Part shown: in pieces, positions 1-64,000 of the stretch
Position numbering within the stretch: the first letter of the stretch is position 1
How the letters are laid out: every line of letters begins with the position of its first letter
Source of the DNA: a virus
Lineage: Duplodnaviria; Heunggongvirae; Uroviricota; Caudoviricetes
Length of the DNA stretch: 64,000 nt
Virus record (IMG/VR): IMGVR_UViG_2721755711_000002
Direction: 5' to 3' (one strand)
Translations under genes and position numbers: made by a program
The notes under the pieces: generated by a model
Databases searched by the model: none
What the model saw: only the letters and a program-made list of their open reading frames with translations
What the model was told of the DNA's origin: nothing

Positions 1-1206
1 GTGGAAGGGCGTCGTTCGTTTACCGAATTCATTCGTGAAGGGGTGGGTGTCCATACTTTTAATGGAGAAATTTTTGTCCAGCCTGTATGGGATGCGGAAT
101 CCACGTCATTATTCCGGACGAAATTCAAAACCATCAGCCCGAAGCGTGTCAGTACACCCGGTTATGGTACCGGCGATCGTTTTATGCGTGCCGGGGTGGA
201 AATAAACCGACACGGAAAAGCGCTGGCCTACCATGTTCAGGATGATGACTGGCCCGGCTACGGTGTCAGTAAATGGACACGAATTACGGCAACACTGCCT
301 TCCGGACGACCGGGAATGATCCATGTGTTTCAGCCACAGGAAGACGGGCAGACCCGCGGGGCCAACCAGTTTTATTCTGTAATGGAGCGTCTCAAGATGC
401 TCGACACACTGCAGGCCACGCAACTGCAGTCGGCGGTGGTTCGCGCCATGTATGCCGCCACGATTGAATCCACACTGGATTCGGAAAAAGCGTTTGAATA
501 TATCGCCGGGGTGGGAGATGGAGGTAAAAATCCCCTGAACACCATCATGAAAGGCTACGCGCGTTATTACGCCACCAATACGGTAAAACTGGGCGGGGTC
601 CGTATTCCGCATCTTTACCCGGGAGATTCACTGAATCTGCAGACAGCCCAGAATGCGGATAATGGTTTTTCTGAACTGGAAAAGGCGCTGTTACGTTACA
701 TTGCTGCCGGACTGGGTGTGTCGTATGAGCAGCTTTCCCGGGATTATTCACAGGTCAGTTATTCCAGTGCCAGGGCATCCGCCAATGAGTCGTGGCGGTA
801 TTTTATGGGAAAACGAAAATTTGTGGCCAGTCGCCTGGCGTCACAGATGTTTGCCTGCTGGCTGGAGGAAGCCCTTATTCGTGGTGTGATCCGTCCGCCG
901 AAATCCCGTTTCTCATTCTGGGAGGCTCGTTCCGGGTGGTGCCGTGCCGAGTGGATTGGTGCCGGTCGTATGGCGATTGATGGCCTTAAGGAAGTGCAGG
1001 AAGCGGTGATGCGCATTGAAGGCGGCCTGAGTACATACGAGAAAGAGCTGGCCCTGATGGGGGATGACTATCAGGAGATTTTCCGCCAGCAGCTACGGGA
1101 AACTCAGGAGCGACAGGCTGCCGGTCTTCCGCGTCCGGTCTGGATAAAGGACGCGTTTCAACAGCAGATCCGACAGACAACGGGAGAAAAAGGCGATGCG
1201 CTGTAA
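1..1206 (+). CDS. phage portal protein, lambda gpB-like (5' end cut by window edge)
   Basis: ORF open from base 1; sequence reads like the lambda B portal C-terminal region; followed by C, D, E homologues in lambda order. Confidence 0.8.
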   Translation: MEGRRSFTEFIREGVGVHTFNGEIFVQPVWDAESTSLFRTKFKTISPKRVSTPGYGTGDRFMRAGVEINRHGKALAYHVQDDDWPGYGVSKWTRITATLPSGRPGMIHVFQPQEDGQTRGANQFYSVMERLKMLDTLQATQLQSAVVRAMYAATIESTLDSEKAFEYIAGVGDGGKNPLNTIMKGYARYYATNTVKLGGVRIPHLYPGDSLNLQTAQNADNGFSELEKALLRYIAAGLGVSYEQLSRDYSQVSYSSARASANESWRYFMGKRKFVASRLASQMFACWLEEALIRGVIRPPKSRFSFWEARSGWCRAEWIGAGRMAIDGLKEVQEAVMRIEGGLSTYEKELALMGDDYQEIFRQQLRETQERQAAGLPRPVWIKDAFQQQIRQTTGEKGDAL

Positions 1207-2812
1207 TTTATCACATATTGCCGCGATGGCATTTAATGAGCCGCTTTTACTGGAACCCGCCTATGCGCGGGTTTTCTTTTGCGCACTGGGTAAGGAAATT
1301 GGGGCGGGCAGCCTTGCCGTTCCGCAGCAGGCCGTTCAGCTTGATGCCGATGGTATGCAGCTGGCGGTTACCGATTATATGACTGGTGGTCCGCGTCCGG
1401 TAAAGAGTTACCAGGTGAAAAATGGTATTGCCATTCTGCCGGTGAGCGGCACGCTGGTACATAAAATGGGCACCCTGCGGCCATATTCCGGTATGACCGG
1501 TTATGACGGTCTGACTGCCCGTCTTAAGTCAGCGGTGAACGACCCGGATGTACGCGGCATTTTACTGGATATCGACAGTCCGGGCGGTCAGGCTGCCGGG
1601 GCGTTTGACTGTGCTGACATGATTTACCGTCTGCGGGAACAGAAGCCCGTGTGGGCGCTGTGTAATGACATGGCCTGTTCAGCCGCCATGTTGCTGGCGG
1701 CGGCCTGTACGCGTCGGCTGGTCACGCAGACGGCAAAAATTGGTTCGATTGGTGTGATGATGGCGCACACCAGTTACGAGAAACAACTGGCACAGGAAGG
1801 CGTGGATATCACGCTGATTTACTCCGGGCAGCACAAGGTTGACGGCAACAGTATTCAGGCGTTGCCGACAGGTGTGCGTGCGGATTTTCAGCGCCGTATT
1901 GATGAGGCCCGCCGGATGTTTGTCGACAAGGTGGCACTTTATACGGGGCTGAGTTCAGCGGTGGTGATGAATACCGAGGCTGCCGTTTATGACGGTCAGG
2001 CAGGCATTGATACAGGCCTGGCTGATCAACTGATTAATGCTGCAGATGCCGTTGATGTAATGGTTTCTGCTCTGAACGACTCTGTTACACAGGAGAATAC
2101 GATGACAACAAAAAATCTCACCGTTGCTGAAGCGGTGTCCCAGGAAAATCAGCGCGTGATGGGGATCCTGAATTGTCAGGAGGCGAAAGGACGCGAAAAA
2201 CTGGCGCAGATGCTGGCAGGTCAGCAGGGAATGTCAGTTGAGCAGGCAAAAACATTACTGGCGGCAGCACCGGTTGCCGGTACTGACAGCACAGGCGATC
2301 AGATTGTGGCACTTCCGGAAGCAAAAGGACGTGAACAACTGGCACGGACGCTGGCTGAACAGCCGGGAATGACGGTGGAGCAGGCGAAAACGTTACTGGC
2401 AGCGGCACCGATTGCCGGTGCGGCAAGTACCGGCGAGCAGATTATGGCACTTCCGGAAGCAAAAGGGCGTGAACAACTCGCACAGGCGCTGGCTGAACAG
2501 CCGGGAATGACTGTGGAACAGGCGAAAATGCTACTGGCAGCGGCACCGGCAACCGGTACGGCAAGTACCGGCGATCAAATTATTGCGTTGCCGGAAGCAA
2601 AAGGACGCGAAAAACTGGCACAGGCGCTGGCCGAACAGCCGGGAATGACAGTGGAGCAGGCGAAAACACTGCTGGCAGCTGCGCCATCAGTATCGCAACC
2701 GTCACAGGTAACACTTTTTGAGCGCTTCATGGCACAGCATGCCGCCAGTGCCGTTTCCGGTGGCGGAACTGCCGGGAACGGGGAAGAAGAACTGCTGATG
2801 AGTATGCCGTAA
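1196..2812 (+). CDS. head maturation protease / scaffold fusion (S49 ClpP-like, lambda gpC-Nu3-like)
   Basis: 538 aa; N-terminal half resembles lambda C (S49 peptidase); C-terminal half is a repeat-rich scaffold-like domain; overlaps portal stop. Confidence 0.8.
   Translation: MRCNLSHIAAMAFNEPLLLEPAYARVFFCALGKEIGAGSLAVPQQAVQLDADGMQLAVTDYMTGGPRPVKSYQVKNGIAILPVSGTLVHKMGTLRPYSGMTGYDGLTARLKSAVNDPDVRGILLDIDSPGGQAAGAFDCADMIYRLREQKPVWALCNDMACSAAMLLAAACTRRLVTQTAKIGSIGVMMAHTSYEKQLAQEGVDITLIYSGQHKVDGNSIQALPTGVRADFQRRIDEARRMFVDKVALYTGLSSAVVMNTEAAVYDGQAGIDTGLADQLINAADAVDVMVSALNDSVTQENTMTTKNLTVAEAVSQENQRVMGILNCQEAKGREKLAQMLAGQQGMSVEQAKTLLAAAPVAGTDSTGDQIVALPEAKGREQLARTLAEQPGMTVEQAKTLLAAAPIAGAASTGEQIMALPEAKGREQLAQALAEQPGMTVEQAKMLLAAAPATGTASTGDQIIALPEAKGREKLAQALAEQPGMTVEQAKTLLAAAPSVSQPSQVTLFERFMAQHAASAVSGGGTAGNGEEELLMSMP
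2177..2700 (+). repeat. in-frame tandem repeat, 138-bp unit, about four copies, inside protease/scaffold gene
   Basis: CCGGAAGCAAAAGG motif recurs at 2315, 2453, 2591 (variant at 2177); protein repeat ALPEAKGREQLA..AEQPGMTVEQAKTLLAAAP. Confidence 0.85.
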
Positions 2813-2852
2813 GCGGGGATCCGTGATTCAGATAAATCAGGAGACTGAGAAA

Positions 2853-3188
2853 ATGATTAAAACCACCACAGAAAAGCGCGCGGACGGGCGCATTTTTGCC
2901 GGAAGCGATCCGGTGTATACCGCAACAGGTACCAGTGGTATCAGTGTTGCCACGCCTTCACTGACGCCACTGATGCTGGATGACGCCAGCGGAAAACTGG
3001 TGGCATGGGATGGTCAGAAAGCCGGAACGGCTGTGGGGGTGCTGGCACTGGCGCTGGCCGGGACCGAGCCCGTACTGACGTACTACAAAAGCGGTACGTT
3101 TGCCACCGAATCGCTGGTCTGGCCGGATTCGGTGGATGCGGTGAAAAAAGCCAACGCGTTTGTGGGAAGTGCCATCAGCCACGCCTGA
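2853..3188 (+). CDS. head decoration protein, lambda gpD-like
   Basis: about 111 aa after AGGAGA RBS; position between C and E; sequence recalls gpD family. Confidence 0.75.
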   Translation: MIKTTTEKRADGRIFAGSDPVYTATGTSGISVATPSLTPLMLDDASGKLVAWDGQKAGTAVGVLALALAGTEPVLTYYKSGTFATESLVWPDSVDAVKKANAFVGSAISHA

Positions 3189-3210
3189 TGGTGAAGTGAT
3201 TAACTGAAAA

Positions 3211-3243
3211 AAACGGGTCGTGATGCGGCCCGTTTGTGTTTTT
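3211..3243 (+). terminator. intrinsic terminator-like hairpin with T tract between D and E genes
   Basis: AAACGGGTCG-loop-CGGCCCGTTT followed by TGTGTTTTT. Confidence 0.45.
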
Positions 3244-3258
3244 AAAGGAAAGTCAATT

Positions 3259-4287
3259 ATGGGGTTATTTACCACGCGTCAGTTGCTCGGCTACACCGAG
3301 CAGAAAGTGAAATTCCGTGCGCTGTTTCTGGAGCTGTTTTTTCGTCGTACGGTCACTTTCCATACTCAGGAAGTGATGCTGGATAAAATCACCGGAAAAA
3401 CACCGGTTGCGGCATATGTGTCTCCGGTTGTGTCAGGTAAGGTACTGCGCAGTCGTGGTGGTGAAACCCGCGTGTTACGCCCCGGCTATGTTAAACCAAA
3501 ACACCGGCTGGATTATCAGCAGGCGGTGGAGCGTCTTCCGGGGGAAGATCCGGCCCGTCTTAATGACCCGGCCTACCGTCGCCTGCGTATTCTGACTGAC
3601 AACCTGAAACAGGAAGAGCAGGCGATTGTGCAGGTGGAAGAAATGCAGGCGGTCAGCGCTGTTCTGCAGGGTAAGTACACCATGAGCGGTGAACAGTTTG
3701 AGACGGTGGAAGTGGATTTTGGACGTTCTGCCGCCAATAACATTACGCAGGCAGGGGGACGCGAATGGTCAAAACAGAATGCTGACACCTTTGATCCGAC
3801 GCATGATCTGGATGCGTACTGCGATTTTGCTTCCGGTACCATCAATATTGCGATTATGGACGGTACTGTCTGGCGTATGCTGAACGGTTTTAAGCTGTTT
3901 CGTGAAAAACTGGATACCCGCCGTGGCTCAAAATCTGAACTGGAAACCGCGCTGAAAGATCTGGGTTCCGTGGTTTCTTTTAAAGGTTATTACGGTGATC
4001 TGGCCATCATGGTGGCGAAAACAACGTATGTTGATGAAAACGGGGATGAGCAGCGTTATCTGCCGGAAGGCACACTGATTCTTGGAAACACTCAGGTGGA
4101 GGGTGTCCGTTGTTATGGCGCAATCCAGGATAACCAGGCGCTGAGTGAAGGGATCACCTCTGCAATTCGTTATCCGAAACACTGGTTAGAGGTGGGGGAC
4201 CCGGGGTGCGAATATACCATGACGCAGTCTGCGCCGTTGATGGTGTTGCCGGATCCGGACGCGTTTGTGGTGGTTCAGGTGAAATAA
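3259..4287 (+). CDS. major capsid protein, lambda gpE-like
   Basis: starts MGLFTTRQLLGY; about 342 aa; recalls lambda E; ORF track start at 3220 probably too early. Confidence 0.85.
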   Translation: MGLFTTRQLLGYTEQKVKFRALFLELFFRRTVTFHTQEVMLDKITGKTPVAAYVSPVVSGKVLRSRGGETRVLRPGYVKPKHRLDYQQAVERLPGEDPARLNDPAYRRLRILTDNLKQEEQAIVQVEEMQAVSAVLQGKYTMSGEQFETVEVDFGRSAANNITQAGGREWSKQNADTFDPTHDLDAYCDFASGTINIAIMDGTVWRMLNGFKLFREKLDTRRGSKSELETALKDLGSVVSFKGYYGDLAIMVAKTTYVDENGDEQRYLPEGTLILGNTQVEGVRCYGAIQDNQALSEGITSAIRYPKHWLEVGDPGCEYTMTQSAPLMVLPDPDAFVVVQVK

Positions 4288-4337
4288 GGTCAGGCGGGAT
4301 ATTCCCGCCTTTTTCTTTATCGCACAGGAGAGATGTG

Positions 4338-4724
4338 ATGACAAAAGAAGAAATAACAGCGCGTCTTCAGGAGCTGGCGGCAGTACTCGGGCGCGATGCC
4401 GATATTTCAGGCTCTAAAGCTGATCTTGAACAGCGCCTGGCGGAATGGGAAGAGGAGGCCGCCGGATTCGATGGGGAAGGGACAGAACAGGATGATGTGC
4501 ATGATGAACAGCGTGATGCATCCGGAGGGGATGCCAGTAATGAGATGTATTCTGAGCGGGGACTCGTTCGGGTGCGCATGCTGAAAACGGCACATATGCC
4601 GTCCCGTGATGCGGTGACGGGCAAAATGTTGATGTTCGCCCTGGCCTCCAGTGTTGTGCTGGTTAATGAAGCCACAGTTCCTGCGTTGCTGGCGGACGGT
4701 CTGGCAGAAAAAATCCGGGAGTGA
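4338..4724 (+). CDS. DNA packaging protein FI-like
   Basis: MTKEEITARLQEL start after CAGGAGAG RBS; recalls lambda FI N-terminus; acidic middle. Confidence 0.6.
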   Translation: MTKEEITARLQELAAVLGRDADISGSKADLEQRLAEWEEEAAGFDGEGTEQDDVHDEQRDASGGDASNEMYSERGLVRVRMLKTAHMPSRDAVTGKMLMFALASSVVLVNEATVPALLADGLAEKIRE

Positions 4725-5128
4725 TGATGTCCGATAATCTGTTCGATCAGGCCATGAGTGATGCGGATGACATCATCCTGGATACGATGGGGACGGAAAT
4801 CAGCATATATCCGGGCGGCACGGAAAGAAAAATCCGTGCTGTTTTTGATGCCCCGGCAGATAACACCGGGATGAACACTGGCAGCGGCGAAATTCGTGAT
4901 ACTGCACCGGTGTTATTTACCCGGAGCGCATGGGTTGCCGGACTGAAAAAATATGACAGGGTCATGATCCACGGCGAACCCTACCAGGTGGTCGATCCTG
5001 GCTGGGATGAGTCAGGCACTGCGGGTCATGGTGTGATTACCATTACTCTTGCGCGGGGAGAACCCGGAAGAAGTACACCCGCCGCCCCTGTCCGACCGAG
5101 TAAACGTTATGACAGTCAGAGAGCATGA
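4721..5128 (+). CDS. head-tail joining protein FII-like
   Basis: MMMSDNLFDQAMSDADD recalls lambda FII MADFDNLFDAAI; ATGA overlap with FI stop. Confidence 0.6.
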   Translation: MMMSDNLFDQAMSDADDIILDTMGTEISIYPGGTERKIRAVFDAPADNTGMNTGSGEIRDTAPVLFTRSAWVAGLKKYDRVMIHGEPYQVVDPGWDESGTAGHGVITITLARGEPGRSTPAAPVRPSKRYDSQRA

Positions 5129-5831
5129 ACGAAGCACTGTCCGGCAGCGACGGCTGGCACGAAACCTCGTCGTCGATATTGACGAGGATGATGTGCTGAA
5201 AATTATCGCTAAACTGGGTGGTTCAAAAAGCCAGATCCGTAAAGCCTGGGGCGTGGCGCTGAAAAGAGCCGCGTCCGCACTGCGGATGAAGGCCATGGCA
5301 GAGTTTAAAAAACAGGTTGCGCCACGCAGCCAGAAAATGATCAAAAAACGTGTCCTGAATGCTTTTATCATTCGTCGAAATGGCGATGAGTTTGATGAGG
5401 TAAAGGTGTGGTTCGGCCTGAACGCCATCAAAGTGCGTGATCTGCGCGGACGCATCAGTGGGGGGCGACGCGGTGAACGCCATCAGCTGCGTGATGAACG
5501 GGGGCGTTTTGCACCGGCTTCCCGTCGCAGGAAAGCGCCGGAGATACGTTTTAAGCCCGCCGGGGAGGCAATACCGGTCACCACCTGGTCAGGTGACGAG
5601 GCTTTTGTTAATGAGTTTGAGTCTGAAAACCGGCGCGGACGCATTTCACGACGTAAGACGGTACTGGTCCGGCAGGCATCCGGACGACGAAGGGTGCGCG
5701 AAGCGGAAATTGATATTTATGAAGCCATGCTGAACCGTATAGAGGATTTTGTTTTCCCTGATGCGGAAGCACTGATCCTGAAAAATTTTGAGCATGAACT
5801 GAAATTCCGGGTATTTAAGGGGATGGAATGA
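5109..5831 (+). CDS. hypothetical virion protein (head-tail connector or tail completion position)
   Basis: about 240 aa basic protein between FII-like and baseplate V genes; no family recognised. Confidence 0.4.
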   Translation: MTVREHERSTVRQRRLARNLVVDIDEDDVLKIIAKLGGSKSQIRKAWGVALKRAASALRMKAMAEFKKQVAPRSQKMIKKRVLNAFIIRRNGDEFDEVKVWFGLNAIKVRDLRGRISGGRRGERHQLRDERGRFAPASRRRKAPEIRFKPAGEAIPVTTWSGDEAFVNEFESENRRGRISRRKTVLVRQASGRRRVREAEIDIYEAMLNRIEDFVFPDAEALILKNFEHELKFRVFKGME

Positions 5832-6394
5832 TGGAACCATTGATGATGGGAACCTGGCATCAGGCAGTGATTGACAGTCTGAAACAAATTCCCTGGGTGG
5901 AAGATGCCGATGAGTACCCGGAAAAAGTGACGCAACTGGTGACGCCTGCCGTGTTTGTGGATGTACCCGGCTGGGACAAGGCTCAGTTTGCCGACGGGCA
6001 GACACGGGTCACGCTGAAATGCGATCTGTTTGTGGTGACTGATCGGGCCGGAAAGACGGAAAACGTGCCAAAACCGCAGATATTTGCCCGCTGTCTGGCA
6101 ATGGATTTATCTGACTGGATTGATGGAGCCACGTTCGGGCTGGATAACGTTGATCCGGCGGTTTTTATTGATGCTGAGGTGGATACCTTCGACCGACTGC
6201 TGGACGACTACATCGTTTTCCGTGTCTCTTTTGAACAGGACATTCCGGTCGGCGAAGATCCGTTTGCGGCTCCGGCAGGTGTGCCGTTACAGGAAGTCTG
6301 GCTGGGTAAAGTACCGGAAACCGGTAAAAAGCATGTGCAGGATTATCGTCTTATCTGGAAAGCGGAGGGCACCGGCGATGAGTCTGGCGGATGA
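5828..6394 (+). CDS. hypothetical tail protein
   Basis: 188-aa ORF, ATGA overlap with upstream gene, inside structural operon. Confidence 0.4.
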   Translation: MMEPLMMGTWHQAVIDSLKQIPWVEDADEYPEKVTQLVTPAVFVDVPGWDKAQFADGQTRVTLKCDLFVVTDRAGKTENVPKPQIFARCLAMDLSDWIDGATFGLDNVDPAVFIDAEVDTFDRLLDDYIVFRVSFEQDIPVGEDPFAAPAGVPLQEVWLGKVPETGKKHVQDYRLIWKAEGTGDESGG

Positions 6395-7001
6395 AGTGGC
6401 AGAGTTACGCCGCAGGGTGGCGGACATGATCCGTCGCGGCGTGGTGGAAGAGGTGATCCCGGGTAACCCGGTGATGGTTCGGGTGGATATCGGAGATGTG
6501 CTTTCGCCGCCGTTGCCCTGGATTCAGATGCAGTCCGGGCGTTACATGCAGGTCAGTAATTACCCGGCACCAGGAGATGCGGTCACGGTGATATCGGAGG
6601 CGGGCGATCTGCGTAACGGTCGTGTGTATCCAGGGGCGAATATTGACGCCATTCCTGTACCGGCGGGCAGTGAACACGAGCATGTTATTTTGTTTGATAC
6701 CGGAACGGAAATCCGTTACGACCGTAAAGCCAATGCCCTGTCCATCACGCTGGCTGAAGGCGGCAGCTATAAAATCACCGGCAGGGGAACGCTGGACGGT
6801 CCGGTGGAAATCACGGATACCCTGACTGTGCAGGGAGAAACGAAGATTAATGCCGATACGCAGGTTCTGGGCAATATCGGTGCCTCACAGGAGATCACCG
6901 ATAAAACCGGCAGCATGAGTAAAATTCGCGAAATTTATAATACTCATGATCACCCTGGCGACAGCGGGGGAACCACCCGTAAACCTAACCAGGAAATGTG
7001 A
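6378..7001 (+). CDS. baseplate assembly protein V (spike), P2 gpV-like
   Basis: ATG at 6378 after GGAGGG; C-terminal HDHPGDSGGTT matches the P2 V family HKHPGDSGGTT motif. Confidence 0.75.
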   Translation: MSLADEVAELRRRVADMIRRGVVEEVIPGNPVMVRVDIGDVLSPPLPWIQMQSGRYMQVSNYPAPGDAVTVISEAGDLRNGRVYPGANIDAIPVPAGSEHEHVILFDTGTEIRYDRKANALSITLAEGGSYKITGRGTLDGPVEITDTLTVQGETKINADTQVLGNIGASQEITDKTGSMSKIREIYNTHDHPGDSGGTTRKPNQEM

Positions 7002-7035
7002 ACGCCGCACCGGCGTTTTTTTTCGGAAAAATTTC

Positions 7036-7392
7036 ATGATTGGTATTGATTCCGCCACCGGCAGATATCTGCACGGTAACGAACATCTGCGTCAGTCCGT
7101 CACCGATATTTTGTCAACACCAGTCGGCAGCCGGGTACTTCTCAGGGAATACGGCAGCAGGCTGTTCAGTCTGCTTGATAACCCGCAGGATGATTTCACA
7201 CGGGTGAGGATTGTCCGTGAGACGGTTACCGCTCTTGAACGCTGGGAACCGAGACTGACGATCCGCCGTGTGGAGGTGAGCTTCGGCGGTGAGGGAAATG
7301 TCATGTTGACGCTTTTGGGCGTGAATAACGAAACACAGGAAACAATTCGTCTGGAGGAAATCAGAATTGACAACGTCTCAGGCCATTATTGA
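7036..7392 (+). CDS. baseplate wedge protein W (gp25-like)
   Basis: about 118 aa, MIGIDSATGRY start; size and position between V and J as in P2. Confidence 0.7.
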   Translation: MIGIDSATGRYLHGNEHLRQSVTDILSTPVGSRVLLREYGSRLFSLLDNPQDDFTRVRIVRETVTALERWEPRLTIRRVEVSFGGEGNVMLTLLGVNNETQETIRLEEIRIDNVSGHY

Positions 7393-8281
7393 TTTGTCCG
7401 CGATACCTGTACCGGATGCGGTGGAGGTGCCGGACACCGCTGTGCTGGTCACTCAGATAGTGGCGAAATATCAGGAACTGGACACGTTGTTTTCGGCCCT
7501 GGTGGAATCAGATCCGGCGTATAAATGGGCGGAGGCGCTTGCTTTTCGGGTGGCGCTGATGCGCCAGCAGGTCAATGATGCAGTCCGGGCTGTACTGCTT
7601 GCCAGTGCCCGCAGGAACGATCTGGATCAGATTGGTGCGAATTTTCAGGTGCAACGTCTGGTGATTACTCCGGCAGATGACAGCACTATCCCGCCCACAC
7701 CGGCGGTGTATGAAGGGGATGATGCCTTTCGTGAGCGTATTCAGTTGTCGTGGGCGCGACTCAGTACAGCCGGTGCGAAAAATGCTTACCATTATTTTGC
7801 ACAGAGTGCTGATCCTGATGTGCTGGATGTGAAAGCCTACGGGCCGGAAACGCATTCACAGGAAGGGCGTGTTTTTCTTTATGTGTTATCGCGAACCGGA
7901 AACGGTACGGCATCGCAACCCCTGCTGGATAAGGTGGCAGCGTCAGTCAATGATGATGAAATTCGACCTCTGACGGATTTTGTCAGTGTCCGTGCGGCAG
8001 AAATTATTCCCTACGATGTGGTTGCAGATATTCATATTCCCTACGGGCTGGATGGTGAACTGGTGATGAAAAATGCCCGTCAGGCGCTGCAGACATACAC
8101 TGACAGTGTTCACCGGATTGGTTCTGTGGCGTCCTGCTCCGGTATGGACGGAGCCCTGCATCAGACGGGGGTGATTACGGTGGCACTGAAATCGCCGGCC
8201 AGTGATATTGTTCCGGCGATGGGACAGGCTCCATGGTGTCGCTCAGTCACACTGAACAAGGTGGAGGCAACCGATGAATGA
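7367..8281 (+). CDS. baseplate assembly protein J
   Basis: 304 aa; P2 J-like order and sequence character. Confidence 0.75.
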   Translation: MTTSQAIIDLSAIPVPDAVEVPDTAVLVTQIVAKYQELDTLFSALVESDPAYKWAEALAFRVALMRQQVNDAVRAVLLASARRNDLDQIGANFQVQRLVITPADDSTIPPTPAVYEGDDAFRERIQLSWARLSTAGAKNAYHYFAQSADPDVLDVKAYGPETHSQEGRVFLYVLSRTGNGTASQPLLDKVAASVNDDEIRPLTDFVSVRAAEIIPYDVVADIHIPYGLDGELVMKNARQALQTYTDSVHRIGSVASCSGMDGALHQTGVITVALKSPASDIVPAMGQAPWCRSVTLNKVEATDE

Positions 8282-8855
8282 CATCATCAGAAGCATACTT
8301 CCTGTCAGCGCCAGCCGGGCAGAGCGGGTGGTGGACAGTACCGCCGGTGATATGCTGGCGGAAATCGCGGTCTGTCTGATCCGCTATGTAAAAAATCCCG
8401 ATTTATGTCCGACGGAATTGCTGCCATGGCTGGCCTGGGAAATGTCGGTGGACACCTGGAATGAACACTGGACGGAGGCGGAAAAAAGAGCGGCGATAAA
8501 ACGTGCCGCTTATATCCATCGTCACCGGGGAACAAAAGCCGCCCTGAACGAATCACTGACAGACAGCCCGTTCCGGTCACAGATTGTGGAGTGGTATGAG
8601 CAGACGCCACCAGGTGAACCCTATACCTTCCGGTTGAATGTGGAGCAGAAGGATTTACCGGTACAGATGAATGACTATCAGGATCTGAAGCATGCGGTGC
8701 TCCGTGCCAAAAATCTGCGCAGCTGGTTCAGTGTTCATCTTTACGGAAACAGCAGGGGGCGTGTTTTTGGTTACGGTTATGTGATGGCAACAGAAAAAGT
8801 CAGTGGTATCAGTGCTGATGATACCCGGGGTATCCGGGATGAGTGGGTGGAGTGA
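8274..8855 (+). CDS. tail protein I
   Basis: 193 aa following J with overlapping stop/start. Confidence 0.7.
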   Translation: MNDIIRSILPVSASRAERVVDSTAGDMLAEIAVCLIRYVKNPDLCPTELLPWLAWEMSVDTWNEHWTEAEKRAAIKRAAYIHRHRGTKAALNESLTDSPFRSQIVEWYEQTPPGEPYTFRLNVEQKDLPVQMNDYQDLKHAVLRAKNLRSWFSVHLYGNSRGRVFGYGYVMATEKVSGISADDTRGIRDEWVE

Positions 8856-8858
8856 GTT

Positions 8859-10091
8859 GTGGGTATGCATGGACTAGTTTTGACAACAGCCGGGGCAGCC
8901 GAAATTGAAGCTGCATATCATGCCGGTGAGGTGGTGACCATCAGTCAGGTGATGATTGGTGACGGGGGCGGGAAAACACTGCCCTCAACGCCGGATGAGA
9001 TGGCGGCGATGGTCATGTTGTGTGGTGAGTTTGGTCGGGAGCCCTTTTCAGGCGGCGTGGTGGACGAAGGTTTTATCAGCGGGGATATTGTCATTGACTG
9101 TCAGTCATACCCGGGTAAGACCCTGCGCGAGCTGGGAATGGTGAGTCATCGTGGTACGCTGATTGCGTATGGTCGTTATCCGGATACGTATTTACCGGCA
9201 CAGACGGATTCCGTTATCAAGGAGGTGATACTGACACTGGTTCTTGCGCTTACACATACACAGAGTGTAACGCTGAATGTTGATCCGCACAGGGCGATTA
9301 TCACGCAGGAGGCCGGAGATAAACGATATCTGCGTATCAGTGAAAATCTTGCTGATGTGAAAGACAGGGATGAGGCTGTTGAAAACCTCGGATTAAAACC
9401 TACGGTGGACAAGGCAAAAAATGCCGTTCAGCGTGATGGCGACACCATGACAGGAAAGCTGACGCTGCCCCAGACCTCCGGATTTGGTGTTAACACTGAC
9501 AATGCCCTGGGCGGTAACTCAATTGCTCTCGGAGATAACGATACCGGTATAAAGCAAAACGGCGACGGCATTCTGGATGTTTATGCGAATGGTCAGCATG
9601 TATTTCGTTTTCAGAATGGCGTGGCGATGGCGTTAAAAAATATTCAGGCCGGAAATGGCAGAATGTTTACGCTATCCAGTTCTGACAGTTCCACGAAGAA
9701 CGTAGGGTTTAATTTATGGGGCAATCCATCCAGACCTGTAGTTGCAGAACTTGGTGATGATTCCGGCTGGCATTTCTACAGTCAGAGAAATACAGACGGT
9801 AGCGTCACATTCGCTGTAAACGGACAGATGACCCCATCAAACTACGCAAATTTTGATGCCCGCTATCAGACAAAAACAGGTGGCGTGCAGAATTTTCAGT
9901 ACACCAGTGAGGTGTTTTACAACCCGGGAGGGAACGAACTCAGCTGGACGTTCCGCGCACCGTCTGGTTGTACCCTGTCCGGTATTCTGGTTCAGGATAC
10001 CGGCAGAAACTCTGCGGATAATATCGGTGGTGTGTATTACAAACAGGCCCAGATTTATATAAATGGCGCATGGCGCTCAGTATCAGGTTAA
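8859..10091 (+). CDS. tail fibre protein, P2 gpH-like
   Basis: N-terminus TTAGAAE..VMIGDGGGK and C-terminal GDNDTGIKQNGDGILDVYAN..FRFQNGVA block recall P2 H. Confidence 0.8.
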   Translation: MGMHGLVLTTAGAAEIEAAYHAGEVVTISQVMIGDGGGKTLPSTPDEMAAMVMLCGEFGREPFSGGVVDEGFISGDIVIDCQSYPGKTLRELGMVSHRGTLIAYGRYPDTYLPAQTDSVIKEVILTLVLALTHTQSVTLNVDPHRAIITQEAGDKRYLRISENLADVKDRDEAVENLGLKPTVDKAKNAVQRDGDTMTGKLTLPQTSGFGVNTDNALGGNSIALGDNDTGIKQNGDGILDVYANGQHVFRFQNGVAMALKNIQAGNGRMFTLSSSDSSTKNVGFNLWGNPSRPVVAELGDDSGWHFYSQRNTDGSVTFAVNGQMTPSNYANFDARYQTKTGGVQNFQYTSEVFYNPGGNELSWTFRAPSGCTLSGILVQDTGRNSADNIGGVYYKQAQIYINGAWRSVSG

Positions 10092-10104
10092 TTAAGGAAA
10101 AATA

Positions 10105-10632
10105 ATGGAACTCGTAAACGTTACGCGTTACTACCCTGAAGACATGCCTTATGGTGAAGGCATTCAGTATTTCCGTAGTGAAGACGGGCAGGATTTTTAT
10201 GAATCACTGGATAAATTCACGAAGAAATACAAGCTGTGCACGCATCCTGAAACCGGCGTTATTTATTCAATGGCGGAAGACGTATCCCGGCTTTATCCGG
10301 CAGGTTTTACCATTGTGGAAGTGGATGAACTGCCGGAAGGTTTTGGCATTGAAGCCAGCTGGTATTACAAAGACGGAGAAGTGCTGCCGGTGCCTGTTGA
10401 TTACTCGCGACTGGCAGAAAAAAAACGCCAGAGCCTGCTGAATGAAGCAAAGGACATCACCTCCGACTGGAAAACCGAGCTGGAGCTGGGCACCATCAGC
10501 GATGATGACAAAGCCCGTCTTACGCAATGGATGGCATATATCAAAGCGGTAAAGGCGCTGGATTTAAGTCAGGTCAGTGATGAATCATCTTATAATGCCA
10601 TTGAGTGGCCAGTACCTCCACAGAACATCTGA
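10105..10632 (+). CDS. tail fibre assembly protein (Tfa, gpG-like)
   Basis: 175 aa directly after fibre gene; conserved C-terminal SYNAIEWPVPP-type end. Confidence 0.75.
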   Translation: MELVNVTRYYPEDMPYGEGIQYFRSEDGQDFYESLDKFTKKYKLCTHPETGVIYSMAEDVSRLYPAGFTIVEVDELPEGFGIEASWYYKDGEVLPVPVDYSRLAEKKRQSLLNEAKDITSDWKTELELGTISDDDKARLTQWMAYIKAVKALDLSQVSDESSYNAIEWPVPPQNI

Positions 10633-10651
10633 AAAAGAAGTTAATCAACAG

Positions 10652-10678
10652 ACCGCCTTTAAGGGCGGTTTTTTTATG
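10652..10678 (+). terminator. intrinsic terminator-like hairpin after tfa
   Basis: ACCGCC-TTTAAG-GGCGGT followed by TTTTTTTA. Confidence 0.5.
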
Positions 10679-10688
10679 GGAGAAATGT

Positions 10689-12164
10689 ATGTCCGGACTA
10701 CATGGTGTGGAAACCATTGAACTGACGACAGGCACGGTGGCCGTGCAGACCGTCTCCACGGCAGTGATTGGCCTCGTGGGGACAGCGCCGGACGCCTCCG
10801 GCGGTGTGTGTGCTTCCGGTACTGCCGGATCATGGTTGTTGAGTTCCGCGCTGGATTTTACAGCGAAAAAAGCCGGGCGGTCCGGCAATGAGATTTCAGT
10901 TGTGGCCAACGGAAGCACGCAGCAAAACGCAGAGACAACCGCGGCTCTGGAGGGAAACACCCTGACAATCACACTGGGCACAGATGAACATGGTGAGACG
11001 AATGCCACAGCGTCACGTGTGAAGGAGGTTGTGAATGCGCTGGAGGATTCACCGGTGATGGCCGATACCAGCATGCTGAATGCAGATTCTGTCGGGGAAG
11101 GAGTGGTATCTCCCTTTACCCTGACGTTGTCCGGCGGTGAGGATGAGGCATTTCCGGTTAATACGCCGGTGGTGGTGGCGGGGGCACTCACGCAGGCCGG
11201 AAAGCTGGGGGCTTCCGGAACGCTGTATCCTGCCCTGCGCGATATTTTTGACCAGACCGGTGCGCTGGTGATTGTGGTACGCGCGGAAAGCAAACCGAAA
11301 GCGAAGGAGACCGAACAGCGTGCTGCAGTGATTAAGGCCATGGAGGCGCTGACGTGGAGTAAAGGCGTAACGGGCTACCAGCCGCGTATTCTTGTCGCCA
11401 CCGGCTACAGCGAGGATGATGGTGTGGCAAAGGCGCTGGAAACGTATGCCGCGAAACTGCGGGCTGTTGCCTATATTGACTCCCCATCAATGGCAACGCC
11501 GCAGGATGTGGTTCAGCGCCGGACGTTATTTGGTGGGCGTGTTGAACTGCTTCGTCCGCGTGTGTCGGTGACGGATGACAGCGGACAAACAGTGTTTCGC
11601 CCGTATTCGGCACGCGCAGCCGGACTACGTGCCCGTATTGATTATGAAAAAGGATGGTGGTGGTCCAAATCAAATCAGGACGTGATGAATATCACCGGTC
11701 TTGAGCAGGCGGATACATTTATTCTCGGGGAGCAGAACTGCACGGCAAACCTGCTGAACATGGAAAACATCTCCACCATTATTCGTCATGACGGTTTTAA
11801 ACACTGGGGTAACCGCCTGTGTACATCTCACAGCCAGTTGCGCTTTGAGTCCGTGCGCCGTACAGCTGATGTGATTGAAGACAGTGTTCAGGAATCCATG
11901 TTGCCTTATGTTGACCGTCCGATTGATCGGGATGTAGCGGACGATATTCTCGGCAGTATTAATGCCTACATGCGCCAGCTTAAAAATCTGGGCGCGATCC
12001 ACGGTGGTAGCGCATGGCTGAACGACGAACTGAATACAGCAGAAACCCTGGCTGCCGGGCAGTTGTATATCGACTATGACTTCGGGCCGAAGTCACCACT
12101 GGAACGCCTGACGCTGCGGACAATGATCAACAATAAACTGGCACGGGAGGAACTGACAGTATGA
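10689..12164 (+). CDS. contractile tail sheath protein, P2 FI-like
   Basis: ATG 10689 after GGGAGA; about 491 aa; followed by tube, chaperone and tape-measure genes. Confidence 0.85.
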   Translation: MSGLHGVETIELTTGTVAVQTVSTAVIGLVGTAPDASGGVCASGTAGSWLLSSALDFTAKKAGRSGNEISVVANGSTQQNAETTAALEGNTLTITLGTDEHGETNATASRVKEVVNALEDSPVMADTSMLNADSVGEGVVSPFTLTLSGGEDEAFPVNTPVVVAGALTQAGKLGASGTLYPALRDIFDQTGALVIVVRAESKPKAKETEQRAAVIKAMEALTWSKGVTGYQPRILVATGYSEDDGVAKALETYAAKLRAVAYIDSPSMATPQDVVQRRTLFGGRVELLRPRVSVTDDSGQTVFRPYSARAAGLRARIDYEKGWWWSKSNQDVMNITGLEQADTFILGEQNCTANLLNMENISTIIRHDGFKHWGNRLCTSHSQLRFESVRRTADVIEDSVQESMLPYVDRPIDRDVADDILGSINAYMRQLKNLGAIHGGSAWLNDELNTAETLAAGQLYIDYDFGPKSPLERLTLRTMINNKLAREELTV

Positions 12165-12679
12165 TGTCATGCGAGAAAAAACTGCTACGGGCATGGGCGC
12201 TCTTTCTGCCGGGTGGTATTCGCCTTCAGGGGGCACATGAGTACACGCCTCCGGCCATCAATATCACGAAGGTGGATATCAAAACCGGTGCGATGGATGC
12301 GCCGGTGTCAGTGGATGACGGTATGGAGGCGCTGACCTGCTCGTTTAAAATTTACGGATACGACGTGGCCATACTGACTCTGCTGGGATTGCAGGCAGGG
12401 ATTTATTCGCCAGAAATTGTTGTCCGTCAGGCGTATCAGGTGGGCGGTGCAACAAGCGGTCTGGTGGAAACCCTTCAGGGAATGATCACCAGTATCACGC
12501 CGGATGCGCGTCCGTCCACCTCGCAGGCAGAAGCAGCGGTGTCGGTGGAAATGTCACTGAGTTATTACCGCCAGGCTGTCGATGGACTGGAGACCATCTG
12601 CATTATTCCGGAGCAGTTTGTACGGCGCATTAACGGTGTGAATGTGCTGTCGGATCTGAAAAAAATTATCCGGGTGTGA
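12161..12679 (+). CDS. tail tube protein, P2 FII-like
   Basis: 172 aa, ATGA overlap with sheath stop. Confidence 0.8.
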   Translation: MMSCEKKLLRAWALFLPGGIRLQGAHEYTPPAINITKVDIKTGAMDAPVSVDDGMEALTCSFKIYGYDVAILTLLGLQAGIYSPEIVVRQAYQVGGATSGLVETLQGMITSITPDARPSTSQAEAAVSVEMSLSYYRQAVDGLETICIIPEQFVRRINGVNVLSDLKKIIRV

Positions 12680-12739
12680 TCTGGAGAAGTGGTCATTCAG
12701 GCGGTTCAGGCCGCCTTTTCTTTTTAAGAGGAAATCAAT

Positions 12740-13042
12740 ATGCCAGAGATAAACAGTATTCCCTGCAGCAGCGTGGAGATTGTGTTATCCGTGCCGTATG
12801 TCACTGCGTCAGGTCAGACAATCTCGCATGTCACCATGCGTGCACCCACCGTCCGCGATCGTCTGTTACATCGCCGGAGTACCAAGCCGGAAGCAGAAGC
12901 CGATCTGGATATGATAGCCGGCCTGTGCGGAATGGATGCGGCGGACATGATGAATATGGAAGCGTGTGATTACCTGTCCCTGGAGCGGCAGTTTAATGTT
13001 TTTTTGCTGCCGCCGGTCAGGCGGAAGAAGACAGCATCCTGA
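12740..13042 (+). CDS. tail assembly chaperone E
   Basis: 100-aa ORF upstream of tape measure, contains T7G slippery run near 3' end. Confidence 0.7.
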   Translation: MPEINSIPCSSVEIVLSVPYVTASGQTISHVTMRAPTVRDRLLHRRSTKPEAEADLDMIAGLCGMDAADMMNMEACDYLSLERQFNVFLLPPVRRKKTAS

Positions 13043-13179
13043 CAGCGATACGGCGCGCCGGTGCCTGGTTCGGGTGGTCTCCCGGAGATGTGATGGCACT
13101 GCCGTATGCAGATTTTGTGTCAATGATGCTGGAGGAATCGGAAGAGAGGCGGCGACGTTATGGCAACGGTGGGCGATAA
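12740..13179 (+). CDS. tail assembly chaperone E+E' (predicted -1 frameshift product)
   Basis: -1 frame is open from 13006 to TAA at 13177-13179 with no upstream ATG; joins E at TTTTTTTG. Confidence 0.55.
12999..13006 (+). promoter_or_regulatory. programmed -1 ribosomal frameshift slippery site (T7 G)
   Basis: T TTT TTG in the E frame (codons GTT TTT TTG); same heptamer type as P2 E/E'. Confidence 0.6.
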
Positions 13180-14815
13180 CCTGAAAGCGAATATCAGGAT
13201 CGGCGGCACGATAGATCCGTCGTGGAAAAAATCGGTTGATGGACTGAAGCACGGATTATCAGGGGCAACGCAGGAAGTGGCTCGCCTGACTCGCCAGCAG
13301 GATGTACTGAAACGAAAAATTCAGGCTGGCGTACTGGCAGGGCAGGATATTACTGAACTGCGAAAGCAGTATGAAAAGCTGGGCAAAAAAATTCATGATG
13401 CCACCGGAGAGCAGGATAAATTTAACCGTAAGCTGGCACGTGCGGAACGTCTGGAACGCTGGAAAGGGCGTGGAAAGACCGCTCTGAAAGCGGGGTTAGG
13501 GCTTTCGGTCGGGGCAGGACTGACACTGGCAGGCGCTGCCGGTGCAGCACTTAGCCGGAACAGTGAAACTGCAGAGCGGGCAGGGATAGCCCGGAGTTAC
13601 GGTGTGGATTATGAGACGTATGCAGCGTGGGATTCGCTGGGTAAGCAGATGGGGCTGAACGGGGAAAACTTCGGGGATCTGTTTGAGGAGTACCGTAACA
13701 AGGTTTTTGATGATGATAATGGCGCATCGGATAAAGGTGCCATACAGCAGGTCTTCGGGGCGCTGGGGCTGAAAACCGGGGTGATGGCGGGAAAAAACAA
13801 CCAGGAGCAGGTTGAATTTCTTTTTGACCGATTGCTGCAGGTGAAGGATGAACAAAAGGCTGCCGGGATGGCGGATGCATTGTTTGGTGGTGAGGGTAAT
13901 AAGATCCTGACCTGGATACGTCTGTCAGGAAAAACTTACCGGGAGCTTATTGAGGAGCAGAAGCGCTATAACCTGGTGACCAGGGAAGGGGCGGATGGTG
14001 CCGTCCGGGGACATATCGCCGTCTCAAACCTCACCGGTGTTCTGGGTTCGTCCATTGATGAAATCTGTGGACAGCTGGGGAAAGAGCTGGCACCGAATAT
14101 TCAGCAGGTCACGGACGACCTGGCGGACTGGTTTAAAAACGGCGGGCTGGAAAAAATCAATACATTTATCAGAGAGGGCGCGCTGCCGATGTTGATCAAG
14201 GTGACGGCCTGGGCGTGGAATTTTGGAAAAGTCATTGCCGGGCTCACTGAAAAGGCCATCGAGTGGGGGCTGGCTGAAGATCCACGGAGTGACCGGCGTG
14301 AGGTGCTGGAATATCTGGCAAAAACAGGCTCACCAGAGCTGGCAAGGGCAGTGGCGAAGAGGAACGGGCAGGATAAATGGTTTGATGATCAGCTTAAAAA
14401 AAATCCCGATCTGACGAAGCAGGTTGTGAAGGCGTATACAGACACACGCGGTTTCCTGAGTGATGACGATAAAAAATTTGAGGCGTCCCTCGAGCCTTTT
14501 CTGGGGCCAGAAGACGATCCGGACTTTGACGGATGGGAAAAGAAAGCGCTTGATGTCCTCGCGAAGTATGACACCCCACCCGCTACAAAACAGGGGCAGG
14601 AAAAAACGGATCCTCTTTCTGCGCTTCACTACGTTCCGGGCAGTATCAGCCAGGTGGAAGTAAAACCCACGTATCAGATACGGGCTGAATTTAACCTCAC
14701 CCAGAAGCCCGGCGAGGATGCCGGACAGCTGGCAGACAGGGTGACGAAAAATCTGGGTGATATTGATTTTGGCCAGCGGGCCAGCATGACCGACAGTTAT
14801 GCATTCTGGGGGTGA
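13160..14815 (+). CDS. tail tape measure protein
   Basis: 551 aa, helical/charged, directly after chaperone pair. Confidence 0.7.
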   Translation: MATVGDNLKANIRIGGTIDPSWKKSVDGLKHGLSGATQEVARLTRQQDVLKRKIQAGVLAGQDITELRKQYEKLGKKIHDATGEQDKFNRKLARAERLERWKGRGKTALKAGLGLSVGAGLTLAGAAGAALSRNSETAERAGIARSYGVDYETYAAWDSLGKQMGLNGENFGDLFEEYRNKVFDDDNGASDKGAIQQVFGALGLKTGVMAGKNNQEQVEFLFDRLLQVKDEQKAAGMADALFGGEGNKILTWIRLSGKTYRELIEEQKRYNLVTREGADGAVRGHIAVSNLTGVLGSSIDEICGQLGKELAPNIQQVTDDLADWFKNGGLEKINTFIREGALPMLIKVTAWAWNFGKVIAGLTEKAIEWGLAEDPRSDRREVLEYLAKTGSPELARAVAKRNGQDKWFDDQLKKNPDLTKQVVKAYTDTRGFLSDDDKKFEASLEPFLGPEDDPDFDGWEKKALDVLAKYDTPPATKQGQEKTDPLSALHYVPGSISQVEVKPTYQIRAEFNLTQKPGEDAGQLADRVTKNLGDIDFGQRASMTDSYAFWG

Positions 14816-15306
14816 TGATGGTGGATTTTGTTGGCTTTGGCGCAAACATGATTGAGCGCAAGGCATGGGACAGGATTGGTTCATTAACCGATGTGGCCTC
14901 GCGGGTCATGCTGTCGTTTGGTGAGTTTGAGTTCAGTATTGATTCAGCGGCGTATAACGCCATGAAGCGCACCATGGAATGGCGATGGGATGAGCAGCAG
15001 TTAATCGGAAAAAAGGATCTGCTGCAGTATACCGGTAAGGGGGCCAGAACGATAAGCCTTGAAGGGATGGTTCATGCGGGATTTCGTGACGGTGTGGGGA
15101 TGGATGCCCTTGATACGCTGGTTCAGATGGTGGATAAAAATCCTGCGCCGCATCTGCTGGTTTCCGGGACGGGGGATGTGATGGGGTATTTTGTTGTAAC
15201 CGCCTATTCAGATAACACCACGTCCTTTCTTCCCGGCGGTGCGCCGAAAAACAAAACGTTCACACTGGAGCTGAAATACTATGGCGAAAAACTGGCGGAC
15301 CACTGA
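14812..15306 (+). CDS. tail protein U-like
   Basis: 164 aa between tape measure and X/D as in P2. Confidence 0.7.
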   Translation: MMMVDFVGFGANMIERKAWDRIGSLTDVASRVMLSFGEFEFSIDSAAYNAMKRTMEWRWDEQQLIGKKDLLQYTGKGARTISLEGMVHAGFRDGVGMDALDTLVQMVDKNPAPHLLVSGTGDVMGYFVVTAYSDNTTSFLPGGAPKNKTFTLELKYYGEKLADH

Positions 15307-15499
15307 CGGCGATATGCTGGATGATATCTGTCAGAGACACTACGGCAGCGCCGGACTCAACCAGTCACTGGCGGCGGTACTGGAGGCTAATCCCGGGCTG
15401 GCTGATCTTGGTCCGGTGTATCCGTCCGGGGTGGAAATCGTGTTACCGGACTGGACATATGAGCCGGAAGAGAAGGAGACGTTTCAGTTATGGGACTGA
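15281..15499 (+). CDS. tail protein X-like
   Basis: 72 aa, MAKNWRTTDGDMLDDICQRHYG, resembles phage tail X family. Confidence 0.65.
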   Translation: MAKNWRTTDGDMLDDICQRHYGSAGLNQSLAAVLEANPGLADLGPVYPSGVEIVLPDWTYEPEEKETFQLWD

Positions 15500-16566
15500 A
15501 TGAATATCAGCCGGATTTCAGTCTGACGGTGGAAGGCGAGGATATCACGAAAGCAATAAAACGCGGACTGGCTGAACTGCGTTATACCGATAATGGTGCT
15601 GCCACAAAGCGGGCTGATGAGTTAATGATAACGCTGTTCAGTGAAACGCTGGCATTGCCACCGAAAGGCGCAGTATTAACGCTGGGGCTGGGGTTTAACG
15701 GACGTCTGGTGAATAAGGGTAGCTTTACTGTCTGTCAGGTGGCAAGCGGTGGCCCTCCCCGCCGGATCACCATTTATGCCACAGCAGCCCCCATGAATGC
15801 GTCCAGGCATGGTGCAGATGTGACTGCACTGAAAACCCGCGCCTTCAGCGATGTCACGCTGGGTGACCTGGTAAAAACGATCGCCACTGAAAATAATCTG
15901 GTGGCGCGGGTATCTCCGGCACTGGAGAAAATTCGTATTCCGTGGGTGATGCAGTCATCTGAGTCGGATGCGTCCCTGCTTTCCCGGCTTGCAGGGATGT
16001 ACGGTGCCACCAGTAAACCGATGAACGGTTACTGGTTATTTCTGGAGTATGGTGCGTCGCAGAGTACCGGAGGCAGGGATGCCCCTGTGATGACCATCAC
16101 ACCGGATATGGTGTCAGACTGGGATTACCGGGAGGGCGATCGGCAGGGGGCATCCGGAGGCGGAAAAGGGGGAAAGGTTGGTGTCAGGTACTTTACTCCG
16201 TCTGATGGTCGCACGCGTGAACTTAAAGTGGATGTGGAGTCCACAGACAAGCGGCATCCCTTCACCCAGCCAGACCAGAGCACGGCAGAACATTGTGCAC
16301 AGTCGAAGGTAAAGCGGGTGCAGAAAGCGGGGCGTCAGATGACGATAACGCTGCCCTGCCGACCGGTATTGCTGAAAGCGGGGGCGGAAGTGCGCTTTAT
16401 CACACGGGGCTTCGGGGTACGGGAGGACCATAACTGGCAGGCAGAGTCAGTGGAATTTTCGTTGTCACCGGTGCAGGGATTTTCGCTGAATCTGTCGCTG
16501 GCCACGGATATTTCTGCAAAGGGGAAAGCCAGTGGCAAGAAAAAAGGCGTCAATTATTTTGGTTAA
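15490..16566 (+). CDS. tail protein D-like (baseplate hub)
   Basis: 358 aa after X; P2 D position. Confidence 0.75.
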   Translation: MGLNEYQPDFSLTVEGEDITKAIKRGLAELRYTDNGAATKRADELMITLFSETLALPPKGAVLTLGLGFNGRLVNKGSFTVCQVASGGPPRRITIYATAAPMNASRHGADVTALKTRAFSDVTLGDLVKTIATENNLVARVSPALEKIRIPWVMQSSESDASLLSRLAGMYGATSKPMNGYWLFLEYGASQSTGGRDAPVMTITPDMVSDWDYREGDRQGASGGGKGGKVGVRYFTPSDGRTRELKVDVESTDKRHPFTQPDQSTAEHCAQSKVKRVQKAGRQMTITLPCRPVLLKAGAEVRFITRGFGVREDHNWQAESVEFSLSPVQGFSLNLSLATDISAKGKASGKKKGVNYFG

Positions 16567-16590
16567 TGTTTTCTGAATCAGGAAATAAAA

Positions 16591-17226
16591 ATGTCTGTAT
16601 TAATTTCGGGTGTGCTGACGGATGGCGCGGGACTCCCCATGTCCGGATACCATATTATTCTGAAAGCCAGACAGAATACATCCGCAGTGGTCATGAGAAC
16701 GGTGGCTACAGTGATGACAGGTCCGGCAGGAGAATATGCTTTTGAAGCTCAGACCGGAAAATATGACGTTTATCTTCGGTCGTGTATTGAAAGGGAATAC
16801 TGTGTCGGTGATATTTCGGTTTACGACGACTCAAAGCCCGGCACGCTGAACGACTTTTTGACCGCTCTCGACGAAGGCGACCTCAAACCCGACGTGGTGA
16901 AACGCTTTGAGGAAATGGTGGCGCAGGCGCAGCAGGGTGCCGAAACTGCAACAGAAAGCGAACGACAGGCAGGGCAACATGCAGACGCTGCCGCCCGGGC
17001 AAAAGAAGATGTAAAAAAACTGGTGGAAGGTGTTCAGCAGAACGCCGACGCGGTTGCGGAGGGTAAACAACAGGCCGAAACTCTGGTCTCACAGGTTGAG
17101 GATACCGCCGCAGAGGTCAGGCAGGATGCTGAAGCCGCGAAAAAGGCCGCATCTGATGCAGAGCATGTCAGGGAGGATATTGACACTGCGTTATCTGCGA
17201 CACTGAAAACGGCGAATCGCCTGTAA
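16591..17226 (+). CDS. side tail fibre N-terminal domain protein (truncated Stf)
   Basis: MSVLISGVLTDGAG..ILKARQNTS..YDDSKPGTLNDFL recalls lambda Stf N-terminus; ORF stops at centre of inverted repeat. Confidence 0.7.
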   Translation: MSVLISGVLTDGAGLPMSGYHIILKARQNTSAVVMRTVATVMTGPAGEYAFEAQTGKYDVYLRSCIEREYCVGDISVYDDSKPGTLNDFLTALDEGDLKPDVVKRFEEMVAQAQQGAETATESERQAGQHADAAARAKEDVKKLVEGVQQNADAVAEGKQQAETLVSQVEDTAAEVRQDAEAAKKAASDAEHVREDIDTALSATLKTANRL

Positions 17227-17856
17227 ACGATTCGCCGTTTTCAGTGTCGCAGATAACGCAGTATCAATATCTGCTCTGGCCTGCTCTGCACCGGATGCGG
17301 CCTTTTTCGCGGCTTCAGCATCCTGCCTGACCTCCGCGGCGGTATCCTCAACCCGTGAGGCCAGATTTTCGGCCTGTTGTTTACCCTCCGCAACCGCGTC
17401 GGCGTTCTGCTGAACACCTTCCGCCAGTTTTTTTACCTCTTCTTTTGCCCGGGCGGCAGCGTCTGCATGTTGCCCTGCCTGTCGTTCACTTTCTGTTGCA
17501 GTTTCCGCGCTCTGCTGCGCCTGCGCCACCATTTCCTCAAAACGTTTCACCACGTCGGGCTTGAGGTCGCCTTCATCGGGGGCGGTCAGAAAATCATTCA
17601 GTGTGCCGGGCTTTGAGTCGTCGTATACAGCAATATCTCCAACACAGTACTCGTCGCGCCAGCCCTGCTTCAGATATACGCAGTATTTTCCGGTCTGCGC
17701 CTCAAAACAGTACTCGCCACAGTTTCCTGTCACCACGTCGGCAACTGTGCGCATCACCACCTCTGAGGTGTTTACCCGGGATTTCAGAATTATGTGGCAT
17801 CCGGACATGGGGATGCCTGCGCCATCAATCAGCGCACCTGATATCACTACAGACAT
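17191..17856 (-). CDS. side tail fibre N-terminal domain protein, inverted paralogue (truncated)
   Basis: 221 aa, near-identical to 16591-17226 product over C-terminal 130 aa; 3' ends overlap by 36 bp. Confidence 0.7.
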   Translation of the reverse strand: MSVVISGALIDGAGIPMSGCHIILKSRVNTSEVVMRTVADVVTGNCGEYCFEAQTGKYCVYLKQGWRDEYCVGDIAVYDDSKPGTLNDFLTAPDEGDLKPDVVKRFEEMVAQAQQSAETATESERQAGQHADAAARAKEEVKKLAEGVQQNADAVAEGKQQAENLASRVEDTAAEVRQDAEAAKKAASGAEQARADIDTALSATLKTANRLQAIRRFQCRR

Positions 17857-17879
17857 AGTTTTTCTCGCGATAAATTAAA

Positions 17880-18428
17880 TCAGGAAGAGGCTTCCGGAGA
17901 GACGGGCCATTCAATGGCGTTATATGAGGCTTTATCAGTGATGGTGCTGAAATCCATCGCCTGCAGCGATTTCGCGTAAATGCGGTACGCTTTCAGCTTT
18001 TCCCTGTCTTCGTCGCTGATTAATCCCAGCAGCAGGTCTTTTTCCCATTCGCTGGTCATGATACTGACCTGTTTTAACAGGGCATCACGCTCGTCTTCCG
18101 CTTTAAGTTTGTAGTCGAAAACAAATTCATCATTGCGGTAAAACCAGTAGCCTGATGCTTCAATGCGACGATTAGCGGTAATATCCGGCAACTCAATCAC
18201 GCTTTTATTTTCCGGGCAGATTGAGGTGATGTCTTTTCCGACCCAGACCACTTCGCCAGTTTTAACATAAATAACTTTCAGGGTGTCTGGTAGAAATTTT
18301 TCCTGGGCTTCGTGCCATTCCTGTCCATCATCTGAGAACAGCCACAATAAAAATTTATGCTGTCGCGCCAGCTGGTATTGCTCAATTGTTTTAGGGTTTT
18401 GTACCGTAATATTTTTTAAGTGCATCAT
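17880..18428 (-). CDS. tail fibre assembly protein (Tfa)
   Basis: 182 aa; C-terminus SYNAIEWPVSP matches the other Tfa in the window. Confidence 0.75.
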   Translation of the reverse strand: MMHLKNITVQNPKTIEQYQLARQHKFLLWLFSDDGQEWHEAQEKFLPDTLKVIYVKTGEVVWVGKDITSICPENKSVIELPDITANRRIEASGYWFYRNDEFVFDYKLKAEDERDALLKQVSIMTSEWEKDLLLGLISDEDREKLKAYRIYAKSLQAMDFSTITDKASYNAIEWPVSPEASS

Positions 18429-18430
18429 GA

Positions 18431-19924
18431 TTACAAACTCGCTACATTTCTCCAGACGCCATTAATCAGAACCTGCACCGGGCGTGCATTGGCCCAGTTC
18501 ACACTTTCACCGCCATCAACACCACTCAGTAAATGACCTGATGGCGCATTTCCCCCGCGTCCAATACCAATGGCGCTTCCCAGACGTACATCCTGCACGC
18601 CGCCTGTTTTGGTCTGATAGCGGGCATCAAAGTTTCCGTAGTTTGATGGAGTTATCTGCCCATTTACAGCGAATGTGACGCTATCGTCTGTATTTCTCTG
18701 ACTGTAGAAATGCCAGCCGGAATCATCACCAAGTTCTGCAACTACAGGTCTGGATGGATTACCCCATAAATTAAACCCTACGTTCTTCGTGGAGCTGTTG
18801 GAGCTGGATAGCGTGAATTTTTTACTATCCCCGGCCTGAACGTTTTTAAAAGCAATAGCAACTCCATTCTGAAAGCGAAATACGCGCTGATTATTAGCAT
18901 AAACATCCAGAATGCCATCGCCGTTTTGTTTTATACCGGTGTCGTTATCTCCGAGAGTAATGGAATTACCGCCCAGTGCGTTATCCGTACCAAGCGCCAG
19001 CCCACCATCAATTTTGGCCCCGTGGCTGACAGATATAGCACCTGTTCTCAGATTTATAGCAAATGGCCTTAATGGGCCAATATCGCCATTCTCGCCCTGA
19101 CCTTCACTGGTAGGGATAAGGTGCAGGCACTCTTCCGAACGACGAAAAATCAGGCCAAAAGCGTCGTTGAAAATCCTCAGCGCATTAACACCACGGATTT
19201 TCAGCTCCCCGGTCATCAAATCACCAGATTTTTTTACATATCGCAGATCAAAATCTGAATAGATATTGCCGGGGTTTATCACGCTGAAATAGCTTTTCTC
19301 GTTATCAAGAAGGCAAATCAAAGGAATACCTTTAATGATATCATTCGCTACCAGCTCGGACTTGTTCCCCTTATAAAGTGGGAACGTACCAAGAACCTTT
19401 CCGCCTAGTGTTAGTTGAAGTGTCGCCGCGTTGGTATTGTTCTGAACGGGGAAAACGATAATCGGGGTTCGTAGTGTCCAATCTGTACCTTCATTAACAA
19501 AAAACGTCGAGGGAAGCTCCAGCGTCAGTGTGTTTGCAGTGCCACCAGCAACACCCGCAATATAATGACCGCTCTGAAGCTGCGCTATCTGTACGAAATA
19601 GTTTTCCGAACCACGCGTGGCAAAGTTAGCCACAACGTCATTAAGGGACCAACCTTTCGCGGTTGTTCCTTCCTGCCCACGAATGACTTTCAGCACATCG
19701 CCGCTTACTGATACCAGGTGACAAATCTCAAATGCAGACTCTTTATTATCGGTAAGCGTAATTTTTGCATAGACGCGTTGCCCGTTCGATTTATTTTCAA
19801 AATCGGCAGAAAGCAATTTTGCAAATTTAGCTCCCGTGCCCGGCATCACCGGAATATCAGTCTGAATCGTCGTGATATCGCCAGCCAGTGCTGAAACAAC
19901 GTTATTGCCAAATCCAAGAATCAT
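18431..19924 (-). CDS. tail fibre protein with P2 H-like C-terminal domain
   Basis: 497 aa; C-terminal 170 aa almost identical to 8859-10091 product. Confidence 0.8.
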   Translation of the reverse strand: MILGFGNNVVSALAGDITTIQTDIPVMPGTGAKFAKLLSADFENKSNGQRVYAKITLTDNKESAFEICHLVSVSGDVLKVIRGQEGTTAKGWSLNDVVANFATRGSENYFVQIAQLQSGHYIAGVAGGTANTLTLELPSTFFVNEGTDWTLRTPIIVFPVQNNTNAATLQLTLGGKVLGTFPLYKGNKSELVANDIIKGIPLICLLDNEKSYFSVINPGNIYSDFDLRYVKKSGDLMTGELKIRGVNALRIFNDAFGLIFRRSEECLHLIPTSEGQGENGDIGPLRPFAINLRTGAISVSHGAKIDGGLALGTDNALGGNSITLGDNDTGIKQNGDGILDVYANNQRVFRFQNGVAIAFKNVQAGDSKKFTLSSSNSSTKNVGFNLWGNPSRPVVAELGDDSGWHFYSQRNTDDSVTFAVNGQITPSNYGNFDARYQTKTGGVQDVRLGSAIGIGRGGNAPSGHLLSGVDGGESVNWANARPVQVLINGVWRNVASL

Positions 19925-20547
19925 TTTTGAATCACCGTTGTTGCATAGGAATAAATAAAAGGGAGTTTTACATATTTCTGGTCAATGGCATCTTTCAGAA
20001 AATAGCCTATACCATCACCATATTCTGGTATCTGAATAGAAAAAACACTGTCCGATACAGTCACACTCACATCAAAAGTGTGCTGCAACGGCGGGTCTAT
20101 CCCGTTTTTTCCGTGAATGAACCGCGCCACACGTCGCTTTAACCAGTCAATGCAGAAGTGCGAGCCGTCAGCCTTATAAAAATTCCACGTCAATATTCGC
20201 TTGAAATAATCATCAGGAACATACGATGCCTGCCCCGGAACGTAATTCCGCATTGCCGCATACGGGATCGTATTGTATTCAATGGTATCGTATGCACCGC
20301 GTGCAATAGCCTCCTCGGAAACCTGTAGTAAAGGCCTTTCAACGCCATAAATCCCGAGTGCAATCCAGTCCAGCAATTGCCCGGTTATTGATTCTGATGT
20401 CCAGCATGGCAATGCCAGATTGTTGAGTGAATCGAGGTATTCCTGAGCAATTTCATTGTATGCATCAAAGAACGCAACAACATTCGGATCATCTCTGTAC
20501 TGCACAAATGGATAAGCAGGGAGAATTTTCTCAGTCAGATATTGCAT
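19921..20547 (-). CDS. tail/baseplate protein (gpI / Mu gp48 position)
   Basis: about 208 aa from MQYLTEKILPAYP; between J-like and fibre genes. Confidence 0.55.
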   Translation of the reverse strand: MQYLTEKILPAYPFVQYRDDPNVVAFFDAYNEIAQEYLDSLNNLALPCWTSESITGQLLDWIALGIYGVERPLLQVSEEAIARGAYDTIEYNTIPYAAMRNYVPGQASYVPDDYFKRILTWNFYKADGSHFCIDWLKRRVARFIHGKNGIDPPLQHTFDVSVTVSDSVFSIQIPEYGDGIGYFLKDAIDQKYVKLPFIYSYATTVIQK

Positions 20548-21757
20548 ACTTGTTGACCTGAACCTGTGATGCCACCGTTGAAAAATAGGAATAGGTATCG
20601 CCATAAACCAGGCTTGTGTCTTTCGCCGGAAGAACAATATGGCCGTTAATACCAATGCTCACACTGATTGTTGAGATCAACGTCGCATCAACCAGCAACC
20701 TGACGGAACTGGTAAAAATATCCTGGATACGCAGAAGATTTATCGGGTGTCCGACTTCAATTGAATTGATGTAATCAGCAACGTTTTGCTGCACAGCCAT
20801 AGCAATACCCGCCGGATCAACATAATCATCAGACACCGTGTTCCAGGTGATTAGCACCATGACGTTTTGTGATGACGGGATAACGAACGGTACCTGATAA
20901 ACGTCCGGCGAAACGGTTATTGAAACCGTGCGTTTTTCCACTGCCGCACCGGATGGATTGCTAACATCGTTGGTCAGTTTCGAAATGTCCGGTACAGATT
21001 TGTAAATCGCATAAGCCACATCATACGGATCACCGCCACCAACAACCGCAACCCATTTCCCCAGCGACGACTGCCGGAAAGAAATCAGGTTTTCGCGCAC
21101 ACCGCTTACTGATTTGAGCATCGCTTTAAAGCAATCCGGTGTTCCCTGCACACCAAACATGCCAGACTCCATGACTTCGGCGCGGTAAGATGCCCACGTC
21201 TGCTCCTCCTGACCTGGCATCCCTGCGGTAAGGTTCGTGCATTTTACAGGCTGGTCTTTGGGTACTGATGTAATAACCTGCGTCACGGTCCCTTCCGGTA
21301 CAGCCCATGAGCCTGACGTTGTGGCCACACAGTAAACTGGCTCAGTCTGCCCGCTTTCCGGTACCACAGTATCGCGGGAAACCGCATACTGGTAGTTACC
21401 GTCTCCAACCACAAATCCTTTAGGGATACCAAACCCCGGCAACGCTTCAAACACCACGTATACCGCCGTATTTGTACTTAATCCCTTCTGTGCTCCATAT
21501 ATGTTTCCGAGTTGCATCAGTAACGGAATATTCGCGCCGTATGGGCTTACGGAGTTAATAAGATCAACCCGCGCCTGGTCTATTAATGCCAGCGCCCCTA
21601 CTGCCGTGCTGGCAAGGTCTGTAATAAGTCCTGCCGGAAGGTTGGCTGTATATCCAGGTACTTTTTCAGCAACTCTGGTGATAAGATTTGCGAGCAAATC
21701 ATTGGGTGGCGTAGGCTGCGCACCCGCACTGGTCATAGTAATTGGTATTTCAGACAT
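20531..21757 (-). CDS. baseplate J-like protein (gp47 family)
   Basis: 408 aa; size and position typical of J/gp47 wedge protein. Confidence 0.65.
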   Translation of the reverse strand: MSEIPITMTSAGAQPTPPNDLLANLITRVAEKVPGYTANLPAGLITDLASTAVGALALIDQARVDLINSVSPYGANIPLLMQLGNIYGAQKGLSTNTAVYVVFEALPGFGIPKGFVVGDGNYQYAVSRDTVVPESGQTEPVYCVATTSGSWAVPEGTVTQVITSVPKDQPVKCTNLTAGMPGQEEQTWASYRAEVMESGMFGVQGTPDCFKAMLKSVSGVRENLISFRQSSLGKWVAVVGGGDPYDVAYAIYKSVPDISKLTNDVSNPSGAAVEKRTVSITVSPDVYQVPFVIPSSQNVMVLITWNTVSDDYVDPAGIAMAVQQNVADYINSIEVGHPINLLRIQDIFTSSVRLLVDATLISTISVSIGINGHIVLPAKDTSLVYGDTYSYFSTVASQVQVNKYAISD

Positions 21758-21771
21758 ATCTACCCCATAAA

Positions 21772-21797
21772 AAAACCGCCGAAGCGGTTTTAAGTTA
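21772..21797 (-). terminator. intrinsic terminator of moron gene
   Basis: minus strand: AACCGC-TTCG-GCGGTT then TTTTTTTATGG. Confidence 0.6.
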
Positions 21798-21799
21798 AC

Positions 21800-22546
21800 T
21801 TATTTTGCCTGTTTCATTTTTTCCACCCTCTCAAGCATTCTTTTTACATTTGATGGAGGATAGTTAAATTCATCGCCGTCTCCAAAAGAAATTTTTATAG
21901 GCTTCATTTTCATAACCAATTCTTTCAGAACCGCTTTACCAATTTCAGTTTTTGGTACTATAAAACCATTTCCATACAAGCATGATTTATAAGTTTTATA
22001 ATATTCACCATTAATCAAAATTGGTGGATACTCTAATGGCCCATCAATTTGCACTGAATTATCGCAAAATCCATTGCCTTTAGATTTTGAAGCAATAAAA
22101 ATAGCTATTGTCCCATCATCGCCATACATCAGGAATCTATTTTTACTAACACCTTCCAGTGGAGGTAATATTATCAGTGCACCATCAATATACCATTCAG
22201 CGTAATTCTTTGATTCATTGATTATGTTCTCATTAATTTCATTTAAAGATGAATATTCCCTGAATGCATTAGAATACCATTGTCGAACACATGATTCTGT
22301 TTTGCACTTCTCTCTTTCATTCCACAAGTCTGAAACAATTTTTCTAAAAGCTTTCTTATCAGCGCTCTCTAACTTTACTTTTTGATATAAAGAATTTAAT
22401 TTATCATCAAGTTCAGATAATTCACTGTTGCTGCAAATTAACTTTTCAGAATATGATTTAGCTTTCGAGCAATCAAAAGATACCGCATTCGCAGTTCCGA
22501 TTTGTAATAAAAAAGCAAACACTACAAATAATTTAAACTTAATCAT
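21800..22546 (-). CDS. secreted protein with DUF1311/LprI-like N-terminal domain (moron)
   Basis: signal peptide MIKFKLFVVFAFLLQIGTANA; FDCSKAKSYSEKLIC..LDDKLNSLYQ; strong AAGGAG RBS; AT-rich. Confidence 0.6.
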   Translation of the reverse strand: MIKFKLFVVFAFLLQIGTANAVSFDCSKAKSYSEKLICSNSELSELDDKLNSLYQKVKLESADKKAFRKIVSDLWNEREKCKTESCVRQWYSNAFREYSSLNEINENIINESKNYAEWYIDGALIILPPLEGVSKNRFLMYGDDGTIAIFIASKSKGNGFCDNSVQIDGPLEYPPILINGEYYKTYKSCLYGNGFIVPKTEIGKAVLKELVMKMKPIKISFGDGDEFNYPPSNVKRMLERVEKMKQAK

Positions 22547-22670
22547 CCGTAATCTCCTTAAAAACAGGAGATTAAATTTTACCCATTCTTAATGTCCGTT
22601 CAAGTTCATACTTTACAACCGCGCCCAGTTGAGTATGATTAAGCGCATGAGGCGTCGAAACCTCTTCTCA

Positions 22671-22746
22671 GTGCGGTCACAACCAACCCCGTTAGTGTTG
22701 GATTTTTTATGCCTGCTATTTAGTGATGGCACAATGTGCGGTCACA
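22671..22746 (+). promoter_or_regulatory. pair of 11-bp direct repeats GTGCGGTCACA upstream of ant (possible operator sites)
   Basis: copies at 22671-22681 and 22736-22746 flank a hairpin plus T tract. Confidence 0.35.
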
Positions 22747-22878
22747 TCCCCGAACAATGTCGGGAGGGCGACGAATACAACACCCGAAAGGGGAATAAGT
22801 CCGCGGCCTCACTGAGCCGTTTCGAACCTCCCGGCTCCACTCCGATAGTGGAAATTCGAAAAAATCAGTGAGGTCGTT

Positions 22879-23448
22879 ATGACAATACAATTAATCCCCG
22901 TTTTCAACGGAACTATCTCAAACGAAACCGCCCTACTCTGTAATGCTCGTGATCTGCACGCTTTTCTTGGTGTAGGTAAGGTTTTCGCAGCCTGGATTAC
23001 ATCCCGCATCGCAGAATACGGATTTACAGAAAATCAAGATTACATTTTGCTTTCCAAAACAGGAAAGCAATCGTTAGGAGGCAGAGGAGGACATAACCGC
23101 AAGGACTACCACCTCACCCTAGACACCGCCAAAGAACTGGCAATGGTCGAGCGCAACGAAAAAGGACGCCAGATCCGCCGATACTTCATCGAGTGCGAGA
23201 AGAAGCTGCGCGAAGATACCACCAGCACACAATCCCCTCTGAATGTTGACATCATCATGCGCGTCAGAAACGGCTCGGTTACCCACATTGAGCACCACAA
23301 ATCAGGCTCAGTTATCACCACAGAATGGGCAATTCACTTACTACGCAAAAGTGGATGGATTGTCATGCCACGCGATGAACTTCTTAACACGCCACTGGCC
23401 CAATTGATGCCCGAAAACTTGCCTCAAACCGGAACCTGCGTCCGGTAA
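22879..23448 (+). CDS. phage antirepressor (AntA/AntB N-terminal domain family)
   Basis: ARDLHAFLGV..AAWITSRIAEYGFTENQDYIL..RRYFIECEKKL pattern recalled from Ant family; opposite strand to tail operon. Confidence 0.65.
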   Translation: MTIQLIPVFNGTISNETALLCNARDLHAFLGVGKVFAAWITSRIAEYGFTENQDYILLSKTGKQSLGGRGGHNRKDYHLTLDTAKELAMVERNEKGRQIRRYFIECEKKLREDTTSTQSPLNVDIIMRVRNGSVTHIEHHKSGSVITTEWAIHLLRKSGWIVMPRDELLNTPLAQLMPENLPQTGTCVR

Positions 23449-23771
23449 CTGGTTCCGTTAAAAAACACAACATCGATGTTATAGGTGGGGTTCTCTGCCC
23501 CATCTACTTTTGAAATTGCCAGCGATGCAAAATACCCGGCATACTGTTGCTGAACCATGTTCACATAGTAGTCCGGGTAAATCTGCTGCACGATGCACTG
23601 CTGCGCTGGAATGCCGTAATTCGCGTAAAACGGCGACTCCCCCAACCCCAGCTTTAACGTCTGAATGAGCGTCGTCAGCCAGCCGTAGGAGAAATCACCG
23701 TTGGTGTCAGATTCTACTGCAACCCATTTTTTGTTGCCGTTCGCGTCGTTGACGCGGCCCCATGTTCTCAT
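23424..23771 (-). CDS. hypothetical protein at baseplate W/gp46 position
   Basis: about 116 aa from MRTWGRV; no family recognised. Confidence 0.4.
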   Translation of the reverse strand: MRTWGRVNDANGNKKWVAVESDTNGDFSYGWLTTLIQTLKLGLGESPFYANYGIPAQQCIVQQIYPDYYVNMVQQQYAGYFASLAISKVDGAENPTYNIDVVFFNGTSYRTQVPV

Positions 23772-23778
23772 CGCGCCC

Positions 23779-23877
23779 TCACCACCATCGGATCTGACCA
23801 ACAAAATAACCAGACGCAAGAATCAGAAAGACCAACCAAATAAGCAAAAACTTCCAGGTGGATAATTTTTCAGCCAT
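23779..23877 (-). CDS. small hydrophobic peptide (32 aa, ends RWW)
   Basis: MAEKLSTWKFLLIWLVFLILASGYFVGQIRWW with GGAGA RBS, 7 nt upstream of next ATG; not in ORF track (too short). Confidence 0.3.
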   Translation of the reverse strand: MAEKLSTWKFLLIWLVFLILASGYFVGQIRWW

Positions 23878-23943
23878 AACTCGAATCTCCCGAATCAGTT
23901 TGCTAAAATCAAACACGACTTCTCCTTGCCTTATTCAAGGTCA

Positions 23944-23979
23944 GAAACAAAAAGCCCCGACTGTTTGCCCAGTCGGGGC
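23944..23979 (-). terminator. intrinsic terminator after baseplate spike gene
   Basis: minus strand GCCCCGACTG-loop-CAGTCGGGGC followed by TTTTTGTTT. Confidence 0.6.
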
Positions 23980-24018
23980 TTTCGCTTTATGGATAGAATT
24001 TAAAGTGAAATTAACCGG

Positions 24019-24732
24019 TTAACCCGGATTTGGTTGCTTCGACGTGATCGTGCTGCCGCCGCTTTGAACGCCAGTCACATCGTGGCTGTGGCCGCTGGCG
24101 CTCACGCCGTTGATAACTGCATCTTTCTCGACCTTAAGAGGGCCAATCAGCGAAGCGGTTGTATCCTTCATCTGGGCTTTGTCCTGGACGATCGGTCCGT
24201 TGAGGTGAATTTTCCCGTTCAGGAAAATATCTTCGGCCTCAAGGTAAACAGCTTTCGACTTTTGCCTGATTTCTTCCGGAGCCACCGTTACCGAGCTACT
24301 GCCGTCCTCTGTTTTGAGGATCGCGCCATCCGGACCGTACAAAACGATTTTTTGCGGATCTTCGTCGGACCAGTCCTTGTTTGCCAGTGGCACGAAAAAC
24401 AGGGGAGTGAGCGACATCGAGTAAGAGAGCGTCGCCATACCAGTTCCCAACCCGGACACACCGCGCAGGGATACATCAGCGGCAATTGTTACTCCTCGAT
24501 CGCCCGGCTGTATCGGGTAACGGATATACGGGAATGTGGCGACAGGGATTGTTATCTGCGGAAAGTTGATCCCCTCGGGGAGCATATCAAACTGAACTGT
24601 CACTATCTGCCCGCTGACATCGACAACATGGCAGGGCAATTCACGGCCTTTAAGCTCGGCTTGCTGGTTACCAGAACTGGTCATCATCTCCGACAGCGTT
24701 CGGAGAAACGGTATTTTTTGAGCGTTTGACAT
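24019..24732 (-). CDS. baseplate spike protein (V / Mu gp45-like)
   Basis: 237 aa, position after hub gene; Gly/Ser-rich C-terminus. Confidence 0.55.
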   Translation of the reverse strand: MSNAQKIPFLRTLSEMMTSSGNQQAELKGRELPCHVVDVSGQIVTVQFDMLPEGINFPQITIPVATFPYIRYPIQPGDRGVTIAADVSLRGVSGLGTGMATLSYSMSLTPLFFVPLANKDWSDEDPQKIVLYGPDGAILKTEDGSSSVTVAPEEIRQKSKAVYLEAEDIFLNGKIHLNGPIVQDKAQMKDTTASLIGPLKVEKDAVINGVSASGHSHDVTGVQSGGSTITSKQPNPG

Positions 24733-25739
24733 TACACCCTCGCCCAGTTCTCAGCATATGCCTCGAATACCGTCACCCAGGCATCGCCATCGGCTGTCAG
24801 ATACGAACCAATGTGTCTGACCGATTTCACAAGAAATTTCCCGGTAAACGTGGTCGAGTTTTTGGAGATAACGCCAGGAGCCATTGTATTAGCCATCACA
24901 ATCGACGCGGCGCCCGAATAAAGCCCCTCCGGCAAATTAACCACATCACCACATCTGATATCGCCCCTCATCGGGCATTTGAAGCTGACGGTAAACGGCG
25001 CTACCCATGTCGGCTGCCCGACCAGTTCATGGGCATGAATTGTTTTTGGCTCACCCCACTTTGCCGATGCGTTATCGTAGATTCGTATTCTGTCGGAAAG
25101 AATACTGATGGCGATTCCGCTATACCTTTCATTACGCATCATCGCAATAGAGGCGTTTTTTACGACCATTGCCAGAGAACCAATCTCTGTATATTTACCC
25201 GTCCACGGCTCTGGCAAAACTAGGTTGTCGCTGACTGTGCAATCAATCAATTTATTGGGATATGCTTTTTGCAAAGCGCGGACTAAAACATCGCCAACCC
25301 TTTCGCCTGCTTCCCCCTGCCCCTCAATTGAAAAAGGTTTACCGTCATCGGTTTTGCGTATGCTTGGATTTATTACCAGGTTTAAAGTCTGGTTCGTGCC
25401 GATCCAGTTGGCATAGGCCAGATAAATTTCACCATAGATTACCTCCCCCTGTTGATCCTTATTTGCCAGTGGTAACCCCTGAACAAAGCCTGCTTTCATA
25501 CGGACCAGACAACCCTGCAAGCTTACGCTTTGCTTCAGCATGTCAATTGGTAATCCATAGATCGTCAGCATCGTGCCCGAACAGACTACATCCAGGCCGG
25601 TTACTTCAAAGTCAAATTCAACATGCAACCCACATCCTGGTGTTTCACTGGTATCAAAAGGTCCAATGGGTTTTCCATTGCTATCCACTGGCGGCTTGCC
25701 TGTTTTAGGATTAATAATTTCCAGTCGGTAATAACGCAT
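24732..25739 (-). CDS. baseplate hub protein (D / Mu gp44-like)
   Basis: 335 aa; position between DNA-circulation-like genes and spike. Confidence 0.55.
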   Translation of the reverse strand: MRYYRLEIINPKTGKPPVDSNGKPIGPFDTSETPGCGLHVEFDFEVTGLDVVCSGTMLTIYGLPIDMLKQSVSLQGCLVRMKAGFVQGLPLANKDQQGEVIYGEIYLAYANWIGTNQTLNLVINPSIRKTDDGKPFSIEGQGEAGERVGDVLVRALQKAYPNKLIDCTVSDNLVLPEPWTGKYTEIGSLAMVVKNASIAMMRNERYSGIAISILSDRIRIYDNASAKWGEPKTIHAHELVGQPTWVAPFTVSFKCPMRGDIRCGDVVNLPEGLYSGAASIVMANTMAPGVISKNSTTFTGKFLVKSVRHIGSYLTADGDAWVTVFEAYAENWARV

Positions 25740-26005
25740 TACGAAACCTCAAACTGATTCGTACTTTCGCGAAAAACAAGTTTCCCCGGTGAGCAAGGCA
25801 GCGCCAGATTGATGTCGTAACTGTCAGGTGACGCGATCAACGGCATGTACACAATCACGTCGCCAGAACTGTCTTTCAGTTCCAGGTAGTAACGATTTGC
25901 ATACAGATTAAACGGAACGCGGGCGAATGTTTCATATTCTCCAATTCTGGCCGTGAACTGAAACGGGCCTCGCCCGTCAGGTTTAAAAGGAATTAACGTT
26001 GTCAT
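25739..26005 (-). CDS. hypothetical tail protein
   Basis: 88-aa ORF tightly packed in tail operon. Confidence 0.4.
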   Translation of the reverse strand: MTTLIPFKPDGRGPFQFTARIGEYETFARVPFNLYANRYYLELKDSSGDVIVYMPLIASPDSYDINLALPCSPGKLVFRESTNQFEVS

Positions 26006-26670
26006 AAGCCAATACCAAACTCCTGCACGACCTGGTTCTTAATGCCTGACCACGATAGCGGCCCGTCTGACGGCATCCCTTTATCAAATTTATCCAGAAC
26101 ACTAGCCAGCGTCTTTACTGTTTGTTCGACAGACGACAATGGTTGCTCAAACTCAATCAGCCAGGTGTGCTGCACTTGCTTGTTCTGCTCAGAGAAACCA
26201 GATGTATCGATAAACGACCGCATCAGGCAGCGCGTGTAGATAAACGAGGGAGTCATAACGGTATAACAACCGCCATACTGGTTATGCATATCAAGCGCCA
26301 TTTTCAGCGCCGTAAACGTCATCCCCTTAGTGGTGTAGCCACCGTCCTCCGTTGATACCGGACGGATCATCTGCATGACTACCCGGTTAGGCTTCCTGAC
26401 GGTCGCATTCGCTGCCGTTACCTGGTTATAGAAATTCAGGTTGCAAATATCCTGCTGGACCAGCGTTGTCCCGGCCATTGGCGTGAATGCCGCCATCGAG
26501 CGTGTATGAATCTCTCCATGCAGCAGACCGTTCGCGATACTTAGTCCTTCGGTCAGAACAGCAATCGGCATCACCCCGCCGGGAATTTTCGACGCTATGC
26601 CATCAACTAAAAGAATGGGCGAAACTTCAAACGCCAGTTTGAAAGCTTGTCCAAAGTAATTAAGTGACAT
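26002..26670 (-). CDS. hypothetical tail protein (Mu gp43 / U position)
   Basis: 222-aa ORF after tape measure. Confidence 0.4.
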   Translation of the reverse strand: MSLNYFGQAFKLAFEVSPILLVDGIASKIPGGVMPIAVLTEGLSIANGLLHGEIHTRSMAAFTPMAGTTLVQQDICNLNFYNQVTAANATVRKPNRVVMQMIRPVSTEDGGYTTKGMTFTALKMALDMHNQYGGCYTVMTPSFIYTRCLMRSFIDTSGFSEQNKQVQHTWLIEFEQPLSSVEQTVKTLASVLDKFDKGMPSDGPLSWSGIKNQVVQEFGIGL

Positions 26671-26673
26671 CTT

Positions 26674-28647
26674 TTACCCCGGTATTTGTTGCGTTCCGGC
26701 GAGTTGTGCCAGTATGTCGGAACCCGGCGATTGTCGCACCTGAAGCTCAATTATTGCGCGGGCATTTTTGCCAGCACCCTGAAGGTTATCTCTGGCATTT
26801 CTTAGCTGATTCATAATACCAGGGTGTTGATCCAAAGCTCCCTGTATCTGAGGCAATAATTTAATTAAATATTTTACAGTCTCCATTCTCAAACTTAGAT
26901 TTCCATCTCTATCAATACGACCTCCGTTATATGCCGTAAGCATTTTTGCCACATCGCCTTTATAACGCCGGTTCAGATCATTTAAAAAGCGGCCAGCCGC
27001 AAGAGTGGATTTATTTGGGTCATAAACATCATCACCCACCAGACCATACTGTTTTGCGGTGCTATCCCAGAATTGCCACAACCCCTTAGCGAATCTACCT
27101 TTTTCATCTGGAGTTCCTCTTGCCAGAGGATTCCACGAAGATTCAACCTCCGCGATAGCTGACATCATATTTTTAGGAAGTCGATAAGTATTATTGGCTT
27201 GCTCTACAAAGTTCTGAATATTTCTCTTTAAATCATTAGGCATACGGTAATTTTTATATACATCATCCTGTTTATAAAACTCACCCGTATACTGATTTGT
27301 CATCGGGTTTGCTCCCGGCAACGCACCACCGAGATATTTATTCCCAAATGCCGCAAGAACTGGATCTGCCTGTTCAGCACCAACTCCGGTTCCGGGGAGA
27401 TATTTATCTTCCCCACCGATCCATTTGATAGCTGACCATATTGCTTTTGCAATCCGGCTCACCGCCAGAGAAAAATCGTCAAGATCATTTTTAAATTGTT
27501 CGCTATTCAGCCACTTACCAAGTTTCTCCAGCCCTTCGCCAGCCTCAGTGAGAATTTTCTGAAAATTTCCACCATTCAGAAAACCTTCAATATTGGATGT
27601 CAGCCCATCAGATGCACCTGTGATTAGTGGGTTATATCTGGCGAGAGCTGCATACCAGGAATTTGATATTCTGTTTCCATTTACCATCAGGTTACTCACC
27701 GTATCCTGATAACCTGACTGCATAGCTGGCGTGAGGTAAGCACCGAGCAACCTGGTATTTGATGCAAATTTCTCGTTCAGTTGGGGGATCTTGTCCAGAT
27801 TCGCTTCCACCTGGTTAGTTGTCGCGACATCAACAAATCCAAGCCCTTGTCCGTTGAGAATCCCCTGAGTAAGTCCTGAACCTTTATATTGCTTAACGAG
27901 AGATGCAAGCGCGCTCATAAGTTTGGGCAGATTCTTTGCTGCACCATCTCGAGGATCAATTCCAAGACTGACCAGACCAGCATAGTTTGGATCATTCGGA
28001 TTTTTCTGTGCGTTCGCCAGATGCTGAACCAGTTCTTCTGTGCCAGAAAAATATGGCGAATAGGTGGCACGTGCGGCCTGCATCTGTGCGGTTTCCATAC
28101 CCAGCCCCTGAGCCACGCTGTATTGCGCTGCAACCTTGCTCGCCATATATCCGTACCCGAAAGCACCGACCGAACCAAGCGCCGCAATTTTGCTCCCCCA
28201 GGATACAGTCGTTTTAAACAGCGTTTTCAGTCGTGAATTGGTCGTTTTAAGCGTTGAATTGATCTGCTTGTAAGTTTTCAGCGTCCCCTGAGCGTTTTTA
28301 CCCAGACTACTGAGATACTTATCAAACATCGTTTCGCCGCGACCTTTATAGTTGCTCACCAGCGAATCAGGTGTTTTTCCGCTACCGACAAAGCTCCCTT
28401 TTTCATCCCTTAAACGTCCATCGGTGGGCGCAGGTGAAGATGGTTTCCTGGGAGCCTGATTGGCTTCTCCGCCCGAGGTTGCCTGCTGCGTGCCACCTCC
28501 TAGACCTGTATTTGAAGGTATTTTAAGCGGCGTCCCCGCAGGGCCAATCATCAGCCCATTGCGATACTTTTCAAATATCGCCTCAAGTCGCTTAAGGTGT
28601 TCTTCATTAACGTCCAGTGTCAGAACTGGCATCTGATTACCTGACAT
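26674..28647 (-). CDS. tail tape measure protein with lytic transglycosylase-like domain
   Basis: 657 aa; C-terminal AIAEVESSWNPLA..GLWQF reads like an SLT motif. Confidence 0.7.
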   Translation of the reverse strand: MSGNQMPVLTLDVNEEHLKRLEAIFEKYRNGLMIGPAGTPLKIPSNTGLGGGTQQATSGGEANQAPRKPSSPAPTDGRLRDEKGSFVGSGKTPDSLVSNYKGRGETMFDKYLSSLGKNAQGTLKTYKQINSTLKTTNSRLKTLFKTTVSWGSKIAALGSVGAFGYGYMASKVAAQYSVAQGLGMETAQMQAARATYSPYFSGTEELVQHLANAQKNPNDPNYAGLVSLGIDPRDGAAKNLPKLMSALASLVKQYKGSGLTQGILNGQGLGFVDVATTNQVEANLDKIPQLNEKFASNTRLLGAYLTPAMQSGYQDTVSNLMVNGNRISNSWYAALARYNPLITGASDGLTSNIEGFLNGGNFQKILTEAGEGLEKLGKWLNSEQFKNDLDDFSLAVSRIAKAIWSAIKWIGGEDKYLPGTGVGAEQADPVLAAFGNKYLGGALPGANPMTNQYTGEFYKQDDVYKNYRMPNDLKRNIQNFVEQANNTYRLPKNMMSAIAEVESSWNPLARGTPDEKGRFAKGLWQFWDSTAKQYGLVGDDVYDPNKSTLAAGRFLNDLNRRYKGDVAKMLTAYNGGRIDRDGNLSLRMETVKYLIKLLPQIQGALDQHPGIMNQLRNARDNLQGAGKNARAIIELQVRQSPGSDILAQLAGTQQIPG

Positions 28648-29340
28648 TCAATACCCCTCCCGGCGTCGTGCATTTACGCAGCTCACGAAACTGAGCTGCT
28701 GTTTTTACATTCAGACCGGAATTTGCCCAGATGTCGCTGAATCCGTCTCCGGCTGAGTAGTCGAGGATGTCGCTGATAACGTGCTCGCCGTCGCGCCAGA
28801 ACTGGCGACAGGCTTCAATGTCGGCAATGAAGCAATCCATTCCGTAAGACTCAAGGATGAAGTGCGACTGTTCCACATTCCACTGACTACCAGCATCATC
28901 TGTTCCGTCTGCTCCGGTGTGTTTATCGACGAGACGCATGTAAAAAAAACGAGTTCACCTGCCACATCATCAAATTCAACGATGCCGCGCTCTAGCGCCA
29001 TATCAAGCGGGATCGTGTCGTAGCCTTTCCCTTCGACTGGGTAAACCAGATTCGCAAGACGAATGATTTCATTCACGAGCGTATTGCGAACGCCCTTTTC
29101 GCCATCCCAGATATTCATATCTGAGGAGATCCGTTCCAGCATAAGGCAGGCGATACGCGGCCCCGAAACGACGCCAAGACCTTCTGAAAAAATGGCAGAA
29201 AAGGTTTTACTCAGAATAAAGAAATGCTCTTTAAACACCTCTTTGCTGATCGGCGTGGCATGGATCCAGCCGTTCCCCTTTTCTGTCCGGACAGGAATAA
29301 TCAGATTCAAATTTCGCGCGATTTTCATACCAGATCCCAC
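28637..29340 (-). CDS. tail assembly chaperone, predicted -1 frameshift fusion product
   Basis: ORF 28637-28939 is in the -1 frame relative to 28711-29340 and begins at the slippery run. Confidence 0.5.
28711..29340 (-). CDS. tail assembly chaperone (upstream frame)
   Basis: 209 aa between tube and tape measure; contains T8 slippery run; alternative start at 29328. Confidence 0.6.
   Translation of the reverse strand: MGSGMKIARNLNLIIPVRTEKGNGWIHATPISKEVFKEHFFILSKTFSAIFSEGLGVVSGPRIACLMLERISSDMNIWDGEKGVRNTLVNEIIRLANLVYPVEGKGYDTIPLDMALERGIVEFDDVAGELVFFTCVSSINTPEQTEQMMLVVSGMWNSRTSSLSLTEWIASLPTLKPVASSGATASTLSATSSTTQPETDSATSGQIPV
28942..28949 (-). promoter_or_regulatory. programmed -1 frameshift slippery site (T8 on coding strand)
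   Basis: coding strand reads CTC GTT TTT TTT ACA; -1 slip continues as TAC ATG CGT. Confidence 0.55.
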
Positions 29341-29768
29341 ATTTCAGAGTTGATGTAATACGTACCGGTAATGGTGATGGCTACACCAGGCTCGCCCCCG
29401 GCGAAGGTCATATCCTGCACGTTGGTGATCGCCGTGTTATAGATATCGAAGTCACCGAATACCGTGCTGTCGCTATACACTTTTGCGTCGCCGATCGTGG
29501 CGTTCTTTTCCCATTGAGCCTTGAATTGTTTTCCCAGCGCCTGGCTACGCAGCAGATGAACACGCGCCTGTAAAATCATGTATGGCTGCGGCGACTGCAC
29601 GGCTCCCGTCATGGCGGGTAAAAACTCCGTAATATTGCCCTGAAAGGACAATTCGACGCCTTCTTTTGCCAGAAATGAGGCGGACACATTCAGTTCGGAA
29701 TGAGAGGTGAATTTAACGCTGGCGCGAACCCGGTTAAGGGTGCCAACAGGGATCATTGGATTAGGCAC
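29325..29768 (-). CDS. tail tube protein
   Basis: 147 aa immediately downstream of sheath gene. Confidence 0.65.
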   Translation of the reverse strand: MPNPMIPVGTLNRVRASVKFTSHSELNVSASFLAKEGVELSFQGNITEFLPAMTGAVQSPQPYMILQARVHLLRSQALGKQFKAQWEKNATIGDAKVYSDSTVFGDFDIYNTAITNVQDMTFAGGEPGVAITITGTYYINSEMWDLV

Positions 29769-29779
29769 GGTTCAGTCCC

Positions 29780-31117
29780 TCACGAAAGCTGCATTGTCAC
29801 ATTGATGTTAAAAATGATTTCGACAAATCCGCGCATCGGCGTATAGGAGGCCGAAAGGCCCGCATAACGCCCGATACCGTAATCATTCGGATTCGTGTTG
29901 ATATACTGGCGGAAAGGCACTGCATCGACGACAGGCTGGCCGTTGACCAGGCCGTAAGATACGCCCGTATTGAACACCGCCTGTGCGACCTGCTGTAGAC
30001 GGTCGATCCCGTCCTGGTTGTAGTAAAGCGGGTTAATTGGGTTATTGCTGCCGTTGATCACCGTGTTGGCGAGCTGCATATCGACATTAATCTGCACCCA
30101 GTCCACGGAATACCAGTACGTCATATCGTTACCGTCACTGGTAACGCCTTTCACCAGAATCGTGTTGGAGATTCCGCCCTCAGCCCCCGTTTCGACGTAG
30201 TTAATATTCTGCTTCGTCATCGTGGCCAGAATGGAATTTTTGCCCTTGTGGGCGTTTACCGCCTGTAGATAGCGAAATGCCATCGGCGGCACCTTGTTGA
30301 TTTCTGAAGGTGATGCGGAAACATAGTTCCACATTACGGCTGCTGCCGCGTTTGTCGCCGGGTACGTATCATCCGCCGTTGCAATAACCGACTTAATACC
30401 GGCATAAGGCGAAACGTAATTCGTGTCGTCCGGCGTTTTCGTCAGCACGAAGAAATACTGCATCGCTTCGTTGGCGGTGTGGAGTTTTGCCAGACTGATA
30501 AACTCCGCGTCGCCATCCCACGTCTGCGGTACCAGATAAGCGTAAAAACGCTGGAGCGGATCTTCCATATAAGATTTCAGCGCAGCGATTTCCTTACTGA
30601 CTCCGCCTTTCTGTACTCCCAGCTCCAGCAGGTAAATCCCCACTGAATTTCCCTGGGCAAAAAACGTGTTTACTGCCGTCACCAGATTTTCACTGCCAGC
30701 AATAGAAAACTGCCCCAGCGTCACTGGAGAACCGGAAAGCTGAGAACCAGTAATAGTCCAGGTCAGTGTTTTTTCATCCGTGACGGTAGCAGTATATTCG
30801 CCATTCCACGCGTCGGGCGAACACCCGGAAACAACAATTTTCACCTCAGAACTGTTTTCGCGTCGGATGTTGCTCCCTTCCGGAAGCGTCATCGTTACGA
30901 TGACGCTTGCCGCAGATCTTCCTGCGACAGCTGCCGACAAGGCAACAATCGGATTTTTAACCAGTTCGTTAATGTCCTGATTACGGGTGAGTAATACGGG
31001 TTTTCCCGGCTCATGAGTCGTGGAACCAAACGAGAGAACCGCAGACATCTGCTGCAAATTCGAGGGAATGGCCCCGATGGTCTGGGACACATTCACCGTG
31101 ACGATATTAAATCCCAT
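29780..31117 (-). CDS. contractile tail sheath protein
   Basis: 445 aa, position before tube/chaperone/tape measure. Confidence 0.7.
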   Translation of the reverse strand: MGFNIVTVNVSQTIGAIPSNLQQMSAVLSFGSTTHEPGKPVLLTRNQDINELVKNPIVALSAAVAGRSAASVIVTMTLPEGSNIRRENSSEVKIVVSGCSPDAWNGEYTATVTDEKTLTWTITGSQLSGSPVTLGQFSIAGSENLVTAVNTFFAQGNSVGIYLLELGVQKGGVSKEIAALKSYMEDPLQRFYAYLVPQTWDGDAEFISLAKLHTANEAMQYFFVLTKTPDDTNYVSPYAGIKSVIATADDTYPATNAAAAVMWNYVSASPSEINKVPPMAFRYLQAVNAHKGKNSILATMTKQNINYVETGAEGGISNTILVKGVTSDGNDMTYWYSVDWVQINVDMQLANTVINGSNNPINPLYYNQDGIDRLQQVAQAVFNTGVSYGLVNGQPVVDAVPFRQYINTNPNDYGIGRYAGLSASYTPMRGFVEIIFNINVTMQLS

Positions 31118-32061
31118 TATTTAACCTCATATTTACAAATAACTTTTTCAATCAACTGCCGGGATATTTCCCGGGCGGTGCTCTGGTAGTAATTCACGTC
31201 AAAATCGACAATCTTTTTCTTCGCCAGAGCGTTGATTTCAACCTGTCCCGACTTTGCGTCCTGAACCACCGGAATATTGGTTACACCAAACTTTTCCTCC
31301 TCCAGCGCCCTGTTCACCACCGAGTCGACAAGATCCAGCGCCATTTTGTTGCTGAATCCGTAAAGCGTCAGGCGAACCGAATCCTGGACTAGCTGGAACC
31401 GCTCACCTCCGAAAACAACGGGAGCCACCTGCAACGGAATACTGTTGCGAACATCCACCGCGATATACGGAGGGCGAAGGTTCTGCGGTACCAGGTAAGA
31501 CGGATACACGGTCGCGGCATCTTTCATTTGCAGCCAGATCGGGATGCTGTTGGAGATGATCTGCTCGTCGCTGATATCCTCCTCGCAGTCGATAATCTGG
31601 GAACGCATGGTTGGTAAAATCGCCATGCCGCGATAATGAAAAATACCCGACTGCTGATAACGGCTCTCCATTCGTGAAAAAGCGAACTGGACGCCTCCGT
31701 ACTCACCGAGATAGATCGCATCGGGATTTTCCACATTAAAATCATCAACCTGCTGAACAGGCGTGAAAATAATGTTGTTCACATCCTTCGAGACAGACTC
31801 GTCCTGAATCGCAATAACCTGACGATGCAGGCTGCCTTTGATTTTCAGACGAGTTGGTGACTCAATATTCAGGCGACACAGTTCATCGCAACTGATGATT
31901 TCCGCATTAACCCAATAGACAAAGCCATCCAGCGGCAGAACCTGCCGGACATAGAGCCTGAACGTGATTTCCTGGTCTGACGAGATGGTTTCAACTGCGG
32001 ATTTAAGAACGGATGAGAGCTGCGAACTGTGCTGTTCGGCTAATTCCTCAAGACTCGGCAT
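31117..32061 (-). CDS. hypothetical neck/tail protein
   Basis: 314-aa ORF, ATGA-coupled to sheath gene. Confidence 0.4.
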   Translation of the reverse strand: MPSLEELAEQHSSQLSSVLKSAVETISSDQEITFRLYVRQVLPLDGFVYWVNAEIISCDELCRLNIESPTRLKIKGSLHRQVIAIQDESVSKDVNNIIFTPVQQVDDFNVENPDAIYLGEYGGVQFAFSRMESRYQQSGIFHYRGMAILPTMRSQIIDCEEDISDEQIISNSIPIWLQMKDAATVYPSYLVPQNLRPPYIAVDVRNSIPLQVAPVVFGGERFQLVQDSVRLTLYGFSNKMALDLVDSVVNRALEEEKFGVTNIPVVQDAKSGQVEINALAKKKIVDFDVNYYQSTAREISRQLIEKVICKYEVK

Positions 32062-32503
32062 TGTTATCTATCCACGCTATAAAGCTGCCCTTAAACAGGC
32101 CACCGTCTATGAATGACGGGCGCCGCTCCCCGGTATATTTGTCCTTAAGCCTGGAGTTAACGCCCAGTAGCGCGGCCTGAGTTGGCACAGGGTTTCCGTT
32201 AATCGTCATCCCGGCCATTTCTTCAGTTTCCAGAAAAATATGGAAAATCTTCCCGGTCCCTTCCAGAAAATGCTCGCCAGGTAGCGGAGCCTTATACTTG
32301 AAGTGATTGACCAACTGGTACGCCAGTTCAGTACCTGCCTCCTGGATAATCTCGTCCTTATGCATTTCCCAGAAGTGCGTAAAAATTTCGTATCGCTCCT
32401 CGAGGTCACAGGCCACGTCAAACGTGGTTTTTCCCGGTTCGTCGCCGTAGTCATACGGCTGGTCGATAACCCCAAAACAAAGTTTCATGGCGTGTAACCC
32501 CAT
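32048..32503 (-). CDS. hypothetical head-tail connector protein
   Basis: 151 aa in structural operon. Confidence 0.4.
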   Translation of the reverse strand: MGLHAMKLCFGVIDQPYDYGDEPGKTTFDVACDLEERYEIFTHFWEMHKDEIIQEAGTELAYQLVNHFKYKAPLPGEHFLEGTGKIFHIFLETEEMAGMTINGNPVPTQAALLGVNSRLKDKYTGERRPSFIDGGLFKGSFIAWIDNNAES

Positions 32504-32925
32504 ACCGTGCCCATCTGCATCAGCACCGCAACAACCTGTCGTCCATACGGATCCTGTAACATCTGCAAATCCAGCAAAGACAGATTACTCAGCGCGTCGC
32601 TGATGGTGATCGAACCCGATGTCCCCTGGTCTGCTGCCGCGCTGACAAGCCCGGTAGCCAGTTTCCCAAGGTTGAGTTTTTTTCTCAGGTCGGCAAACCA
32701 CGAGCCGGGAGCGAAATTCAGGAGAAATGAGGCGGCAGCGTTATAAACCGTTCGCACATAGATGATGGGTAAACGCTCCAGCCCCTGATCGTGAGGGATT
32801 AGCTCCATCGCAGACTGAAAGCAACATTCCAGCGTCGGATCATCGTCAGCAATAGCGTGAACCGGTACTTTCATGTCGTCACGAACAAAGCGAATAAACC
32901 CCTCCAGTGACGGACGCAGGGTCAT
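32485..32925 (-). CDS. hypothetical head-tail connector protein
   Basis: 146 aa in structural operon. Confidence 0.4.
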   Translation of the reverse strand: MTLRPSLEGFIRFVRDDMKVPVHAIADDDPTLECCFQSAMELIPHDQGLERLPIIYVRTVYNAAASFLLNFAPGSWFADLRKKLNLGKLATGLVSAAADQGTSGSITISDALSNLSLLDLQMLQDPYGRQVVAVLMQMGTVWGYTP

Positions 32926-33410
32926 TATTTTTTAACCTTAATATTTCGCTTTGTGCTGGGCGGATTTTCCTGTTCGGTGTTAACCGCTTCCCCGGTGATT
33001 TCCATTTCAATACCACCTGGTTGAGGTTTTTCGCCACTCTGAATCACTGCCTGATCCACTGCGTTATTCAGCGATACGGCGCTGGCTGCGAGAATTTCTT
33101 CTGACAGGGATTCCAGATTTTCCGTTTTCTGCTCCGCGCAATCCTCAATGCGACCAACGCTCACAGGTTTATCGATGGAATAGCAGATACCAGAAAAATT
33201 CTTGTCCACCTTGTCACAACGCTGGAATCCGTAAGGCTCATGCTGTCGGATGATGTGGTCGATAATATCGGACTGATTTTCGATCATATGCTGACGTCCG
33301 GACGGAATTGTCACACCGAACGACTGCGTTTTTTCGGGGAGTTTGTAGTTGAACGTGTGCGGCTGACGTGAGCAGTTAGCGATGTAGAGCTTCATAAATT
33401 TTTCCCACAA
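32925..33410 (-). CDS. hypothetical head completion protein
   Basis: 161 aa, acidic C-terminus; alternative start at 33395. Confidence 0.4.
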   Translation of the reverse strand: MWEKFMKLYIANCSRQPHTFNYKLPEKTQSFGVTIPSGRQHMIENQSDIIDHIIRQHEPYGFQRCDKVDKNFSGICYSIDKPVSVGRIEDCAEQKTENLESLSEEILAASAVSLNNAVDQAVIQSGEKPQPGGIEMEITGEAVNTEQENPPSTKRNIKVKK

Positions 33411-33452
33411 AAAAGGGGAGCATTTAGCTCCCCGCGTTATCAGGTTGAACGT

Positions 33453-34481
33453 TTATGCGTATTTGGCAGACAACAGGGTGATCCCCTCAGGGCGGAAGTT
33501 CCAGCCCGGCGTCGCGCGCATGGTATACAACGTGGTCAGGCCACCATCCGGCATAGGGGATGGTATTTCCGTCGGCGCTGCCATATCACAGAACATCACG
33601 TTGACGGCCTGCTGGTTAGGAACCAGCGTGGAGAAAATATTGGTGTTAATGGTATGACGCGCTTCCGGAACCTCAATCGTCGGGTTCGTAACGATGATCA
33701 GGTCATTACCACCAGCGCCTTTACCGATCAGCGTGTCGTCCTGGCAGAAAATGATGTCGTCGCCTGTCGCCTTATCGGCGACATCTTTAACCATCGTTCC
33801 CACCGTTCCGGTACCACCACCAGGACGCTGATAACTGGTCAGCTCAACAATTCCTGTCCACTCCAGCGCCTTCATGAATCGCTGTGGACTCAGAATAACA
33901 GTCGTTAATGGCTGCCCCAGCAGCAACATGCGGGTTTTCTGGTCAGCAATCAGGCCAAGCATAAATTTAGCCATCTCGCCGGAATCCCAGGTGGTGTACG
34001 AATCGTTACCTTTGCTGTCGTTGCCCAGATTCAGCGTCACTGCATTCGGGGAGTTGGTGATCCCTTCGTTATTCTTCGCTTCAACACCGTACAGCAGCAT
34101 ATTACGCAACATTTGAGCGTGTCCCTGGCGGTTAGCCAGGCGCAGGCCTTCAATCAGAGAATAGCCCCAGCGATCTGCTGCATCAGTATCGAGATAGCTG
34201 TATTGCGAGCGGGAAGAAATTCGGTAAGTCATCATCCCGTCATAGCCACCAGAGATACTGGAAGACGGTAACTGGCCCGGCAGAGACTGGCTGACCTGCG
34301 CCTGCGAGGTCATGCGCAGATATTTCTGATAGACCATCAAATCACTGGAACTGATTTTTACTGCCGGAGCACCACCAGCCAGGACTTCAAACGCCCCGGA
34401 AGCCATGCTCTGTTGCACGATCATTTCCGGCAGCACCATTGACGGCGACACAATAGTAGTCGCAGGAGTAAATGCGCTCAT
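33453..34481 (-). CDS. major capsid protein (candidate)
   Basis: 342 aa, strong expression context, downstream of scaffold-like gene. Confidence 0.55.
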   Translation of the reverse strand: MSAFTPATTIVSPSMVLPEMIVQQSMASGAFEVLAGGAPAVKISSSDLMVYQKYLRMTSQAQVSQSLPGQLPSSSISGGYDGMMTYRISSRSQYSYLDTDAADRWGYSLIEGLRLANRQGHAQMLRNMLLYGVEAKNNEGITNSPNAVTLNLGNDSKGNDSYTTWDSGEMAKFMLGLIADQKTRMLLLGQPLTTVILSPQRFMKALEWTGIVELTSYQRPGGGTGTVGTMVKDVADKATGDDIIFCQDDTLIGKGAGGNDLIIVTNPTIEVPEARHTINTNIFSTLVPNQQAVNVMFCDMAAPTEIPSPMPDGGLTTLYTMRATPGWNFRPEGITLLSAKYA

Positions 34482-34495
34482 TAATTAATATCCCC

Positions 34496-35113
34496 TTAAA
34501 TTAAAAACAGGCCGCACGGTTTGCCGATTTCCCAGACAACGTTACCGCCATCCTCTTTTTTCACCGTCAGGTTTCCGTCAACTGAAACCATCAGCAGCTT
34601 AATATCCACTTTCGGATTAGTGCCGGGTGATCCCGAATAAACATCAATCATGTTTTTCGTCAGATCCCACACAAAACCACAGGCAGCAACGGTGTTATTT
34701 CCATCAGCCAGCGCAACAACTTCTGCACTGACAGGGAGAGGAATGCGGGCACCTGAACCGACGCGGTAATAGTGAACAAAGCCACCCGCGAGATATAACG
34801 GCACCGGATTATCCGGCGTGGTAATGCCATGAAATGCCTGATTAAAGACAGTAAAGGCGTTACAGGCGTCCTTCGTGGCCTGCTTGATAACCGCCCCGTT
34901 AACGCTGTCTTTCGCGGGAGCGATGCACTCGATAACACCGACACCACCCCATACCGGTTCACTGATTTTGCTGTCCAGTCGTCCGGAGCAAAGTTGCAGA
35001 CGAATTGCCGGATCATCCTGCGCATCCCCCTGCATCAGCCCACGGGATTCGACGTTAAAAAGGCCACCAAATGCTCCACGGTTTTTAAACGGATGAAAGT
35101 TAATATCAGCCAT
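34496..35113 (-). CDS. hypothetical head protein (decoration candidate)
   Basis: 205 aa between scaffold-like gene and capsid gene. Confidence 0.4.
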   Translation of the reverse strand: MADINFHPFKNRGAFGGLFNVESRGLMQGDAQDDPAIRLQLCSGRLDSKISEPVWGGVGVIECIAPAKDSVNGAVIKQATKDACNAFTVFNQAFHGITTPDNPVPLYLAGGFVHYYRVGSGARIPLPVSAEVVALADGNNTVAACGFVWDLTKNMIDVYSGSPGTNPKVDIKLLMVSVDGNLTVKKEDGGNVVWEIGKPCGLFLI

Positions 35114-36428
35114 TGTTCAGGCTCCCTTGAGTGTTAATTTTTGCCAGACGACGCCCCGGAATTTTGAAGGCACTCAGCCAGACGTTCGGATCGCCCTGAT
35201 ATTCAGTAATGCGACGCCCGGCTTCATCGTTGCGGATACGTTTATGCAGTTGCCCCTGCGTACTCATCATTTCTTTTTCGATGGACTGACGGGCGGCACT
35301 GAAAATTGCGTCCTCAAGCACAGCCAGCGTTGCAGAATCCGCAATCGCGCGAATATTGACGTCCTTATGTGCCGGAGAGTGTTTCTGCATAGCGATTAGC
35401 GCACGCTTGCGGTAGTCCAGCGCATTTTCACCAGAAAACGGTGCTGGCGCGTTTTTACCGCAGGCACTGAATGCGGAGTCGGCTTTTGCCTGCGCTTCTG
35501 CCAGGGCAGAGTCATTGCGTTCTTTTTCTGCCTCCTCGTCAGCCTTACGCTGTTCTTCCGCTTCGGAATCAGCCTTTGCTTTCTCCTCAGCGTCTTTAGC
35601 TGCCGCCTCGTCAGCTTTGGCTTTTTCTTCCGCCTCCTTTGCCGCAGCTTCATCAGCTTTACGCTGTTCCTCTGCGGCTTCATCGGCTTTGGCCTTTTCT
35701 TCGGCCTCTTTTTTCGCCTGTTCTTCGGCATCCGCCCGCGCTTTGTCCCGCTGTTCCAGTGAGTCCATGCGCGTAACGACACCATCGATTTTCTGATTAA
35801 TGCCTTGCAGGGCATCGCTCACAACCCCCTGTAACAGGGCCTGGAGTTCTTCTTTTTCCATCTCGATTTCACCTGTGTTTGTCACTTCAACCCCTGCGGG
35901 GATCCGGTCTTTATCCCACACGCCCAGCGAGCCGTGGGCTTTCGTCACCAGGGCGATGTGATCAACCAGGAAAGGAACGCCTTCGATTAAAAAATTGGTG
36001 TCACCTTCCTGTACTTCCACATTTCCTGATGTGCTGTTGAACACCACCGACGGGCTTGTCGAAACATCCCCCTCAGTGATTTCTTCAACAATGCTCTGGA
36101 GGTAAACGCGGCACACCGCCCATACCTCATCACCCCGGATATACGGCAGCATGACGCTACCGACGATCCGCGATTTAAAGTCCTCCTCCGTCAGAACTGC
36201 GTCGTCAGGATGGTTTGCGATAACCGGAAGGCCATTGCATCGCCTTAAAAACTCCTCGTTCAGATAGAGCTTTGGATCACGCCAGACGTGCTCTTTCAGC
36301 CCGGCGCGATAGGCAAGCCCGGTTCCGGTTATTCGCAAATTCACCAGCCACATGTTGGAGAATTTCACCGGAGACGGTACGGTTCCGTCCCTGATGCGTT
36401 CTGCCACTTCAAGCTCGGTTAAACTCAC
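35106..36428 (-). CDS. head scaffold / maturation protein with EA-rich coiled-coil repeats
   Basis: 440 aa; central AEEKAKADEAA repeats (about 35480-35760) create mirror ORFs on both strands. Confidence 0.5.
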   Translation of the reverse strand: MSLTELEVAERIRDGTVPSPVKFSNMWLVNLRITGTGLAYRAGLKEHVWRDPKLYLNEEFLRRCNGLPVIANHPDDAVLTEEDFKSRIVGSVMLPYIRGDEVWAVCRVYLQSIVEEITEGDVSTSPSVVFNSTSGNVEVQEGDTNFLIEGVPFLVDHIALVTKAHGSLGVWDKDRIPAGVEVTNTGEIEMEKEELQALLQGVVSDALQGINQKIDGVVTRMDSLEQRDKARADAEEQAKKEAEEKAKADEAAEEQRKADEAAAKEAEEKAKADEAAAKDAEEKAKADSEAEEQRKADEEAEKERNDSALAEAQAKADSAFSACGKNAPAPFSGENALDYRKRALIAMQKHSPAHKDVNIRAIADSATLAVLEDAIFSAARQSIEKEMMSTQGQLHKRIRNDEAGRRITEYQGDPNVWLSAFKIPGRRLAKINTQGSLNNG

Positions 36429-37242
36429 GTTTGCCCTTCTCCGTTAAAAATTCGTCGGGTAGTTTCTGAGGGGCGTAGATCGGCAGTGCATCGCAACTGC
36501 AATAAACCTCCTCCCCAGCAGCAGTGATTTCGTCATAAAAACCATATACGGGCTTAATCAGCCCCTGCTCCAGCGCCCACGAATTGCGGAGGAGATAAAT
36601 TTTCTCGTCGCGCTCTTTGTGGTCCTGTCGGTATTTGTAGCCCGGACGCCGCCAGTTAGAATGCCAGCGCAGAGCAATCGCTCCACTCTGAACAGCCAGC
36701 AGATACTTAACGTTGCTTGCCAGCTTATGCCCCTGGTCAATTGCCACCCGGCGACTGATAAAATCCATATCCTTCACGGACTTCTGAAAACCGGACTTCA
36801 CTTCCCGGCGATCAATTTCGCTCACCCCGTCAGGCGGAATGGACGTAACCCACCCCTGAAAACGCTGTATGGTTTTCTCGATGGCCTGTTCGCGGTTGAG
36901 TTTTATCAGGTTGGCACTGGCGAAAATTCGCCTGTCGAGTTCCTTGCGAAACTCAGGTTTCAGTTTTTCAACAGTGACTTTTTTAGGGCCGTCAGGAGGC
37001 TGCTCCCGTAATGCCCCGCCGTCGATGACAAGACGGCTGTAGATGGCGGTGAGATGTTTTCTGGCTACGGTATCATCAGGGGTTTCTCGCTGAGCGGCTA
37101 CACGGAGTTTCCGGCACCATTCGAGCAATGATTTTTCGCTATCCCACCCGTGATTTACGTAGTAGTTAACGGCATCCGTCAGAACCTCATATAGCGTCCT
37201 GATCCGTTTCTTCTTCCTCACCGCCCGGCTGGAAATTGCCAT
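36409..37242 (-). CDS. head morphogenesis protein (candidate)
   Basis: about 277 aa after portal; start uncertain. Confidence 0.4.
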   Translation of the reverse strand: MAISSRAVRKKKRIRTLYEVLTDAVNYYVNHGWDSEKSLLEWCRKLRVAAQRETPDDTVARKHLTAIYSRLVIDGGALREQPPDGPKKVTVEKLKPEFRKELDRRIFASANLIKLNREQAIEKTIQRFQGWVTSIPPDGVSEIDRREVKSGFQKSVKDMDFISRRVAIDQGHKLASNVKYLLAVQSGAIALRWHSNWRRPGYKYRQDHKERDEKIYLLRNSWALEQGLIKPVYGFYDEITAAGEEVYCSCDALPIYAPQKLPDEFLTEKGKREFNRA

Positions 37243-38626
37243 CAGGCGTCTCCTGCTTCGGTGGTTCATAATTCGCCAGCGCGTCCACATCAATGATGAG
37301 TGGAGCTTCGCCATAGGTTTGCGTGGCATTAACAAGGCTTGCCAGCCATTCAGTGACGGCGGCACGGTTTTCAGGATCAACCTGTGGCGACACGGCAGAG
37401 AAAAGTGCTATCGCCTGTTGAATCACTTTACTGTCGCTTTCCCGGCGTTTGTCCGGCGACTCCTCCACCAGCTCCTGCCATGTCGCGGTAAATTCACGTC
37501 GCCACTGGTAAAACGTGGTTTTATAGTCATCAGTTATGATGTCCGGGTAATCATTTTTCAGCGACTGATAAAATTCCTCGTTCCAGGCGATGTACTGCAC
37601 CAGGCGTTCGAAATAATCCATCACAGGTTCAATCTGCTGGCGTACACCATCGATATACTGGCTGATAGCTTTCGAATCCTCAGTTCCTTCACCGAAACCA
37701 TTCGAGAAAGCCTCCTCCTTGATGAGAATCGCGGGAACATCGCTACCTGATGCAATATCGGAAATAATGTTGTCGCGGGCGGCATTTAGCGCGCCATCGA
37801 TGTTTTGTAAATTCAGCGAGGTAACGTCCTCATCCTTCCCGATACTAAGCACACCTTTATTTTTTGCCTCTTTGACATTTTCCCTTTTTCGTCCCGTGGC
37901 GGCAGCCATGATCCCGTCAAGTTTCGAACCGTTTTGCACAACTTTAGCTACCAGTACGCCCGCTTTCTGACTGACGAGATCATTCGCCTCCATCGTGTTG
38001 ATATAGGATTTCAGGGAATAAAGAACGCGCTGAAACACGCTTCGCCCGGTGAATCCGAACGATGAACTCTGAAACTCCAGATAAATCGGTGTGCCGTTGA
38101 AAATTTTCAACGTGCGTGACGGATGCCAGTCTTTTCCGCCAATCTTCAGCTTTTTATTGGCTTCCTGGAAAAACGGACTGTTTGGGTTCTGGTCAGTCAC
38201 CATCGAACCGGAAGCGTTCAACGGATCCCACGCGTTGATATACACATCCTCTTCTGTCAGTCCGAACGTCGGAAGCGGTTCACGACATGAAACACTGTCG
38301 GTGCCCACGCCGATCGCTGCGGCACCGTAGCAACGAGACAGAAAAAACAGATTTTTAATCTTCTCGTTGACTTTCATACGTTCCCATACCTCCTGAAAAC
38401 GCCGCACAACCCTCTCGTCAGGATCTGTCTCCACGTTATACTGTCGCGGCTTACACATCGCCATCAGTATGGGTTTTTCGACAAGTTTTCCGCCCAGAGG
38501 ATGGAATTGCCACAGCAGCTTACACAGTTCATAGCCGATATCGGTTCCCGGCTGAATTTCTTCAGCCTCAAGAATACGCATCAGTGCCGAACCGAGGCCG
38601 CCAGTAATCTCGATCTCTGCCATCAA
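37187..38626 (-). CDS. portal protein
   Basis: 479 aa directly downstream of large terminase; acidic C-terminus. Confidence 0.65.
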   Translation of the reverse strand: MMAEIEITGGLGSALMRILEAEEIQPGTDIGYELCKLLWQFHPLGGKLVEKPILMAMCKPRQYNVETDPDERVVRRFQEVWERMKVNEKIKNLFFLSRCYGAAAIGVGTDSVSCREPLPTFGLTEEDVYINAWDPLNASGSMVTDQNPNSPFFQEANKKLKIGGKDWHPSRTLKIFNGTPIYLEFQSSSFGFTGRSVFQRVLYSLKSYINTMEANDLVSQKAGVLVAKVVQNGSKLDGIMAAATGRKRENVKEAKNKGVLSIGKDEDVTSLNLQNIDGALNAARDNIISDIASGSDVPAILIKEEAFSNGFGEGTEDSKAISQYIDGVRQQIEPVMDYFERLVQYIAWNEEFYQSLKNDYPDIITDDYKTTFYQWRREFTATWQELVEESPDKRRESDSKVIQQAIALFSAVSPQVDPENRAAVTEWLASLVNATQTYGEAPLIIDVDALANYEPPKQETPDGNFQPGGEEEETDQDAI

Positions 38627-38641
38627 AAATATCCTGATTTT

Positions 38642-39970
38642 TTACAACGCCGCGTAATTACCGTGCGCAATGATCAATCCATAGGTGTAACAATCGAAAA
38701 GGTCATCAGCACGTTTATGCGCGTCTTTGTCTGCCAGGTGGAACCCGGCGATTTGTTTGATGAGGTGGTTTGCGGTTGTGCGCTTGAATGAAACGGTTTT
38801 GTCGTAAGCCTCGCGGGTAATTTTGCATTTACCCTGGTAATGGTGGCTGGAAGCCAGCACCGCGCGCTCGTCTTTCCCTTTGCTGGTTAACGCTGATTTA
38901 ATCGGCGTCATATCCCAGCCTTCGGTTTCCGCTTTCTGGTTGAGGATTGCGCCCATTGCGGCATCCTCCATGAATACCCCCTGACTCCCCAGGCGCGGGC
39001 GGCAGAGTTGCGCCAGCCGCTCGAGGTTGTCATAAACACCGGGGATATACTCAGGAAGCAGCGACGCTTTAATTTGCGTCACATCCCAGTCGATAACGGT
39101 CAGTTTCGGCTCATCGGAATACGTGGACTCATACGCGAAGTAAACCACGCCTGTCCCGTCGTTCTCCGTCCCGCCTTTCAGCGCCGTATCCATTACCGCA
39201 AAAATCATGTCGCAGTGTCGCGGCATCTCAACCGGCTGGCCATCCACCAGCAGCTTATCGACATCGAGTAACGCGTCTTTGGACCAGTCTACGAACTCTG
39301 CAAGATATTCCTGCTGCCAGACGCGCGGATCGGATTTCTTCTCCGTTTCCTCCAGTTCTTCTTTCGGAATATACGGATTCGATGAAGTTGGCGCATGGTG
39401 CATAACAAATCCCAGGGATTCATCGTGGCATATCGCGTAGAAAAAATTGCTCTCGTCGATACCGTTTGGTGTGGAAAATACCCACGCACAGCCGCGGTAA
39501 TCGACAAGCGTCGGGCGTATCGCTCGGGGCCAGATTTCCTCGAGCATTTCCGGCGATTTAGTGAATGCGGCCTCATCAATCAGCACAGCGTGATATTTAC
39601 GCCCACGCCCGGCCAGTTTGTTATTGTCCGTTACCCAAAAGTCGATGCGCCCCCCATTACGGAGAATGATGCGCTTTTCATTTTTTGACTGACTGAGGAT
39701 CAGCGGTTGCAGAACGGCGCTAATTTCATCCCAGATTTCCTGGTACTGGCGGTATTGCGCGGTAAAAATCCCCACCCTACCCGCGATAAGTTGCCCAGTG
39801 GTAGGAACGGCAAATTTCCGCGTAGCGAAACTGGTAGCGATGTTCACCAGCATCACCGTTTTACCCCAGCGACGACCACAGCATACCGCGTGGAAGCGTT
39901 CCTCTATTGCCGCCGTCCATGCAGCTATTTGCCCCTCATGAGGTTTTGGGAGGTAGATTTCAATCGACAT
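38642..39970 (-). CDS. terminase large subunit
   Basis: 442 aa; Walker A-like GRRWGKT near N-terminus. Confidence 0.8.
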   Translation of the reverse strand: MSIEIYLPKPHEGQIAAWTAAIEERFHAVCCGRRWGKTVMLVNIATSFATRKFAVPTTGQLIAGRVGIFTAQYRQYQEIWDEISAVLQPLILSQSKNEKRIILRNGGRIDFWVTDNNKLAGRGRKYHAVLIDEAAFTKSPEMLEEIWPRAIRPTLVDYRGCAWVFSTPNGIDESNFFYAICHDESLGFVMHHAPTSSNPYIPKEELEETEKKSDPRVWQQEYLAEFVDWSKDALLDVDKLLVDGQPVEMPRHCDMIFAVMDTALKGGTENDGTGVVYFAYESTYSDEPKLTVIDWDVTQIKASLLPEYIPGVYDNLERLAQLCRPRLGSQGVFMEDAAMGAILNQKAETEGWDMTPIKSALTSKGKDERAVLASSHHYQGKCKITREAYDKTVSFKRTTANHLIKQIAGFHLADKDAHKRADDLFDCYTYGLIIAHGNYAAL

Positions 39971-41051
39971 TATCCACTCCCGGCATCGGCAGAGAGTTGT
40001 GGATAATTATTTCGTTATTCTCACCACCCACGCCTTTTTTGAGGTTTTCAATCTCAGTGCGCAGCTTTTCGTTGCGAAGCCTCAGTCCTTCAAGCTCCAG
40101 ATCATTGCGACTGTCAGTTGCACCACCAGCAGAACTTCCTTTCGTCGCCATTATCAGCTTGATAAGTTCGCGCCGGGCGGCAGCCTTATCCTCCAGCAGG
40201 ATCTCAACACCAAATTTCCCGAGCTTTGCCCCTGCATATAATTGTCGCGCATCCCCATCAAGCAGAGTGGTATCAGCCATATAAAGCTGTCCCGTTCCCT
40301 CACCGCAGCACTTCGGACAATCCGGATTGGGTATGGCGTTATCAACAAAGCCGAGGCCTCCATATTCCGGCTCGGGTTTGCCATCTCTGGAGGCCTGTGC
40401 CGCTGCCTTATCGAATTCTGCAATATCACGCCACTGGTAGAGATGATTCTCGCCCCAGCAATAACGGCAGTTAACACGGCGAAATTGTGCCAACTGATTG
40501 GGGTCGGCCTGGACAATAGCCATCAACTGACTCACCAGTAAATCCAGGTCTGCGGTATAGCGTTTCTGATACTGATTGCGGAAGTAGCTGATAGCACGAT
40601 AAACCCTGGCATTTCTAAGCATACGGCTGGCGTTGCTGTTAGCTGTCGCACCTTGCCCCTCATAACCAGCCAGTCGGTATGCCTCTGTCGGCTTTTTCCC
40701 CTGAGCAACAAGCATCGCAAACTTAGCCTGCTGGTCAGAAATGCCGAATTCATCGGGGCAGAACGAAAATTCCTCCGCGTCGCCCTCATTCAGGCACGCA
40801 TCGGATACTGGCTTTTTTTTCTGAGATTTTCCGTTCCGCTTTTGCGCAGTCTGCGCAGATTTTTTCTGCGCACTTTGTTGCGCAGTTTTGCGCATTTCTG
40901 TCTGCGCATTTTTCGGAGGTTTTTTGATGTAACGACGGGCTGTTGCGTAATTCAGTCCCCTTGCCTCACACCATGCCACCGGAGATACACCGGAGCGGGT
41001 GTATTCAGCAATATATTCCTGCTGCAACGCCCCCCAGTCCGGTCTGCTCAT
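39960..41051 (-). CDS. terminase small subunit (candidate) with N-terminal HTH
   Basis: 363 aa immediately upstream of TerL; basic linker; Cys cluster. Confidence 0.5.
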   Translation of the reverse strand: MSRPDWGALQQEYIAEYTRSGVSPVAWCEARGLNYATARRYIKKPPKNAQTEMRKTAQQSAQKKSAQTAQKRNGKSQKKKPVSDACLNEGDAEEFSFCPDEFGISDQQAKFAMLVAQGKKPTEAYRLAGYEGQGATANSNASRMLRNARVYRAISYFRNQYQKRYTADLDLLVSQLMAIVQADPNQLAQFRRVNCRYCWGENHLYQWRDIAEFDKAAAQASRDGKPEPEYGGLGFVDNAIPNPDCPKCCGEGTGQLYMADTTLLDGDARQLYAGAKLGKFGVEILLEDKAAARRELIKLIMATKGSSAGGATDSRNDLELEGLRLRNEKLRTEIENLKKGVGGENNEIIIHNSLPMPGVDNVD

Positions 41052-41054
41052 TAG

Positions 41055-41306
41055 TTAGTCCTGATTTTTATCCACCCTGAGTAGTTCACGCAGGGCAAAG
41101 GCATCCCCTTTTCTGGCAAGCTTAAACAATGCCGCCCGTAGTTCGGCTTCACCTTTCGCTCTGCCCTTACGGATGGATGCGTAAAAATCTGTCATTGCTT
41201 CCCGATTTTCTTTCAGTCGGTTCAGATCAACATCCAGAACGTCAGCGATTTGTTGTGCAGTCATCCGGCACGCTGCCAGAGACTCGACTTTCGAATACGG
41301 AATCAT
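41055..41306 (-). CDS. small HTH-like protein
   Basis: 83 aa helical protein upstream of terminase genes. Confidence 0.4.
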   Translation of the reverse strand: MIPYSKVESLAACRMTAQQIADVLDVDLNRLKENREAMTDFYASIRKGRAKGEAELRAALFKLARKGDAFALRELLRVDKNQD

Positions 41307-42174
41307 TTGTCACCCCCATTGATATGCAGGGTGTCTTCTTCCTGTATTTTTCGTGAAGGATTTTTACTGCAGCGTTGTTCCAGGTGACCTGATGGTGAAT
41401 GCGTTTATGGCTGGCCCCCATCAGTGAGATTTTTACGCACGAGGGCGCATACATGACGGAGTAAAAACTTTTAACGTAGGTTCCGGAATCCAGATACAGC
41501 TCGGTCATTCCGCCGCTGTTTTTCTGCGTCTGTTTCTGCCCTAACTGGACAGCACCGATCGTCATAAACAATTCACCACAGCGACCGAGATTCGTGTACG
41601 TATTCACATCCTCGTTAATGCGCCCCATGAATGAGAACGGTCGATCAACCGAACAGATAAAGCTGTTCATTGCCTTGCGTTTCACCCACGAAGCATGGCC
41701 GCCATTGTCACCAAGAAAATCCCCGCCCTGCGACATAGCGATGGAAAGCGCGGGTATTGATTCGTAATACGCCAGCATTTCAGAAAGGATCGCATCCAGT
41801 TTCCTTATCGGGAAATAGGCCTGGTCATAGTTGCGATCCACCCGAAACTGGAACTCGTGATAATCATCATCGAGCTGAATGAAGTATTTACACCCGACCA
41901 TTTTTGCCAGGTCGAAACAGGCATTACGGGCGTAAAAAATTGAGCGGCGGTCACCGAAATTATCGGCTTCGTCAAAACGACTGGCGATATCGGCTTTGGA
42001 AAACACCAGCACCTGTTCACCAAATTCAGCTATGTACTGATGCCGTGTCTTATCTTCATCATCAACAACGATAAAAATTTTCCCGGTATAGCCAGCACGA
42101 CGCAACGTCCGGTAAGTCAGAACTTTGTCCGGTCGCCCGTGAGTCAGAATAAAGGCGCAAAAATCATCACGCAT
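41242..42174 (-). CDS. GT-A fold (family 2-like) glycosyltransferase, soluble
   Basis: FILTHGRPD..IFIVVDDEDKT..ARNACFDLAK..YFIQLDDDY fits GT2 N-terminal pattern and DxD motif; no TM segments. Confidence 0.5.
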   Translation of the reverse strand: MRDDFCAFILTHGRPDKVLTYRTLRRAGYTGKIFIVVDDEDKTRHQYIAEFGEQVLVFSKADIASRFDEADNFGDRRSIFYARNACFDLAKMVGCKYFIQLDDDYHEFQFRVDRNYDQAYFPIRKLDAILSEMLAYYESIPALSIAMSQGGDFLGDNGGHASWVKRKAMNSFICSVDRPFSFMGRINEDVNTYTNLGRCGELFMTIGAVQLGQKQTQKNSGGMTELYLDSGTYVKSFYSVMYAPSCVKISLMGASHKRIHHQVTWNNAAVKILHEKYRKKTPCISMGVTNDSVFESRVSGSVPDDCTTNR

Positions 42175-42955
42175 ATTCCTCCTCCCCGCCATGCATGATC
42201 TCCACCATGCGCTGCGTCATCCGGACAAAACCATTTTCGATGGCTTGCTGATAATCAATGATCACCAGTGCCGACTCCTCAAAAAGGCCCTGAATTTCAG
42301 CGGGGGCGTGAGCGTAATAGTCTGCAATTCTGCTGAAATTAAACACCGTGTGGCGTTCTGCCGCGCACAGGAGGAATTTTTCGATATCAGGCTCAAGGGA
42401 CGCCGTACGTATCCGGCTGACCAGCTCCTGAGTTTTCGTATCGTCGTACAGTTCACTGATATCCGGTTCATCCCCTGACGGCTCATAAACAGGCGTATCA
42501 ATTTTCGTCGTGTACGGCTCATCCTCATTCGCTGTACCTGGCAAAACATCCGTTAATAGTTCGTCAATTTCTGTCGGGCAGAATCCTGTCAGGGAGATAT
42601 CAAAATCAGCATTGATTAGGTCCGACAGCTCCATCCGTAACAGATCTTCATCCCAGCCAGCACTCATCGGCAGGCGATTATCAGCCAGGCGGTACGCCTT
42701 TTTCTGATCATCCGTCAGACCAGACAGAACAATGACCGGAACCGAATCCATTTTGAGCGCCTCAGCCGCCATAACACGCCCGTGCCCCGCAATAATTTCA
42801 CCCTTTTCATCAATCAGCACCGGATTTGTCCAGCCGAATTGCTTAATGCTTTCAACCAGCTGTGTCACCTGTTCAGGAGAGTGTGTCCTTGCATTGTGCA
42901 CATACGGAGACAACTCTTGTAACAGTCGATAGACAATATTCAATTTTTCGCTCAT
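42167..42955 (-). CDS. ParB-like nuclease domain protein
   Basis: N-terminus LSPYVHNARTHSPEQ..GWTNPVLID..IIAGHGRVMAA resembles ParB/Srx domain; acidic C-terminal half. Confidence 0.55.
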   Translation of the reverse strand: MSEKLNIVYRLLQELSPYVHNARTHSPEQVTQLVESIKQFGWTNPVLIDEKGEIIAGHGRVMAAEALKMDSVPVIVLSGLTDDQKKAYRLADNRLPMSAGWDEDLLRMELSDLINADFDISLTGFCPTEIDELLTDVLPGTANEDEPYTTKIDTPVYEPSGDEPDISELYDDTKTQELVSRIRTASLEPDIEKFLLCAAERHTVFNFSRIADYYAHAPAEIQGLFEESALVIIDYQQAIENGFVRMTQRMVEIMHGGEEEYA

Positions 42956-43353
42956 ACAACCTCGCTTTATGAATAAAAAACTAACAGCAGCCAGTGGAGA
43001 GCATTTATCATTAACATTTACAGATAAGATGACGTACATCATTGAAACGCCATTCAGCCATATACCGGCAGCATTCGTAGTTGCACTCCGTAACTCTGCG
43101 ACTAAGGTTAAAAACATGGCCCTCTTTCGCCACCGGCAAATCTTCCATGGATTTCCCCTGCCGGTTTTTTATTTTCGTCGATGCATAACATTGCATTTAC
43201 ATCAATACCGTCTATTGTCATAAGTATGTTGTACCGATGCTCGGGTGATATTGGCGGTCTTCGCCGGCCGGTTCTGTGTAGCTGTTCCCTGTGACCGGTT
43301 TTTTATTTCTCACATTATCGCAGCCCCTCGCTGAAGGGCTGCTGTAATGTCTG

Positions 43354-43653
43354 TTACTCTGTAACAACCGCACCTTCCGGTAATTCCATGCCGGCAAATA
43401 CCGGACAACCCGGATGACGATCATCTTCTGTTGCTTCCAGCATTGACTCACCAAACCACTGCGTCGTGGCGCGACCATCTGCAGCCTTGTAGTGGATCAA
43501 GTACTGGTTTTCGCCATCCGCATACTGCGCGCGGGCTTTAACCTCACCCCATTCATCACTGATGCGCATCTCCACCAGTTGAGACAACTCAAACTTAAAC
43601 GGAGCAGCATCAGCACCAATTACAATCGGTTTGTTTTCTGTTTTTTCCATCAT
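43354..43653 (-). CDS. hypothetical protein
   Basis: about 100 aa from MMEKTENKP; followed by hairpin. Confidence 0.4.
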   Translation of the reverse strand: MMEKTENKPIVIGADAAPFKFELSQLVEMRISDEWGEVKARAQYADGENQYLIHYKAADGRATTQWFGESMLEATEDDRHPGCPVFAGMELPEGAVVTE

Positions 43654-43824
43654 CGTCTCCTGATATCGAAGCCCGTCGCCGCACCGGGCGCTGATCAACA
43701 TTTGAGTATTCGCGGCGACAGAAAGAATTTATTTAATTGAGTAGCCACAAACACAGAATTTCATGCTTTCCGGACGCTGACACATCCTTCATTTTTCAGC
43801 AAAATATTCTGCTCTTACAGGCGA

Positions 43825-44007
43825 TCAGTTCTGCAGACACTGCCGAACACCGTCGACAATTTCACAGACCTGAGAAGCTGTATCAAAAAGCTGGCGCGCT
43901 TTATCCAGGCTGACACATCCCACCAGGAAAAAAGGCACCAGTATCGCTACCAGCGCCCATTTCACCGCCGTTCGAGGCATTCTGTGTGTCCAGTGTTTTC
44001 GGCTCAT
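43825..44007 (-). CDS. small lipoprotein (60 aa)
   Basis: signal peptide with LVGC lipobox; three Cys in mature part. Confidence 0.5.
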   Translation of the reverse strand: MSRKHWTHRMPRTAVKWALVAILVPFFLVGCVSLDKARQLFDTASQVCEIVDGVRQCLQN

Positions 44008-44008
44008 G

Positions 44009-44122
44009 TCACCACCAACGCACAGCCCAAATCAGAACAGCGACCGCCACAAGGCGAATTGCAAAGGCCGCAGCCCTTGTCAAATCAAGGCTCGCGGGAG
44101 TTTCCACTTCAATACCTTTCAT
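44009..44122 (-). CDS. small membrane peptide (37 aa, ends RWW)
   Basis: MKGIEVETPASLDLTRAAAFAIRLVAVAVLIWAVRWW; stop 1 nt before lipoprotein ATG; GAGG RBS; below ORF-track size cutoff. Confidence 0.35.
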   Translation of the reverse strand: MKGIEVETPASLDLTRAAAFAIRLVAVAVLIWAVRWW

Positions 44123-44203
44123 AATGGACAACCTCAAAAAGAATCTTTTATACTTTCCCACGAGGATTTTCTCCGTACTCACTACTCACAATTTCCTCTT
44201 TGA

Positions 44204-44244
44204 CGTGAAAACTAAAAACCCCGGACTGTTCCAGCAGCCGGGGT
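44204..44244. terminator. bidirectional intrinsic terminator after lysis operon
   Basis: CCCCGG-13 nt-CCGGGG flanked by A tract and TTTTGTTTTTT. Confidence 0.6.
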
Positions 44245-44252
44245 TTTGTTTT

Positions 44253-44534
44253 TTATTTACTGCCTTGGGTGCGGCATCTGGCTATTTCATTCCTGGCTTT
44301 ACTGTCACCGCGACAGATACAACGCACCGTGTCTCCGGTCAGCGTGGTAATGTAAGCCTCATCCTCTTTTTCTACCGGAATACATGGAATATCCCCGCCC
44401 AGGCAATACTCAATTTTTGCTGCAAGATGAGTGTCACGCGGATAGAACTCCAGACGATACATATTCCCCAGAACATGCACTTCTTCAACCTGACGACCAT
44501 CTTTAGTTACCGTGATTTTTTTCAGTGCGTACAT
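44253..44534 (-). CDS. Cys-rich small protein downstream of endolysin
   Basis: 94 aa from MYALKK after GGAGG RBS; CLGGDIPC..CICRG..RC. Confidence 0.45.
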   Translation of the reverse strand: MYALKKITVTKDGRQVEEVHVLGNMYRLEFYPRDTHLAAKIEYCLGGDIPCIPVEKEDEAYITTLTGDTVRCICRGDSKARNEIARCRTQGSK

Positions 44535-44604
44535 ACGTACCTCCGTTCTTTCGTTTTTTGAGCAATAAAAAAGCCGCTCATGGCGGCCCTGTATGTTTTG
44601 CAAG

Positions 44605-44988
44605 CTATCGCTTCAATTGAAAATGTGGGCCGTCTTTAAGCGTCCGCCAGTCACCGCCCCATTCGATGGCAGTTCCAAGCTCTGCGGCAGCTTGCTTAAA
44701 TGCCTGTGCGATTTTCTCGTACAGAGGCCAGTCCCATGACACCTGGCTGCCAACATAAGCCACAACATCCACAGCATCACCGGTCAGGTGGCGGCTGTTC
44801 ATGGTCTGGCTCTTACCTTCTGCAACCAGCTGTTTCTGGCGATACTTACTGCGCAGACCTTCCGTAATACCGAAATCAACCTCCGTCAGCTCCAGCGCAC
44901 GGCGAACAACAGCAACCAGCTGTGGTTTGACGCCCTCCAGATTTTTTTCACTGCGACGACTGAATCTGAATTTACCCGACATGCTCAC
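44605..44988 (-). CDS. endolysin, peptidase M15 family (L-alanyl-D-glutamate peptidase type)
   Basis: HLTGDAVDV..WGGDW..DGPHFQL motifs typical of M15 endolysins. Confidence 0.75.
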   Translation of the reverse strand: MSMSGKFRFSRRSEKNLEGVKPQLVAVVRRALELTEVDFGITEGLRSKYRQKQLVAEGKSQTMNSRHLTGDAVDVVAYVGSQVSWDWPLYEKIAQAFKQAAAELGTAIEWGGDWRTLKDGPHFQLKR

Positions 44989-45260
44989 CTCCGGAATGAA
45001 AGGATTTTTGAAACGTTCCCGCGTGCACGTATCACCAGCACGCAGAACAGCAGATTAAGCCCCACCGCCAGCCAGTTCGCCGCTAACGGGCGACCGCACA
45101 GATAGCTGAGTGGTGCAAAGGCATAAAGCAGCATCAGTAGCCAGGCCAGCCATGACATCAGCGCTTTATGTCTGGAATCACGGCGACGATAAAAAAAGAG
45201 CGTCAGCACGATAACCGTGCTTAACACCACATTCAGTAATCCGGGAAGGTTACTTAACAT
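44985..45260 (-). CDS. holin-like membrane protein
   Basis: 91 aa with three hydrophobic segments, between holin and endolysin. Confidence 0.55.
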   Translation of the reverse strand: MLSNLPGLLNVVLSTVIVLTLFFYRRRDSRHKALMSWLAWLLMLLYAFAPLSYLCGRPLAANWLAVGLNLLFCVLVIRARGNVSKILSFRR

Positions 45261-45639
45261 TACCGCCTCCTCCCCGCAGACGGGAGAACAGCCCGAATAC
45301 CAGCGATGCGATATCCTGCTGGTGGATGAATGAGAGAATCTTCACCGACACCACCGATACCAGTACCGCGCAAAGCGCGTCGAGAGATGTGCTGTGGAGA
45401 TTCAGTTTTTCAACCAGGTAAGACGCCATCACATCCGCCCCCAGCACGCCAACAATGAACGACACCAGAAAATGCGCTGCCACACGCCAGACAGAAATCT
45501 TCTGTGGTATCGTGGCCACAAACAGCGCCCCTGCGAATGCACCAAACACAATCCCGAAATCCGTTCCGGTAAACAGCCCGAATACCGTCGCCCCACCGAG
45601 CGCCGCAGCCGTGCCGGAACCGGATAAGGGTTCAGACAT
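45250..45639 (-). CDS. holin-like membrane protein
   Basis: about 130 aa from MSEPLSG after AGGAGA RBS; Gly/Ala-rich TM segments. Confidence 0.55.
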   Translation of the reverse strand: MSEPLSGSGTAAALGGATVFGLFTGTDFGIVFGAFAGALFVATIPQKISVWRVAAHFLVSFIVGVLGADVMASYLVEKLNLHSTSLDALCAVLVSVVSVKILSFIHQQDIASLVFGLFSRLRGGGGNVK

Positions 45640-45650
45640 ACTTTTTCTCC

Positions 45651-45680
45651 TGTAAATAAAAAAGGGCCGCTGTCGGCCCG
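45651..45680 (-). terminator. intrinsic terminator abutting holin RBS (tR'-like)
   Basis: minus strand GGGCCG-ACAG-CGGCCC followed by TTTTTTATTT. Confidence 0.6.
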
Positions 45681-45732
45681 TAAAAAAACCCCCCGTCAAA
45701 GGCACCCACAGATGCCTTTTGTGTGGTGCTAT

Positions 45733-45939
45733 TTATTGCTTTAGTGTCATTTGCGCTTCAATAAAGCGACGGCGGTTCTCCGCAATAACAAACGCCATTG
45801 CCAGCCCTTTGACGGCTGCATCATGACCATACCGGGTCTGAGCAGCAGCAAACCTTCGTTCTATCGCTGCTACAGAATCAATGGCAGAATCTGCTATGCA
45901 ATTTTCAAATTCAGTTATCACTTCTGTCGAAGAGGTCAT
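45733..45939 (-). CDS. small hypothetical protein (68 aa), uncertain
   Basis: helical-looking ORF in late-operon orientation; its ATG is back to back with the ATG at 45940. Confidence 0.3.
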   Translation of the reverse strand: MTSSTEVITEFENCIADSAIDSVAAIERRFAAAQTRYGHDAAVKGLAMAFVIAENRRRFIEAQMTLKQ

Positions 45940-46620
45940 ATGTACTCCCTGAAAATTAGATGCCCGTACTGCCTTCATCAGGTTCATATTTCTCTGAATG
46001 AGGTCACCCAGTACCACAGCAGGCGCCCGGCTACAGAAAACAAGCTTTACGTGCAACAGCCGCGCACCTCTGAAATAACATCAGCAAAAGCATACTCAAC
46101 AGACTTTTGCACAGAATGTAACAACCCATTAATGATCGCATTCGAATGTTCAGTCAGTGAACTGGTGGACATGAAAAAAGCCATCAACAACAAAGCCTGG
46201 GTGCTGAATGCTCCACTTGAGGGAAGCATCAAAATCTATCCTGAACTCAGGCTGCCCGATGACTCCCCCCACTATCCCGAAAAAATTCGCGCAGTCTTCA
46301 CCGAGTTGCAAGAGGATGTTCGGTCCGGCAGAACCGCCCCGCGTATCATTGTTGGCTGCCGTAGCGTCCTCGAGGTTGCCCTCCGTGCCCTGGGGTACGA
46401 AAAAGGCAATCTGCTGTCACGCATTGAACTGGCACGGCAGGACGGCATACTGACGGAATCAATGAGAAACTGGGCTCACCGAATCCGTATGGAAGGCAAT
46501 GAGGCTGTGCACGAGCTCGAGGCCAGTGGTGAACAGGCAAAAGAGTTTGTGGCGTTTCTCCGCCTGTTCCTTGAAGTGGCATTTGTGCTACCGGAACGCA
46601 TTAAGGAACAGCAGCAATAA
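45940..46620 (+). CDS. Cys-pair / HEPN-like (DUF4145-type) protein, candidate defence effector
   Basis: C-terminal ..MRNWAHRIRMEGNEAVHELE.. fits R-x-x-x-G-N-x-A-V-H signature recalled for DUF4145; CPYC and CTEC pairs; start could be 46132 or 46171. Confidence 0.45.
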   Translation: MYSLKIRCPYCLHQVHISLNEVTQYHSRRPATENKLYVQQPRTSEITSAKAYSTDFCTECNNPLMIAFECSVSELVDMKKAINNKAWVLNAPLEGSIKIYPELRLPDDSPHYPEKIRAVFTELQEDVRSGRTAPRIIVGCRSVLEVALRALGYEKGNLLSRIELARQDGILTESMRNWAHRIRMEGNEAVHELEASGEQAKEFVAFLRLFLEVAFVLPERIKEQQQ

Positions 46621-46627
46621 AAATGCA

Positions 46628-46646
46628 GCGGGCTTTCAATGCCCGC
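46628..46646. terminator. bidirectional terminator between convergent genes
   Basis: GCGGGC-TTTCAAT-GCCCGC between stop at 46620 and minus-strand ORF end. Confidence 0.5.
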
Positions 46647-46654
46647 TCAAATAA

Positions 46655-46813
46655 TCAGCTGTTGTTTTTGTTCCGGAATAAAGGCCGGAGCACGACCAGC
46701 GCCATCGCCACCAGTACACCATCAGCCAGTACCGACATCAGCCGTCCGGTGAAATCCACCGCCACTACCAGAAACAGCAGGACGGCAGCCAGCGCAAGGC
46801 GTGCACTTTTCAC
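46655..46813 (-). CDS. small membrane peptide (52 aa, GTG start overlapping TerB stop)
   Basis: VKSARLALAAVLLFLVVAVDFTGRLMSVLADGVLVAMALVVLRPLF; hydrophobic; read by hand. Confidence 0.3.
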   Translation of the reverse strand: MKSARLALAAVLLFLVVAVDFTGRLMSVLADGVLVAMALVVLRPLFRNKNNS

Positions 46814-47235
46814 AGGTACTGCTCCAGCGGTAACTGCAGCGCCTGAGCAATTTTCTTGAGCTGTGCTTCTTCATCCGGACCAATGCCATCCTGGTCTGCG
46901 ATATCCAGACACAGGCACAGCACATTAACGGCATCATCAGTACCGGCGACATCAGCCAGTTGACGGAGGGCTTCAGCATTGGCAGAACGCGGCGATGCTT
47001 CATAACGGGCGCGGATATTCGCGCTCATCTGGGCAATCTCACCGGAGAACGGCGCAAAGGCAGGAAGTGCTGCAATGGTTTTCTCCAGTACCGCAATTTC
47101 TTTCGCGTCACAGGTGTCGTCAGCGTATGCAATGGAATACGCGCCCCAGACGGTCGCCTCCACCGCGTCGCGGTTCTCCATTTTCTTCACTTCAGTAATA
47201 GCCTTACGGGTTTTCTTTTTGAAAATACCAAACAT
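46810..47235 (-). CDS. TerB-domain protein
   Basis: MFGIFKKK start after AGGA RBS; C-terminal VLCLCLDIADQDGIGPDEEAQLKKIAQAL typical of TerB-like fold. Confidence 0.55.
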   Translation of the reverse strand: MFGIFKKKTRKAITEVKKMENRDAVEATVWGAYSIAYADDTCDAKEIAVLEKTIAALPAFAPFSGEIAQMSANIRARYEASPRSANAEALRQLADVAGTDDAVNVLCLCLDIADQDGIGPDEEAQLKKIAQALQLPLEQYL

Positions 47236-47432
47236 CGTGACTTTTCCTTTTAGTGGGTGAGCCTCGCCCCGGGATGAGCAGCCCACAGAGAAAGTCACAC
47301 TGACCATCCCGTAAGCTCCCCCCTGAAAGGCTCTGTGGTTTTTTGATGTGCGCCGGGCGTGGCGCAGATATGAAAAAGGCCACGCACGTGCGCAGCCTGA
47401 TAATTTTCTGAATCAGCGGAGTGTCAGCTGGT

Positions 47433-47924
47433 TTACCCTTTCACTTCTGAAAGGGATTTTTTGCCAAACGTCACTTCATTCATTGACATAAGTATGCTGT
47501 CTTTAATGTATTCGCACACTTCATTAATTTTTGCGTTGGTATCCACATGCGAAAATGTCCTGGCCTGATAACCATCAACCGAAATCGTCATGTTGTCGCC
47601 ATCAAGTAACAGAATACTCACTGTAATATTCACACTTACAGACTGGCGGGGATCATCATCAACAACCGTATATAAATTAAAAGTAACCCCATCCTGAAAA
47701 TCTACCTGCAAATCCTCCGGTTTCTCACAACAACTATCATGAGAAAGATAAACATAGGGATGGGAGTTACCGTCAATATCCAGCCATCGTGGTTTCGGCA
47801 ATGCCAGTGAGTCTTCATAGGTCTTGACCAGCCTTTTTGCCATATCCCGCAGTCGCTGGATGTACTCCTGTCTGGCCTCCTGAATTTCAGCCTGCTTTGC
47901 CCGAATGTCTGCATATGTGATCAC
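47433..47924 (-). CDS. hypothetical protein (164 aa), AT-rich cargo gene
   Basis: GTG start at 47924 with GGAGA RBS; N-terminal helix then beta-rich region; no family recognised. Confidence 0.45.
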   Translation of the reverse strand: MITYADIRAKQAEIQEARQEYIQRLRDMAKRLVKTYEDSLALPKPRWLDIDGNSHPYVYLSHDSCCEKPEDLQVDFQDGVTFNLYTVVDDDPRQSVSVNITVSILLLDGDNMTISVDGYQARTFSHVDTNAKINEVCEYIKDSILMSMNEVTFGKKSLSEVKG

Positions 47925-48020
47925 AGTCTCAATTCTCCTGTATACAGAAAAATAAAACATAATAATAGCCAACCGGGAAAAGATGAAAAATGCCATAACA
48001 GAACAGGCATTGCGCACGGA

Positions 48021-48047
48021 TAAAAAAATGCCCGTCATGAGACGGGC
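48021..48047 (-). terminator. intrinsic terminator downstream of tRNA gene
   Basis: minus strand GCCCGTC-TCAT-GACGGGC followed by TTTTTTTA. Confidence 0.55.
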
Positions 48048-48100
48048 TAAAACATTCATCATGCAAGAGTTAAGCAGGATTACTTGTATCGAATTATCGG

Positions 48101-56872: not shown

Positions 56873-57633
56873 TTCATCTGCCGTACAATATCCCGGTGCT
56901 TGTTAAGCTCCCGCAGCGCCGCGCAGACTCGCTCCCACTTCCGGACATGATTTTTCGCCCGACGCAGTTCGCGGTTTGCCATGTGCAGCGATGGTAAAAT
57001 CAGGTCATTCGCACGCGTTTCGGTAAACGATGGCAGCGACTGCACAATGTCCGCCACAGTTTCTGTTTTAATATCTTCCTGTGTTGCAACCTCCTGTACT
57101 GGTAACGCAACCCCCGCTGGCTGAGGAAAGGCTTTACCATCAGTTTTCGCTACCGATACAAATTTCGGCTCTGCTGGTAAATTTTCCCCGGTTTCTTTTA
57201 CCAGCATCCACTTACACCCCTTCCCCTGTCCCAGCTTAATCGCCATGCCATCGCGGCAAAGCTTTTCCATCGCAGAAACCAGCGACCTGACGCAATCAGC
57301 ACGCCCCACAGCAATTGCAATCTCAGCGGTGGTCATTGCCCCACCATGAGCAAGTGTGGACAGGATGTCGCAGCGATTCAGTGGCTCACGGTCTTTTCTG
57401 CTGACCACCATGCGGGATTTTCTTTCCGCTTTACACACCGGCACTGTTTTTTCTTTCACGCCACTTTGTCGTTCTGAAACAGACCAGTAACCATTAACCG
57501 ATACAACTTCTCCCTGCTCTTCGTACTCCCGCAACATTTTAATCGCCTCAGCCGGTGCAATGCCCAAACTGGTAGCAAGCTCAGTGCACGTCACCTTTTG
57601 CATCGCTTTTAACGTATCAATCAACGTTTCCAT
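56848..57633 (-). CDS. replication-associated protein (P position), winged-helix-like
   Basis: 261 aa immediately downstream of O-like gene; no Walker motif. Confidence 0.4.
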   Translation of the reverse strand: METLIDTLKAMQKVTCTELATSLGIAPAEAIKMLREYEEQGEVVSVNGYWSVSERQSGVKEKTVPVCKAERKSRMVVSRKDREPLNRCDILSTLAHGGAMTTAEIAIAVGRADCVRSLVSAMEKLCRDGMAIKLGQGKGCKWMLVKETGENLPAEPKFVSVAKTDGKAFPQPAGVALPVQEVATQEDIKTETVADIVQSLPSFTETRANDLILPSLHMANRELRRAKNHVRKWERVCAALRELNKHRDIVRQMNCSREDVK

Positions 57634-57678
57634 TAAAATTTCTCCCGTTAAAAATTATTTACCAATCTCAAACAAAAC

Positions 57679-58644
57679 TTACCCCCTGAACCCTGGTGGA
57701 ATTTCGGTGTCCGGTTCAGAAATGTGATTCACACAACGCTGCGCGGGACCACGCCACAGTCGAATAACCAGCTCATCCCATTTTTCACGGAGTTTTTCCG
57801 GGCTCTTGATGTTTTTTATCCAGAACGGATCCCGTTGTGCCCGACTGAACATTTCGCAAATTTGTCTGTGACTTCTTCCATCCAGCATCCGCATTGTGCG
57901 CACATCATTGGCCCACGTAGTCCAGTTGGGCTCTTTCGGTCGCGTGATCTCACCATCATCGCTCGCAGCCTGCTCGTACAGGTTTAAAACCCGCCCCCAG
58001 ATCCACTGCGCACACGTCAAATCCTCCCGGGTTCCCCACTGGCGTTTTTTTACACTGAACACAGCTGCGTCAGGATGGCGGGTTAAAAACTCCTGTTCAG
58101 CCGTCTGCTCGTCCGGTTGCGAAGCGTCCGGACAAGAGAGTTTTTTATTCTCTGTAGTAATCTCTGTTGTATTCTCTGTAGGATCATCGGGCCATTTTGA
58201 CCTGATGACATTGGGTCGTTTTGAACCAATGGAGTGTGTCATTTTGGCATCTTCCATCGTGTCATTTTGACCTGATGGAGCGGCGCATTTTGACCTGATG
58301 GATTCGCTCAATTTGCCATCATCTAAAAGCTTGCTCTCGTAATTGATCGTGTAGAAATTAGTCATATCGCGCTTTGATTTATTGAGCTTTTCGCAACGCA
58401 AAAGCCCCAGCGTTTTCAGACTTGCAAATGCACGTTTTAACGTTGACTCTGACCAGAACGGGAACTGTTCCAGCCATTGTTCCGTTGTGTTATAAATCCA
58501 GCGAACACCATCACATTCCATGCCGGAACTGGTATCTCTCAACCAGTAATGCAGCTGCTGCAACACGATGGCTTCGTTCAGACCAATTTTCATCGCCAGC
58601 TGCGTGTTTATAACCAGCGGGCGTTCAGCAAAAAGGAGCTTCAT
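57679..58644 (-). CDS. replication initiation protein, lambda O-like
   Basis: N-terminal MKLLFAERPLVINTQLAMKIGLNEAIVLQQLHYW; ori iterons lie inside the gene. Confidence 0.65.
   Translation of the reverse strand: MKLLFAERPLVINTQLAMKIGLNEAIVLQQLHYWLRDTSSGMECDGVRWIYNTTEQWLEQFPFWSESTLKRAFASLKTLGLLRCEKLNKSKRDMTNFYTINYESKLLDDGKLSESIRSKCAAPSGQNDTMEDAKMTHSIGSKRPNVIRSKWPDDPTENTTEITTENKKLSCPDASQPDEQTAEQEFLTRHPDAAVFSVKKRQWGTREDLTCAQWIWGRVLNLYEQAASDDGEITRPKEPNWTTWANDVRTMRMLDGRSHRQICEMFSRAQRDPFWIKNIKSPEKLREKWDELVIRLWRGPAQRCVNHISEPDTEIPPGFRG
58130..58325. other. origin of replication: iteron array (about 23-bp period) plus AT-rich flank
   Basis: CATTTTGACCTGATG at 58193, 58263, 58286; degenerate copies at 58216, 58240, 58309; TTCTCTGTAG repeats at 58148-58180. 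Confidence 0.7.
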
Positions 58645-58664
58645 CCCACCCCCATAACACGTTA

Positions 58665-59090
58665 TCAATGCGCGACCACGGCATTTCCCGCCGGGCCGCC
58701 ACGATTCATCTGATTGAAACCAGCAATCGCCACTGCGACAAAATCATCAGCGTCTCTCACCAGTCGTTCCCGCGTCTCCACCAGTTCCCGAAACCAGGCT
58801 GAACTGTGGCTGCGCATTCGGGCCACCAGCAGAGGTGGCATTGCTTTTTCGATCGCTGGTAACAACGCCTGAATTTTTTTAACCGCATCAGGAGTGTCTT
58901 TCTCCACCCAGCGGAAAATTTTCTGGGTGTTACGGCCCAGGGCTTCCGGATGGCTGTCGTCGTACAATTCCGGGAACGTCATACCGAGTTCGAAATACGC
59001 TTTGGTAATTTTCGCAGCCGGTACTTTCTCGCCGTCTGGATGCGCCCAGGCATTCATCGCCATGCGGATGTGTTCATGCTTGATTTTCAT
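58665..59090 (-). CDS. YdaT-like protein (CII position)
   Basis: 141 aa downstream of Cro-like gene. Confidence 0.45.
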   Translation of the reverse strand: MKIKHEHIRMAMNAWAHPDGEKVPAAKITKAYFELGMTFPELYDDSHPEALGRNTQKIFRWVEKDTPDAVKKIQALLPAIEKAMPPLLVARMRSHSSAWFRELVETRERLVRDADDFVAVAIAGFNQMNRGGPAGNAVVAH

Positions 59091-59346
59091 GAATCAACTC
59101 CGGCGCATTTGATGTGTTAACCTTACATCCAACAGGTAAACCGTCGGTTGGGTTAGGGTATTTATCAGGGCGCAATTCATGCGGAGTCACTCCCCAGCCA
59201 AGCGCCTCACATGCTGGAATGACCTCCTCCGCAGGAACTCGTTTTTTAAACCACCCACTTATAGTTTGTGGAGTTTTACCAAGACGACGCCCTAACTCTG
59301 ATTGGCTCATTATCGACAGGATTTTCACTTGAGTACTTTTTTGCAT
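59074..59346 (-). CDS. Cro/YdaS-like HTH regulator
   Basis: MQKSTQVKILSIMSQSELGRRLGKTPQTISGW after GGAGGG RBS; divergent from repressor. Confidence 0.65.
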   Translation of the reverse strand: MQKSTQVKILSIMSQSELGRRLGKTPQTISGWFKKRVPAEEVIPACEALGWGVTPHELRPDKYPNPTDGLPVGCKVNTSNAPELIHENQA

Positions 59347-59378
59347 GTTTCCCTCCAAACTTTACGATGGCACCGATA

Positions 59379-59418
59379 ATTACAAATTTAATTTTAATTT
59401 TCAACTTCTATTTGTAAT
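59379..59418. promoter_or_regulatory. candidate operator: inverted 9-mers ATTACAAAT / ATTTGTAAT in divergent promoter region
   Basis: 59379-59387 and 59410-59418 between cro-like and repressor genes. Confidence 0.45.
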
Positions 59419-59472
59419 GCCACTTATCAATTTTTTCTGTAGGATTGCAGGATTAGTTTTCGAGGGGTGGTG

Positions 59473-59865
59473 ATGATCTTTGTAAAACGCCTTCAGCAGG
59501 TGTTGCAGGAATTGAATATAAACCAGTCAGAGCTGGGAAGACGTCTTGGTGTAAAACCCCAATCCGTGCAAGGTTGGTTGAAAGGCGTGATGCCAAGAAT
59601 GGATAAATTGGAAAAATTAGCAGAGCTCTCACAACATCCCGTCCATTGGTTCTTTATGGAAGAAGAAACTCTCGGCGATAAGATGGCTGTATCCAGTAAT
59701 GACAACCAACCGCAACTTACAGAACAACAACGAAAAATCATATCGCTTTTAGATGAGTTACCTCAAAGCGACGCAGAGCAGATCATTCGGGATATGGAGC
59801 AAAAACGCGATTTCTATAAACGCAAACTTGAAGAGTTACTGCGGCAGAAAAACAAAACTGCCTGA
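59473..59865 (+). CDS. prophage repressor, DicA/RacR-like HTH
   Basis: MIFVKRLQQVLQELNINQSELGRRLGVKPQSVQGW after GAGGGG RBS. Confidence 0.65.
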   Translation: MIFVKRLQQVLQELNINQSELGRRLGVKPQSVQGWLKGVMPRMDKLEKLAELSQHPVHWFFMEEETLGDKMAVSSNDNQPQLTEQQRKIISLLDELPQSDAEQIIRDMEQKRDFYKRKLEELLRQKNKTA

Positions 59866-59911
59866 TGCGTTCCTTTTCTGGAACGAGCATCAGGCAAATG
59901 ACTAACAGATT

Positions 59912-60271
59912 TTATAATCCCACCAGGCTTTCCAAGGGGATACCAAATTGATTATGAAGACGGCGAATCATTGGTAACGTAAGGCTTCTGGTGCCATTCA
60001 ACACCTCGTAAACCCGATTTTTTTTTCCAATTGCGGGTTCCAAATCTTTCACGGTCAGCCCCTGCTGTTCCATGCGAAATCTTATAGCTTCAATTGGGGA
60101 TGGTGGCTCAATGGGATAATGTTTTTTTTCATATTCCGCTATTAGCAAACACATCACCTCAAAGAAATCCCCCTCAGGCGTGTTAATTTCCGGCTCATTG
60201 TCGAACATGGGCTCAACAGCACGCAACGCGGCTTCATAATCTTGCTCTGTACGAATAGGTTTGATGTTCAT
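59912..60271 (-). CDS. higA: HigA-like antitoxin (XRE HTH)
   Basis: 119 aa downstream of HigB-like toxin. Confidence 0.65.
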   Translation of the reverse strand: MNIKPIRTEQDYEAALRAVEPMFDNEPEINTPEGDFFEVMCLLIAEYEKKHYPIEPPSPIEAIRFRMEQQGLTVKDLEPAIGKKNRVYEVLNGTRSLTLPMIRRLHNQFGIPLESLVGL

Positions 60272-60273
60272 GC

Positions 60274-60576
60274 TTACTCCAGTTCAATGGTATCAGCATC
60301 AATGGCATCGTATTCCTTGTGGTTTCCGATGAATTTAACAAATACCCATCCTCGCTGATACGCAATTGCAACAATTAAACGGTAATGATTACCTTTTATG
60401 TTGAATACCACGCGCCGGTTTTTCAATATACTGGCCGTTCGGTATTGTGCCTTAATGTCTGCCGGGCTTTTCCAGTCAGCCTTTGCTGCCTCATCCACCC
60501 ATGCCCTTAGCGGTTGTTCTGCATCGGGATTCTCCGCCCAAAAATCCCTAAGCGTTTTAACTGAGATGATCTTCAT
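60274..60576 (-). CDS. higB: HigB-like toxin (RelE/ParE superfamily)
   Basis: 100 aa; ..NIKGNHYRLIVAIAYQRGWVFVKFIGNHKEYD typical of HigB. Confidence 0.7.
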   Translation of the reverse strand: MKIISVKTLRDFWAENPDAEQPLRAWVDEAAKADWKSPADIKAQYRTASILKNRRVVFNIKGNHYRLIVAIAYQRGWVFVKFIGNHKEYDAIDADTIELE

Positions 60577-60586
60577 AACTGTATGG

Positions 60587-60605
60587 TAGTCCCATTTCGG
60601 GACTA
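60587..60605. promoter_or_regulatory. palindromic operator candidate upstream of higB
   Basis: TAGTCCC-ATTTC-GGGACTA 11 nt upstream of higB start. Confidence 0.5.
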
Positions 60606-60851
60606 ATGCAATCGGCCTCAGCTACAAATTTAATGATAAATATATTGACCAATTAAATTTTAATTTGTAGATTATACTCACCAACCAACTCCCCGCCCCA
60701 CAGAACGCAGGGCAATACTTCGAGTTACCAGGCAGTGGTCAGGGGTTAAGTAGCCAGCCCGAGGCGTAAGAACATGACGGCAGGGTTCAACTTTAACTAT
60801 GCAGCAGGTTTTTGTTCCGCCACCCCGGCGTTAAAGGGAAATGAGGTCAGC

Positions 60852-61004
60852 ATGGATACTATCGATCTTGGCAACAACAAATCTCTGGTATACGGCGTGT
60901 TTCCAAACCAGGACGGTACGTTCACCGCGATGACGTATACCAAAAGCAAAACGTTTAAAACCGAAGCTGGCGCGCGTCGCTGGTTAGCCAGAAATACTGA
61001 CTGA
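60852..61004 (+). CDS. ydfA: YdfA-like small protein
   Basis: MDTIDLGNNKSLVYGVFPNQDGTFTAMTYTKSKTFKTEAGARRWLARNTD. Confidence 0.6.
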   Translation: MDTIDLGNNKSLVYGVFPNQDGTFTAMTYTKSKTFKTEAGARRWLARNTD

Positions 61005-61015
61005 TGAGGTTAACG

Positions 61016-61651
61016 ATGGAATTTAAAGACTTACCGCTATCAATCCAGGAGATTGCAGCACACACACTACGTCAACATCTGAACGAAGCTATGGCTGAAT
61101 CTGCAAAGAAAGAAACCATTGATAACATGGCTCGTAATGTGCACGATGCGTTTACCGGATTGTATTTCTGTGCGTCTGTAAATAAACACGACCCAGAGAG
61201 TGTGGCAAAGAAAATTGCAGAAACGACAGTGCAAAACATCAATACGAAACAAACCGAAGACGAAATTGACCAGCCTGCCAGTGAACAAAAGAAAGAAAAA
61301 TCGCCATATGCGGGGAACATGTTTGTTTATGACAAACTTATCCGAATTCGTGGCGAAATTCCGACTGAATACCTGGCAAAAATTCACCAGGCATTACTTA
61401 AAAATCTGGAAACGGAAGTATTTGATGGCAACACCAACGGCTCCTTCGTGGTGTCAGCCCTCACAAAAGAGTGGGATACAGATAATCGCCGGAATGTTGC
61501 TACATGGTTATTCAGCAACAAAGCTGCTGCCCTGGAAGCTGCGGCCTGTATTTGCGACCTGCTAAGGACAGACCGCAAATACAACCTGGATGTGTATAGC
61601 TATATTTATGCTGAACACTATCCGCTCTGGATTGACTGGTTTAAAGGGTAA
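61016..61651 (+). CDS. hypothetical protein (211 aa)
   Basis: ATG 61016 after GAGG; occupies ydfB/ydfC position. Confidence 0.45.
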   Translation: MEFKDLPLSIQEIAAHTLRQHLNEAMAESAKKETIDNMARNVHDAFTGLYFCASVNKHDPESVAKKIAETTVQNINTKQTEDEIDQPASEQKKEKSPYAGNMFVYDKLIRIRGEIPTEYLAKIHQALLKNLETEVFDGNTNGSFVVSALTKEWDTDNRRNVATWLFSNKAAALEAAACICDLLRTDRKYNLDVYSYIYAEHYPLWIDWFKG

Positions 61652-61813
61652 CACCTGCGGGACCGAGCCGACCAGCACCACGATTATTTTATCCTCCATT
61701 AAGGGGTGAATTAAAAATGGAGACCAACACGCTGCTACGTGTGGTCGTGCGCCGGACACGGATAACCTTCCGGCATGCTCTTTAACAATCTGGATATCCA
61801 CAACAGCAATAAC

Positions 61814-62332
61814 CTACGGATTGCTGCTCAATGCTCTACCTATCTCTTCTTCAGATGGGGGCGGTATATAGTCATCATTGCGTTCAAATTTAAAGCGCGA
61901 ATCACATTTCAGGCATTTAGAAATATGGAACTTATCATGCTCACCAATTTCAACAGGTTGAAGTATTGCTATTACACCATGCTGATAGCAATTGGGACAG
62001 GCATAGTAAAAACATGTGTCTTCTTCGTCGAGGCTGTTCCTGAAAGCATAGACAAAATGCCCAAAACCAGTTTTGTGTATCGTATAGCATTCAAGTTTTC
62101 GATTACGCTCGTCAATTTCATGACATTTTTGCTTAAGCAAGAGTATTTCCTCGTACTGAAGCGCGAGCGTTTTCGCTAGCTCTGCGTTCTGTATTTGTAA
62201 GTCTGCCAGTTGGCGACGCATTTCGTAGACAGCCTTTTCACGTTCAGATTGGCTTTTTGCATCAAGTATTACCTGTAATAAATCAATCGAGACTTTAATT
62301 GCCGTTATTGATGAAGTTATTCCAGATAGCAT
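61814..62332 (-). CDS. coiled-coil protein with C-terminal Cys4 zinc-ribbon-like motif
   Basis: 173 aa; CPNC..(20)..CLKC; AT-rich; convergent with 61016-61651. Confidence 0.45.
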   Translation of the reverse strand: MLSGITSSITAIKVSIDLLQVILDAKSQSEREKAVYEMRRQLADLQIQNAELAKTLALQYEEILLLKQKCHEIDERNRKLECYTIHKTGFGHFVYAFRNSLDEEDTCFYYACPNCYQHGVIAILQPVEIGEHDKFHISKCLKCDSRFKFERNDDYIPPPSEEEIGRALSSNP

Positions 62333-62635
62333 TCTTAACTCTCTTTGTTGTTGGGGTATCCGGATTATACAAATTTCTTGTCGTTGGGGAATGACGGAAA
62401 CCACCTCGCCTGACGTGGTTAAAAGCAGGCACACAACGCGAAAGCGCACGGCGAAGGTTTCTTTTCCTTAGAAGGCTTGTCGTTAGATTTCTTCGACCGT
62501 GCACTTCCGGTTGTGGCAATCCGCGAAATGGCGCGGCGGTAAGTATGGCGGGTTATCCTTACCCCCATTGTGGCACCGGGTTGGCAGGTTGACCATACGC
62601 TTAAGTGACAACCCCGCTACAACACTCCATGTTGA

Positions 62636-62694
62636 TTTGTACCTTTGGCGGCATCAGTTTCATTGCTGGCTGATGTCCGCCCTTTTTAAAGTGA
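62636..62694 (+). ncRNA. dicF: DicF-like small RNA
   Basis: TTTGGCGGCATCAGTTT..CTGATGTCCGCCCTTTTT closely resembles DicF as recalled; upstream of dicB homologue. Confidence 0.6.
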
Positions 62695-62867
62695 ATTTTG
62701 TGATGCGGTGAATGCGGCTCAGCGCACGCGGAACAGTTAAAAAGCGATTAGTTCCCCCGTATCGGGTGTTTATGGGTTCCCTGTATCCGGCGTTAATTGT
62801 TAACTGGTTAACGTCACCTGGAGGCACCAGGCACCGCATCACAAAATTCATTGTTGAGGACGCGATA

Positions 62868-63056
62868 ATGGAAACGTTATTACTCAATTCCACTACGCCT
62901 GAAACTCGTTTTGAAATTGGCGTTATCACTGGCGATAAAACTTTTATTGAGGATGCCATTAACCAGATAAAGCATGAGCCGGATTCATTAAATAAGGTTT
63001 GCATTGTTTCAATGATGGCCCGTTCACGCCTGATGCAAAAAGGATACTGGCAATGA
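62868..63056 (+). CDS. dicB: DicB-like cell division inhibitor
   Basis: METLLLNSTTPETRFEIGVITGDKTFIEDAINQIKHEPDSLNKVCIVSMMARSRLMQKGYWQ. Confidence 0.7.
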   Translation: METLLLNSTTPETRFEIGVITGDKTFIEDAINQIKHEPDSLNKVCIVSMMARSRLMQKGYWQ

Positions 63057-63256
63057 ATACCACATTTGCACTTGTTCTGACGGTTTTTCTTGTTTCCGGT
63101 GAACCAGTTGACATGGTTACTGGCGTATACAGCTCAATGAAAGAATGCATGGCTGCCGCAGATGAACAGAAAATTCCCGGTAACTGTTATCCGGTCGATA
63201 AAGTTATTCGCATGGATAATAACGAAGTCCCGGCAGGACTTAAAACAGCACCGTAA
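63053..63256 (+). CDS. ydfD: YdfD-like small membrane protein
   Basis: MNTTFALVLTVFLVSGEPVDM.. ; ATGA overlap with dicB stop. Confidence 0.5.
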   Translation: MNTTFALVLTVFLVSGEPVDMVTGVYSSMKECMAAADEQKIPGNCYPVDKVIRMDNNEVPAGLKTAP

Positions 63257-63332
63257 TTAATATCCGGTTTCATTTTTATATGTCAGAAATGGCAGGGATT
63301 TGTTCACCCTAAAAATAGTTACGAGGTTTATC

Positions 63333-64000
63333 AATGAGCGCTGATAAAGAAGAAATTGCACTATATTACGAAGCCAAAAATGACAAAGTCAGAAAACGCC
63401 TTGGGATTAAAGGCGGTTTTTACTGGCGCACAGCAAAAAAATTATCGGTTGCAATATCACGCGGTGTTGTCGCAATGGACGATGCCGGATTTGACGAAGA
63501 GGATTTTAAAAAACCTGTTCGCGTCCATTTACCCATTGTGAATGACCTTCCTCCGGAAGGCGTGTTTGATACCGAATTCTGCAATCGATACGAAAAAGGC
63601 GGGGAAGATGGTATAACAATGGTATTTATTGAGACATCTCACTCTGCGCAGGACAAACCAGCCAGCACTGACAATACCAACGTCAACGGCGAAGACATGA
63701 CGGAGATTGAGGAGAACATGCTCCTGCCGGTTTCAGGTCAGATTCTGCCTGTTCGATGGCTGGCACAGCACGGCAGCGAAAAACCGATCACACACGTTTC
63801 GCGGGACGAACTGCGCGCATTACATAACGCACAGGATGAAAAACTTCCCGCCGTTACCGCTCTGGCCATCTCAAATAAAGCAGCGCAACTCGAACCGCTG
63901 GAAATTCGCGATCTCCACAAACTGGTTCGTGACACGGACAAAGTTTTCCCTAATCCTGGTAATTCAGACCTGGGACTGATGACTGCTTTTTTCGAAGCAT
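63333..64000 (+). CDS. hypothetical protein (ydfE position), 3' end beyond window
   Basis: hand translation from ATG 63333 is open to base 64000; absent from ORF track because no stop is reached. Confidence 0.5.

Follow-up and report, generated by a model that had tools for sequence, protein, structure and literature searches.

The window, a 64,000-nucleotide stretch of phage DNA, comes from a phiP27-like E. coli prophage in which two head-to-head genes, one for a zinc-ribbon–DUF4145/HEPN protein and one for a 68-residue partner, lie between the antiterminator gene Q and the holin genes, directly upstream of the latter (Table 1). Alignment by blastn to phage vB_Apl-pPE4, an insert-less relative that is 85–92% identical, showed that window positions 44570–45733 and 46671–47381 are contiguous there (4302 to 4308). 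The intervening segment, 45734–46670, which carries the two genes, both of them real, is an insert of the moron type: it is discrete, missing in a close relative, situated inside a phage operon in the slot between Q and the lysis genes, and flanked by terminators on both sides. The slot is the one that the original prediction had proposed for moron cargo, and phiP27 carries stx2e in the corresponding position.

All neighbors of the HEPN gene (Q and the genes for a methylase, TerB, DUF3927, two holins and an M15 endolysin) lie on the minus strand, confirming that the HEPN gene runs antisense to the late operon, and this combination of phage setting and antisense orientation recurs in at least 12 independent contexts. 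The cassette is present in 5 of 5426 complete E. coli genomes, and a scan of genome contigs returned three loci only. DUF4145–TerD coupling is mentioned in a survey of HEPN domains (PMC3710099); TerB adjacency was considered as a functional link and set aside, TerB and DUF3927 being present also in the relative that has no cassette. A search of 44500–47600 against Rfam found no RNA family, the two matches obtained lying far under their gathering scores.

Table 1. Features of the cassette and its surroundings in the window
Feature	Position	Strand	Basis or remark
Inserted cassette, 937 bp	45734–46670		Comparison with the insert-less phage vB_Apl-pPE4
Strong terminator, GGGCCG..CGGCCC with UUUUUUAUUU	45664–45679	-	Between partner stop codon and holin gene
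Partner gene, 68 aa, predicted three-helix protein	45733–45939	-	Co-oriented with the phage late operon
Interlocked translation starts	45930–45949		Read directly from the sequence
Zinc-ribbon–DUF4145/HEPN gene, 226 aa	45940–46620	+	Pfam PF13643, PHROG 1305 and homologues; antisense to the late operon
N-terminal Cys4 zinc-ribbon domain, residues 1–71	45940–46152	+	C8, C11, C57 and C60 invariant
Hypervariable patch within the zinc-ribbon domain, about residues 28–104	46020–46250	+	Comparison with related locus L028
Conserved linker P-D-D-S-P-H-Y-P-E-K-I-R, residues 101–117	46240–46290	+	Column identity and invariant residues
DUF4145 match, residues 137–202	46348–46545	+	Includes predicted catalytic R183 (46486–88) and H191 (46510–12)
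Hairpin	46627–46647	-	Canonical intrinsic terminator for minus-strand transcripts entering the cassette; stem-loop only on the plus strand
Antiterminator gene Q	50226–50921	-	

A conserved pair of genes with interlocked starts

From ATG 45940 to its TAA stop codon at 46618–46620, the plus-strand frame encodes a protein that contains the signature peptide ..MRNWAHRIRMEGNEAVHELE.. and the cysteine pairs CPYC (C8, C11) and CTEC (C57, C60), encoded at 45961–63, 45970–72, 46108–10 and 46117–19; the peptide and the two CxxC pairs had already been pointed out in the original prediction. Its assignment to the HEPN clan was borne out by a Pfam search, in which DUF4145 (PF13643, clan CL0291) matched at E = 2.3e-11 and 44.1 bits, relative to a gathering cut-off of 23.1; a precomputed PF13643 match accompanies 29 of 29 homologues (226–250 aa), and PHROG 1305 matches the protein at full length, over residues 2–225. 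Across 22 homologues, down to 43% identity, the R183-x7-H191 motif is invariant and G186, N187, E188 and A189 are invariant or nearly so, which, together with the four conserved cysteines, excludes a chance motif.

The AlphaFold2 model (pLDDT 75) combines a helical C-terminal half with a beta zinc ribbon, whose predicted strands span residues 3–7, 14–18, 48–56 and 63–71; with this predicted model as query, the top HEPN fold match of a Foldseek search against the PDB was 7ae6_B, with a probability of 0.38, below significance. Between the two domains, the linker has a mean column identity of 0.76, with D107, D108, S109, P113 and R117 invariant. At E ≤ 1e-3 the family reaches 2426 cluster representatives, of which about 100 are close and cover the full length, and it lives almost entirely inside prophages.

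The two genes meet back to back in CAT|ATG at 45937–42, an unusually tight layout in which each ribosome-binding site falls within the first codons of the other gene: the Shine–Dalgarno sequence of the HEPN gene (AAGAGG, 45930–35, plus strand) is embedded in partner codons 2–4, and that of the partner (GGGAG, complement of 45945–49) in HEPN codons 2–4. The head-to-head layout is found in 10 further loci, with start codons ranging from overlapping by 2 nt to standing 2 nt apart, and the partner abuts the HEPN start codon in 13 loci of the clade. The pair occurs in Escherichia, Salmonella, Trabulsiella, Budvicia, Pantoea, Paraburkholderia and metagenomic phages. Across phages of Gamma- and Betaproteobacteria, the partner is co-inherited with the HEPN gene.

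The 68-residue minus-strand frame had been noticed before, with the suggestion that one of the two abutting calls was probably wrong; this does not hold, both frames forming a conserved pair. The partner has 22 homologues, in which S18, D21, S22, F30, Q34, A42, L46, A47, R56 and R57 are invariant, its pN is far under its pS (dN/dS of 0.07 between the window and the sister locus L003), and its AlphaFold2 three-helix model reaches a pLDDT of 92.7. Searches of Pfam, PADLOC, NCBIfam and, with a profile, the PDB gave no match, and comparison of its predicted fold with PDB and BFVD gave nothing significant. The partner is thus a real conserved gene of no known family, whose product is labeled only "hypothetical" by current pipelines. 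It had not been taken as part of the system in the original prediction, which also did not make the connection to RAZR described below.

As for the HEPN start codon, all homologues begin with M-[YF]-[ST] at the Met of ATG 45940, and the plus frame upstream of it closes after 4, 7, 10 and 12 codons in loci L016, L009, L013 and L012, respectively; on this comparison, ATG 45940 is the conserved start. An extension to TTG 45751 (289 aa) was rejected, the upstream frame being closed elsewhere and no homologue being extended except P0028, a probable miscall. Of the five complete E. coli genomes with the cassette, four have a RefSeq DUF4145 call that begins after the conserved ATG: the one inspected (PGAP, strain 08-00022) is a 162-aa version that lacks the first cysteine pair (C8, C11), and in the other three the first 17 codons are covered by no DUF4145 feature. 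We regard this placement as an annotation flaw, since it would remove two of the four invariant cysteines. The idea that one of the frames is spurious, with the HEPN gene starting elsewhere, for instance at TTG 45751, or with only the 68-aa frame being real, could draw on these calls and on the 65 codons for which the window's plus frame stays open upstream of ATG 45940, but it is already refuted by the comparative data, namely the closed upstream frames, the common start shared with PHROG 1305, and the strong purifying selection and confident predicted fold of the minus-strand product, and its probability is negligible.

The partner is not retained everywhere. In loci L006–L008 it has lost its ATG and acquired a stop codon, while the HEPN frame keeps every invariant residue, and the HEPN protein of these loci is present on at least seven contigs, indicating that the partner is dispensable for carriage of the RNase gene. 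Among more distant family members, L020, L022 and L025 have no partner.

A hypervariable zinc ribbon and the relation to RAZR

Conservation is distributed unevenly along the HEPN protein, mean column identity being 0.50 for residues 1–100 and 0.78 for residues 101–226. When the window was compared with L028, nucleotide identity dropped to 45–72% in the patch, whereas both flanks stood at 87–100%, the partner gene plus the first ~27 HEPN codons at 87–98% and the HEPN domain at 88–100%; the partner proteins of the two loci are 98.5% identical. Similarly, the family members P0004 and P0005 are ~48% identical in the N-terminal domain and 96% identical in the C-terminal domain. Since the alleles of the window and of L028 differ almost exclusively in this zinc-ribbon patch, they are candidates for a natural specificity swap that could serve directly to map trigger recognition.

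The closest characterized relative appears to be RAZR/PD-T7-4, a ring-activated zinc-finger RNase from E. coli UMB1727 (RRL46918.1; Vassallo 2022, PMC9519451; Zhang 2026, PMC13017515), for which structures are available (PDB 9Y9C and 9Y6U; Nature 2026, PMC13017515). RAZR combines a zinc finger with DUF4145, is non-toxic alone, and was shown by experiment to be an abortive-infection RNase that, when activated by ring-shaped phage proteins, assembles into a 24-mer and cleaves ssRNA non-specifically; of its regions, the zinc-finger domain varies most, and it is this domain that determines phage specificity (PMC13017515). Both proteins are about 210–230 aa long and share the order of Cys4 zinc ribbon, conserved linker and C-terminal DUF4145/HEPN domain, an Arg and a His placed 8 residues apart (R146/H154 in RAZR, R183/H191 in the window protein), and a zinc-ribbon domain that evolves faster than the rest. 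They differ in that the window zinc ribbon has a 45-residue insert between its cysteine pairs, and in that RAZR is described as a single-gene system whereas in this clade the gene faces a conserved partner head to head. The segment cloned for RAZR took in 349 nt of sequence before the gene.

The sequence link itself is weak (17 bits, over the linker and HEPN part only). The PADLOC model of PD-T7-4 matched residues 99–225 in a position-consistent manner (E = 5.9e-4, 17.4 bits), covering model positions 64–186 of 211 (123 positions) with the zinc-finger part unmatched, which falls short of full-length membership, and none of ten shorter family representatives scored above 30 bits with that model. 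Sequence searches of the PDB with the protein, a family profile and an intermediate sequence returned nothing relevant, 9Y9C and 9Y6U included, and Foldseek against the PDB retrieved no RAZR chain. Even so, because RAZR is a zinc finger plus DUF4145 protein with experimentally shown activity (PMC13017515), an abortive-infection reading of the window HEPN gene becomes more plausible by analogy. RAZR has shown that a zinc-finger–HEPN protein is able to sense the shape of rings formed by phage proteins, and the locus belongs to a large sister family.

Other known systems are more remote. DS-38/HEP2 (WP_001313577.1), a validated E. coli defense protein with HEPN and zinc-finger parts (DefensePredictor, Science 2026, PMC13092281), aligns with PD-T7-4 in the HEPN domain only, according to its authors; its gene of 1101 nt (about 366 aa, compared with 226 aa here) specifies a different protein, and the signature peptides of the window HEPN protein do not occur in the sequence tables of that paper. 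For DUF4145, the HEPN survey already records fusion to a zinc ribbon, presence in dsDNA viruses and ties to defense (Anantharaman 2013, PMC3710099), and DUF4145 as such is a domain definition, silent on a partner gene or a head-to-head layout.

A distant clade in Stx and lambdoid phages, comprising Shigella phage 75/02 Stx gp19, POCJ13 and Escherichia phages PhiR5_2 and PhiR12_3 (PHROG 1305), carries a full-length homologue of the window HEPN protein (hhalign probability 99.4%, E = 1.9e-21, 27% identity). In 75/02 Stx and PhiR12_3, this homologue is likewise antisense to its neighbors and head to head with a small ORF, here of 81–93 aa, whose start codon overlaps by 2 nt. The small ORF, however, has no detectable homology to the window partner, and this clade occupies the early/nin region, beside a RelE/ParE pair and a Ren-like gene.

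Terminators and a proposed mechanism

The partner is enclosed by two minus-strand terminators. The one before the holin gene belongs to the phage backbone and not to the insert, 45640–45732 being common to 141 E. coli genomes at 92–97% identity, most of which have no cassette. Behind the HEPN gene, the hairpin described in the original prediction as a bidirectional terminator is indeed present, and "bidirectional" is unsupported, as only the minus strand has a canonical U-run (GCAUUUUUAU) and on the plus strand the stem is followed by CAAAUAAU. The sister locus L003 (E. coli A34) has a different terminator after its HEPN stop codon, canonical in both directions; the window hairpin is conserved in neither L003 nor L028 and, by this comparison, is not a conserved part of the cassette. 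A scan for the sigma-70 consensus found no convincing promoter for either gene. The sole recurrent candidate, a weak TGnCAGAAT at 45882–45890 present in the four closest loci, coincides with conserved D-S codons of the partner.

We propose that the cassette probably encodes a RAZR-like prophage defense RNase together with a partner that is dispensable and that may serve in self-immunity or regulation. The HEPN protein would be produced in the lysogen, from a promoter of its own within the partner gene, and stay inactive until its hypervariable zinc-ribbon domain recognizes a protein of a superinfecting phage, whereupon it would cut RNA at a composite HEPN active site, so that translation stops and the infection is aborted. 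To keep the RNase harmless, the partner would not be needed. Because it reads in the direction of the operon and sits between the two minus-strand terminators, its expression would fall mainly in the prophage's own lytic cycle, when Q-modified polymerase reads through. The same read-through would run antisense across the HEPN gene, which is why we consider that the partner most likely switches off or neutralizes the RNase during the prophage's own development, as a self-immunity factor or a regulatory toggle.

Of this explanation, the weakest step is what the partner does; with no recognizable fold relatives to go by, its activity is guessed from where the gene lies and which way it reads. Prophage defense with cognate self-immunity has precedents in BstA/aba, where aba is a DNA element (PMC8585504), and in TerI/anti-TerI1,2, where TerI targets terminase (bioRxiv 10.1101/2025.02.27.640495). 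These resemble the window pair in concept, as lysogen-active defense proteins neutralized by a linked element when the prophage goes lytic, and have no sequence or fold relationship to it; for the window, self-immunity would be suggested by gene orientation and terminators only. Mu-like and early-region contexts have no Q-type read-through, and the expression logic of the window may not generalize to them.

In a more specific and tentative version, which we think doubtful, the pair would be a self-immunity switch built on gene geometry, with HEPN on in the lysogen and, upon induction, the partner on and HEPN silenced. The terminators would hold antisense transcription off the HEPN gene in the lysogen, induced read-through would silence it by antisense transcription or collision, and the translated partner would bind the linker/HEPN part and block activation by the prophage's own ring-formers, such as the portal. 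If this were so, the interlocked starts and Shine–Dalgarno sequences would form the conserved core of an expression unit with two mutually exclusive states, and in the distant Stx-phage clade the same solution, built on an unrelated small ORF, would either have arisen anew or have been kept. The tight layout offers a concrete and testable example of how a prophage may keep from setting off its own abortive-infection RNase.

Alternative readings of the pair

An obligate two-component defense system, expressed in the lysogen from overlapping divergent promoters and with the partner as a required adaptor, sensor or assembly subunit, would explain the strict co-occurrence, the start-to-start geometry kept across genera and the analogous small divergent ORF in the distant Stx-phage clade. 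We nevertheless find it unlikely, given the loci in which the partner has decayed and the HEPN gene is kept, the near identity of the partner in L028, where it does not co-vary with the sensor patch, and its position between two minus-strand terminators with no promoter of its own detected.

Somewhat less probable is a toxin–antitoxin module, in which a constitutive HEPN RNase toxin and a labile 68-aa antitoxin would stabilize the prophage rather than sense phages. HEPN domains are common among such toxins (PMC3710099), the partner is small, tightly linked and co-inherited, and the Stx-phage relatives adjoin a RelE/ParE toxin–antitoxin pair. The genes are, however, divergent and form no bicistronic operon, so that neither the co-transcription nor the indispensable antitoxin of a type II system is found in the window pair: the antitoxin would be a pseudogene in L006–L008, whose HEPN frame is intact on those seven or more contigs, and would be missing altogether from L020, L022 and L025. 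RAZR, moreover, is non-toxic on its own (PMC13017515).

Very unlikely, finally, is a role outside defense, with the HEPN protein as a regulatory or nucleic-acid-binding factor acting on the phage's own RNA or DNA and its antisense placement incidental. PHROG 1305 bears the label "DNA binding protein", RefSeq gives the Stx-phage homologue the same name, and the gene is always inside phages. Yet the PHROG label is an annotation only, the R/H dyad, predicted to be catalytic, is invariant, the variable recognition domain is of the kind seen in immune sensors, and the gene behaves as an accessory insert, rare among the E. coli genomes and missing from close relatives of the same phage. The nearest relative that has been tested is a defense RNase (PMC13017515).

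The HEPN gene and its genomic slot

The plus-strand gene encoding a zinc-ribbon protein with a C-terminal DUF4145 domain is a real finding of the original prediction, and the core of that interpretation holds. Neither the domain family, described in 2013, nor this protein architecture, solved in 2026, is new. What distinguishes the locus is a conserved partner gene placed head to head, with a product of no known fold family, together with translation starts that interlock and a natural allele of the sensor patch. These three features are direct experimental handles on specificity and on the way a prophage lives with a putative abortive-infection RNase of its own.

The frame is open from TTG 45751 to the TAA at 46618-46620 and yields 226 aa from ATG 45940, with the N-terminus MYSLKIRCPYC, a second Cys pair (CTEC) at residues 57-60, and MRNWAHRIRMEGNEAVHELE close to the C-terminus. 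The DUF4145/HEPN motif originally noted in the sequence is a true family match, because Pfam assigns residues 137-202 to DUF4145 (PF13643, HEPN clan; E=2.3e-11) with 44.1 bits, exceeding the gathering score of 23.1. PHROG 1305 spans nearly the whole protein (residues 2-225 on model positions 13-216/226, E=2.5e-23), and no curated NCBIfam model scored above its cut-off.

The 29 homologues share 98% to 42% identity and are mostly 226-250 aa long, some shorter calls probably being truncated. An equivalent start methionine, M-[YF]-[ST], is present in 21 of 22 aligned sequences, the exception being homologue P0028, whose N-terminal extension is probably a miscall. Upstream of ATG 45940 the frame holds 65 open codons in the window, and it stops after 4, 7, 10 and 12 codons in the homologous loci L016, L009, L013 and L012, respectively; since the methionine is shared and the upstream frame is closed in these loci, ATG 45940 is the start. 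RefSeq annotates this start inconsistently between strains. The sole full-length call, of 225 aa, is in E. coli A34. In E. coli 08-00022 an intact 226-aa ORF is present, yet PGAP calls a 162-aa DUF4145 protein (L002 6491-6979) without C8 and C11, the first Cys pair, and in three further genomes (among H44-H47) the first 17 codons lie outside any DUF4145 feature.

Every neighbour lies on the minus strand, confirming the proposed orientation antisense to the phage late operon. Assignment to the stx slot is also correct for this lineage, because in the Stx2e phage phiP27, whose holin region is 90% identical, stxA2e and stxB2e follow the methylase and tRNAs and directly precede that holin. The gene is phage-borne and accessory: the locus is missing from phage vB_Apl-pPE4, whose sequence matches both flanks at 85-92% identity and in which window position 45733 joins 46671, so the insert comprises 937 bp (45734-46670); among 5426 complete E. 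coli genomes, only 5 carry it.

Features of the HEPN locus and its surroundings
Feature	Coordinates	Strand	Remarks
Antiterminator Q	50226-50921	-	PF06323, E=5e-89
N6/N4 DNA methylase	48619-49665	-	
ORF without Pfam match	47433-48266	-	up to 277 aa (TTG start), between methylase and TerB; 08-00022 equivalent is a helix-turn-helix protein, 247 aa (RefSeq)
TerB-family gene	46810-47307	-	
DUF3927/TciB-like membrane ORF	46655-46813	-	52 aa
Hairpin	46627-46647		U-run on minus strand only
HEPN gene	45940-46620	+	226 aa
Partner Shine-Dalgarno GGGAG	complement of 45945-49	-	inside HEPN codons 2-4
HEPN Shine-Dalgarno AAGAGG	45930-35	+	inside partner codons 2-4
Partner	45733-45939	-	68 aa
Strong terminator	45679-45664	-	between partner stop and holin; phage backbone
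Holins	45250-45642 and 44985-45260	-	after the cassette in transcription order
M15 endolysin	44605-44988	-	terminase and portal genes further on

The TerB and DUF3927 genes (46655-47307, minus strand) form a second accessory block directly upstream of the insert, and insertion has given the DUF3927 ORF a different end, exchanging its final few codons (..PLFRNKNNS in the window versus ..PLLRKSE in vB_Apl-pPE4). The identity of vB_Apl-pPE4 (PP818812.1) spans the lysis, TerB and DUF3927 genes; it was deposited as an "Actinobacillus phage", and such likeness to an E. coli prophage would not be expected of a phage with a Pasteurellaceae host. Two 316-aa ORFs (41242-43117, minus strand), located after the lysis cassette and before the terminase small subunit, encode a ParB_N protein (PF02195, E=2.6e-6) and a TET-associated glycosyltransferase (TAGT, PF20691, E=6e-35), which may constitute a phage DNA hypermodification module.

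A variable putative sensor domain and likeness to RAZR

Both Cys pairs and the R/H motif noted at the outset are conserved, with C8, C11, C57 and C60 as well as R183 and H191 invariant across 22 sequences, together with R141, E145, G186 and A189 and the linker residues D107-D108-S109, P113 and R117. The structure prediction that had been suggested (AF2, pLDDT 75) gives a beta zinc ribbon (strands 3-7, 14-18, 48-56 and 63-71) with a low-confidence loop at residues 27-44, followed by a helical C-terminal domain (residues 114-225).

The catalytic and metal-ligand residues are thus fixed. The N-terminal 100 residues evolve much faster than the remainder (mean column identity 0.50 versus 0.78), and the homologues P0004 and P0005 are ~48% identical in the N-domain versus 96% in the C-domain. 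Against the L028 locus (3501-4190), nucleotide identity is 87-100% over the partner gene, the first ~27 HEPN codons and the HEPN domain, but falls to 45-72% over window 46020-46250, delineating by alignment a localised hypervariable patch within the zinc-ribbon domain. This allele suggests that the sensor is under diversifying selection or has been exchanged like a cassette.

The PADLOC model PD-T7-4 matches weakly (residues 99-225 on model positions 64-186/211, E=5.9e-4, 17.4 bits). PD-T7-4, a "Zn finger-HEPN" protein from E. coli UMB1727, has been renamed RAZR. Its Cys4 zinc ribbon lies at the N-terminus and its DUF4145 domain at the C-terminus, with a conserved linker as well, and its defence requires R146 and H154 and proceeds by abortive infection (PMC13017515). 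Activation occurs when 24 copies encircle a ring-shaped phage protein (a putative recombinase or the T7 portal), after which the enzyme cuts ssRNA non-specifically, its zinc-finger domain being the most variable region and setting phage specificity (PMC13017515). The large protein shares with RAZR the architecture, R-x7-H spacing, conserved linker and variable sensor domain, but is not a member of its sequence family, because the HMM gives only a short, weak match, ten of the shorter representatives of the large protein's own family score at most 30 bits against PD-T7-4, and PDB sequence and Foldseek searches retrieved no RAZR entries, the sole HEPN structure among their matches being the non-significant 7ae6_B. 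DS-38, a validated HEPN and zinc-finger protein, is a different protein (gene of 1101 nt, about 366 aa).

The partner gene, interlocked starts and proposed control

The partner starts at the complement of 45937-45939, the two ATGs together reading CATATG, from which it had been supposed that one of the two ORF calls was probably wrong. This is rejected, because the partner is conserved, under purifying selection and confidently modelled, and the HEPN start is shared; the minus-strand ORF is a real gene and no artefact. Intact homologues adjoin the HEPN start in E. coli A34, 08-00022 and L028, two Salmonella contexts, Trabulsiella, Budvicia, Pantoea, a Paraburkholderia Mu-like prophage and metagenomic phages. 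A profile search returned 22 proteins of 64-95 aa (the 95-aa match being a long call of the same ORF), whose contigs coincide with those of HEPN homologues. Ten positions are invariant (S18, D21, S22, F30, Q34, A42, L46, A47, R56 and R57), dN/dS between the window and A34 (L003) is 0.07, and distant pairs give pN of 0.20-0.41 versus saturated pS of 0.63-0.90, values similar to what the HEPN gene shows. AlphaFold2 models three helices with confidence (pLDDT 92.7). Across paired loci the start codons range from a 2 nt overlap to 2 nt apart, and purine-rich stretches occupy sites equivalent to the two Shine-Dalgarno sequences; the pair is a conserved two-gene unit.

Wherever a sampled locus encodes a HEPN protein of about 46% identity or more to the window's, the partner profile detects a partner, except in L006-L008, where a pseudogene remains (ATG lost, internal stop; about 4700-5000 in L006) beside a HEPN ORF that keeps all invariant residues and is found on at least 7 contigs. 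The partner is therefore linked but dispensable. An obligate two-subunit defence is disfavoured by these intact HEPN genes beside a dead partner and because the partner does not vary along with the sensor patch, being near-identical in L028. The same loci argue against a toxin-antitoxin pair, as does the divergent arrangement of the genes. A housekeeping nucleic-acid-binding role for the large protein is disfavoured by its accessory gene, invariant catalytic dyad and hypervariable domain. Just past the pseudogene in L006-L008 lies an NMT1_3-family gene.

Of the "bidirectional terminator" originally proposed, the hairpin stands, but two-way function is not supported, its U-run lying on the minus strand only; no canonical plus-strand terminator was found at the HEPN 3' end. 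L003 carries a different, canonical two-way terminator and L028 none, so the terminator is context-specific and outside the module. An extended stem (46604-46669, plus strand; -29.9 kcal/mol, z=-5.3) lies at the HEPN 3' end, in which the last codons (GGAACAGCAGC) pair with GCUGUUGUUUUUGUUCC, enclosing the terminator hairpin. The minus-strand order is terminator, antisense HEPN gene, partner, terminator, holin; with terminators on both sides, little transcription should cross the cassette without antitermination, and Q-modified polymerase would cross it.

A sigma-70 search for either gene returned nothing convincing, and both promoters must lie inside the opposite coding sequences. A weak extended -10-like element, TGnCAGAAT (45882-45890, plus strand), lies 49 nt upstream of the HEPN ATG and is also present in the four closest loci. 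Since it falls on the complement of the codons for the partner's invariant D-S, constraint on a promoter is inseparable there from constraint on the protein.

By analogy with RAZR, the large protein would be an infection-triggered RNase that aborts infection, its zinc ribbon recognising a phage protein. The geometry of the locus suggests that the partner may be expressed with the prophage's own operon and that, together with antisense read-through, it could inactivate the RNase while the prophage itself grows lytically, for which BstA/aba (PMC8585504) and TerI/anti-TerI are conceptual precedents.

Distribution across phages

At least 12 independent contexts were examined, covering the Q-to-lysis and lysis-to-terminase slots, early or nin regions, and the Mu GemA-DUF3164 region; in every one the HEPN gene runs against the phage genes on either side and the small ORF runs with them. 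L018 and the Mu-like L021 carry a divergent ORF of 63-71 aa, 10-13 nt away, with weak but collinear similarity to the partner profile; the distant members L020, L022 and Klebsiella phage 2b have no such ORF. Stx/lambdoid phages encode a full-length HEPN homologue (hhalign probability 99.4%, E=1.9e-21), which in the two loci examined, Shigella phage 75/02 Stx (L024 2008-2926) and Escherichia phage PhiR12_3 (L026 1972-2926), is paired head to head with an ORF of 81-93 aa, the starts overlapping by 2 nt and the ORF having no detectable relationship to the partner. POCJ13 and PhiR5_2 match at the same level. Of 1.84 billion cluster representatives, 2426 reached E<=1e-3 in a profile search, including 103 at E<=1e-30; these relatives are mostly full length (210-250 aa) and form a large sister family. 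A RelE/ParE toxin-antitoxin pair adjoins both the 75/02 Stx and the PhiR12_3 pair, and the former also has a Ren-like exclusion gene beside it.

Follow-up and report, generated by a model that had tools for sequence, protein, structure and literature searches.

The locus examined here raises the question of whether a very short hydrophobic reading frame overlapping the end of a TerB-family gene in a viral genome is a gene in its own right and, if so, what the two products might do together. The window is a 64,000-nt viral stretch (IMGVR_UViG_2721755711_000002), and all positions given for it are counted from its first letter. The first-pass annotation of this DNA had described a 141-aa TerB-like protein, a strongly hydrophobic 52-aa peptide joined to it by a GTGA overlap, and convergence of the pair on a HEPN-like gene. 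All three observations were borne out: both ORFs and their coordinates were verified, the larger protein scores above the Pfam TerB cut-off, the peptide has a GRAVY value of 1.14, and the converging gene, which encodes a DUF4145 protein, lies on the plus strand with a terminator between the two stop codons. The features of the locus are collected in table 1, in which the pair is called tciA and tciB on the basis of the homology set out below.

Table 1. Features of the tciAB cassette and of the surrounding region in the window
Feature	Position	Strand	Remarks
M15 endolysin	44605-44988	minus	after the holin-family genes
Two holin-family genes	45250-45705, 44985-45260	minus	beyond the DUF4145 insertion
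DUF4145 gene	45940-46620	plus	converges on tciB; end at 46620
Shared hairpin terminator (tciB and DUF4145)	46627-46647	.	3' border of the cassette; terminator scan and direct reading
tciB (DUF3927 membrane peptide)	46655-46813	minus	GTG 46813, TGA 46655-46657; 52 codons
tciA (TerB family)	46810-47235	minus	ATG 47235, TGA 46810-46812; 141 codons, 141 aa; cytoplasmic
Structured tciA leader, ~130 nt	47236-47367	minus	non-coding; conservation and covariation
Shine-Dalgarno AAAGG	47250-47246	minus	leader element
G-tract, variable	47323-47318	minus	G6 in the window; 5' strand of helix H4
Anti-SD CCUUU, invariant	47330-47326	minus	leader element
Helix P2	47338-47331 : 47290-47283	minus	leader element
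Hairpin H1	47365-47350	minus	leader element
GC-rich hairpin and U-run	47377-47398	minus	intrinsic terminator of the upstream unit; terminator scan
PHROG 5091 ORF	47433-47923	minus	~163 aa, GTG start; no assigned function
Promoter-like site (TTTTCA-16-TATTAT) and further terminator	47962-47989, 48030-48047	minus	belong to the PHROG 5091 unit
tRNA-Gly	48328-48400	minus	between methyltransferase and PHROG 5091 ORF
DNA methyltransferase	48619-49665	minus	late region, lambdoid prophage

Along the minus strand, as read from the window and from annotated E. coli homologues, the genes follow in the order methyltransferase, tRNA-Gly, PHROG 5091 ORF, tciA, tciB, (DUF4145 on the opposite strand), two holins, and endolysin, and the cassette lies in the late region of a lambdoid prophage. 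On its 5' side the cassette is bordered by the terminator of the upstream unit; the stem of this terminator varies in sequence among relatives, but all of them have a hairpin and T-run directly ahead of the leader. At the 3' border, 8 nt past the tciB stop codon, begin a hairpin and T-run that serve both tciB and the converging DUF4145 gene. The tciA start codon is directly preceded by AAAAGGAAAAG, and the GTGA tetranucleotide, read from the window sequence, forms a 4-nt overlap between the tciA stop and the tciB start. A longer, 165-aa TerB reading from an ATG at 47307 was rejected because relatives have indels in this part that are not multiples of three, so that the frame is not kept among them. 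Among the ORFs that follow tciB in the window there is no third, tciC-like ORF; the terminator comes instead. The PHROG 5091 ORF, with its own promoter-like site and its own terminator (47398-47377), appears as a separate small unit that most relatives lack. Elsewhere in the window Rfam identifies a sok antitoxin RNA at 54159-54333 on the minus strand (113.5 bits), indicating a hok/sok-type type I toxin-antitoxin locus within the same prophage, and annotated E. coli relatives have hokD at the corresponding position.

TciA matches the Pfam TerB model (PF05099) with a modest score and partial coverage of the profile (29.0 bits, cut-off 24.4, E 1.4e-6) and matches PHROG 632, labeled 'tellurite resistance', over its full length (E 5e-64). 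This label on phage genes reflects homology only and is not to be taken as marking a resistance determinant. TciB matches DUF3927 in Pfam (PF13064; 51.9 bits, cut-off 25, E 7e-14, profile positions 4-49 of 53) and PHROG 1470, 'TciB-like' (E 1.5e-24), and neither protein matched an NCBIfam model. A DNA search related the locus to tciA of phage P1 with 82% nucleotide identity (85% for the protein), and in P1 the genes tciA, tciB (54 aa), and tciC (35 aa) overlap each other. Judged by sequence similarity, the window pair is thus a homologue of phage P1 tciA-tciB in a lambdoid-prophage copy.

Both genes are called by PGAP in E. coli genomes, and a protein identical to the 52-aa peptide is present in 183 public contigs under the name 'DUF3927 family protein [Escherichia coli]'. 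The pair is therefore already catalogued, and the earlier expectation that the peptide would be easy to miss does not hold for PGAP, which routinely annotates it. Lobocka et al. in 2004 reportedly gave the names tciA-tciB-tciC in their annotation of P1. A CRISPRi screen scored tciABC of P1 as non-essential, about half of a P1-like subgroup has lost the tci operon, and reviews list the tci genes under their homology-based name alone. Within the literature that we searched we found no functional experiment on tciA-tciB, and DUF3927 is mentioned by one paper, in a figure legend only.

The AF2 model of TciA is a six-helix bundle (pLDDT 75.6), whose best fold match in the PDB is 2h5n (PG1108), which we take to be a TerB-family structure; the match has a probability of 1.0, with a TM score of only 0.53-0.56 and an E value of 0.02, and a sequence-profile search of the PDB with TciA matched no TerB structure. 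TerB proteins carry two acidic motifs of the D-G-x5-E type, reportedly proposed by Anantharaman et al. in 2012 to bind metal. TciA has both (D39-(G/D)40...E46 and D116-G117...E122), and D39, E46, D111, D114, and G117 are invariant among 16 homologues. Its N-terminal tail, MFGxFKKKxRK, has M1, G3, K8, R10, and K11 invariant among close homologues; residues 1-19 are conserved, yet AF2 predicts them to be disordered (pLDDT below 50). TciB is a small protein predicted to reside in the inner membrane. It has hydrophobic stretches at residues 6-19 and 25-42 separated by an invariant DFTG motif, an invariant D31-G32 within the second stretch, and basic residues at both termini, and the invariant core of the DUF3927 family reads LLFLVV-V-DFTG-LMS-L-DGVLV...PL. 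By the positive-inside rule basic ends are expected to be cytoplasmic, and the positive charge at both ends suggests a hairpin with both termini inside. At odds with this reading, AF2 predicts a single continuous helix over residues 2-49 (pLDDT 88).

The co-occurrence of TerB genes with small transmembrane ORFs, which the first-pass annotation had put forward as a check on its proposal of a two-component module, was determined on a set of loci comprising 17 from one-genome-per-species contigs, 160 from IMG/VR, and several from GenBank phages. An intact TerB 3' end was present in 178 related loci, and 174 of these possess a hydrophobic ORF of 46-55 aa with its start 4 nt or 1 nt inside the stop codon of TerB; the overlap is GTGA in 150 loci, TGATG or TAATG in 23, and TTG in one. 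The four exceptions are lesions: one locus is rearranged, one has a nonsense mutation in tciA, and two share the same 1-nt frameshift. The peptide of two diverged loci (L016 and L018) falls below HMM detection, yet it retains its hydrophobic character, a length of about 50 aa, and the overlap. This arrangement is far beyond chance, and the coupled pair stands as a conserved two-gene module. Four apparent natural TerB::DUF3927 fusions (P0172, P0253, P0268, and P0272) appear to be products of frameshifts or of chimeric assembly and were not accepted as Rosetta-stone evidence. The DUF3927 family itself is small, with 95 clusters at 50% identity among 1.84 billion representatives.

Pairwise Nei-Gojobori estimates of dN/dS, for which synonymous sites are near saturation, are about 0.28 for tciB and about 0.05 for tciA, and both genes are under purifying selection. 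We conclude that tciB is a real gene and an obligate follower of the TerB gene. Because its translation is coupled to that of tciA, TciA and TciB would be made together. Such strict coupling would also ensure that TciB is never produced without TciA, as expected if a toxic TciB were neutralized by TciA in an addiction or selfish element; peptides of about 50 hydrophobic residues are typical membrane toxins, and the cassette is highly mobile among phage backbones. However, the conservation of TciA is far above that of typical antitoxins, and frameshifted tciB copies and the deletion scars described below exist without signs of compensating loss. In addition, the invariant polar motif of TciB (VDFT...DG) together with its dN/dS of 0.28 suggests a specific interaction rather than generic membrane damage. 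We therefore consider a toxin-antidote pair to be very improbable.

Of 5,426 complete E. coli genomes, 380 have relatives of the pair, which also occur on more than 400 IMG/VR contigs, in 91 GenBank phage records, and on 673 PLSDB plasmids, 657 of which are non-mobilizable; most of the plasmids listed measure about 90-115 kb, as do P1-like and SSU5/pKpn-like phage-plasmids from E. coli and Klebsiella. In lambdoid prophages the commonest order on one strand is methyltransferase, tciA, tciB, holin, holin, and endolysin. The strictly virulent N4-like Salmonella phages FSL SP-076 and SP-058 encode a TerB immediately followed by a DUF3927 gene in their early region, N4-like phage Pollock also carries TciA, and the virulent Pseudomonas phage ZY21 has a TerB and a DUF3927-like ORF. 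The virulent Erwinia jumbo phage Caitlin encodes a TerB, a TciB-like ORF and, directly after these, a TAXI-family solute-binding protein with a signal peptide (Pfam NMT1_3; L302, Caitlin 1201-2710). The peptide ORF, whose loss from related prophages would have counted against the first-pass proposal, is thus kept in prophages, phage-plasmids, and virulent phages alike. Clustering of the flanking ORFs of 16 loci gave no third conserved protein partner: holins follow in 7 lambdoid loci, and in P1-like elements the flanking genes are ban and dmt.

Comparison of these loci revealed that the TerB component is exchangeable. A second TerB subfamily, which we refer to as TciA2, has a length of 142-143 aa, is 41% identical to TciA, and matches the Pfam TerB model over its full length (E 4.8e-16); its copies have the same leader upstream and the same kind of overlapping DUF3927 ORF downstream. 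Likewise, the TciB proteins of SP-076 and SP-058 are near-identical, but the TerB of the former shares 66% identity with the window TciA and that of the latter 34%. The DUF3927 peptide is therefore constant, and the TerB is swapped between subfamilies that are 34-41% identical. All of these phage TerBs share the fold, the two acidic DG...E motifs, and a tail of the MFGxFKKKxRK type. The N4-like Vibrio phage BUCT194 (L305, 1-1877) encodes TerB, TerC, and TerB in a row (TerC-family match, E 3e-41) and no DUF3927 peptide, and so puts TerC where enterobacterial phages have TciB. Both the swapping of TerB against a constant peptide and this substitution are new to the present study, as are the carriage by virulent phages and, described below, the structured leader and the link to TAXI proteins.

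An interaction between TerB and TerC has been reported (PMC11003894). From this interaction, the constancy of TciB beside swapped TerBs, and the substitution by TerC, we infer that TciB is the membrane partner of TerB. The reading that we prefer, and hold tentatively as somewhat short of probable, is that TciB is a membrane tether or partner of cytoplasmic TciA in a minimal analogue of TerB-TerC that acts in the lytic phase and conditions membrane or ion homeostasis in the infected cell. TciB would anchor or partner the TerB-fold TciA at the inner membrane, the disordered basic-hydrophobic tail of TciA being a candidate docking element and its paired conserved acidic motifs a candidate metal-binding element. 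The module would be transcribed with lytic-phase genes, in the window by late-operon read-through just upstream of the holins, and translation of tciA would probably be gated by a leader able to sequester the Shine-Dalgarno sequence. In an infected or induced cell the module might condition ion or energy homeostasis at the inner membrane, and the phenotypes expected would be ter-like, for example tolerance of pore-forming insults and the exclusion of other phages. We propose the lytic timing because the cassette occupies a late-operon site without a conserved promoter of its own (no conserved sigma-70 promoter was found inside the cassette), because in phage P1 the pair is located downstream of the C1-repressed ban promoter, and because some carriers are virulent. 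Given the virulent N4-like and jumbo carriers, the pair most likely acts in lytic growth, and a defence confined to lysogens is unlikely.

The lambdoid gene order, which places the pair directly before the holins and endolysin on the same strand, could also point to a role in lysis timing, with TciAB modulating holin triggering as an antiholin-like factor or a stabilizer of the proton motive force that prevents early lysis, and TciB, being small with two hydrophobic segments and a charged C-terminus, superficially resembles class II holins. However, the pair lies away from the lysis genes in phage P1 and in the N4-like and jumbo phages, TciB matches PHROG 1470 and no holin family, and the window already has two holin-family genes. 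We consider such a lysis-timing accessory improbable.

The first-pass annotation had noted that TerB domains occur in several membrane-associated stress and anti-phage systems. That general statement is correct, as the ter operon and the Shango, Bunzi, and Dionysus systems illustrate. Bacteriophage T4 Imm brings about superinfection exclusion by blocking DNA entry, and a dedicated module might work along similar lines if TerB sensed the membrane perturbation caused by an incoming phage and the peptide blocked DNA entry or depolarized the cell. TerB domains are present in the validated systems Shango, Bunzi, and Dionysus, the last of which pairs TerB with transmembrane and pore-forming proteins, and phage inhibition as well as resistance to colicins is reported for the ter cluster of plasmid R478. 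The pair also lies in a moron hot-spot of the prophage beside a candidate defence gene, the DUF4145 gene, and virulent phages encode exclusion proteins too, so that carriage by N4-like phages is compatible with exclusion. Against this, PADLOC models match neither TciA nor TciB even at E<=1, and the helicase/ATPase partners of Shango and the DinA and DinC partners of Dionysus are absent. Moreover, the pair belongs to lytic-phase operons and has no conserved promoter of its own, which makes expression in a resting lysogen doubtful, and an abortive-infection suicide module would be odd in virulent jumbo and N4-like phages. A dedicated anti-phage role in the lysogen is weakened accordingly, with superinfection exclusion as the form in which it may yet hold, and as a dedicated function we regard it as unlikely.

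The DUF4145 gene had been suggested as a possible partner of the pair, a suggestion that its distribution contradicts: of 80 close viral loci only 3 have it next to the pair, and of 380 E. coli genomes only 4. It seems to have been inserted independently between tciB and the holin gene and, being present in few relatives, is probably a defence-type moron in its own right. Its product probably has 226 aa from the ATG at 45940 with a zinc-ribbon-like N-terminal CxxC...CxxC segment, and in RefSeq relatives only the C-terminal 149-162 aa are annotated. The protein matches PHROG 1305 and has a weak PADLOC match to PD-T7-4 (E 6e-4).

Returning to the proposed TciA-TciB membrane module, we found that the sequence between the preceding terminator and the tciA ATG is itself conserved. 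This leader of about 130 nt is alignable in 87 of 114 distinct upstream regions, with an identity of 62-76%, variable terminator included, as compared with 45-55% at third codon positions of TciA in the diverged group, and it is non-coding because indels disrupt every reading frame. A single copy of the 17-mer CCACAGAGCCTTTCAGG is present in the window, and at least 120 viral contigs carry it. Its matches include 83 upstream of tciA, 18 full leaders upstream of other ORFs, mostly TciA2 (two of these TciA2 copies being truncated), and 15 partial copies, some of which resemble deletion scars, with the leader's 5' half abutting the tciB terminator. Two IMG/VR sequences (L220 and L224), in which the 5' half of the leader is fused to sequence normally found after tciB, look like precise deletions of tciAB, and such deletions fit a cassette gained and lost as a unit. 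On another IMG/VR lambdoid contig (L291) the leader precedes a gene for a TAXI-like periplasmic binding protein instead of TerB, and a hydrophobic ORF of 51 aa comes next. The leader is lacking in about a quarter of tciA contexts, phage P1 among them, and is therefore not required for function.

Two sets of helices were evaluated on 24 distinct leaders. In these sequences, which represent few clades and are the same ones from which the helices were drawn, Set I (H1, anti-SD:SD, H4, H5, and H3, with P2 crossing) has 92% of cells paired against 42-48% when slid, with 11 pairs showing compensatory changes, and Set II (helix P1, P2, and H3) has 96% paired against 36-58%. For both sets none of 500 shuffles attained the observed covariation score. 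The anti-SD:SD helix (CCUUU:AAAGG) is 100% paired and includes one compensatory change from C-G to U-A. H5 is the least secure helix because alignment-free comparison of cognate and non-cognate duplexes gave -6.7 versus -5.8 kcal/mol. Helix P1 excludes H1 and part of H5, so Sets I and II would be alternative conformers, and for a common leader variant RNAfold gives -52.7 kcal/mol with the Shine-Dalgarno sequence free and -52.4 kcal/mol with it sequestered. The leader has no match in Rfam, either at gathering thresholds or at E<=10, and the prophage sRNAs PasA and PasC, considered as candidates, were rejected since they sit between the nanS-p esterase gene and the holin gene. We conclude that the leader is a conserved structured RNA supported by covariation and apparently undescribed.

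The length of the G-run in the leader ranges from 4 to 11 G between relatives that are near-identical otherwise; this run may be prone to slippage, which could affect expression. A more speculative proposal, and one that we doubt, is that the leader represents a new class of translational riboregulator, riboswitch-like or phase-variable through the G-tract, that gates an interchangeable module of either a TerB or a TAXI protein, each with a small membrane peptide, the TerB-TciB pair being a minimal Ter unit. If this were true, TerB-TciB might for example form a small cation-conducting or cation-sensing membrane complex regulated by TerB. A leader that sensed a signal could reveal what the module responds to.

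Among known RNA elements, the leader resembles riboswitch platforms and the fourU and ROSE thermometers in that its pyrimidine stretch CCUUU can pair with the Shine-Dalgarno sequence, and like other riboregulators that sequester this sequence it has two mutually exclusive sets of helices. It differs from known RNA thermometers in being larger and more complex and in belonging to no Rfam family.

Among known gene sets, the closest is tciABC of phage P1. Both loci have a DUF3927 peptide overlapping the end of a closely similar TciA (by GTGA in the window and TGATG in P1) and both have tRNA genes and a DNA methyltransferase upstream; the P1 copy is accessory. However, the window has a terminator in place of tciC, its copy lies beside the holins of a lambdoid late region whereas the P1 copy lies in the ban operon, and the structured leader is found in the window and not in P1. 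Shango (SngABC), Bunzi, and Dionysus (DinABC), for which their authors proposed a role in 'membrane surveillance', resemble the pair in combining a TerB-like domain with membrane-associated components. In contrast to these systems, tciAB is phage-borne, including in virulent phages, and lacks both the helicase and ATPase genes of Shango and the MAEBL and four-TM pore genes of Dionysus.

The ter clusters (terZABCDEF), described in the 1990s, likewise have a gene for a TerB-fold protein immediately upstream of one for a membrane protein. TciB, with its 52 aa, has no detectable similarity to the multi-pass TerC of about 340 aa, and none of the genes for TerA, TerC, TerD, TerE, and TerZ is present among the neighbors in the window or in the annotated homologous regions. 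With TerB domains now found in several anti-phage systems, a module of one TerB and one 52-residue partner that recurs across lambdoid prophages, P1-like and other phage-plasmids, and N4-like and jumbo phages could offer, in its two-gene phage version, a far simpler experimental handle on TerB than do the ter operon with its seven genes and the defence systems with their three.

Follow-up and report, generated by a model that had tools for sequence, protein, structure and literature searches.

A terminator-bounded cassette from an uncharacterized phage protein family at the late-operon head of a lambdoid prophage: a candidate conflict factor

A short gene lies between a tRNA gene and a TerB gene in the late region of a lambdoid prophage, and the question raised by this locus is what such a gene encodes and why a phage should carry it. 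The original prediction, made from the sequence alone, described it as an AT-rich orphan and placed it in the interval between the antiterminator gene Q and the lysis genes. In the window (the whole stretch of 64,000 nucleotides analyzed here), the flagged gene is found at the late-operon head of the prophage on the minus strand. The tRNA-Gly, TerB, Q, holin, and endolysin genes were all located around it (Table 1), confirming the predicted position.

Table 1. Coordinates of the flagged gene, its signals, and its neighbors in the window
Feature	Coordinates	Strand	Remarks
RusA and Q antiterminator (PF06323)	Q, 50226-50921	minus	Pfam assignment
Predicted PR' (TTGCAA-17-TATATT)	50242-50214	minus	overlaps the end of Q
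Predicted tR', strong hairpin with T-run	50163-50140	minus	about 50 nt downstream of PR'
Small winged-helix ORF and N6/N4 DNA methylase	48619-49665	minus	between tR' and tRNA-Gly
tRNA-Gly(TCC)	48328-48400	minus	upstream context, outside the cassette
Upstream terminator-like hairpin GCCCGTCTCATGACGGGC with T-run	48030-48047	minus	ends the tRNA-Gly/spacer unit
Predicted sigma-70 promoter TTTTCA-16-TATTAT	47962-47989	minus	just before the ribosome-binding site; 9 of 12 consensus matches
Shine-Dalgarno AGGAG	47939-47935	minus	10 nt before GTG
Flagged CDS	47433-47924	minus	164 codons with stop, 163 aa; PHROG 5091
Downstream Rho-independent terminator AGGCTGCGCACGTGCGTGGCCT with TTTTT	47377-47398	minus	35 nt past the stop; recombination boundary with TerB
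TerB (PF05099)	46810-47235	minus	neighbor module, evolves independently
DUF3927	46655-46813	minus	4-bp overlap with TerB; module spans 46655-47235
DUF4145 gene, 226 aa (PF13643, E=3.6e-11; PHROG 1305)	45940-46620	plus	between DUF3927 and the holins
Small ORF	45733-45939	minus	beside the DUF4145 gene
Two holins and M15 endolysin	44605-45705		lysis end of the interval
Cargo block missing in TK3046	45733-48010		2.28 kb: cassette, TerB-DUF3927, DUF4145 gene, small ORF

The flagged gene was expected to begin with GTG behind a good ribosome-binding site, and both features were supported. The GTG codon occupies 47924-47922 on the minus strand, a Shine-Dalgarno sequence precedes it by 10 nt, and homologues of 20 to 30% identity from P2-like phages, phage CharmingMan, Klebsiella, Salmonella, and Kosakonia all start at the aligned M-(I/V)-(T/N)-(Y/F). 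The predicted length of 164 aa agrees with the number of codons but includes the stop, so the product has 163 aa. In its maximal in-frame form, the ORF reaches upstream to a TTG at 48266, and close relatives are annotated in RefSeq with 201 or 194 aa (L001, 6134-6739; L015 to L018, 6001-6585), the N-terminal extension of these relatives resembling a membrane helix. The longer N terminus was rejected because alleles differ in its start and because it runs across both the promoter-like element and the terminator that lies upstream; the RefSeq starts for this family are probably over-extended.

The low GC content noted in the original prediction was also confirmed, at 43.1% for the ORF compared with 50.0% for the window and 52 to 56% for the flanking TerB and methylase genes. 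This value corresponds to the 7.6th percentile among 492-bp windows, and the gene is moderately AT-rich, not extreme. Against alleles of 69 to 70% identity, dN/dS was 0.13 to 0.19, and the third codon position held 72 to 78 of the 131 to 137 differences. The gene is under purifying, not diversifying, selection, and the identical 163-aa product was found on 274 contigs.

The term orphan did not survive database searches. The flagged protein matched the PHROG 5091 profile (E=3.6e-42, 144.9 bits), with residues 1-154 aligned to positions 2-161 of 164, and it has the same length and domain content as this family. Word-indexed searches yielded 67 homologue clusters at 90% identity, and an exhaustive profile search against 1.84 billion representatives (50% identity) yielded 167 at E<=1e-3 and 97 at E<=1e-10. 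The members from the profile search are nearly all single-domain stand-alone proteins of 150 to 185 aa, and full-length homologues reach down to about 20% identity. Three long repetitive profile matches (P0075, P0197, and P0186) were dropped as compositional or assembly artifacts. Cluster members come from Escherichia, Salmonella, Citrobacter, Enterobacter, Klebsiella, Superficieibacter, and Trabulsiella, with further homologues in Yersinia, Providencia, and Kosakonia, and every identified host belongs to the Enterobacterales. Homologues were found only in temperate phages and prophages, and a search of plasmids found none. The family is a rare one: of 5426 complete E. coli genomes, 26 have a clade-A allele and one of these has the exact window allele, and 5 of 50,697 phage records include a homologue.

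The other half of that description, that no known family could be named, was upheld. Scans of the flagged protein against Pfam and NCBIfam, and of 90 family members against Pfam, gave no significant match, only scattered ones at E>0.003. The best match in PADLOC-DB v2 was a cyclase model below significance (E=0.024, 11.5 bits), and profile searches of PDB sequences (A2 and A3 profiles) returned nothing under E=0.05. Family members are annotated as hypothetical throughout, and a literature search on the family, the TerB/DUF3927 context, and morons between Q and the holins found nothing on the flagged protein. PHROG 5091 itself is without an assigned function, a Pfam or NCBIfam model, a solved structure, or literature. 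Remote-homology searches thus led to an uncharacterized family and matched no housekeeping phage function.

Structure prediction gave a confident alpha/beta model without a clear solved relative. AlphaFold2, run on a 42-sequence alignment, predicted a helix (residues 4-39), seven antiparallel strands (46-124), a second helix (130-149), and a disordered tail (152-163), with a pLDDT of 87.5 and a pTM of 0.80. Fold searches with this model found no convincing structural relative; the weak neighbors, namely F-actin capping protein subunits, the FP domain of Fbxo7/PI31, and the Med17 C-terminal domain, are protein-binding or dimerization scaffolds. The protein has a mass of 18.6 kDa and a pI of 4.75 (family median, 5.15), and the net charge is negative in all members. 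No membrane segment is expected (maximum Kyte-Doolittle value of 1.16 in a 19-residue window), and the soluble, acidic product, which has no Pfam domain, shows no features of a lysis protein. The best-conserved positions of the family (Y36, S39, L40, W47, Y57, T86, and K141) are mostly aromatic or aliphatic, and the enterobacterial clades share a conserved T-V-x-D-D-x-P turn. No catalytic signature was found in the protein, and the pattern of conservation suggests structural positions or an interface more than an active site. The disordered tail of most relatives also bears a conserved C-terminal motif, L-W-(D) or G-W. The window allele is without this W and has a stop codon where relatives have it (compare 47433-47441 of the window with L015, 6549-6585).

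We then compared the locus with related prophages and phages. The flagged ORF is 62 to 83% identical to the nearest allele group (L015), measured across the ORF, and the identity is 38% right after the stop and 88 to 98% from the terminator into TerB; on the methylase side it is 94%. Because the identity breaks at the edges of the ORF, the gene is a separate module within a conserved backbone. The prophage of E. coli TK3046 (L083) has an empty cargo slot with flanks of 93 to 95% identity, in which the tRNA-Gly gene and its terminator run directly into the holin leader. The upstream hairpin is retained in this prophage, and the cassette starts at the breakpoint 48010/48011 relative to it. In P88-like phages (Xuanwuvirus, P2 family), about 640 bp carrying a homologue are cleanly inserted, with a terminator hairpin on one side and the 3' end of the portal gene on the other. 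This homologue converges on the portal gene, and its cassette, which closes with a bidirectional terminator, is absent from P88, P88_4B11, 520873, and others. Its orientation toward the portal operon, together with the terminator in front of it, implies a promoter inside the P88-like cassette. With homologues on lambdoid, P88/P2-like, and E217-like backbones, the gene and its bounding terminators move together between phages of at least three backbones. The proposed horizontal exchange of the gene as cargo is therefore supported by its presence or absence in related phages, the identity break at the cassette edge, and the several backbones.

The signals at the cassette ends were similar across lambdoid loci. 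A Rho-independent terminator follows the stop within 20 to 50 nt in 14 of 14 loci, and in most loci the start is preceded by a short leader with a -10-like element, which itself comes after a terminator (tR' or another one). In the window, the predicted sigma-70 promoter TTTTCA-16-TATTAT is shared with the 69%-identical allele group, in which the -10 element is conserved; it is a consensus prediction of a kind no commoner in this region than in shuffled sequence. Clade B has an invariant GTGGCATACTGT 41 to 42 nt before the ATG in 13 of 13 loci, and it is kept whether the upstream neighbor is tR', another spacer, or an HNH gene. A single chance match with one mismatch was found in 0.93 Mb, and the motif fits a predicted extended -10 promoter. 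A reading of the conserved upstream motif as a LexA box was dropped for want of the CTGT-N8-ACAG spacing. Similar sequences border each of the cargo modules, namely a hairpin followed by TTTTTCAT(A/C/G)T (for example, GTGGCCTTTTTCATATC, ATGGCATTTTTCATCTT, and GCGGACCTTTTTCACATC), as read at 47377-47398 and 47985-48000 of the window and in L015 and L083. These borders could be recombination linkers for module exchange.

Several features of the flanks were noted in addition. The spacer between tRNA-Gly and the terminator (48015-48327, minus strand) is predicted to fold with unusual stability (minimum free energy of -102.8 kcal/mol, z = -4.6), contains an inverted repeat with 20-nt arms at 48098-48117 and 48163-48182, and is conserved at 95% in a cassette-free prophage. 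It has no Rfam match above threshold, and it may be a structured RNA cotranscribed with tRNA-Gly. An Rfam scan of 44000-52000 gave only the tRNA above threshold; a subthreshold match to isrK, an sRNA of Salmonella Gifsy-1, covers 50138-50242 on the minus strand (23.8 bits against a gathering score of 50). Downstream, a start of TerB at M25 (47235) gives a protein of 141 aa, in agreement with PHROG and homologue annotations, and the maximal TerB ORF of 165 aa is probably over-long. The TerB stop and the DUF3927 start share the 4 bp at 46810-46813, which suggests translational coupling. The DUF4145 protein showed a weak PADLOC match to PD-T7-4 (E=1.1e-3); its gene is found in L017 and L019 and is missing from the otherwise similar L015, L016, and L018. 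It is itself a candidate for a separate defense moron.

The position of the homologues was examined across phages. In lambdoid phages, the homologue is usually the first ORF behind PR'-tR' and is followed by varied lysis cassettes. In the window, the flagged gene lies about 2.2 kb downstream of the predicted PR'/tR' next to Q. Three unrelated Q families are found upstream: PF06323 in the window, PF03589 in Klebsiella, Salmonella, Kosakonia, and E. coli, and PF06530 in Yersinia. Exceptions to this position are L023, in which the homologue follows the lysis cassette, and the E217-like myovirus of Providencia (L078), in which it lies between a P22-Ant-like gene and tail genes. In a Yersinia enterocolitica prophage (L079), a 78-aa Acb2/Tad1-hairpin protein (PF24729) is encoded at 9395-9631, just after the lysis genes and in the same late region as the family member.

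In about 45 P2-family loci, the homologue lies in the cos-proximal gpA-gpQ region and in every case directly beside the portal gene, and the cargo toward gpA varies (KAP NTPase, HicB, Phd/Fic, and others). A search of the P2-like loci for the cos sequences of P2 and 186 found none. The P88-like phages have a conserved GC-rich block of about 450 bp upstream of the insertion, ended by a terminator (L011, 6500-6960; L081; L082), and the linear P88_4B11 record begins within this block. Should the virion DNA end where this record begins, the P88-like cassette would be about 480 bp from its left end.

These positions invite comparison with known cargo. The interval between Q, a tRNA, and the holins is where Stx phages carry stx, and both stx and the moron definition of Hendrix and Juhala, used here for comparison, are established knowledge. 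The flagged cassette shares with classical lambdoid morons and the stx slot the same interval of Q, PR'/tR', tRNA, cargo, and holin, and like lambdoid morons it differs in composition from its flanks, is bounded by terminators, and is present or absent between close relatives. Unlike classical morons, its product has no signal peptide or membrane segment and resembles no toxin, no esterase, and none of the moron products of the outer membrane; for this cassette, prophage expression, a feature of morons, is a prediction. In P2-family phages, the homologue, like old, tin, and the gpA-gpQ cargo, is a single gene which would be autonomously transcribed (the promoter is predicted), and like the gpA-gpQ cargo its presence varies between related phages. 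In contrast to the variable gpA-gpQ cargo, it is always at the portal gene and, judging from the start of P88_4B11, may be on the portal side of cos. The flagged protein resembles Old and Tin in neither sequence nor fold, and compared with these proteins and the gpA-gpQ cargo it is much smaller and without an ATPase or nuclease domain. The flagged cassette is an ordinary, well-delimited moron of an uncharacterized phage family.

As to the function of the product, we suggest that the flagged gene encodes a conflict-related binding protein, whose most probable role would be that of an exclusion or defense factor protecting the lysogen; we give this reading a probability of about 0.4. The gene would be a stand-alone moron, in which promoter, ORF, and terminator are carried as one unit. 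Because it sits in the late operon, Q-modified RNA polymerase would read through it in lytic growth. Its own weak predicted sigma-70 promoter would also drive expression from the repressed prophage, and the strong terminator behind the gene would keep that transcription off the holin genes. The product would bind another protein stoichiometrically, without catalysis, and would confer an advantage on the lysogen or the phage in phage-phage or phage-defense conflict. The gene would then be part of neither the TerB module nor the lysis machinery.

The evidence for a conflict factor comes from several sides. The gene is constrained and its full-length family is broad, and no context provides it with a fixed partner gene. 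It behaves as a cassette, as seen from the terminators, the GTGGCATACTGT that travels with the gene, the identity break, the empty slot, and the P88-like insertion. The product is acidic and soluble with conserved aromatic or aliphatic residues, and its weak fold neighbors are binding scaffolds. As to position, lambdoid homologues come first after PR'-tR' downstream of three different Q families, and the gpA-gpQ region occupied by the P2-family homologues is an antiviral hotspot (Rousset et al. 2022, PMC9122126). However, no homologue has an assigned function, PADLOC finds no defense family, and a protein of about 160 aa without an effector domain is atypical among single-gene defense systems. 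Selection on the gene is purifying, not diversifying, the family is rare, and the window allele is without the C-terminal W motif of its relatives; these points also count against a conflict factor. Expression in the lysogen is weakened by a promoter with only 9 of 12 consensus matches and no excess over shuffled sequence, and by the location of the gene directly behind tR' in most lambdoid loci, which purely late expression fits at least equally well.

A counter-defense role would use such late expression; we regard it as unlikely, though it is the likeliest of the alternatives. The product would be a small acidic inhibitor, abundant from the Q-antiterminated late transcript and perhaps also made constitutively, and it would act on host immunity, for example, immunity triggered by portal, terminase, or capsid, or serve as a decoy. 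Where the gene comes directly behind tR', as in many lambdoid phages, strong late expression is expected, and in P88-like phages the homologue adjoins the portal and terminase genes. The small, soluble, non-enzymatic protein and the deeply divergent alleles within conserved flanks also agree with an inhibitor, as does the Acb2/Tad1-hairpin gene in the late region of the Yersinia relative. The distribution of the family bears on both sides: occurrence only in phages and prophages, never on plasmids, favors counter-defense, whereas the restriction to temperate phages and prophages speaks against it. Anti-defense genes so far known are mostly expressed early, and no structural match to solved anti-defense proteins was obtained. 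Very few anti-defense genes were recovered from P2 in a 2026 survey covering P2 and P4 elements. The evidence separates the conflict or exclusion reading from the counter-defense reading only weakly. A proposal which spans both is offered tentatively, with the odds somewhat against it: the flagged gene may encode a new single-protein conflict factor, acting in exclusion or defense or in late counter-defense, with a fold not found among solved structures and shuttling as a ready-to-express cassette between lambdoid, P2/P88-like, and other temperate phages of the Enterobacterales. The same joint estimate covers its preference for the slot behind tR' in lambdoid phages and for the cos-proximal slot in P88-like phages.

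A non-essential accessory function confined to the lytic cycle, such as lysis timing, late transcription, or virion assembly (e.g., a chaperone-like activity), is distinctly improbable. It is suggested by the location directly upstream of the holin/lysis cassette in most lambdoid loci and beside portal and terminase in P88-like phages. The genes alongside, however, encode unrelated holins, endolysins, Qs, heads, and tails and offer no conserved client, and the homologue is missing from close, otherwise identical relatives. The product has no membrane segment, and homologues at other sites (L023 and the Providencia L078) do not fit such a function either.

A link to TerB had been implied when the gene was named by its TerB neighbor, and the flagged gene could in principle be the first of a three-gene stress, tellurite, or phage-inhibition module with TerB and DUF3927. 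The order homologue-TerB-DUF3927 is indeed conserved in 10 of 10 clade-A loci and in phage CharmingMan, with its homologue of only 30% identity. However, TerB adjoins the homologue only in E. coli clade A and CharmingMan, and was absent beside the homologue in Klebsiella, Salmonella, Kosakonia, Yersinia, Providencia, and all P2-like loci. The flagged ORF and TerB lie about 200 bp apart with a terminator between them, and identity is 62 to 83% on the ORF side and 88 to 98% on the TerB side of the break. TerB is nearly identical whichever allele precedes it, with 4 differences in the first 40 residues between CharmingMan and the window. The adjacency, as judged from these comparisons, is mosaic, not functional; a shared module is very unlikely, and the implied link was not sustained. 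A chance ORF or decaying pseudogene in an AT-rich spacer, to which the stop one codon before the conserved W of relatives and the inconsistent RefSeq start calls might point, is effectively refuted by conservation; against it stand the low dN/dS with 78 of 137 differences at the third codon position, the full-length homologues down to about 20% identity, the confident AlphaFold model, and the identical product on many contigs. The leftover probability belongs to functions outside these explanations.

If the conflict-factor reading is true, the prophage-borne conflict genes would gain a small one-gene system (about 160 aa) whose fold is unassigned, and one and the same cassette would serve in both of the best-known cargo slots found in temperate phages of enterobacteria. 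The bounds of the cassette (about 48010 to 47370) are precise enough for direct cloning, and the flagged gene is a cheap candidate for a defense or anti-defense screen.

Follow-up and report, generated by a model that had tools for sequence, protein, structure and literature searches.

A diverged Rip1-family gene, recognised by sequence and predicted fold, antisense within the dicB-type operon of a Qin-like prophage

The window, a stretch of 64,000 nucleotides from a Caudoviricetes record (IMGVR_UViG_2721755711_000002), contains an operon of the dicB type. The first gene of this operon is a ydfA homologue (60774-61004, +; DUF1391, PF07151, E 3.2e-27) with a promoter-like site ahead of it in the promoter scan (60645-60673, +). 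A DicA-like repressor gene (59467-59865, +) and a YdaS/DicC-like gene (59074-59358, -) are also present. The order of the operon from 5' to 3' is ydfA, a gene for a 211-amino-acid protein, DicF and dicB. The DicF-like small RNA (62634-62682, +; RF00039, E 3.2e-6) is a diverged copy that scores 38.7 bits against the Rfam gathering score of 48 and is therefore missed by a default Rfam scan; it has a terminator-like hairpin followed by a T run (site 62650-62677). The cell division inhibitor gene dicB (62868-63056, +; PF05358, E 3.3e-28, residues 53-114 of the ORF 62712-63056) is named as such in the annotations of relatives, and a DUF1482/YdfD homologue follows downstream. Directly after DicF, a sub-threshold match to STnc100 (62684-62887, +; 35.3 against 47 bits, E 2.3e-5) extends over the leader of dicB. 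Matches to snoRNA-like Rfam families on the minus strand were rejected as chance (E 0.18-8.9).

Two convergent genes are found between ydfA and DicF, as the first-pass annotation had described. The plus-strand gene (61016-61651; ORF 61004-61651) gives the expected 211 amino acids from the ATG at 61016. The minus-strand gene (61814-62332) is part of an ORF (61814-62449) that begins with a GTG at 62449, and the internal ATG at 62332 gives 172 amino acids and a stop; the ORF had been placed correctly, but the length of 173 amino acids that had been assigned to it includes the stop codon. The 172-amino-acid start is favoured because the family alignments begin at this ATG and because AAGAGAG, which resembles a ribosome binding site, can be read 7 nt before it. 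Some GenBank records start the gene at the GTG, and in public records, where it is a 'hypothetical protein', the start calls are inconsistent (172, 196, 211 and 267 amino acids). The gene is AT-rich, as had been noted, with a GC content of 40.3% (GC3 35.8%) against 50% for the window.

The comparison with the Qin prophage of K-12 delimits the inserted DNA. Positions 60814-60994 of the window align with ydfA (91.7% DNA identity for ydfA), which forms the left border of the slot, and the homology resumes at 62421 and extends to 63328, which corresponds in K-12 to the stretch from a point 220 bp before dicF to ydfD inclusive. The slot holds 511 bp in K-12, with ydfB and ydfC, and 1426 bp in the window, so the replacement of ydfB/ydfC proposed in the first-pass annotation is borne out at the DNA level. 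One relative, the PapRG-04-4 prophage, retains ydfB and a ydfC-sized gene and has the convergent pair added downstream of them.

Other small modules of the prophage were also recorded. A HigB toxin gene (60274-60576, -; PF09907, E 4.8e-33) and an HTH antitoxin-like gene (59912-60271, -) are located between the DicA-like repressor gene and ydfA, and two loci of related prophages (L005 and L006) have RelB/RelE in this place; small modules appear to be exchanged at this second position too, beside the slot. Just upstream of the small terminase gene, a TET-associated glycosyltransferase gene (41242-42192, -; PF20691, E 6e-35; phrog_842, 'beta-glucosyl-HMC-alpha-glucosyltransferase') overlaps with the gene of a ParB_N-domain protein (42167-43117, -), and the two are possibly a cassette for DNA hypermodification carried by a temperate prophage.

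The minus-strand gene lies antisense to the operon that produces DicF and DicB, in agreement with the earlier description. Its upstream region (62333-62420, -) is inside the inserted cassette and has, in addition to the AAGAGAG, an exact TATAAT hexamer, read as the reverse complement of 62361-62366, and a weak -35 element, TTCCCC, at a spacing of 16 nt. This region is kept in four related prophages with the same or a 31-36% identical allele, which suggests a putative promoter of its own, although the consensus promoter scan (at least 4 of 6 matches per hexamer) did not call it. Downstream of the stop codon, at 61700-61770 (-), there is a hairpin, ACCACACG...CGTGTTGGT, followed by CTCCAUUUUUAA. 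The hairpin is a possible intrinsic terminator of the minus-strand gene; it is weak (fold -17.9 kcal/mol, z -1.64), is kept in four of five related loci and was not found by the terminator scan.

The remote homology search and structure prediction recommended in the first-pass annotation both led to Rip1. Both its sequence and its modelled fold place the product of the minus-strand gene, though diverged, in the Rip1 (ring interacting pore 1) family. A profile of 62 relatives matched Rip1 of phage HK446 (PDB 9oox, chain L) over its full length, with E 1.3e-36 and profile positions 4-148 of 160 aligned. The window protein alone also found HK446 Rip1, by phmmer (E 3.6e-8) and by BLASTP (E 5e-11, 23% identity over 150 residues), and the hhalign probability was 99.8%. 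In PHROGs the protein belongs to phrog_1244 (E 5.5e-31), a family shared by HkaP of HK620 and gp30 of the Pseudomonas phage JBD30. Full-length relatives at 27-32% identity were obtained by tblastn of phage records: hkaP of HK620, the homologues in HK629/HK630, genes of Klebsiella and ECOR13 prophages, and genes of some 30 Mu-like phages of Pseudomonas, JBD30 (gp30), D3112 (orf25) and DMS3 among them. The reverse tblastn with HK446 Rip1 recovered the same set of phage genes. A word-indexed protein search gave just seven close relatives, and it was an exhaustive HMMER search that brought the family to light: at E<=1e-3 it gave 245 cluster representatives, of which almost all have 140-175 amino acids and match from end to end.

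The family alignments comprised 40 and 62 members. Among the 62 relatives the cysteines C112, C115, C140 and C143 are invariant, and conservation is 90% or more at Y83, G91, Y95, L124 and Q125. These four cysteines form the CPNC (residues 112-115) and CLKC (residues 140-143) motifs reported earlier, and the Cys4 pattern (CxxC...CxxC) and the ILQ motif of the C-terminal domain are found also in HK446 Rip1. Metal binding by the Cys4 of the window protein is presumed from these residues. No above-threshold match was found in Pfam or NCBIfam for the minus-strand protein; a sub-threshold match to the NCBIfam 'ECs_2282 family putative zinc-binding protein' (14.9 bits, cut-off 37) was rejected, as it reflects the CxxC pairs alone. 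Neither protein of the convergent pair had a match in PADLOC-DB 2.0.0 (2023), a library older than the description of Rip1, and a literature search for hkaP returned unrelated acronyms only. Zip and Tab of JBD26 were considered as the identity of the minus-strand protein and rejected, being different proteins.

The AlphaFold2 model built from the family alignment has a pLDDT of 92.6, and Rip1 chains were the sole significant matches when it was compared with the PDB by Foldseek. The modelled fold has the arrangement of Rip1, in which a compact C-terminal domain comes after long helices at the N-terminus. The first 81 residues, described earlier as a coiled coil, are predicted as two long helices (residues 2-24 and 28-81) and are followed by a beta-rich Cys4 domain (residues 82-151). 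Residues 1-24 are moderately hydrophobic and amphipathic (mean Kyte-Doolittle 1.2-1.4, hydrophobic moment 0.26-0.29), which would be compatible with an amphipathic pore helix, and no 18-residue window of the protein has transmembrane-like hydropathy. The C-terminal tail (residues 152-172; 61814-61879, -) carries the motif NxDYxxPxSxEEIxRxL with a predicted helix at residues 161-169. The tail motif is kept among the enterobacterial alleles, including those just 31-36% identical overall, and is absent from HK446 Rip1, HK620 HkaP and JBD30 gp30. This subfamily-specific tail may add further control or a new trigger specificity.

The likeness to HK446 Rip1 extends to length (164 against 172 amino acids), to the N-terminal helices with a C-terminal Cys4 domain and ILQ motif, and to the position of the gene antisense within a repressor-controlled early-left operon of a lambdoid prophage. 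The differences are the low identity of 23%, the additional conserved tail and the lack of the N-terminal 10-residue extension of the HK446 protein. The genes also differ in location: that of the window is placed between ydfA and DicF in a DicA/DicB-type (Qin-like) operon, that of HK446 in the pL operon, flanked by N and the cIII side. The hkaP gene of HK620 is likewise on the opposite strand in the early-left operon, and gp30 of JBD30 is on the opposite strand between terminase genes; HkaP, the HK629/HK630 homologues and the homologues in the Casadabanvirus phages JBD30 (gp30), D3112 (orf25) and DMS3 are all opposite-strand phrog_1244 morons of about 164 amino acids in temperate phages, with 24-29% identity to the window protein. 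The Rip1-like gene, antisense to a repressor-controlled operon, thus has the usual moron layout.

A review (PMC13434031) covers the work of Patel et al. (Nature 651:1060, 2026), in which Rip1 was characterised experimentally as an anti-phage defence of prophages. By its account the protein does no harm alone, and homologues are widespread in proteobacterial prophages. Escape mutations map to the portal in Pseudomonas phages and to the small terminase in E. coli phages, and 12 Rip1 monomers ring the 11-mer terminase ring; the solved complex has the C-terminal domain in contact with this protein ring. The pore is made by the N-terminal amphipathic helices, as described there from liposome dye release, cell perforation and aborted infection. 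The trigger consists of oligomeric phage proteins and acts late in infection, so that the same text describes a defence like abortive infection and not classical entry exclusion. The accounts in a meeting report and a later paper (PMC12908700 and PMC13601566) agree with the review.

The best explanation, to which a probability of about 0.8 is given, is that the product of the minus-strand gene is an anti-phage protein of the Rip1 family in a Qin/lambdoid-type prophage, acting by a triggered-pore mechanism by homology, and that the 211-amino-acid gene is separate. By analogy with HK446 Rip1 and the Pseudomonas relatives, the protein would cause abortive infection through a triggered pore. It would remain inactive until ring-shaped assembly proteins (small terminase or portal) were produced by a superinfecting phage; the C-terminal Cys4 domain would then bind around the phage ring as a second ring, and the N-terminal amphipathic helices would assemble a pore in the inner membrane, with cell death before the progeny mature. 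As the identity to HK446 Rip1 is 23%, the trigger specificity is not transferable and the activity is not certain.

The resident prophage has a full packaging module (small terminase, large terminase and portal, 37187-41051) and carries the Rip1-like gene antisense in the DicA-controlled operon. From this placement in the DicA-repressed ydfA-DicF-dicB operon, the gene is probably transcribed from its own promoter during repression. On induction, convergent transcription of the dicB operon could lower its expression, which is a speculative step. A stronger version, which we regard as unlikely, gives the antisense placement itself a function. In the repressed prophage, transcription of the Rip1 gene would hold down the leaky synthesis of DicF and DicB, both toxic; once repression is lifted, Rip1 would be shut off by the strong convergent transcript of the operon, so that the terminase and portal rings of the prophage itself would not set off its defence, with the tail possibly adding control or specificity.

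The ydfA-dicF interval of Qin-like prophages is, as far as the sequence comparisons reach, a swap site for strongly diverged Rip1 alleles between conserved flanks. Among 5426 complete E. coli genomes, two have the window allele at a coverage of at least 80%, in one case as a truncated copy, and many match the flanks alone, across a cassette of the same size. The PapRG-04-4 copy (L001, 4867-5187) is annotated as a 106-amino-acid product from an upstream GTG, which indicates a truncated gene, and strain 41 has a 98%-identical allele (L002, annotated span 3260-3850). In A19 and 05-3629 the same slot holds minus-strand genes of 170-171 amino acids, 36% and 31% identical to the window protein, which belong to the same family and share with it the strand, the flanking DNA on both sides, the Cys4 and the tail motif. 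The two halves of the protein have diverged about equally between alleles, and dN/dS is 0.33 against an 89%-identical allele. A total of 84 related loci were collected, of which 29 are in the ydfA/dicB slot and 55 have no ydfA or dicB within 4 kb, for example a gene next to cI in PhiR49_1; a profile search of genome contigs with a narrower alignment gave four loci only. The Rip1-like gene is on the strand opposite ydfA, dicB and ydfD in all 29 slot loci.

A classical superinfection exclusion function, in which the protein would block the entry of incoming phage DNA and form no late pore, is improbable. SieB of lambda and P22 is a membrane protein encoded by a prophage-expressed defence gene in an equivalent antisense moron position. 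The hkaP gene of HK620, which presumably occupies the position of sieB in P22 and lambda, is annotated as a 'putative superinfection exclusion protein', and this label appears positional. The window protein has neither a transmembrane segment nor a Pfam or NCBIfam match above threshold, which counts against an entry-blocking protein of the SieB type, and no sequence or fold relationship with SieB or Tab was detected. Tab of JBD26 is likewise encoded by a prophage-expressed defence gene in the equivalent antisense position (PMC10884400) but, unlike the Rip1-like protein, has 83 residues and blocks tail assembly. An older attribution, by which JBD30 gp30 'blocks phage genome injection', is listed in PMC11445458 with reference to Tsao et al. 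(2018), and it differs from the pore model. The later family work in PMC13434031, with portal and small terminase escape mutations, a Rip1 ring around the terminase ring and liposome dye release, stands against it. The suggestion that the minus-strand gene could be an exclusion gene is thus retained as regards anti-phage defence, for which membership in the Rip1 family by profile, pairwise comparison and fold argues, and is not retained as regards classical entry exclusion, given the late pore expected for this family.

A regulatory role, in which antisense transcription or nucleic-acid binding by the zinc ribbon would modulate the production or processing of DicF and DicB, is very improbable. 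Nucleic-acid binding is frequent among Cys4 zinc ribbons, and the gene is convergent with the operon with its 5' end about 300 bp upstream of DicF. Antisense placement is, however, standard for the same family in lambdoid phages that lack DicF, namely HK446 and HK620; in Mu-like phages of Pseudomonas the family occurs between the terminase genes, and the 55 of 84 loci outside a ydfA or dicB context argue in the same direction. In the solved Rip1 complex the C-terminal domain touches a protein ring, according to PMC13434031, which speaks against a nucleic-acid role. The influence on DicF/DicB processing considered in the first-pass annotation thus finds no support here.

The 211-amino-acid protein matches phrog_2151 ('Ybl81') with E 1.5e-108 and its N-terminus matches also phrog_1363, 9419, 6937 and 33007. 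It has 151 relatives with 67-98% identity, mostly from E. coli, that are unnamed or called 'Ybl81'. Records of isolated phages contain no more of the protein than its N-terminal 50-96 residues, for the most part in early regions of Stx phages; the N-terminal 50-90 residues or so are a helical module common to shorter proteins of other lambdoid/Stx phages. The first 50 or so residues (MEFKDLP..IAA.TL..., 61016-61170, +) occur as a stand-alone 52-amino-acid ORF in strain 41 (L002, 2817-2975) and begin proteins of Stx and other lambdoid phages, from the four further PHROGs, that are otherwise unlike it. The sequence comparisons suggest a shared N-terminal module with exchangeable C-termini. No match was found for the protein in Pfam, NCBIfam, PADLOC or the PDB, where the profile search gave noise at E about 0.1, and the AlphaFold2 model (pLDDT 53) was too poor for a fold search. 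The evolution of the gene looks relaxed, with dN/dS of 0.4-0.9, the value against L005 being unreliable because the proteins differ by compensating indels. The full-length gene is beside the Rip1-like gene in four of the 29 slot loci, and strain 41 has the 98%-identical Rip1 allele without it.

The pairing of the two convergent genes that the first-pass annotation had implied is not upheld by these counts. The least probable reading is a two-part system in which the 211-amino-acid early protein neutralises the Rip1-like protein at induction, as the adjoining lytic-strand anti-Tab does for the moron Tab in JBD26 (PMC10884400), since the full-length gene, although it directly adjoins two different Rip1 alleles (in the window, PapRG-04-4, A19 and four viral contigs), is missing from most slot loci and from the HK446, HK620 and JBD30 contexts and has the relaxed-looking evolution described above. 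The 211-amino-acid gene is read as independent, non-obligate cargo of the early operon that would be expressed with DicF and DicB on derepression.

The Rip1 family has been known since 2026, and the locus does not reveal a new kind of system. The triggered-pore reading adds a mechanism-level annotation for a gene recorded as a 'hypothetical protein'; also of note are the strongly diverged alleles in one slot and the tail specific to the subfamily. Prophages of the Qin type abound in E. coli. Should the alleles differ in the terminase or portal rings that they recognise, the slot would amount to a compact natural collection of phage-sensing specificities, which could be of use in predicting phage host range and in selecting therapeutic phages.

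Follow-up and report, generated by a model that had tools for sequence, protein, structure and literature searches.

The window analysed here, a 64,000-nt stretch of viral DNA, contains a Qin-type dicB operon. Pfam searches and a comparison with the K-12 locus recovered HTH_3, DUF1391, DicB, DUF1482 and Exonuc_VIII domains in this order, and the Qin-type succession of repressor, ydfA-like gene, DicF, dicB, ydfD-like gene and exonuclease VIII is present in the window. DicF is a model prophage sRNA, and DicB, like KilR, is a toxic inhibitor of cell division. The features of the operon that concern us are:

59467-59865: HTH repressor gene, dicA-like (Pfam HTH_3)
59912-60576, minus strand: HigB toxin gene and HigA-like HTH antitoxin gene (Pfam; HigB 113.7 bits)
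62634-62688, plus strand: DicF-like sRNA, with a terminator hairpin at 62647-62681 and a U tract at 62683-62687 (Rfam DicF match 62634-62682)
62856-62860, plus strand: dicB Shine-Dalgarno sequence GAGGA, with the ATG at 62868-62870
62868-63056, plus strand: dicB, 62 aa, cell-division inhibitor (Pfam DicB PF05358, 99.8 bits; PHROG 1251; annotated as dicB in matching E. coli genomes)

The HigB/HigA pair is inserted after the dicA-like repressor gene, ahead of the DUF1391 (ydfA-like) gene. Pfam gave no match for two ORFs of this region: one of 215 aa at 61004-61651 (plus strand) and one of 211 aa at 61814-62449 (minus strand), the latter containing CxxC pairs and lying antisense within the dicB operon, directly upstream of the DicF-like RNA. 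Elsewhere in the window, Rfam matches at gathering level were recovered for the sok antitoxin RNA (54159-54333, minus strand, 113.5 bits) sRNA-Xcc1 (22759-22843, plus strand, 72.4 bits) and a tRNA (48329-48400, minus strand).

A DicF-like sequence ending in a stem and a T tract had been described here in the first-pass annotation, in agreement with the hairpin at 62647-62681 and the run of T at 62683-62687; folding and terminator prediction both place this hairpin and U tract in the operon upstream of dicB. The Rfam DicF model (RF00039) matches 62634-62682 with 38.7 bits (E 6.6e-6) against 76.7 bits for K-12 dicF, and as the window's score lies under the gathering score of 48, "DicF-like" is the right wording. 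The score is low because the 5' part of the RNA (62634-62646), where DicF carries the seed that pairs with ftsZ and other target mRNAs, has diverged from K-12 DicF and is 8 nt shorter in the alignment; judging from this divergence, the target range of the RNA may differ from that of K-12 DicF. Promoter prediction found no promoter-like site on the plus strand between the DicF-like RNA and dicB, and dicB therefore depends on read-through RNA.

The gap between the DicF-like terminator and dicB is filled by a leader of about 163 nt, in which a long helix, P1, closes four further helices, P2-P5, and a pseudoknot candidate:

62690-62710, plus strand: 5' arm of P1 (AGUGAAUUUUGUGAUGCGGUG), with a predicted RNase III cut after U62701 and an invariant UUU at 62697-62699
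62714-62729, plus strand: P2 hairpin (GCGGC...GC.CGC), with no two-sided change in the leader subfamily, standing in for the CCCCC/GGGG hairpin of STnc100
62730-62788, plus strand: region of P3, a 3-bp helix (62730-62732 / 62786-62788) around the 5' strand of the pseudoknot candidate and a variable insert (62741-62785)
62789-62815, plus strand: P4 hairpin (GGCGUUAA / UUAACGUC, 62789-62796 / 62808-62815), with both GTTAAC sites inside and the 3' strand of the pseudoknot candidate in its loop
62817-62831, plus strand: P5 hairpin CCUGG-AGGCA-CCAGG (62817-62821 / 62827-62831), in the family signature CACCNGGAGGCACCNGGCAC
62832-62852, plus strand: 3' arm of P1 (CACCGCAUCACAAAAUUCAUU), with a predicted RNase III cut between C62842 and A62843 and an invariant AAA at 62843-62845

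A repeat search recovered a perfect 19-nt inverted repeat, 62692-62710 / 62832-62850, with 100% complementary arms and 121 nt between them. With the flanking pairs, a G62691·U62851 wobble and A62690-U62852, the P1 helix comprises 21 bp (62690-62710 / 62832-62852). The 19-mer is present once per strand in the 64-kb window, where about 0.02 matches are expected, and two matches were seen in none of 100 shuffles even with 3 mismatches allowed. The repeat had earlier been given as an exact 20-bp reverse complement, GTGAATTTTGTGATGCGGTG, with its left arm at 62688-62707. It is real, but the left arm lies 3 nt further along, at 62691-62710, and 19 of the pairs are perfect, the twentieth being G62691 opposite T62851, which is a G·U in RNA. 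From the end of the 3' arm it is 4 nt to the Shine-Dalgarno sequence and 16 nt to the dicB ATG (62868), where the original description had about 20 nt.

P1 is a helix at the RNA level that is both conserved and covarying. In the MFE and centroid folds of 261-nt (z -5.8) and 501-nt (z -4.6) transcripts the arms are paired in one long stem, which closes a multi-branch domain in the predicted folds, and the K-12 orthologue folds likewise. Megablast matched the 301-nt region in 4630 of 5426 complete E. coli genomes, and the identity was mostly 80-90%. The earlier proposal had made its own standing depend on the occurrence of the repeat in other dicF loci, and it is present there, K-12 included. 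We gathered relatives by the 3' signature CACCNGGAGGCACCNGGCAC in genome contigs, of which more than 120 contain it, and by the 5' signature GGTGAATGCGGCTNNGCGC in viral contigs; the covariation set consisted of 36 distinct long-stem relatives with 26 distinct arm pairs, which were aligned. This alignment showed two-sided changes in 13 of the 21 P1 pairs, with 97% of the cells paired in the 36 relatives. The observed percentage paired, number of covarying pairs and covariation score were each reached by none of 500 shuffles, pairing fell to 32-42% when the 3' partner was shifted by 1-3 columns, and RNAalifold independently recovered the same 21 pairs. Across the 36 relatives the P1 cells contain 59 G·U or U·G combinations against 6 A·C or C·A, an excess that is expected only if the RNA is read from the plus strand. 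The pairing of the arms as RNA, as first envisaged, is hence predicted by folding and further supported by covariation and this G·U excess.

The K-12 stem differs from that of the window by two C-to-U changes, one in each arm, and each of them yields a wobble pair. Other relatives (L016, L003, L023, L066, L086 and L166) keep a helix length of about 19-22 bp in arms of unrelated sequence, such as AAGCAGGUUUUAAGGUGUGGUG, which occurs in Lelliottia, or CAGGCUUUGCAAUACGGUG and ACUGACUUUGCAGUGUGGUG from other genera. The centre of P1 is an exception within the aligned set: the UUU/AAA at 62697-62699 / 62843-62845 is invariant in 36 of 36 relatives, whereas the flanking pairs covary freely. On the strength of this alignment, the triplet would constitute a sequence-specific requirement inside the helix, adjoining the predicted RNase III cuts.

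The enclosed segment, originally given as roughly 125 nt, is 121 nt long and is no spacer: it forms a conserved multi-helix domain with an apparent relationship to STnc100. In this domain, 1) P3 shows A-U to C-G covariation in RNAalifold (20 versus 11 sequences). 2) P4 has two-sided changes in 6 of its 8 pairs, and RNAalifold yields the same hairpin. 3) P5 has a U-A pair replaced by G-C in 10 of the 36 sequences. 4) CAGUUAA (62734-62740) could pair with UUAACUG (62800-62806), its complement in the loop of P4, and the two strands change together in the wider family (AAGCCAG/CUGGCUU, ACUGGAUA/UAUCCAGU, GGCAA/UUGCC and GAACUGAUA/UGUCAGUUC). Complementarity of at least 6 nt was found in 48% of the cognate strand combinations versus 10% of the non-cognate ones, using a purpose-written script with a crude choice of loop. 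The pseudoknot is in our assessment a well-supported candidate, not a proven structure. Both of the GTTAAC sites that had been pointed out between the arms are there (62799-62804 and 62807-62812), but they are not mere palindromes: because the CAGUUAA/UUAACUG complementarity covaries family-wide, they are best explained as the strand of the candidate pseudoknot and the 3' strand of the P4 hairpin.

The Rfam STnc100 model (RF02076) aligns end to end with 62684-62887 (model positions 1-206) at 35.3 bits (E 4.8e-5), which is below its gathering score of 47, and its consensus structure has the same long-range helix. Other copies score 34.4 (K-12), 43.8 (Rac-SA53) and 43.0 bits (P7), and bona fide STnc100 copies (GGUGAAUCCCCC...GGGG) score 48-138 bits and have a P1 of 6-10 bp. 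The window displays the GGUG/CACC closing helix, the P4-type hairpin and the CCNGG-AGGCA-CCNGG hairpin typical of STnc100; the CCCCC...GGGG hairpin following GGUGAAU is absent, with GCGGCUNNGCGCACGCGG in its place, where cmscan marks non-canonical pairs. At E<=1, DicF and STnc100 were the only Rfam families recovered in 58000-64000 apart from two chance snoRNA matches, and the other families considered, including C4, put-like RNAs and ribozymes, gave no match at this threshold. By its sequence and alignment to the model, the core enclosed by P1 is related to STnc100/PasD, a family of prophage sRNAs, but has diverged from it. PasD is experimentally Hfq-dependent and STnc100 is reported to bind Hfq, and both are prophage sRNAs of undescribed function (PMC8550237; bioRxiv 10.64898/2026.05.13.724894; PMC12711010). 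Our literature search found no paper linking STnc100/PasD to dicB or kilR leaders. The window copy does not have the layout of a free-standing STnc100 gene, as neither a terminator between P1 and dicB nor a promoter-like site ahead of P1 was predicted. More generally, a terminator follows none of 14 long-P1 leaders versus 30 of 81 STnc100-type elements.

The wider family displays further arrangements. Bona fide STnc100 copies often alternate with tRNA genes, as in several prophage tRNA arrays (L097, 3717-5512; L109, 4825-5908; L008, 5491-5933), and P7 (L122, 1705-3435) carries a copy with a short P1 in the tRNA-ban operon, just upstream of terB. This interleaving, which appears to be absent from the literature searched, suggests a link of the STnc100 element with tRNA-array transcripts. 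A frequent form, present at L006 and 21 similar loci (e.g. L162, L170, L207 and L223), has a leader-type (GCGGCU) core with a P1 of only 9 bp, next to which comes a GC-rich terminator-like hairpin (GGCGGTACCAGC...GCTGGTACCGC). From its sequence this type resembles the dicB/kilR leader core turned into a free-standing sRNA.

Leaders of the window's type (GGUGAAUGCGGCU) with a long P1 are followed by a small ORF with a Shine-Dalgarno sequence, whose start lies 36-57 nt from where the 3' arm begins. These ORFs encode DicB, KilR and several small proteins that fall into PHROGs of undescribed function or into none; the generalization that each long-P1 leader precedes a known division inhibitor did not hold, as only DicB and KilR are so annotated. 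In Rac-type prophages a DicF-like sRNA is followed by the leader and then by kilR. In the Rac prophage of MG1655 (L246, 1418101-1419100, minus strand) this sRNA is annotated as KilS (b4833; PMC8175672), the Rac counterpart of DicF with the same type of terminator; KilS lies at 1418405-1418502 and kilR at 1418008-1418229, and the P5 signature of the leader between them has GACAC in place of GGCAC. The literature searched held no description of the Rac leader itself. A "kilR-sieB" site listed at 1418510 by Gordon 2017 was considered as part of its 3' arm, but it lies just upstream of the KilS 5' end and is no evidence for P1. In an N-dependent Stx phage the leader stands ahead of the kil gene.

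RNase III processing had been offered as one possible purpose of the pairing, and this idea fits the data on the K-12 orthologue, namely a 72-nt DicF, as known from later citations, and rnc-dependent coverage of the spacer at 1649470. An RNase III processing site between dicF and dicB in the K-12 Qin prophage goes back to Faubladier, Cam and Bouché 1990, also cited in PMC2777011. As this work is cited in PMC5069750 and PMC9438474, RNase III makes a DicF of 72 nt whose 3' end is 19 nt past that of the terminated form. With K-12 dicF at 1649382-1649434, the end of the 72-nt form falls at 1649453, which is nucleotide 12 of the 21-nt 5' arm (1649442-1649462), to within a few nt, given the secondary citations. 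In Table S1 of Gordon 2017 (PMC5371410), the position 1649470 (dicF-dicB), flagged as a known site, has 26 reads in the rnc deletion against 0 in the wild type, a signal of low read counts and low resolution from unstranded data. A point against is PMC10448788, where the only role given to RNase III is to generate the 5' end of a 190-nt species, upstream of DicF. The valley of the enzyme takes up dsRNA of about 22 bp, and its cuts in the two strands leave 2-nt 3' overhangs (PMC6212723). P1, with 21 consecutive pairs, offers the near-uninterrupted dsRNA of about 20-22 bp required of a substrate. The pairs lying between the cuts, at the positions that we infer for these, are G62700-C62842 and U62701-A62841. 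They would conform to the rule that both be paired and that a G-C or C-G be among them, yet their equivalents in L016 are both A-U.

We therefore consider it likely, by analogy with K-12, that P1, the closing stem of a structured leader, is cut by RNase III, which would part DicF, the core and the dicB mRNA from one another. The leader would be made only upon read-through of the DicF-like terminator, in an operon transcript under the dicA-like repressor. RNase III would then make a staggered double cut in the middle of P1, after U62701 in the 5' arm, as placed from the end of the 72-nt K-12 DicF in secondary citations, and between C62842 and A62843 in the 3' arm, as placed by the rule of 2-nt 3' overhangs. 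The predicted products are: 1) a DicF-like RNA with a 3' extension up to ...AAUUUUGU, which corresponds to the 72-nt DicF in K-12; 2) a core of about 141 nt with the pseudoknot, still held together by 9 bp of P1; and 3) a dicB mRNA with a 5' monophosphate and an essentially unstructured leader of 25 nt. In calculated folds, the 141-nt core with its 9 bp of P1 still folds (-55 kcal/mol, z -3.6), and the processed dicB leader (62843-62900) has no significant structure (z -0.57). The 9-bp remnant has the P1 length of free-standing family members. We found no report in the literature of an excised core RNA accumulating. The exact cut positions, the cleavage of the window copy and the effects on DicB and DicF output are what we infer by this analogy.

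Alternatively, the long P1 might be a folding clamp and no more, letting the STnc100-like domain fold alone in a polycistronic mRNA or shielding the neighbouring RNA, with RNase III cleavage incidental or absent. Free-standing members keep the same core with a P1 of 6-10 bp, so the length of P1 could serve merely to clamp the fold, and a long P1 is found specifically where the element sits between another RNA and an ORF. However, P1 is almost identical in K-12, where the RNase III-dependent end, as reported in secondary citations, lies inside it, and a clamp alone would need neither a helix of substrate length nor an invariant centre; we consider this explanation unlikely, while granting it some weight. 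The first-pass annotation had also raised translational control of dicB, in which the stem or the adjacent DicF 3' region would hide or expose the ribosome-binding site and thereby determine how much of the toxic protein is made. For the Shine-Dalgarno sequence, the calculated probability of being unpaired is 0.23-0.34 in the unprocessed RNA and 0.48 in the processed one, and for the AUG it goes up from 0.04-0.14 to 0.22; moreover, long-P1 leaders are always followed at 36-57 nt by the start codon of a small ORF that has a good Shine-Dalgarno sequence, and two of these ORFs are known division inhibitors. Against this, the stem stops 4 nt upstream of the Shine-Dalgarno sequence and excludes it, and the differences in predicted accessibility are small and within the noise of the calculation. 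That the U tract might sequester the Shine-Dalgarno sequence was likewise considered and set aside, as this weak 4-bp pairing with GAGG is present in the MFE fold but missing from the centroid. With the stem ending short of the Shine-Dalgarno sequence and only a modest shift in accessibility, the proposal is left unsupported, and we hold it to be improbable.

The other two explanations dispense with a structured RNA leader. One is that the repeat acts in DNA, be it as a cruciform or as a palindrome for protein binding or recombination, and the perfect 19-bp inverted repeat and the GTTAAC palindromes between its arms could speak for this. Yet the arms are 121 bp apart, substitutions keep the RNA paired through G·U ten times more often than they give A·C, and four further helices and the pseudoknot candidate covary as well, with the GTTAAC sites accounted for by P4 and a pseudoknot strand; the chance of a DNA-level role is very slight. 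The other is that the leader is coding and constitutes the N-terminal part of a 114-aa protein (62712-63056) in frame with dicB, as an in-frame ATG at 62712 opens an ORF through it and one RefSeq genome annotates a "hypothetical protein" there. Taken modulo 3, the leader lengths of the relatives fall evenly on all three residues, which argues that this ORF is not coding; in addition, the ATG is inside the invariant GGUGAAUGCGGCU motif, which reads GGUGAAUCCCCC in STnc100-type members, and RefSeq dicB has 62 aa in nearly all genomes. We give practically no credence to the coding explanation, and the annotated protein across the leader is probably an artefact.

Given that the RNase III cleavage of P1 draws its support from the K-12 orthologue, what was first proposed is largely known for the dicB operon already: P1 matches the RNase III site reported for E. 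coli K-12 in 1990, as later papers cite it. The 1990 site is now tied to a specific covarying 21-bp helix. With respect to the literature searched, the covariation-backed helix, the STnc100-like pseudoknotted core and the reuse of the leader before unrelated small prophage genes including kilR appear to be new. The family link, the pseudoknot and the association with kil genes are modest additions, and, like the interleaving with tRNA genes, they would matter if the core RNA proved to have a function of its own. The partition of the read-through transcript decides the amount of each product, that is, of DicF and of DicB or KilR. We also entertain, as a tentative and rather doubtful extension, that the spacer encodes yet another product, the third, of the operons of dicB and kilR. 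This would be an RNA of about 141 nt with a pseudoknot, from an enlarged STnc100/PasD superfamily, excised by RNase III via a P1 of substrate length. Excision by RNase III would in this case replace the promoter and terminator that free-standing copies appear to have. Such a superfamily would occur in Enterobacterales prophages before small host-targeting genes (dicB, kilR), in tRNA arrays and downstream of stx2, and its strict core (GGUGAAU, the GGAGGCACC hairpin and the pseudoknot) would point to a common partner or activity.

Among known systems, the K-12 locus is the closest to the window: the element has the orthologous position, the P1 arms differ only by the two C-to-U wobbles, P4, P5 and the ribosome-binding site are identical, and the stem is predicted there too. 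The two differ in the DicF part, which has diverged in the window (38.7 versus 76.7 bits), and in the variable insert, which is 11 nt longer in the window. The KilS-kilR module of Rac likewise combines a terminated DicF-like sRNA, a leader with a long P1 (with one bulged A) and a small gene for an FtsZ inhibitor; unlike in the window, the downstream gene encodes KilR (PHROG 294), which has no sequence relation to DicB. Like the window, STnc100 and PasD have the GGUG/CACC helix, the GGUGAAU junction, a hairpin of P4 type and the CACCNGGAGGCACCNGGCAC hairpin, and in both types the strands of the candidate pseudoknot change in concert. However, their P2 is CCCCC...GGGG instead of GCGGC...CGC and their P1 has 6-10 bp instead of 21 bp, and they are located in late regions or beside tRNA genes. 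P1 can also be likened, on established knowledge, to the processing stems of rRNA precursors. In contrast to these, the window encloses a domain of about 120-140 nt without known function, and the product downstream is the mRNA of a toxic small protein. Common to P1 and the 16S and 23S precursor stems is a helix of about 20 bp flanking a structured RNA; in the rRNA precursors a double cut, with the 2-nt 3' overhangs that RNase III leaves (PMC6212723), frees the enclosed RNA and separates the cistrons.
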